DNA of 62,891 nt, counting the filler, from Collodictyon triciliatum (taxonomy: Eukaryota), in assembly GCA_043381765.1 (NCBI GenBank). It is 5 parts of 5 records of this genome, joined end to end, with 100 filler letters (N's around TTAATTAATTAA, not from the genome) between each part and the next. Parts side by side here need not be neighbours in the genome. Positions count along the whole stretch, not along the records: positions 1 to 24,472 come from JBHJMP010000909.1; 4 more parts are not named here. The stretch is one strand, 5' to 3'. The position numbers were made by a program, and so were the translations under genes. Of the stretch, positions 1 through 62,891 are shown one piece after another. Under the pieces are notes generated by a model. The model was given only the letters and a program-made list of their open reading frames with translations, ran no database searches and was not told the origin of the DNA. Every line of letters starts with the position of its first letter. Positions within the stretch are counted from its first letter, which is position 1.

Positions 1-955
1 TGTTCTTGTTTTTGTTCTTGTTTTTTGTTTTTGTTTTTGTTCTTGTTTTTGTTTTTGTTCTTGTTTTTGTTTTTGTTTTTTTGTTTTGTTTTGTTTTGTT
101 TGATAGGCGCTGCCACAGGGTATGGATTCGATGGCAAGAAGAAGGGTTGCATTAGACCAAATGAGCTTATCGAGTGGGTTTGGTGGAGAAGGGGGTTCAA
201 TGATGCTCGCGAATTGCTCTCAGGAATAATAAATGGAGAGTGGCATTATGATGATTCATTATAGATATTGCTTTTGACTGCAATGAGCGCAGTTATTAAA
301 AAGGGTGGTTGCTTTGGACACTTTTTCGTTGTTATTGTTGCTGGTTTTGTTGGGATTCCAGTTGAATTCTGGTGTCGGAATGGGGCTTTTTTTTTCTTGC
401 ATCAGATTTCACTTGTTTCTCGATGCATTGTGTGGTGTGAATAGACTTCTGGGCCCAAAGGAAACAGGTGATTGCCGGGTGATAAAACCAAAAACACGCT
501 GCTATGAAATAGAGACTCGGGTTCTTAAAGCAAGGCGCTTCGTTGGCCGATTTCAAGCCGCTGTAGAAGCCAATCATCAGAGCAGAGACAATCACCTGGC
601 CACGAAAGCCGCATTTGCAGGAGGAAGAAGAAAAGAAAAGAACAGTAGATAAGACGACATTAAGCGCCACGAATCTTCTTGATTGTCTTTGGCTGTGAAC
701 ATTGTCTCACGAACAAGCCTGAGACGATCACCCGCAACACGCCACGAGAGAATTCAACCCACGCAACTGCAGATGCGCAACGAATGAAGATATAAAATAA
801 GAAAAACATGAAAGAGGTTTCCATTTGGTGAATCGTGTCTGATTCTTGACCAACGCTCCAATTTGGAATTTCGTCGGTAGCAAGAAAAATGCAAGTTTGT
901 GTGTTTGTGTGTGTGTGTCTTCAGAAACAAACACCGAAATCCTCCACTCCAGCCA

Positions 956-1327
956 ATGAACCCGCCCCACCAAATCGTGCCTCCCGCGCCACCAGACACA
1001 AGCAGACCGGATCTAAGTGGATCCGCCCAATCCGCCCGCTCACTCCCTCTCGCTCCCACCGCAATCGCATCACCAAATCCATCATGTCCCCCTCAAAGAC
1101 CCCGTGTGTTTGGTCTTCTGGAAATAACAAAGAACCACAAACGCCTGTTCCGTAAATTTTCTGCTTGCGAATGCGGAAAGAACCCCGCTTATGGTGACTT
1201 GGCTCGCACAAATAACCAAGTTGGGAAGTGTGGTGTGTGCACCACGAGGTACCTTACCATCTCCGGATATTTGTGCCCCATTCAGCTGAAGTCTGCAGTG
1301 TACCGTACCAGCTTGCCATTCAGATGA
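956..1327 (+). CDS. Hypothetical 123-aa protein: Pro-rich N-terminus plus CxC...CxxC possible zinc ribbon
   Basis: GC-richer single ORF from ATG 956 (MNPPHQIVPPAPP...ACECGKNPAYGDLARTNNQVGKCGVC). No family recognised. Confidence 0.35.
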   Translation: MNPPHQIVPPAPPDTSRPDLSGSAQSARSLPLAPTAIASPNPSCPPQRPRVFGLLEITKNHKRLFRKFSACECGKNPAYGDLARTNNQVGKCGVCTTRYLTISGYLCPIQLKSAVYRTSLPFR

Positions 1328-1749
1328 TAGAAGGTTTACTAATTGTCAATTACTGTATAAATTTTATAAAAGTATTAGTAATCCTATAGTCACATAATGT
1401 CTATAATTACGATAAGATTCTTATCTCTATAAATTCCAGAAATATGACCCGTTGGCAACCGACTGTTCCTTTCGTTGATCAGACTCTTTGTTGCCAGCTA
1501 TCGCAGATCGTCCATGGCAAGCAGCCGAAAATAGCTTTTCTTCTTTTTTTTCTTTTCTTTCTCATTCTCTCTGCGCATAAGACTTGCCAAGCAGACCGCA
1601 TTGCGTTTCCACTTTTTATGCTAGGCGTAGAATGGGATTGTTTCAATAGTAAGCCCGAATCGTGCTGACTGAACCGCTTTAATTCAGGGCACTTCGCCAA
1701 GGCAAACAAAGAAAGCAAACAAAGAAAGTACTCATCAACAAAGCAACAC

Positions 1750-4700
1750 ATGTCAACGCGGCCGATTCGAATCCCCTCTGCTGGAAACTTGAATGCTCAA
1801 ACCCTCGCACAAAACGGAGATGTGCACTTTGAAGAGAATGATGACCAAGACAACACCGCACAGTTTTCCTTCAAAGGTTTTCTCTCAGCCACTTCCCCAT
1901 CACAACTGACTTCCGTCCTGTGCACAAGTTTATTGTCTGCATTTTTCTCTTTTTTAAGCAGCGAGAGTAACTGACAGAAACATAAATAAGGGATATAACT
2001 GTATATATTCGATTCAAAATCATTATCATTATCATTACAGTGTTGCAACCATTTTACTGAGAGAAATTTTATTGTCTATTCGTACATTCTGTCAATACAT
2101 GCCTCTAGTTTTTAATATTTATGCAGATTCGCAATTCTCTTTCTTAATGTCGCTTTATTTATCTGAATTAGGAATCCACGCCATCATCGAAGAGGATCAG
2201 CTTGATACTTCTGATCATAATTCCACCCATTCAGAGACAAAGACCCAGGTCTGAGATTTCTCATATATTTTATAAGTACATCCTTCCTTTTGATTCTGAT
2301 CTGATTAGGATAAAATACCGACGGTGAATATGGAACAATTGAATGCAATAGCATTTCTTTTTGAAATCATATCACCTTTACGATTTGAAATAATTTTTCT
2401 TCAAAAAAGACACTGTGGAAATGTGATTTATTAATGCATAATCATGATCAGCATACCATTCATTTATGCGCGCATGCACCACTAATCACCTCTCAACTCT
2501 TACCATTTTGAAGCTCCCGCCTATTTCTGACAAACTTGGGAGTATGATGCGAGAGAGTAGCCAAAACTTTGCATCCAGTCGAGGTAGTGACAACGGCTCT
2601 GCCCGAAACTCGCCAAAGTCACATGTGTCCACCGCTCGGTCTCAATCGAAGGACTCTTTCAACTCACGTTCGAATGGTTCATCCCGTCCCAATTCTGGGC
2701 TCTCCATCCAAAATCCTTCAGATTCCAGGAGAAAGTCGAACGTGAAAGAGCGCATGTCCAGTTTTCCTGATGGTCTTTCCAGCGAAAACATTCTTGTGGG
2801 TTCCCAATCATGCATCGTATTATGATTCATAGCAATGGTTTCTTATCCTTTTTTTTTTTTTTGCTTAATTTTTTTGACATATACGTTTACTCTATGAGAA
2901 TGTTTTGATTCATTGACACGGGTTTTTCTAGAATATGGACTCTGCCCCGAGAATGGATGACCATCAAGTTTGTTACCGCTTCACTTGCTTCGTTTTTGCG
3001 ATGGAAATAGCTCTTCTTCACTTTTTTCATAGCGCTCATCTATCCAAGGGTGGTTCAAAACCTTGCCTGCCTTTCGTTCGGGTTTAACAATTCTTCAAAA
3101 TGTGAATTTGATTGAATAGATTCCGAAGAAACCTCGAGGAAATCACCTCTTCTGTGATGACGATGTAGATTTCAACTTTGTCGGCGATTTCAGCAAGCTT
3201 TTATCAATGATGAGATATTTGGTCAACACAATCAACAAGCAAGCTGACGCAATCAAACAACTAGAGGCCACCGTAATTTCCCCTCCGTCACTTGAACATT
3301 CGGATACATTAATCGCGATCATATAATCGAAAGAAATACCTAAAAAAATATCAACCGCTATCTTGTCTTTTGTGATTATATCATCATACATGGTGCTTAT
3401 TTCTTTCTTTTTTGGTCGACAGGTAGAGCTCCACAATAATCAATTAGAGGGATTTGGAGGTGGTGTCGGAGGACCTCGAATGGTCTTAGAACTTGCTCAG
3501 ATGATGAGAATGCCAGACGGACGCTCCGTTGTTGATGTTGTTGCCGCCACCGAGCAGGATGTGTTTCGAACTATGTCATTTGTGCACGGTGGGATTTCCA
3601 GACGCTTTACTCTTTGGTTGTTTTCTGCTCCAACTTAGCCTACCCATTTAATTGATTTCTAGATCATACCTCAAAAATGGCGACTATTGAAGAATCGTTG
3701 GGTCGAAAACCCGACCGAGATACGACTGTCAACGTGCTCTTATTTGAGAACATGACAAAGGTGAACCATATATCATATCAATCCCCTGAGTATATGTAGG
3801 TCTATCGGCCTATATGCTCGTCAGCATTATGCAAGGAATGAAGTTTCATGTGTTGTTTAAATTGAGAAATTCGATAGGATTTTAAGGACACCAAGGATTT
3901 GGTCTCTCAAATGAGCAATGACATTATCCAATTGAAAACAGTAGTCTCCGCACCACAGGCAACCGATGAAGTATGCCGCCAGAAAGTCGACGATTTGCAA
4001 GTACAGAGATATCTTTATGAAAAAGGAATTTGGGTTTAAAAAGTAACAAATACCTCTGAATTACTGTCGCGGCTGTGTTCGTTATAATGATTTTACATAT
4101 TAGGATATGATACATAACATGAGCGAAGATTTGAGCAGCAAACTAGACAGGAGAGAATATTCATACTATCTCGAAGGGATGATGAAGAAGCAAAGAGAAG
4201 TAGAATCAGGGTTCGTTTGATGAATCGTACATTTAAATAACGCTGCAAATAATCTACCACGTGTATTTCTAATTGGTATCATAGTATCAAATCATATAAA
4301 CTCAGGGATATTACAATTTTCCGATCTCTTTTTGACGAGATTTTTTTTTTCCTACAGGGAATTCGCAAACCAACTCAAAGCAGGTATTTCTGGAATTCTT
4401 TCTATCATCTCACCTTATCTCATCAAATTAAGGTCAAATTAAGTGCACCAATGCAGTTTTATTTACCACTTAAAATCTAATTTGTGTCATCCAGAGGCTA
4501 ATGAGAATCAGTCTGGAAATGCAAGGTAGCTTTCTAGAGACTCTCTAATTCTATTTTTCTTCGCATAACATCTGGTTTATTTATTATCGAACTTAAAGTA
4601 GGGGTTTTAATTTTATTTTAAGCTTGTAAAATTAATTGCGGCTATACATACCACTATCTCAGCAAACAAGCACCCAGTTCAACTGAGCCAGGATTCAATT

Positions 4701-6264
4701 CTGCAATAAAAAGTTTGACTGGTATAATTTGATACATAGTTGATGTGTAAAACGAAAAATTATCTAGAGGGCAATCTTCATAAACTAAGTGTTGATGTTC
4801 AATTACAATTTTTTTTCTATTATCGATAGTCATGTTTCTCTCTCTTGTCCTTTTTTTTTCTTCCTAGCACAAATAGTAACTCCTCTTTAAAATTGATGAA
4901 TCATATAGATGTATTTCTGAAAACCTTTTGGTCTGGGCCTGGAAGGTAATTGCTGTGGAGAACGTTCACTGCGTCATAATGAACTTATCCTTTTCTCTTA
5001 GTGAACTTATTTCTCATGGCAATACTTATTTTACGATAGCGTCGCTTCAGTACTGTCAGACCCCGCGGTATTGGCCAAGCTTGGTAAGATATATATAGTA
5101 ATTTGTGCTGTATTTCTTCATGTGCAATATACACGATTTATAAAATCATGAATCGAGGAAACCTCAGCAACTTTTTCTTAATCTTTTAATTCTTTTTGGG
5201 GGCGACTTTAGGTAAGAATGGAGACAGGTTGCAATCCGCTGACGTTGTTATGGTTTCAAAAGAGATTGAAAAATTAAACTTTCTCGTGAATCTGAAGGTT
5301 TTTACTCTTGTCTTGACTACCTGGCTGATATCAATTTAAGTGTCCTTTTTTTTCTTTCAAAATAATAACCAACTGCAAAAAAAAAAAAACGACATTTCAA
5401 AAGACATACAAGCACGAAGTAGAAGAGATGATTTCGCAGCAATCCATAACAAAGTCACAGTTGGAGGTCAGGCTAAGTGCATTCTTCAAACAGTTAAAAA
5501 AAGTATTCCAGACAGATTTGACAGCATTCTTCCAAAAGTAAGTTTGTAGTTGCACTACTTTAATTTTCACCCTGATGACTGCCAACATTTTATGAAATAA
5601 ATATTTAGCAACTGTTTTAATTCAACTGCCTCGAGCTTCAATATATTTCTCTGGAACTCTTTACACACCACCAATATGCCTTATTTCCTTTTATCTTCTC
5701 AGATTCACGCAAGACTTAAAGCCAGAGCCCGAAAAGCGACCCGACAGCTCTATGGATTATCAGGTTCAAATCATAGAGGTGTATTATGAACAAATAGCAA
5801 ACAGTTTTGGATGCATTTGACTCCTTTCTAAATCTATACTTGATTACGAAAAGAAAAAAGAAAAAGAAAAAGAAAAAAGAAAAAAGAAAAAGAAAAAGAA
5901 AAAAGAAAAAGAAAAAGAAAAAAGAAAAAGAAAAAGAAAAAAGAAAAAGAAAAAAGAAAAAGAAAAAAGAAAAAGAAAAAAGAAAAAGAAAAAAGAAAAA
6001 GAAAAAAGAAAAAGAAAAAGTAAAAAAAGAAAGGGTAATTAGTGAATACCTATTATGTTTTCTACGCATTAACCTCTGCATTTCTTTTACCCTATCGTGC
6101 GACTATCTCAGGGCGGTCGTCCATCCACAACGTCGACTTTAGGTGTTGGAAGCACAGGTCATGGAAATATGCGAACATCACGACGACACGACGACCACCC
6201 TCCCGAATCTACGCGCTACTTTGGAGCCAGGTTCAATTCTTCCCTGAAAACACATACGCCCTAA
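1750..6264 (+). CDS. Large multi-exon (~20 exons) hypothetical coiled-coil protein
   Basis: Chain of GT-AG exons that splice in frame: MSTRPIRIP..., Ser-rich exon ~2514-2795, FSKLLSMMRYLVNTINKQADAIKQLEAT, TYKHEVEEMISQQ...FFQK|FTQDLKPEPEKR, last exon 6112-6264 ending HTP*. Recurrent K-x-D/K-R/H-x-E motifs (RKPDRD, SKLDRRE, KTYKHE). Some small internal exons uncertain. Confidence 0.65.
5849..6030 (+). repeat. Intronic (GAAAAA)n purine tract
   Basis: Directly visible. Confidence 0.95.
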
Positions 6265-6313
6265 AACCTCCATGAAAATCAAAATCTGCTTGAGAGCTCC
6301 ATTAAAAGTCTAC

Positions 6314-6621
6314 ATGAAACTCCACCGCAGCCCAAGAGTCGACCGGGCGTCCACTGCAGGAGCCCCCGCAGCCCCCCGCAACCAGGCCCGATTCGCCGAC
6401 CTAAAGACGGCAGCATCCACATCAAAGCCCGCAACGTTGCAAACCAACGCGCCTGTGTTGAATCCCGGACCAACAACAATCATGGTTCCTCCACCCATGC
6501 CAGCCTCCACTGCAGCCACGGCCTCTCCACAGACGCCAGCGCAGGCAAATGCCCCGTCTCCTTCCGCCTCACCTTCTCCTGAGCCGCACCAATCGCCGCT
6601 GATGGGTATGAGCGCCTCTGG
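6314..6621 (+). CDS. Possible first exon of a low-complexity Pro/Ala/Ser/Thr-rich protein
   Basis: GC-rich open frame MKLHRSPRVDRASTAGAPAAP...SPSPEPHQSPLMGMSAS followed by a GT and a (TTTC)n tract typical of introns here. Continuation is unclear because of the gap at 7097-7781. Confidence 0.3.
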
Positions 6622-6633
6622 TTGCTCTGGTTG

Positions 6634-6734
<101 letters not shown>

Positions 6735-7875
6735 CTTCTCCCTTTCATGGACGCAACCACGAACCGCATCACCACCCCGTGAAACAAACCGTGTTGAGAC
6801 TCGACCTCTGCTTAATGTGATTGCTGCACAGGCTCAAGACATGCAACGCTGAAGAAGACAGGCTCATTCCGCTCACTGAACAGACAGTCCTCATCTTCAG
6901 ACCTGGAAGTAACAGGCAGTGCCGCGCCCGATTCGCATCTGTCGTCCAATGTGATGGTGCCTTCCCCGCTAATGAAGGGATTGTCGATGCGCATCATGTG
7001 AGACAGCTTCACCTCGCCCTCACTTACTTCCCGCACCCTTTTCCCTCTCCCTCGTTTCTGTCTCATTATGGCTGTGATTATGGAATTATTCATGTCNNNN
7101 NNNNNNNNNNNNNNNNNNNNNNNNNNNNNNNNNNNNNNNNNNNNNNNNNNNNNNNNNNNNNNNNNNNNNNNNNNNNNNNNNNNNNNNNNNNNNNNNNNNN
7201 NNNNNNNNNNNNNNNNNNNNNNNNNNNNNNNNNNNNNNNNNNNNNNNNNNNNNNNNNNNNNNNNNNNNNNNNNNNNNNNNNNNNNNNNNNNNNNNNNNNN
7301 NNNNNNNNNNNNNNNNNNNNNNNNNNNNNNNNNNNNNNNNNNNNNNNNNNNNNNNNNNNNNNNNNNNNNNNNNNNNNNNNNNNNNNNNNNNNNNNNNNNN
7401 NNNNNNNNNNNNNNNNNNNNNNNNNNNNNNNNNNNNNNNNNNNNNNNNNNNNNNNNNNNNNNNNNNNNNNNNNNNNNNNNNNNNNNNNNNNNNNNNNNNN
7501 NNNNNNNNNNNNNNNNNNNNNNNNNNNNNNNNNNNNNNNNNNNNNNNNNNNNNNNNNNNNNNNNNNNNNNNNNNNNNNNNNNNNNNNNNNNNNNNNNNNN
7601 NNNNNNNNNNNNNNNNNNNNNNNNNNNNNNNNNNNNNNNNNNNNNNNNNNNNNNNNNNNNNNNNNNNNNNNNNNNNNNNNNNNNNNNNNNNNNNNNNNNN
7701 NNNNNNNNNNNNNNNNNNNNNNNNNNNNNNNNNNNNNNNNNNNNNNNNNNNNNNNNNNNNNNNNNNNNNNNNNNNNNNNNNATTCCCGCCGATCCTGCCA
7801 TACATAAACGCACAACCCGTTTGCTGCGTTGGAAACCACGCCGTGCGACTTCTGCACAAACAACGCCAGAACAAA

Positions 7876-8040
7876 CAAAGCCAACAAAGCCAACAAAGCC
7901 AACAAAGCCAACAAAGCCAACAAAGCCAACAAAGCCAACAAAGCCAACAAAGCCAACAAAGCCAACAAAGCCAACAAAGCCCAAACAAAGCCAACAAAGC
8001 CAACAAAGCCAACAAAGCCAACAGAACAAACAAAGCCAAC
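7876..8040 (+). repeat. 9-bp tandem repeat (CAAAGCCAA)n
   Basis: Directly visible; upstream of the zinc-finger ATG. Confidence 0.95.
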
Positions 8041-8053
8041 AGCAAGAGCAGAC

Positions 8054-8671
8054 ATGTCAACACCGCCAATCGTCCCGACCTCGCCAAACAGCAGCGAGCA
8101 GCCATGCACATGGGCTAGCCAAAGCCGCAAGCGACAATGTGAGTACTGCAGCAAGGAGCTGGCCAATAAGCGCAATCTAGAGCTGCATCTCAACATCTGC
8201 AAGCGCAGCCCATCCCGGCATCAGAAGATGGTGACGTGTGCACTCTGTCCCGGGTGGGTGGGCTACTCGGAGCAGGCGCGCAGGGAACATGCAAAGACTC
8301 GGGAGCATCTGACAAACGTCCTGCGCACTGCGCCTTTTAGCATGGAGCCGCGCATTGTGATTGCCAACAGAAGCCGCCGTGCAGGAAGCGCCGTCATCTT
8401 CCCCGGAGACCGACTCAGTAAAGGCCGCACAAACAGCGCATGCAAGAGCGAGACCTATGCCACAAGCGAAGATGCTGATGTTGATGTTGTTGTGGATATC
8501 GACGTCGATGGCATGTGCGCGCAATCACTCAAGGCACAGTACACACACACCGACCACGAAGCAGCCTTCCTCCTCATGAACTTTGCACGTTTTGGAGCTT
8601 CACATGCCGCCACTGCACAGAGTCCTGTCAGTCCGCTGTCCGCTGTCACCCTCCATGACCACAACTTGTGA
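8054..8671 (+). CDS. Zinc-finger protein (C2HC + C2H2-type fingers), probable transcription factor
   Basis: ATG 8054. CEYCSKELANKRNLELHLNIC and CALCPGWVGYSEQARREHAKTREH; C-terminal EAAFLLMNF motif. The upstream part of the listed ORF is a 9-bp repeat. Confidence 0.75.
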   Translation: MSTPPIVPTSPNSSEQPCTWASQSRKRQCEYCSKELANKRNLELHLNICKRSPSRHQKMVTCALCPGWVGYSEQARREHAKTREHLTNVLRTAPFSMEPRIVIANRSRRAGSAVIFPGDRLSKGRTNSACKSETYATSEDADVDVVVDIDVDGMCAQSLKAQYTHTDHEAAFLLMNFARFGASHAATAQSPVSPLSAVTLHDHNL

Positions 8672-9283
8672 GGTTGGACGTGTGGAATGGCAGTCGTCTT
8701 GGTACTTACTTTCCTTTGCCGTCTTGTGCTTATTTTCTTTTTCCTTCTCATTTTCCTCCTCTTTCCTCCTCCCTATTTCGCTTGCTTTCTTGAGAAATGT
8801 CGTTCGGGCATTGGTTGTAGTCCTCAAGAAAAAAATGTATCTGCAAAGTTTTTCCATCTTCCCTCAGAGCCCCCAGCGCGAATAAAGTGGTGAAAAATAA
8901 ATGTGTCTCGCTTCTTGCAATTATTTCACTTTGCCATACCGCATTTGCTTCTGGCGCACCTTGCGAACACAGCAGCCGCATCCTTCCAGTTTTGTGAATT
9001 AATGGTATCACATACATATACCGATATAAATAATACAGTATATATTGCACGGAGGTATTTAGTTTATTTTTAGAATATCTTTCGTGACCAACGATGACGT
9101 CACTTCCATGGGACACAATCCATATAAGTGTAGATTGGCCACATTACACGTCAACATCATACATATTTGTACAATGTACATGGTAGATGACGTCATCATG
9201 CATCATCCTATGCAAGAGCTATTTTTAAGTCCGTTATCATTCATCCATATGGCATGAATTCGCTGACTTGTGGGTATTAATAG

Positions 9284-11676
9284 CGGCCGTTCCTTTTGCG
9301 TCTCAACCTGCCTGCTTGCCAAGCACAGCCGCAGGACTCTGGAAAAGACCAGGAATACGTGACTTTGAAGGAAACCTGGCACAAAGCACATGAAAGGCTT
9401 TCGCTTCTGGAATGTCAAGAACAGCAGCTTGTTCTCTTAGTAAAGAGTTTACGCGAGGTTATTGCATTCCCTCACGGCGAAAGGCGAAGATATGTGCTGG
9501 ACGCTGTTGAACTTTGCTTATACCCCACTTAATAGCCTTCTCAGCAGACACCACTATTGAACAGCTGGTAAAAGGAAGCATTCAAACCATGGAGCTTCCG
9601 CATATTCGTCCCAATCACACCGTGCAAAACTCATCCGAGCCGGCAGCTATGCGGAAGCAGATGACAACCCAGAAACCCCTACCAAACCTTGCCAAGATGC
9701 GCTCCACTATACCAGCGTACGACCCATATAATCATCACACATCGCACTTTCTCTTTCAACATATATCATAATATTATTCTTTCTAATAATTCTATGACAC
9801 ACTCATTATATAAAAAAGGGGCTCGTTCGGTTCACGAAGCAGTCTTCTGTCCAATGGAAGCAGCGTATTCGAAGCAATTCTCCCAGAGATAACACATATA
9901 TCGTAAGTCCTTTTTTTCCAGTAAATGACACCCCTTTCTGCCGAATAGATTCTTGTCTTCTTAGAAATTATCATACGTACATAATGCGAAAGAAATAGCA
10001 TTAAGCCGTTCTGTAATATGCAAAGAATGTAGTTTCAGTTGAGATTAACAAGAAGTAAGACCCAAACCTTGTTGATTAAAACCACATTCATAATTTAGAA
10101 GCTCACATGCATCAGCCATAAATGTTGTTGGTCTTAATGAGCCACTATGCATCGAAGTTGTTGTAAAGAAGTTGACACTTGCGTCGCATAATCCGTTTTC
10201 TGTTTCGGAGTACTTTCCCTCCACTGTTGTACATGCTATTCTCAACCACGCTCGCAGCATAATACACGAGGTAAAACTTTCTGCTCACGCAGCTAATAGA
10301 AAAAGAAGAGAAAAAAAACATGGGTACATTGGTATTTTCGGAAATGACTGCAGTTTATACTATATAATGCACTTATGTGTTGCAGGAGCAGTGCTATGTA
10401 TATACTAAAAGAGTCGATAATTAGGAAAATAATTTAGTGGAAACTCATATTGATAAGGGAATGGAAAATTTAACCATCGTCGCTGACCTTCATGGACAAA
10501 TATTTGACCTGCTCCATGTATTCCAAACAAAGGGATTTCCTTCAAGCAAGAAACCTTTCGTATTTCTCGGGGATTATGTGGACAGAGGGCTATGGGGATT
10601 TGAAGTTACTATACTACTATTTTTGTTAAAGATTCAGAACCCTAATCATGTCATACTCTTACGTGGAAACCACGAGAGCAGGGAATGCACAGCAGCATAT
10701 GGATTCATGGAGGAAGTGAGTAGTTGCATTTTCATCTTAATGATATCCAAGCCTATTGTTATTACACTTACTATCAAAGAACATCATTTTTTTTTCATTT
10801 TTCAATTCTTTTCCTTACTGCCATAGACTTTAAACTATTATCTAATACAAGCATTTTTTTTATCGGGACATGACGCTGACAATATAATAATTTTTTAATA
10901 TCTTTTCATGCAGATTGAAATCAAGTATGGCCAAGAAATATACGAACACTATATGAGAGTTTTTGACGTACTACCGCTTGGATGTTTGATTACAGGGGCT
11001 TCAACTGACCAAGCCGCCCTATCCATTCATGGTGGACTTTTTCGAAAGCCATTCACGCAGATGACGGGCGACATTTCAGACCTGATGATTGTGGATAGGT
11101 ATGATTAGCATCTACTTGTGTTGTTTAAATGTCTTACTTTTAAATGTTTTTGCCAGGATTTACTCTTTAATCGCAAAAAAAAAAAAAATGCAGATTTTCG
11201 GAACAAGAAAATTAAACTAGATGCAGGTTTTTTTTTGTAACACTAACAAATATCAAACCATTCCACATGGTCACAGAGTTGGCGAACCTCGACAGCGCAC
11301 TATCGAGGACATCCTCTGGAGCGACCCAATGGGAAATGAAGGCATTAGGCCCAACCACAGAAGGCAGAAAGGACTCCACTTTGGACCTAGAGCCACACAA
11401 AGATTTTTAAAAGAAAACAAACTATGCCTCTTGATTCGTGGCCATGAGAGCCCCAAGAGTCGTGTAAATCGCAAAGGACTGAAGGCGATGCCGCAAGGAT
11501 TTGCGGTGGACCATAGCGGAGCTCACGGTGCTGTCGTGACACTTTCATCAACAACGAATGCTGGGCCAGCAGCCTATCTTGTGATGGATGCAACACTCAA
11601 TTATACGATGAGGGCTATCCGTACGACGCCAGAGAGATTGATGGCAGAGGCAGCCTTCCGTTCGTATGCCGCGTGA
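9284..11676 (+). CDS. PPP-family Ser/Thr protein phosphatase, plant PP7-like (start codon uncertain)
   Basis: Exons 10425-10715, 10914-11098 and 11277-11676 give ADLHGQ, GDYVDRGLWG, LRGNHES..CT..YGF, HGGLFR, DILWSDP, IRGHESPKSRVNRKGLKAMPQGFAVDH. Upstream exon ~10099-10270 encodes the pre-catalytic helix. Further exons at 9284-9900 encode a coiled-coil N-extension. Confidence 0.9.
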
Positions 11677-12498
11677 GCAATTAGTTCAGTGGCGAATTTA
11701 TCTTTGGCTGCATTGTACCGCCTCTGTATCGTCGAAATATCATCAATCGGTCGAAAACTTCCATGTGTTTATTGTAGAGTAGCTTCGATTTATGAACCCC
11801 TGTCATAACACTTCGTGAAATGGAGATGGAAACACCTGGGTCTATTCATGTTTTCTTTTTGTCCTCCCCATTTTCATGTAATTATAATAAAAATCCCTTG
11901 TACAAATAACACCTCAAGTTGAAGGGCGGTTAGCCACGTGTGCAAACGTTTAGTGATATCACTTTATTGTTGCTTTTGAAAGGCTGATGACAATAGCGTG
12001 ACTAAACTATCACTTTTTGGCGAGAGGATATTATAAGGCTAAGCAACGAACCAAAAAAAAAATAAAATAATAATGATACAAATGAGCATATGTGAATAGA
12101 AAGTATTCAATAATCAAGAATCGAGTGGAGACCCCATAAAATTAATCAATGCAATTAATATTTCGGAAAGTAAAATAGTGGCGACATAATTGCTCATTCA
12201 ATCTACTCTAGCAAATAACCTATGAAATGGAACGACGGATCAAAATTTGAAGGGTGTAAATAATATCCAAGAAACGCGGAGACTTCTGGTATCAAAGGAA
12301 TATTGCCCTCTATCAACGACGATGTCATTGGCCCGGGGAACTATGTGACAATCAAGACAAAAAGCAAAATTTTGAATGGATATAGACGTTATTGTCGAAC
12401 CTTAGAAGATAAAAAGGAGTTGATCGAAAGCTTCTTCTTTTTTTTTTTTTTGGGTGTGGTGATACTATGGTCTGGATTAAAAGGACGAGAAAAGAAAA

Positions 12499-13883
12499 CT
12501 AAACGGGCGTCATGATTTCATACCGGAATTCGGTGAATCCTCTCTCGTTGTTCAACTCATCTGCTAGCTGGGAAAACCTTGAAGTCCAGATAATTAAAAT
12601 TTAGGGTCCAAACGACTGAAGGCAAATGAACCAGAAGTCTTCTTTTGAAAATATCTGAGCCACCAGCTGTCGTGAAGGAAAACTTAAATGGGTGGTAAAT
12701 TTTTTATTTATAAAAATCTTCCTTACTTCTGACGCTCCACAGATGACTCGCTTCTCCACATTTCCCCCAGAATTTGAAGGAGTTGCTGGTTAGTTGCATA
12801 GGGATTTTCTGTCCTCACTTTTGTCCGCTTTACAATGGTGTACGCGATGTAGGAATTTATAGGTGTATACGACTTTGTCTTCCTATTTAAAAAAAATATG
12901 TAAACAAAACGAAAAGAATGCGCGCTAAGAGAGTGCATAAAAATGCATATGTTAAAAAGAAGTTAAAATTGTAAAGTTTGATGATAGAAGCAGGAAGGGT
13001 AGGGAGTGCACGTATATCGCAACCTTTTCCCAGAGCGACTTGCACGGTCCATCAGTGCAGAAGACACAGCAGAGGGCAAGGAAGATAATACAGAAGAATT
13101 CGATTTGGCCGATGAAGCAGCATTAGACGCATCTGCAGTCTTTTCTGGGTACATGTGCTGCATAAAATGATATACAAAGGGCATTTCTGGCTGTGGCTGT
13201 GTTTGTGATTGTGGTTGGGCTCTGTGTTTGTTTGATATAGGCGGAGGAGATTGCGGGCGAATGGCTGGCTGTGGAGTTTCAGTACGTAGCATAGGCGGCT
13301 TATTTGAGCTGGAGCCAGTTGTAGAATCAGGAAGAGGCTTCGATTCGGCCTCCTGCAGCGCCCGCGAGTTCTGACTGGCAAATTCCTGTGGCCGATGAAG
13401 TGACGTGATTTGAAGAACAGCAGAGGTCTGTGACAACTGCGACGACTCGGATGAGACGGACGATGATGTCGTATTCTTTGGGGCGATGGTGTGAAGTAGC
13501 GAGGCTGCATTGAGAATGTCATCCGAGTTGGGTGAATTGACCATGGAGTTGTGTTTGGGAGGGGACGGGTTGGCAGACACACCAGAATGTTGGTGAGCTC
13601 TCCTGGAATTGAATGCCGTCAGTTTATTTTCTTTTCTCTTTGTCTTTTTATCAGAGGGTCAATATACAACGTATATGTGATATGTGATAGGGGTGGATTA
13701 ATAAAGCAGCGATAGAAACTCATACGGTGGGTGGGACGGGAGGAAGTGATGAAGCATCGGCGGCTGAAGAAGCGGCACTTGGAAGGGGATCGCCGTGTGT
13801 GCGTCTGGGACAAAGCGGGGCAGAATGGGCGAAAGCGGCCGATGTTTGGGCGGCGATGCAGGCGCGCCGAGATTGAAGTCCAT
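12499..13883 (-). CDS. HMG-box transcription factor (3' end uncertain; may extend to ~12200)
   Basis: ATG 13883; exons 13883-13726, 13602-~13012, 12882-~12728, then from ~12577. Box reads TPINSYIAYTIVKRTKVRTENPYATNQQLLQILGEMWRSESSVERQK|FSQLADELNNER. Confidence 0.85.
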
Positions 13884-14962
13884 TCTGTGCGGCTGTTTGT
13901 GCGACAACAGAATGAGATGAAAGCGAGGACAACAAGAAAGAAGCTGGTGGGTCGACCCGCGGCACATTCATTCACTCATTTTTTTTTTGTTTTTTTGTTT
14001 TTTTGTTTTTTCGTTTTAGTTTAGGTGTGGTTGCTTTTGCACATTTTGCTGGGCGAAGAAAATCTATTTTTTTTTAAAGTCATTTGCCACCCCAAAACTA
14101 AAATCACAAAGAGACCATCAGAAATTGATAAAGCGCCAGAGCGATTCTTGACAAGCAAGAGGAGGAAAGGAGTCGGAACGGATAGGGAGAAGGGCAAAGA
14201 AGATTCGCGACACGTTGTGTGGTTGGCACGATTGTGGTATCTGCGGTGGCCGGTGAGTATCCTTGTAGTATAATTATGCTTTTTTTTTCTTTTCTACCGT
14301 CCTTGTTGCGACGAGCGCTTTGTTTGGTTCGATATTCAACTCTTGGTTGGCTTCAAAACAGCCGTGCGTTGCGTTCGCCTTTGTCCTTTGCCCATTCCTT
14401 TCCTCTGGTTTATTTTTATTTATTTTTTGGTTTCGTTTCTTCATCACGCTCCAGGACGACAGAGGTGCTTCTCAGAGGATTAAATTAATCCGGCGGTGTT
14501 CATGGAATATTCAATGCCTCGACAACTAGAGGACTTCCTTATGTGGAGATTGTAGCAACTACCACGCGCATATGTGGAATTACGCTTCTCGCTCACCTCC
14601 AATTCTCTGCATCTGACCCTCACAGCAGACAAAGCGCAGCCCAAAAGAAGCAGAGAGTGTTCTCCTGAAAAATGATGTCCATATTTGGAAAATAGAGGGT
14701 GCAGCCACTGAAGCAGCCGTATCTACGAATTTCTCTTTTTTTTTGTAATGCAGAAAAAAAAAGGTGCAGGAAAGTCACGTTTTCTTTTCTCACAAGGAAA
14801 GAATGTGTAATAGTACATTTATTCAGGCTTCAGTTATTATTTTTTTTTAGGATAGAGAAATTGTGTCGAAGGCATGTATCCTTCAATGCGCTGGTTTTTT
14901 TCTTTGCCTGGCTCCAATCCCTCCCCTCACAGCAGGAAATACGCGCATTGGAACGAATCCTA

Positions 14963-16654
14963 TCATATAAATTCATCTGACTGAGACCCGGCCTCCGAAT
15001 GAATGTGAGACTCTGCTGTCAACGATGTTGTTCCTGTTCCGTGTCGTTTCATGGACATGTAGGAAGACGAATTTGGAATCAGCAAAGGCGATTGCTTTGG
15101 GGACGAGCCGAGTAGATCCTTTCCGGAGCCGCCCTGGACTACACCGTCCCGACTCTTGAGGCTTGGCGAGCTAGACTTTCGACTGAGGCTTTTAGTTGCT
15201 AACACATCCGTCGCACTCCGATTGGCCTTACGCGCCAGCTGTGCTCGGAGAAGGGTCCGGATTTTTTCTGCAGCCTCCTCATCTACCAGAATCTCTCCTT
15301 GCTCAGAATCGTTCACCTCAAGCGGTGGCCTCGTCTCATTACAGACAGGAACTTCGTGTTGGCTAGAGCGAGTCTTCTCCGTCGATGTTTGGGTTCCACT
15401 TCTTGTTAAATCTTGGGTCGACGAGGTTTTCTCACAGGGGCTCCCTGGGCTATCGGACATGTGGAATGATGAGAGGGAATTTTGCTCCATAACAACATCC
15501 AGGGTAGATGGGCCGGTATTATTTATACGAGGACTATTTGGATGGATATCGGGAACGATTATTTGATTCAAACTGCCCTTTGCCGATATAGAGGGAGAAG
15601 CCGTATTGGATTGAGAGCGCGAGCGGAGAATGTCGCCTTCTTTGCCTTCATCTTCCTTAGAATCACATACATGAGAAAAAAAGACAAAACTTTTAGATTA
15701 AAAACTTGATTCATGGTTCAGACGTAGATGGGTGTTGAACGATGCTTACATCAGTCTTCCACCGAACAGAGTTTTTCTGCGGTAAAATTCCTGCAGTTGA
15801 AGACTGTTGCATCGGACTAGAGCTTCCTTGATTGCTCGCCAATTCTGAATTTTGAAGAGTTTTTTTTTTTTTAGAAAAAAGAAAGATAAAGTTCGTTTAC
15901 TATTTCTATTTCAAAAAATTAATATCTTACAATCTTAAATCATTTGGCGATTATGCTGACATAAAGTCAAAGTGATATTCCAAATTGTATATGTTTTGGA
16001 AAGCACTGCAAAATACAACCATAATTCCTTTGAAGCCTACCATTCTTTGTTCCTCGTTCCTGACTAGACGGCCTCTTTTTCGCTGCGTATGGTGCGGCCA
16101 TCGCACTTTTCATTGGTGGCGATTGCTTGACGATGGGGGCTTGGTTTGCAACCGCCAGTTTTTGGTCTGTTACCTTAGTCTTGTTTGCTGCATCCGATTC
16201 ACTTGGTGAAGGCATCTATCATACGATATAAATATATTCAGTAGATTTGATAGAATAAATTCAGCCTCACTACTTTCTGCACATGTTTTCACATATTTTT
16301 TTAAAAGAAAAATGAACTGAAAGTAAAGTAAAATAAAGTAAAATAAAGTAAAATAAAGTAAAATAAAGTAAAATAAAGCAAAGAAAAGTAAAGTAAAGCA
16401 AAAAAAGTAAAACAAAGCAAAACAAAGCAAAACAAAGCAAAACAAAATGGGCTATATGAGCTATACAGCGTAATTCCAGAACAAAATCCCCAACATTTAA
16501 AAATTATATACAAAAAAGAAAAGCATTATTGGGAGGCAAGTTGCAAAAGAACGCAAACTTATGGGCTGGAATTGTGACAAGCAATTCAGTCGCGAAAGGA
16601 AGGCGAGGACACACTCACCGCGTGGACAGAGTTCTTCGAGAGACCGCAGCCCAT
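14963..16654 (-). CDS. 4-exon Ser-rich disordered protein with N-terminal MGCGLSK acylation motif
   Basis: Exons 16654-16619 (MGCGLSKNSVHA|GTGAGT), 16215-16041, ~15844-15750, 15655-14963 join in frame. Contains KNSVRW. Confidence 0.75.
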
Positions 16655-17879
16655 GCCAATTGTTCTCCACCTTTGCTACCAGTTGCTTTTATTTTTCCGT
16701 CTGGTCCTGCTGCGGGCGATCAGAGTCTGCTGCTCCTGCTCTTGTGTCCGACCGAACCAAAACAAAGAAGCAAATGAGCGGAATAAATGAGATATCTTCA
16801 TCACTATCAGTATCAATATTAATGACAGTGGCTGGACTCTAGAGCTATTTTCACGGGCTTTTGATCCACCGCACGCCCGCCAGCTTTCCGCTCAAGTCCG
16901 AAAGCTGCGGCCAACCTTATCAACAAGCTCATCGCCACCAGTGGGATTTCTCTATGTCTTCGCACGGCGCCAACTCGGCTGTGTTTTGCCTTGGCCTTTT
17001 CATTCTGGGCAGACTCTACTGAAATGCTACCCGCGCGTGGGTAATGTCGCGTGTGTCTGCATTGGGATACCGAATTTGGATCAGCAGCTGCGTATGTTGA
17101 CTTTCATGCATTGGGAATTTGCGCCGCGTTATGGTTTGGAAGGGAATGCCGTTAATCCAGATGTGTTGCTGAAGTGTGAGGAGCTTTCTTTGTTGTGGTC
17201 GGTGCTGGTTGGGGCGATAGGTGGTTTCTGTCAAGCAACTCCGAAAGTAATAGCATCGAATGGTGTCATAATGAAAGCGTGATACCCAGTCAATTCTTCC
17301 TGCTCTTTACTTGTTAAAAAATTAGTTGATGGAATGGGAATGGTTCTTGTTATCTTTTTTGTTGGGCAATTTGAAGTTTTTTTTTTTTTTTTGCTTGAAA
17401 AATACGTTTGAGCTCAGAATGGATAAGCACAAAAAGAGGACCACTTTTATCGCGCACTATTTTGACTTGTGCGATAAACAATAGCAATGACATATGATGC
17501 TTGATGCATCCAACAATATCCGCGTGACATTCAAATATTATTTATATTTAAAAAATGCGAATGAAATATTCAGCATGAAGCCTACAACAAATTCACACTC
17601 ACGATATGATTTACTATCGTCCTTTCAAAAGATTTTTGCACTAAACAAATAACATGATGTTCATTCTTTAGATACACTTTTTTCTTTTTGCGTTATTAGC
17701 ACCAATGCCACATGGTTCGCATTTTTCTTACTTTTTAATCAATTATTTGATGATGTCAAGCTCCTTCATTTTTTTGGAAAAGCACACTCAGCACGAAATT
17801 AATTATTTTTTTTTTTAAAAAAAATATTGATATGTTCGTTGTTTCATAGAACTACAGAGTGTAAATATGTCTATAATTA

Positions 17880-20257
17880 CACATTCATGTGATTCTTCAG
17901 CACGAAAAATTTCAGAACGATACAAGGGCAATCTATTGATGGTGTTAGTAACGAATTGTTTATGAAGCAGTTATCTGATTCTGGGGTACTTCGATTAACG
18001 ATAGAGGTGCCTCTATACATTCACATATTTATTAGTTGGTCCTCTACCATATTGATAAATATATTGTACAAATAATAAAGACGGACTGAAGTCTAAGAAA
18101 CATAAATTTGAGAGAGACCAGCCAGGCACAATAGGTTGGAATATAGATGAGAGTTCATCACAAATGCTCCATTATGGAGAAATATTCAGCAGAAAGACAT
18201 CATTTGAATCCAATAAATGAAAATATTTTTTTTTAGCAGGATGACAAACGAGCAAGAGACAGTGAAACTCTTCAACGTGGCAATGTCGACTTCCCTGGGG
18301 ATTTTAGACAACCTTATGAATGGACCTGGCTCATCGAATATTGAAGCAGAATCATGATGGAGCGGATTCGGTGTGTTTGGATACTGTAGGCTAGAATGGA
18401 TTGCGTGGCGCTTCAATGTGTTTCAGAGTCGATTTCTTTGTGATTTTGCCTAAAAAAAAGAAAATGTCGGAAAAGTAGGGTCATCTATTTTGAGAAATTG
18501 TATAAAAATATAGGATGATGTAGAGGTCTCACTGGTCGCCACGGTCGCCAACAGAAAAGAGCAGAAAAAACGATATGATTTAAGAAATAGAGCAAACTGA
18601 TGACGCAATATATCGAATACTGAGATATAAATCCTGCTTCAACGGACCACAATCGATTGCATAATAGCAGTGTAATAGTGATTAATCGAAGCATGAATCA
18701 GGAGCGAACGTCCCAGAAGTGTGGCTTTGATTCATACGCTAATGTAATTGATTGATGAATAAAGATATACATATGGCCTGAAATTTAACCAAATAATCCA
18801 AGAAAAATACATGATGATTTGGTGGATGATTAAACCATTGGTATCCGTGTTGCGATGGGTCCAATTAATGTTTATTTTATCTAGGAGACAAGAGGATATG
18901 ATGCACTCTATAATAAAGCACGAGAACTTGAAAAATATACGAATATGTATTCCTCGTATTCAACGACATTAAGAATCTTTGTGTCTGTAAGCAAAATCTC
19001 ATGAGAATTCTATTTTGATTCAATTCGTAGATGTTATTAATATATTAGGGGATAGTAAATTCTAATAAATATATATTTTGTTACATAAACATTGTTTTCA
19101 GAAAATGAAAGATTTGAATCAAATAAAAGGGAAAATGCAGAAAATGTATGAGCATTACACCATGAAAACGATTGATTAATCGGCAAAGAGCTGGTATTCT
19201 TGAACGTATGACCCCTCACAATATCCAAATAATACAAAGCCGACACTCCAAGAAACAAGCGGTTGGTACGACACTCTCACATTAACAAAATATTGATAGT
19301 AGAAAAGTGATAAAATAACACAGTTACATGTATCCTGGGTTTAATATTGAACCGTCTTTTTCTTCAATTGTGTCGCATTTTTTAGGTCCCAAGTTTTGAA
19401 AAAATCCTTAAATGATAAAGTAAATTCGCATCATTACTCTAAGTTTAACTCGTTGCAAACACCAACCACCATCAATCATAACCTTTGTCCAAAAAGACCA
19501 TCCATTCTGCTAAAGAAAGAAATCATAGCCATGCTTAACATAAATTTGAAGAAAAAGTATTACCTAGATTATCAAGAATGAGGAGAAAAAAATCAATAAT
19601 GATCAAATCTTCACAGTTCACTTGGAAATAGTTTAATGCCTCGTCATTATAGTTATTATAATTGCCTCGATTTTTGTTTTGATACTGACGTAATATCTAC
19701 ATCAACGAATACAGCAATACATATGTATATTACCAAGTATTTTGTCAGCCTTTGGTTACAATTGCAAAAAAAATACGACCACTTGATGAAAAGAAACATA
19801 AAGTGTGAGTGCATATGAAGTTGCATCACATATACTATTTAGTTTTGTCGCCGTATCTGATTGATTCAATGCTTCAACTCTTTCATGAAACCAATAATTA
19901 TGGTGCTTTTTTTTTTGTATAGACCATAAACTAGCCTTCAACAATAGAATGTCACTTAAAAATTTCATTTATATTAGGATAAAGGTAGAAACATTGGAAT
20001 GCTTTGGGTGTTTGATTCGGTAGTTGATTTTACATGAACGAAGTGGTCGTAGATTTCGATTCGTTTCTCTTGTACAGCAAGTAGGAATTTTAACCACTCT
20101 CGAAGTTTGTAATTCCATTCAATCAGGAGACGTTATTATCACACGATGAGTAGGCCATGCGCTTAAAAAGTGTACATATATTCCGTAGATTATTTATTTT
20201 AGAAAAAAAATCAGTAAATCGACATACTTGATTTTGCAAGCGAATGGGCGCAACCAT
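17880..20257 (-). CDS. Probable AT-rich multi-exon gene, product unknown
   Basis: Short AG..GT-bounded open segments (MVAPIRLQNQ|GTATGT; FFQNLGPKKCDTIEEKDGSILNPGY; TKILNVVEYEEYIF; HMYIFIHQSITLAYESKPHFWD). A complete in-frame model could not be assembled. Confidence 0.3.
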
Positions 20258-21084
20258 TCCGTTTGGTGCCGTGTAATTTCAATCATAAGCACAAAATTAT
20301 ATTAAGGTGTGAAACAAAACCACATTACGAACTCCCTCCAACTAATCCCTATTTCACATAAGTGACAGAAGAAAAAGCAAAAACGCCTGACTATGAACAT
20401 TTTCTATTTTGCTTGTCATGCGATTGCCCCTCCAAAAAAAAAAAAGTAATAAACTAACAATCAAAAGTAAAACTCGTTCGTACCATCTCCAATTTTTGCG
20501 TATTACTATTAAGACTCAATCCTACCGTAATCAATCTGCAATATACCACTAATATCTAGTCAAGGATGTCCAAACGTGTGGATGTTACGGAACAAGAGCT
20601 CACGCGACTTCGGTTACGTCTAGTCTACGGTCTGAGAACATGATTTGGTACGAGATGGATTGGTGCTATTTTGAGGGTTTGGCGGTTTCCTGAGCCCCAA
20701 ACCTTGGTGCACGAACAACTCCATCTAACATTCATGTAAGTCATAATCGAAAGTATACTGCATGACATGTCCTGCTCAGCAATGTCCACGAGTGTGGGGC
20801 GAGACATGAATAATCTGTGCCTTCCTGCCGCACGAGCTCAGACGAATCGATGAAGAACTATGGAATGTCCAGCGCTGGTAAGAAAAGAGAAGAGAAAACC
20901 CCTTGTTTAATCGGCACACGACGCCCGACGAATTAGCACGCGCAACAAAACTCAACAAAACCCCAACAAAAAACCCCAACAAAAAACCCCAACAAAAAAC
21001 CCAACAAAAAAACCCAACGAAAAAACAAAGAATAAAGAAAACATAAATAAAATAAAATAAAAACACAGGAAAAGAGCCCTGAAA

Positions 21085-23432
21085 ATGCTCCGCAGCCTCC
21101 GCCGGCTGGTGCAACAAAGCAGCGCCTCACAGCCAACTGCACAAGCAGCACGTTTCTCTCCCGCACGACTTCTTCTCACGACCCGCTGCACAAGTGCCTC
21201 TGCCGTTTCACCTGAGGACGAAAAGCTCGACAGCTACAACTTCGACTTGCCGGAGGAGTCCATTGCCGTGAATCCGGTGGTTCCCCGCCATGCATCGCGA
21301 CTCTTGTGCGTCGAAAACCGTGCAAAGCATACACACATGACCGACTTTCTCTCCATCCACACATTGCTGAAGCCGCACGACCTTCTTATATTCAACGACA
21401 CACGGGTCATTTCCGCACGCATGTTTGCCCGCCTGACCGAGAGCACGTCATCCGGCGAAAAAGCGGAGCCTCGCGCTCAATCGAAAGGTCTGGAAAAACG
21501 AGACACACCCCAGACTCGTATGGCAAACGAGGTTTTTCTGCTTGAGCCACGGGGAGAAAATACTTGGTTGGCGATGTTTCGCAAGGCGAAGCGCATTCGG
21601 GTCGGCTCCGTCATTGAGTTTGTCAAGGAATCGCAGCCGCAGCTGCCAAAGTATAGTGTGCTGATGATGCCTTTAACATGTGATTTTGTTTTATTTAGCT
21701 TTGGATATATATTTACATTTACTGGTTCTTATTTACCTTTTGACGTAACCATCGAACCTCCTTTCTCTATACAGATTGTATGGGAGGATATTGGACGTTG
21801 ATGATACGATGGGATGCCGTGTAGTCAAGTTTGAGTCTACTGATGTCACAGGGTGGATTTCAGAATTGAAAAAAAAATGAGGAATAGAAAACTTTTTTTT
21901 TTGGATTCGTCCCATTTACACATACTATTTCATTTACGTTTATATAATCCAAGAAAAAATAATCAATTGTATTAGTTTGCAGATGGCAGACCTGATTCAT
22001 AACTATGGGGAAGTTCCACTCCCACCATATATCAAAAACAGCTCGGCCGACCCATCTCAGTACCAAACCATCTACAGCAAAAAGGAAGGTGCGGTGGCAG
22101 CCCCAACTGCTGGGCTGCATTTCACTGAGGAAGTCTTTAAGCTCTTGAAAGATAAGGTAGTCACATCAAAGTTCGAAGATATCCATTGACGAATGGACAC
22201 AAGAGTTGCTGATGCGCTATTTTATGCTTCGATTTTTCTTTGAAAAAAAAAAAAAAGTGATCAATATTGGACTAAATAACTCTGTTCATTCATACGTCTT
22301 AATTTTGTTGTTGCAGGGCGTGAACACAGAGTTTCTGACGCTGCACGTGGGTATTGGGACATTCAAACCTGTAAAAGTGACAAATATTAAAGAGCATGAC
22401 ATGCATGCAGAGTATGCCGAGGTGACAGACAAGGTTGTTGCGGCTATAAATTCAGCGAAGGTATGTGCTATTCAACAATTTGATCATAAATATATGCCTT
22501 TATCCATCAATGCTACTTTATTTTCCCCTTATCAAAAAATATATATATATAACACGTGCCTTTATATATACAGCGATGTTTATAATTGATTCCCCTGCAT
22601 TTAGCAAGCGAGGATTTTCAAACGAAGATTCATATTTTTCTCTGAATTATTCTTAATACAGGAGAAGGGTGGTAGAATATTTGCTGTTGGGACTACAACA
22701 GCTCGTGCATTAGAAGCAGTCGCATCAGCAAATAATGGCTCTCTTGTCTCACACACAGGAAAGGTAGCTGCAATCAAATAATGAAAATTGACTTGCTTTA
22801 TTGACCTTGTTCATTTCAATTGTATTTCTTTCTATATTTTTTTTTTAAAAAAAAAACAACAGCTCCATCTCGTTATTTTATATATTGATGATAGCTGAAT
22901 ATCTAATCACAGCCTTTCTGATAGTTTTGATCTATTATTTAATTTCATGGGTGATTTTGATCCTTTTGATGAGAACATATTACATAAATCTAGGGAATAA
23001 ATGAACACTTTTCTTAAAAAAAAATATACATATTTGCATATAATTTAAATTAGGTGAACATTTTTATTTACCCTGGATACAAGTGGAAAGTTCTAGATGG
23101 CCTCATCACAAACTTCCATCTTCCAAAAAGCACCCTTCTCATGATGGTCAGCTCACTCATCGGGCGTGTCCGACTTTTGCAATTATACAGGTAGAATTAT
23201 ATATATACAGCCGCAGTCGATGATGAATTTAAATCGTGTGTAGTCTTCCAAACTATTTTCCTCTGCGCAATCATAGTGCATGCATCGAAAGAGAATGTAC
23301 GTGGTGAATATTAACAAACACTTGCTGGATTGCAGGGAGGCTGTTGACCTCAAATACCGCTTCTTCTCATTCGGCGACGCGATGATTATCATGCCAGAAA
23401 GTAGAATCGACAAATTAGACACGCCGAATTAA
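21085..23432 (+). CDS. queA: S-adenosylmethionine:tRNA ribosyltransferase-isomerase (QueA), 7 exons, with N-terminal organellar presequence
   Basis: Exons 21085-21650, 21775-21852, 21976-22156, 22317-22460, 22662-22763, 23054-23190, 23336-23432 join in frame across six GT-AG introns. Motifs: [118 protein letters not shown]. Confidence 0.97.
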
Positions 23433-23719
23433 TCCCGTATACTAGCCAGCCAACACACACCCACAACCCACGCAAATACACACACAGCATTGATTATGCC
23501 CAAGAAATCAACAGATCAGCGCACAATAAAACCCAGAACCAGAGACCAACAAACATCGAGATATAAATTCCACATATATCACGGAGCGTAACTGCCAAAT
23601 CCGCTCTTCACGATCCATCATCAACCCCGTAAATCAAATCAAATCCAATGAAAAAAGAGAGAAAAAGAGACTCAAGCGCGACTCACCAAACGATTGACAG
23701 GTAATTGGCAGCGCGCAGC

Positions 23720-24280
23720 ATGGCAGCAAAGCCCGCCTTTGGCCACGCATCAATTGCCAATGCCAACTTCAACTCCACAAACACAAACGCAAACGCAAAC
23801 GCAAACGCAAATGCAAATGCAAATGCAAACGCCACTGCCACAATCGCCGCGCTTCCCGTCCATCGTCCCGCCCACCCGACCGGCGTGGTTGTGCCGCGCA
23901 CACGAACACAGACGGGACACACAAACCGGCCCAACGACCTCCCGCCAATCGACGCATCGGCCTTGTTTTCGCCGAACGCCTCGCTCCTCGCGTCCTTCTC
24001 GGGCGCGCCTTCGCCGAATCCCGCCGCCGCTGCACTTGCGACGCACTCTGTGCATTCGACGACCGGCCGCGTCTCGCCCTTCTCACACACACACTCGCAC
24101 ACACACTCCGCTGCCCACTCGCACGGCCCTCTGCCCGAGCACGATCTGTGGTCGTCGCCCTTCGCAGAGGCGCCCGTGCCGCGGGCACACTCGTCTCTTT
24201 CCCAGCGAGCAAGGTTGCCTGCTGCCTTTGTCCCTGCCTCTGCCTCTGCCTCTGCTTCCACTTATCCCTCTCCGTCTTGC
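23720..24280 (+). CDS. First exon of a low-complexity protein ((NA)n, His/Ser/Pro-rich), cut off by a contig join
   Basis: ATG 23720, GC-rich open frame, then intron-like AT-rich and (TATG)n sequence before the artificial spacer at 24473. Link to the downstream PIP kinase is unproven. Confidence 0.45.
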
Positions 24281-24472
24281 GTGTTTTCGATTATTCATGT
24301 TGTTTCCTGCAGCTTCGCTATACCTTTTATTTTCAACTCGTTTATTTTTTTATTTTTTTATTTTTTATTTTTTATTTTTTGTATGTATGTATGTATGTAT
24401 GTATGTATGTATGTATGTATGTATGTATGTATGTATGTATGTATGTATGTATGTATGTATGTATGTATGTAT

Positions 24473-24572
24473 NNNNNNNNNNNNNNNNNNNNNNNNNNNN
24501 NNNNNNNNNNNNNNNNTTAATTAATTAANNNNNNNNNNNNNNNNNNNNNNNNNNNNNNNNNNNNNNNNNNNN
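24473..24572. other. Artificial 100-bp contig spacer N44-TTAATTAATTAA-N44 (also at 55365-55464, 58220-58319, 61638-61737)
   Basis: Identical structure four times; the 12-mer puts stop codons in all six frames. Confidence 0.95.
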
Positions 24573-24620
24573 AAAAATAAAAAATATTTAAAAATTCTAC
24601 TTATAAAAAAAATTCCCAGG

Positions 24621-24655
<35 letters not shown>

Positions 24656-24742
24656 TCTTTATTGAATGTTTTCTTGTCTTCTTTCTTTGTTTTCCCTGGT
24701 TCGTAGACTTGTTAATGGCTCATGAATTTTTGTTTTTATCAG

Positions 24743-25594
24743 GGCTCGCAATATGGACGATACACCCCGGAGGAAAATCGTGACAGACCTGGTGTAACGT
24801 TTAAGGATAATGACTATCTAGAAATGCAAAAATGTAATTCATATATCAATCTAAATCTCTCACGGCCAGTCTCAGCCTTATAATGATTGCAGATAAATAA
24901 TTGCATACTAATGTTCCAACGACGTGTCCTCTCTTTTAACATTCCAATTACTTAGCAATCAACCTTTTTGGAATCGCTCCTCTCTTAGTCCGACAACTAC
25001 AAGCTGATGCTAGGGTAATATCCATGATGATTAATCTTTTAGTCTAGGAGTACTCATATTCAATCAACTCACTTCTTAACCTAACTTGCCTTATTCATCG
25101 GATGGGTATTTGTATTAGTTTCTCGAAGGCCTTGGTATCATGGACTACAGTCTTTTCATCGGTCTCTACTACGAGGACACTAGTTTGTATTCGCGATTGT
25201 TTTACTCTATTTGATGCAGACGTTAATTCATGCAAAAAGAAATATAACATTGTAATGCTTCTGTCCTCTATTTTTTTCTAATCTTTAACTATTTTTTTTT
25301 TTGGCCGATGCATTCTGCATATTGCTCCTTATTTTATTCCACAGACTTTCAGGGTGTCAATCCCAACCAACAGTCGATGGTACAAAGGAGAGATTATGAA
25401 GTTCTCAAGTATGTTTTTGGTTTTTTGTTTTTGGTTTTTTGTTTTGTTTTGTTTTTTTATGTTTTTTTATGTTTTTTTATGTTTTTTTATGTTTTTTTAT
25501 GTTTTTTTATGTTTTTTTTTGTTTTTTTTGTTTTTTTTGTTTTTTTTGTTTTTTTTGTTTTTTTTTTTTTTTTTTGTTTTGTTTTTTGTTTTGT

Positions 25595-25626
<32 letters not shown>

Positions 25627-62891: not shown

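Follow-up and report, generated by a model that had tools for sequence, protein, structure and literature searches.

The window analysed here is a 62,891-nt joined stretch of DNA from Collodictyon triciliatum (assembly GCA_043381765.1), and positions 21085–23432 of its plus strand hold a gene for QueA, the tRNA preQ1(34) S-adenosylmethionine ribosyltransferase-isomerase (Table 1). As predicted from the sequence, the gene consists of seven exons and six introns, all of them bounded by GT and AG. Its ATG at 21085 is the first in-frame ATG downstream of an in-frame TAA at 21058, an additional exon upstream of this start may exist, and the reading frame closes with a TAA codon whose last base is 23432. 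The spliced product is 434 aa long, or 429 aa with the other solution for intron 2, where two frame-compatible combinations of exon 2 end and exon 3 start (21852/21976 or 21844/21983) leave the protein with two residues more or three residues fewer, respectively, than the aligned homologues. Splice junctions fall in ungapped conserved columns of the alignment with cyanobacterial QueA in five of six cases. The exons carry neither frameshifts nor internal stops and have a GC content of 0.503 (introns, 0.292), while each of the six introns, if translated in continuation of the exon frame, runs into a stop codon.

Table 1. Features of the QueA gene in the Collodictyon triciliatum window (positions along the whole stretch).
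Feature	Position	Strand	Description
N-terminal extension, residues 1–43	21085..21213	+	putative organellar targeting peptide
Exon 1	21085..21650	+	start codon, presequence, N-terminal QueA domain; residues 1–188 plus 2 nt; PF02547 2–106 (E 1.5e-22), NF001140 2–113 (85.6 bits); followed by donor site GTATAG
Loop insertion, 21 residues (128–148)	21466..21528	+	lineage-specific; from alignment
Intron 1	21651..21774	+	124 nt, GT..AG, phase 2; GC 0.323; read-through stop
Exon 2	21775..21852	+	78 nt, alternative end 21844; 25 aa
Intron 2	21853..21975	+	123 nt; alternative 21845–21982, 138 nt
Exon 3	21976..22156	+	alternative start 21983; motifs PLPPYI and [10 protein letters not shown]; PF02547 127–180 (E 2e-20); PDB QueA 1yy3 (E 2.1e-17)
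Intron 3	22157..22316	+	160 nt, phase 0; junction in ungapped conserved columns
Exon 4	22317..22460	+	PF02547 181–228 (E 1.3e-14)
Intron 4	22461..22661	+	201 nt, phase 0
Exon 5	22662..22763	+	PF02547 230–252 (E 3.7e-5)
Intron 5	22764..23053	+	290 nt, phase 0
Exon 6	23054..23190	+	GLITNFHLP motif; PF02547 260–303 (E 5.1e-18)
Intron 6	23191..23335	+	145 nt, phase 2
Exon 7	23336..23432	+	ends in TAA stop; PF02547 305–322 (E 1.3e-4)

Translations of six of the seven exons matched the Pfam profile PF02547 (Queuosine_synth, 322 positions) in collinear order, with E values from 1.5e-22 to 1.3e-4. The 25 residues of exon 2 gave no Pfam match on their own; they align gap-free with the homologous stretch of cyanobacterial QueA and fill the part of the profile between the exon 1 and exon 3 matches. 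Summed over the exons, the bit scores came to 340.4 for NF001140 (cut-off 324) and 330.2 for TIGR00113 (cut-off 267.45), both being rough sums and not true whole-protein scores. In the PDB, exon 1 matched the sequences of the three solved QueA enzymes and no others (3/3), from Thermotoga maritima (1VKY), Bacillus subtilis (1YY3) and Thermus thermophilus (1WDI), and the same held for exon 3 (3/3); the window protein shares its Pfam and NCBIfam family with these enzymes, whereas its leader and introns have no equivalent in them.

Residues 45–428 of the spliced model aligned with cyanobacterial QueA proteins of 374–381 aa at 45–49% identity (best E 9e-127). Near-invariant columns, defined as those where 95% or more of 250 reference QueA rows share one residue (a set biased to cyanobacteria, Bacillota and Bacteroidota), were kept in 74 of 75 cases, the single departure being a serine in place of proline at residue 110, and such conservation suggests that selection has acted on the canonical activity. 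The collinear profile matches, the end-to-end alignment with bacterial QueA and the conserved columns bear out the claim of a preliminary description of this locus that the protein is a full-length QueA, and together they indicate a genuine, intron-bearing nuclear gene that is apparently functional. The loop that carries the lineage-specific insertion differs in length from one cyanobacterial QueA to another as well, and insertions at or near it occur in the sequences P0267, P0241, P0242 and P0253.

In a careful tree of 57 rows, the QueA gene fell inside a clade of 31 rows with support of 100/99; the other members of this clade are 22 named cyanobacteria, three rows that are cyanobacterial by their cluster mates, four unnamed rows and one eukaryotic transcript from MMETSP. 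The 26 rows outside it belong to Pseudomonadota, Bacillota, Bacteroidota, Verrucomicrobiota, Thermodesulfobacteriota and Bdellovibrionota, with one Rickettsiales row. Bacillota is the phylum of B. subtilis, the source of 1YY3, and nothing ties the phyla of the three solved enzymes to the window gene in particular. A quick tree of 70 rows, to which 14 full-length representatives from an exhaustive HMMER search had been added, returned the same placement (a 32-row clade, SH-aLRT 96). Since the gene sits inside the cyanobacterial QueA clade, we regard it as cyanobacterium-derived on the strength of these trees, the other sampled phyla being excluded from the clade in a bacterial sampling limited by having no named Gloeobacter, Gloeomargarita or free-living Alphaproteobacteria. 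Likeness to the cyanobacterial proteins (such as the Leptothoe/Leptolyngbya, Microcoleus and Nostocales rows) extends over clade membership, conserved motifs and identity across the whole domain, whereas the window gene differs from them in its six spliceosomal introns, its 43-residue leader, its 21-residue loop insertion and its long terminal branch (1.28 changes per column in the 57-row tree, against a median of 0.43).

The MMETSP transcript (P0267) was the one eukaryotic relative found among 20 cluster look-ups; as a sister of the QueA gene it was not rejected by the AU test (p = 0.089), and its own best 120 matches were otherwise cyanobacterial or unnamed. No Chloropicon or red-algal QueA sequence was among the matches listed in the homologue searches. 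A metagenome scan yielded 13 loci, none of them above 48% identity, which going by that low identity only appear to be bacterial, and a scan of genome contigs yielded 22 bacterial loci, with 27–38% identity in the nine matches covering most of the query length and as much as 50% over short segments. Neither scan contained a relative close enough for a comparison of exon and intron conservation. Among 21 sequencing runs listed for the window the best share of words was 0.31 and the rest were at most 0.18, small shares that say nothing for or against expression or habitat.

The protein begins with a 43-residue extension that the shortest cyanobacterial homologues of the alignment lack. The extension of about 42 residues quoted in the preliminary description, where it was called Arg/Ser/Ala-rich and free of acidic residues, is present letter for letter. 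Residues 1–43 contain six Arg, seven Ala, 12 Ser/Thr and no Asp or Glu, the first acidic residue of the protein being at position 44. The helical hydrophobic moment of residues 1–11 is 0.90, a value reached by 13 of 2000 shuffles. Acid-free, Arg-rich leaders with an amphipathic start are common to mitochondrial presequences and many primary-plastid transit peptides, and both the composition and the amphipathic start fit an organellar presequence. A signal peptide or bipartite leader at the annotated N-terminus was considered and ruled out, as the mean Kyte-Doolittle value over nine residues reaches a maximum of only 0.93. The suggestion that the extension is an organellar presequence agrees with its composition and its amphipathic start, while the further statement that the organelle is most likely the mitochondrion is weakened by the cyanobacterial descent of the enzyme.

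What was observed directly at this locus is the exon-intron structure of the gene, its membership of the QueA family, the conserved residues that it retains, its affinity to cyanobacteria and the composition of the leader. From these, QueA is real, probably functional and predicted to be targeted to an organelle, and our preferred reading, to which we give a probability of roughly 60%, is that a nuclear QueA of cyanobacterial descent is imported, most likely into the mitochondrion, where it would perform the middle step of a bacterial-type organellar queuosine (Q) pathway. On this proposal a cyanobacterium-derived gene would have acquired its six spliceosomal introns and the coding sequence of an N-terminal targeting peptide; its product would be made in the cytosol, imported into the organelle and relieved of its leader after import. 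QueA would then use SAM to convert preQ1 at position 34 into epoxyqueuosine (oQ) on what are presumed to be organelle-encoded tRNA-Asp, tRNA-Asn, tRNA-His and tRNA-Tyr, acting after a presumed bacterial-like TGT (BL-TGT) and before a presumed QueG or QueH. Points against this reading are the serine at residue 110, the lack of any partner gene among the 150 longest ORFs of the window and the pocket of the eukaryotic BL-TGT, which is reported to resemble that of a queuine-accepting chlamydial enzyme (PMC12301720); if the BL-TGT were to insert queuine directly, QueA would be left with no substrate. To our knowledge, the textbook view is that eukaryotes are unable to make queuosine and rely on queuine from bacteria or the diet. 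Eukaryotic salvage by the QTRT1/QTRT2 transglycosylase with QNG1 leads to the same end product, Q34 on tRNAs with GUN anticodons; unlike the pathway proposed here, however, it inserts ready-made queuine and has no need of QueA (PMC12301720). An intact nuclear QueA makes sense only with preQ1 insertion into some tRNA pool, so that each such gene marks a lineage in which an organelle would carry out some steps of the bacterial pathway.

A eukaryotic organellar QueA is not in itself a new idea, as such a pathway, predicted to be mitochondrial, was already published in 2025 for Chloropicon and Galdieria; this is not the widespread occurrence in the organelles of this lineage that the preliminary description had mentioned. 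That report describes predicted mitochondrial BL-TGT, QueA, QueG and sometimes YhhQ in Chloropicon primus and C. roscoffensis, with Galdieria sulphuraria as a second case (Genome Biol Evol 2025, PMC12301720); the literature searched contained no other description of a eukaryotic QueA. The Collodictyon gene resembles the algal ones, as they are described there, in being nuclear, in having an N-terminal leader that is interpreted as an organellar presequence and in its proposed role of converting preQ1-tRNA to oQ-tRNA inside the organelle. The partner genes were shown in the algae, whereas here QueA is the one member of the proposed pathway that was seen, and the cyanobacterial affinity is clear here, whereas the main text of that paper never uses the word 'cyanobacteria'. 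The present gene thus fits the organellar queuosine pathway first described in algae and not a wholly new one (PMC12301720), and joins the two published algal groups as an independent case whose gene model is well resolved. Its cyanobacterial type is relevant to the assembly of the pathway in evolution and to the question of which organelle the pathway serves, and the gene offers a concrete target for localisation studies and tRNA mass spectrometry.

That the gene might not work at all, either as bacterial contamination of the assembly or as a decaying pseudogene, might be suggested by the fact that its best sequence matches are all bacterial, but we consider this highly improbable. The contamination reading is contradicted by the structure of the gene, which aligns collinearly with its homologues only once six GT-AG introns with their stop codons are removed; decay sits badly with exons that keep an open frame throughout, and intron-split eukaryotic genes flank QueA on the same contig, its neighbours including an exon-split Metallophos gene and genes with PWWP, HMG box and LRR domains. 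The statement in the preliminary description that the locus is no bacterial contaminant accordingly holds. Also unlikely, though less so, is an orphan or repurposed QueA, in which the N-extension would be no targeting peptide or the partners would be missing, so that the enzyme would work in the cytosol, take the modification no further than epoxyqueuosine or serve another role. Consistent with this, no TGT, QueG, QueH or YhhQ/Vut_1 was present among the 150 longest of the 220 ORFs of the window. The almost complete set of conserved columns speaks against it, however, as does the leader, since an acid-free stretch of 43 residues is unlikely to arise by chance beside a mature part with 12.1% Asp+Glu. 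In a tblastn search of the window with 240 flank ORFs of bacterial queA loci, used without regard to their tgt content, none of the 141 HSPs lay outside the QueA gene, and the window gave 0 Rfam matches and 0 tRNA genes.

The destination of the protein is where another reading comes closer to ours. Given the cyanobacterial descent, plastid or dual targeting is a serious competitor, provided that the organism possesses a primary plastid: the same enzyme would be imported into a plastid, or into plastid and mitochondrion alike, and a cyanobacterial Q pathway would have been kept on plastid tRNAs, by ordinary endosymbiotic gene transfer and in its original compartment. A protein bound for the plastid would be expected to have cyanobacterial ancestors, and here the placement within the cyanobacterial clade is strong; the leader is moreover rich in Ser, Thr and Ala (19 of 43 residues), and organellar tRNA enzymes are often dually targeted. 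Against this, an Arg-rich amphipathic helix such as residues 1–11 would make is more characteristic of presequences for mitochondria, and a leader with no signal-peptide core excludes a secondary plastid, barring a further exon upstream. The published homologues, too, were predicted to be mitochondrial by DeepLoc 2.1 and PredAlgo (PMC12301720). We therefore regard plastid or dual import as possible, if on the improbable side, and continue to prefer import into the mitochondrion.

A mosaic origin of the pathway can be put forward tentatively, and we hold it to be rather doubtful. In the mosaic version, a cyanobacterium-derived QueA of the plastid lineage would have been rerouted to the mitochondrion, where it would act behind a TGT of chlamydial origin, and mitochondrial tRNAs would receive Q without any need of queuine, from preQ1 that is either scavenged or made by the organism itself. 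If true, this window would extend the pathway to a further lineage, one that may be neither green nor red and may even lack a plastid.

Two minor observations concern sequences other than QueA. Database rows for a phosphatase exon and for the LRR protein pointed to taxa only broadly or weakly and carry no weight here, those for the LRR protein all scoring below 0.9, with the commonest taxa ranging from Echinodermata and Cnidaria to Bacillariophyta, and a partial match to ApeC lay slightly below the Pfam cut-off.

The gene at 21085-23432 (+) encodes a protein that, judged by its sequence, is QueA, the tRNA preQ1(34) S-adenosylmethionine ribosyltransferase-isomerase. Its motif pieces are spread over three frames of the stop-to-stop open reading frames, with AT-rich stretches between them, and two seven-exon, frame-preserving models, A (434 aa) and B (429 aa), were built from the positions of GT and AG, differing solely at intron 2 (table below). 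All six introns are bordered by GT..AG and meet a stop when read through from the exon frame; in model A they are 124, 123, 160, 201, 290 and 145 nt long, and GC is 0.292 in the introns versus 0.503 in the exons. The first in-frame ATG past a TAA at 21058 was taken as the start. When aligned with ten homologues (MAFFT), junctions 1, 3, 4, 5 and 6 fell in ungapped columns and exon 2 matched the expected stretch, while at intron 2 model A carried two residues more, and model B three fewer, than the cyanobacterial rows. An A/C-rich array (20900-21060) lies immediately upstream of the start.

Coordinates of the QueA exons and of other protein-coding features in the window
Feature	Position	Strand	Remark
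QueA exon 1	21085-21650	+	model A
QueA exon 2	21775-21852	+	model A; ends at 21844 in model B
QueA exon 3	21976-22156	+	model A; starts at 21983 in model B
QueA exon 4	22317-22460	+	model A
QueA exon 5	22662-22763	+	model A
QueA exon 6	23054-23190	+	model A
QueA exon 7	23336-23432	+	model A
PPP-family Ser/Thr phosphatase (Metallophos)	10425-10823, 11221-11673	+	at least two exons
HMG box	12726-12962	-	
PWWP exon	31435-31800	-	
Coiled-coil gene	34756-36376		
LRR receptor-like exons	48806-50095, 51339-51776	-	

Translated singly, six of the seven exons matched PF02547 collinearly over profile positions 2-322 (E 1.5e-22 to 1.3e-4), and the 25-residue exon 2 had no Pfam match when searched alone. 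The same six exons matched the NCBIfam QueA equivalogs NF001140 and TIGR00113, with rough bit sums, from exons scored singly and not from the spliced protein, of 340.4 (cut-off 324) and 330.2 (cut-off 267.45), respectively. Exons 1 and 3 each matched only the solved structures 1vky, 1yy3 and 1wdi, all of them QueA. Against 250 reference rows, made up of a random sample of 230 from the 376 fetched proteins of full-length size and of 20 from the 22 bacterial locus ORFs, 74 of the 75 near-invariant columns (those in which at least 95% of rows share a residue) were kept, the sole loss being a Pro to Ser change at residue 110. The enzyme looks functional.

In local BLASTP against 392 fetched proteins, residues 45-428 of model A aligned with cyanobacterial-type QueA proteins of 374-381 aa at 45-49% identity (best E 9e-127). 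In a word-based search with exon 1, the matches were confined to distant bacterial QueA proteins, at 36% identity or less, with 647 proteins at E <= 0.001 among 1492 candidates. When the mature portion of this exon was used in an exhaustive HMMER search, 4686 proteins reached E <= 0.001, 82 reached E <= 1e-10 and none E <= 1e-30. The named proteins among the 120 matches listed for exon 3 were from cyanobacteria (Leptothoe, Leptolyngbya, Microcoleus and others) or Algoriphagus. Twenty cluster look-ups yielded one eukaryote, the MMETSP transcript P0267, a second eukaryotic QueA in the form of a 243-aa fragment that its source marks as complete. P0267 has a basic, acid-poor N-extension of about 40 residues (2 Arg, 2 Lys, 2 His and 1 Glu ahead of the first Asp) and a loop insertion near the place of that in the window's protein, and its best 120 relatives were cyanobacterial or unnamed (42-50% identity).

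A 57-row IQ-TREE phylogeny comprised the window's protein, P0267, 22 named cyanobacteria, seven unnamed close matches, four unnamed representatives, named Bacillota and Bacteroidota, and 16 of the 22 named bacterial loci from the contig scan (L002, L003, L017, L018, L020 and L021 were omitted, being near-duplicates or extras of represented groups). The window's protein fell in a 31-row clade (support 100/99) that unites all cyanobacterial rows and leaves the other 26 outside; the protein's position is near the base of this clade among bacterial rows that were drawn by similarity search and include no named early-branching cyanobacteria or free-living Alphaproteobacteria. Cluster mates named three unnamed rows as cyanobacterial (Microcoleus/Lyngbya, Roseofilum and Hydrococcus) and one row outside the clade as Lyticum (Rickettsiales). 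Of 23 full-length-sized representatives from the exhaustive search, six were already in the set and three were excluded since their C-termini were judged from sequence to be frameshifted or fused; with the other 14 added and the bacterial locus on the longest branch, L022, dropped, the placement was kept in the resulting 70-row tree (32-row clade, SH-aLRT 96). The free tree does not group the window's protein with P0267 as sisters, an arrangement that was not rejected (AU p = 0.089). The metagenomic protein P0256 (356 aa), which falls within the cyanobacterial clade of the 70-row tree, combines a DnaJ-like N-terminal half with the beginning of a QueA of cyanobacterial type; it may be genuinely fused or an artefact of gene calling.

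Among residues 1-43 there are 6 Arg, 12 Ser/Thr, 7 Ala, 6 Leu and no Asp or Glu; acidic residues appear only from position 44 on, and Asp plus Glu make up 12.1% of the mature part. In the alignment, the shortest cyanobacterial homologues start opposite about residue 44. The helical hydrophobic moment of residues 1-11 is 0.90, a value attained in 13 out of 2000 shuffled versions of the 44-residue segment, and an R-3-like site occurs at residue 34. A signal-peptide core is absent, because the maximal Kyte-Doolittle 9-residue mean over the first 53 residues is only 0.93. The putative leader thus looks like a mitochondrial presequence, an appearance that algal primary-plastid transit peptides can share. 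The preliminary description of an intact, nuclear, intron-bearing QueA with an organellar-looking leader is upheld.

The concept of an organellar bacterial-type queuosine pathway in eukaryotes had already been published in 2025 (Genome Biol Evol, PMC12301720). That paper reports nuclear genes for bacterial-like TGT, QueA and QueG in all Chloropicon isolates and YhhQ in some, predicts their products to be mitochondrial by DeepLoc 2.1 and PredAlgo, and describes itself as the first to report a pathway of this kind. For the eukaryotic bacterial-like TGT it gives a chlamydial origin, citing Manna and Harman 2016. The word 'cyanobacteria' is absent from its main text, and no further publication on eukaryotic QueA was found in the literature collection searched. 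The cyanobacterial descent of the window's QueA is a modest addition.

The mitochondrion is the most likely compartment, because the leader has an Arg-rich amphipathic start and lacks a signal peptide, and because mitochondrial location was predicted for the published homologues. Plastid or dual targeting ranks second because the ancestry of QueA is cyanobacterial. The earlier interpretation is partly supported; the mitochondrial destination is less certain than it claimed. The precursor would be imported into an organelle and its leader cleaved near residues 35-44; after insertion of preQ1 at position 34 by a bacterial-like TGT, mature QueA would take the ribosyl group from SAM, transfer it to preQ1(34) in GUN-anticodon tRNAs encoded by the organelle and isomerise it, and the resulting epoxyqueuosine would then be reduced by QueG or QueH.

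Among the 150 longest of the window's 220 ORFs, nine Pfam families were found in total, and none of TGT, QueG, QueH or YhhQ/Vut_1; no Rfam matches or tRNA genes were found in the window. Bacterial contamination was ruled out by the QueA introns together with the eukaryotic-type neighbouring genes. The first phosphatase exon carries GDxHG, GDxVDRG and GNHE motifs. The stretch 47531-52245 (-) holds one or more receptor-like genes in which plant-type LRRs are accompanied by a Cys-rich EGF/furin-like stretch and by hydrophobic segments, transmembrane-like by eye only; Atlas neighbours of the LRR gene all scored below 0.9 and were of mixed taxa. A partial ApeC match (apextrin C-terminal domain, PF16977) at 40657-40986 (+), covering profile positions 51-94 of 208 (E 1e-5, 26.0 bits versus a cut-off of 26.5), is too weak to name the gene or a lineage. 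Microsatellite and low-complexity arrays are abundant (e.g. 24400-24470, 45400-45700 and 61900-62550) and include ATGT repeats, CAAA-type repeats and long A/T-rich runs that yield poly-K or poly-F ORFs. Four copies of a pattern of 44 N, 12 bases and 44 N (24473-24572, 55365-55464, 58220-58319 and 61638-61737) each adjoin microsatellite arrays, and two long N runs occur at 7097-7781 (685 bases) and 33334-33785 (452 bases); these N patterns appear to be artefacts of assembly or masking at simple repeats.
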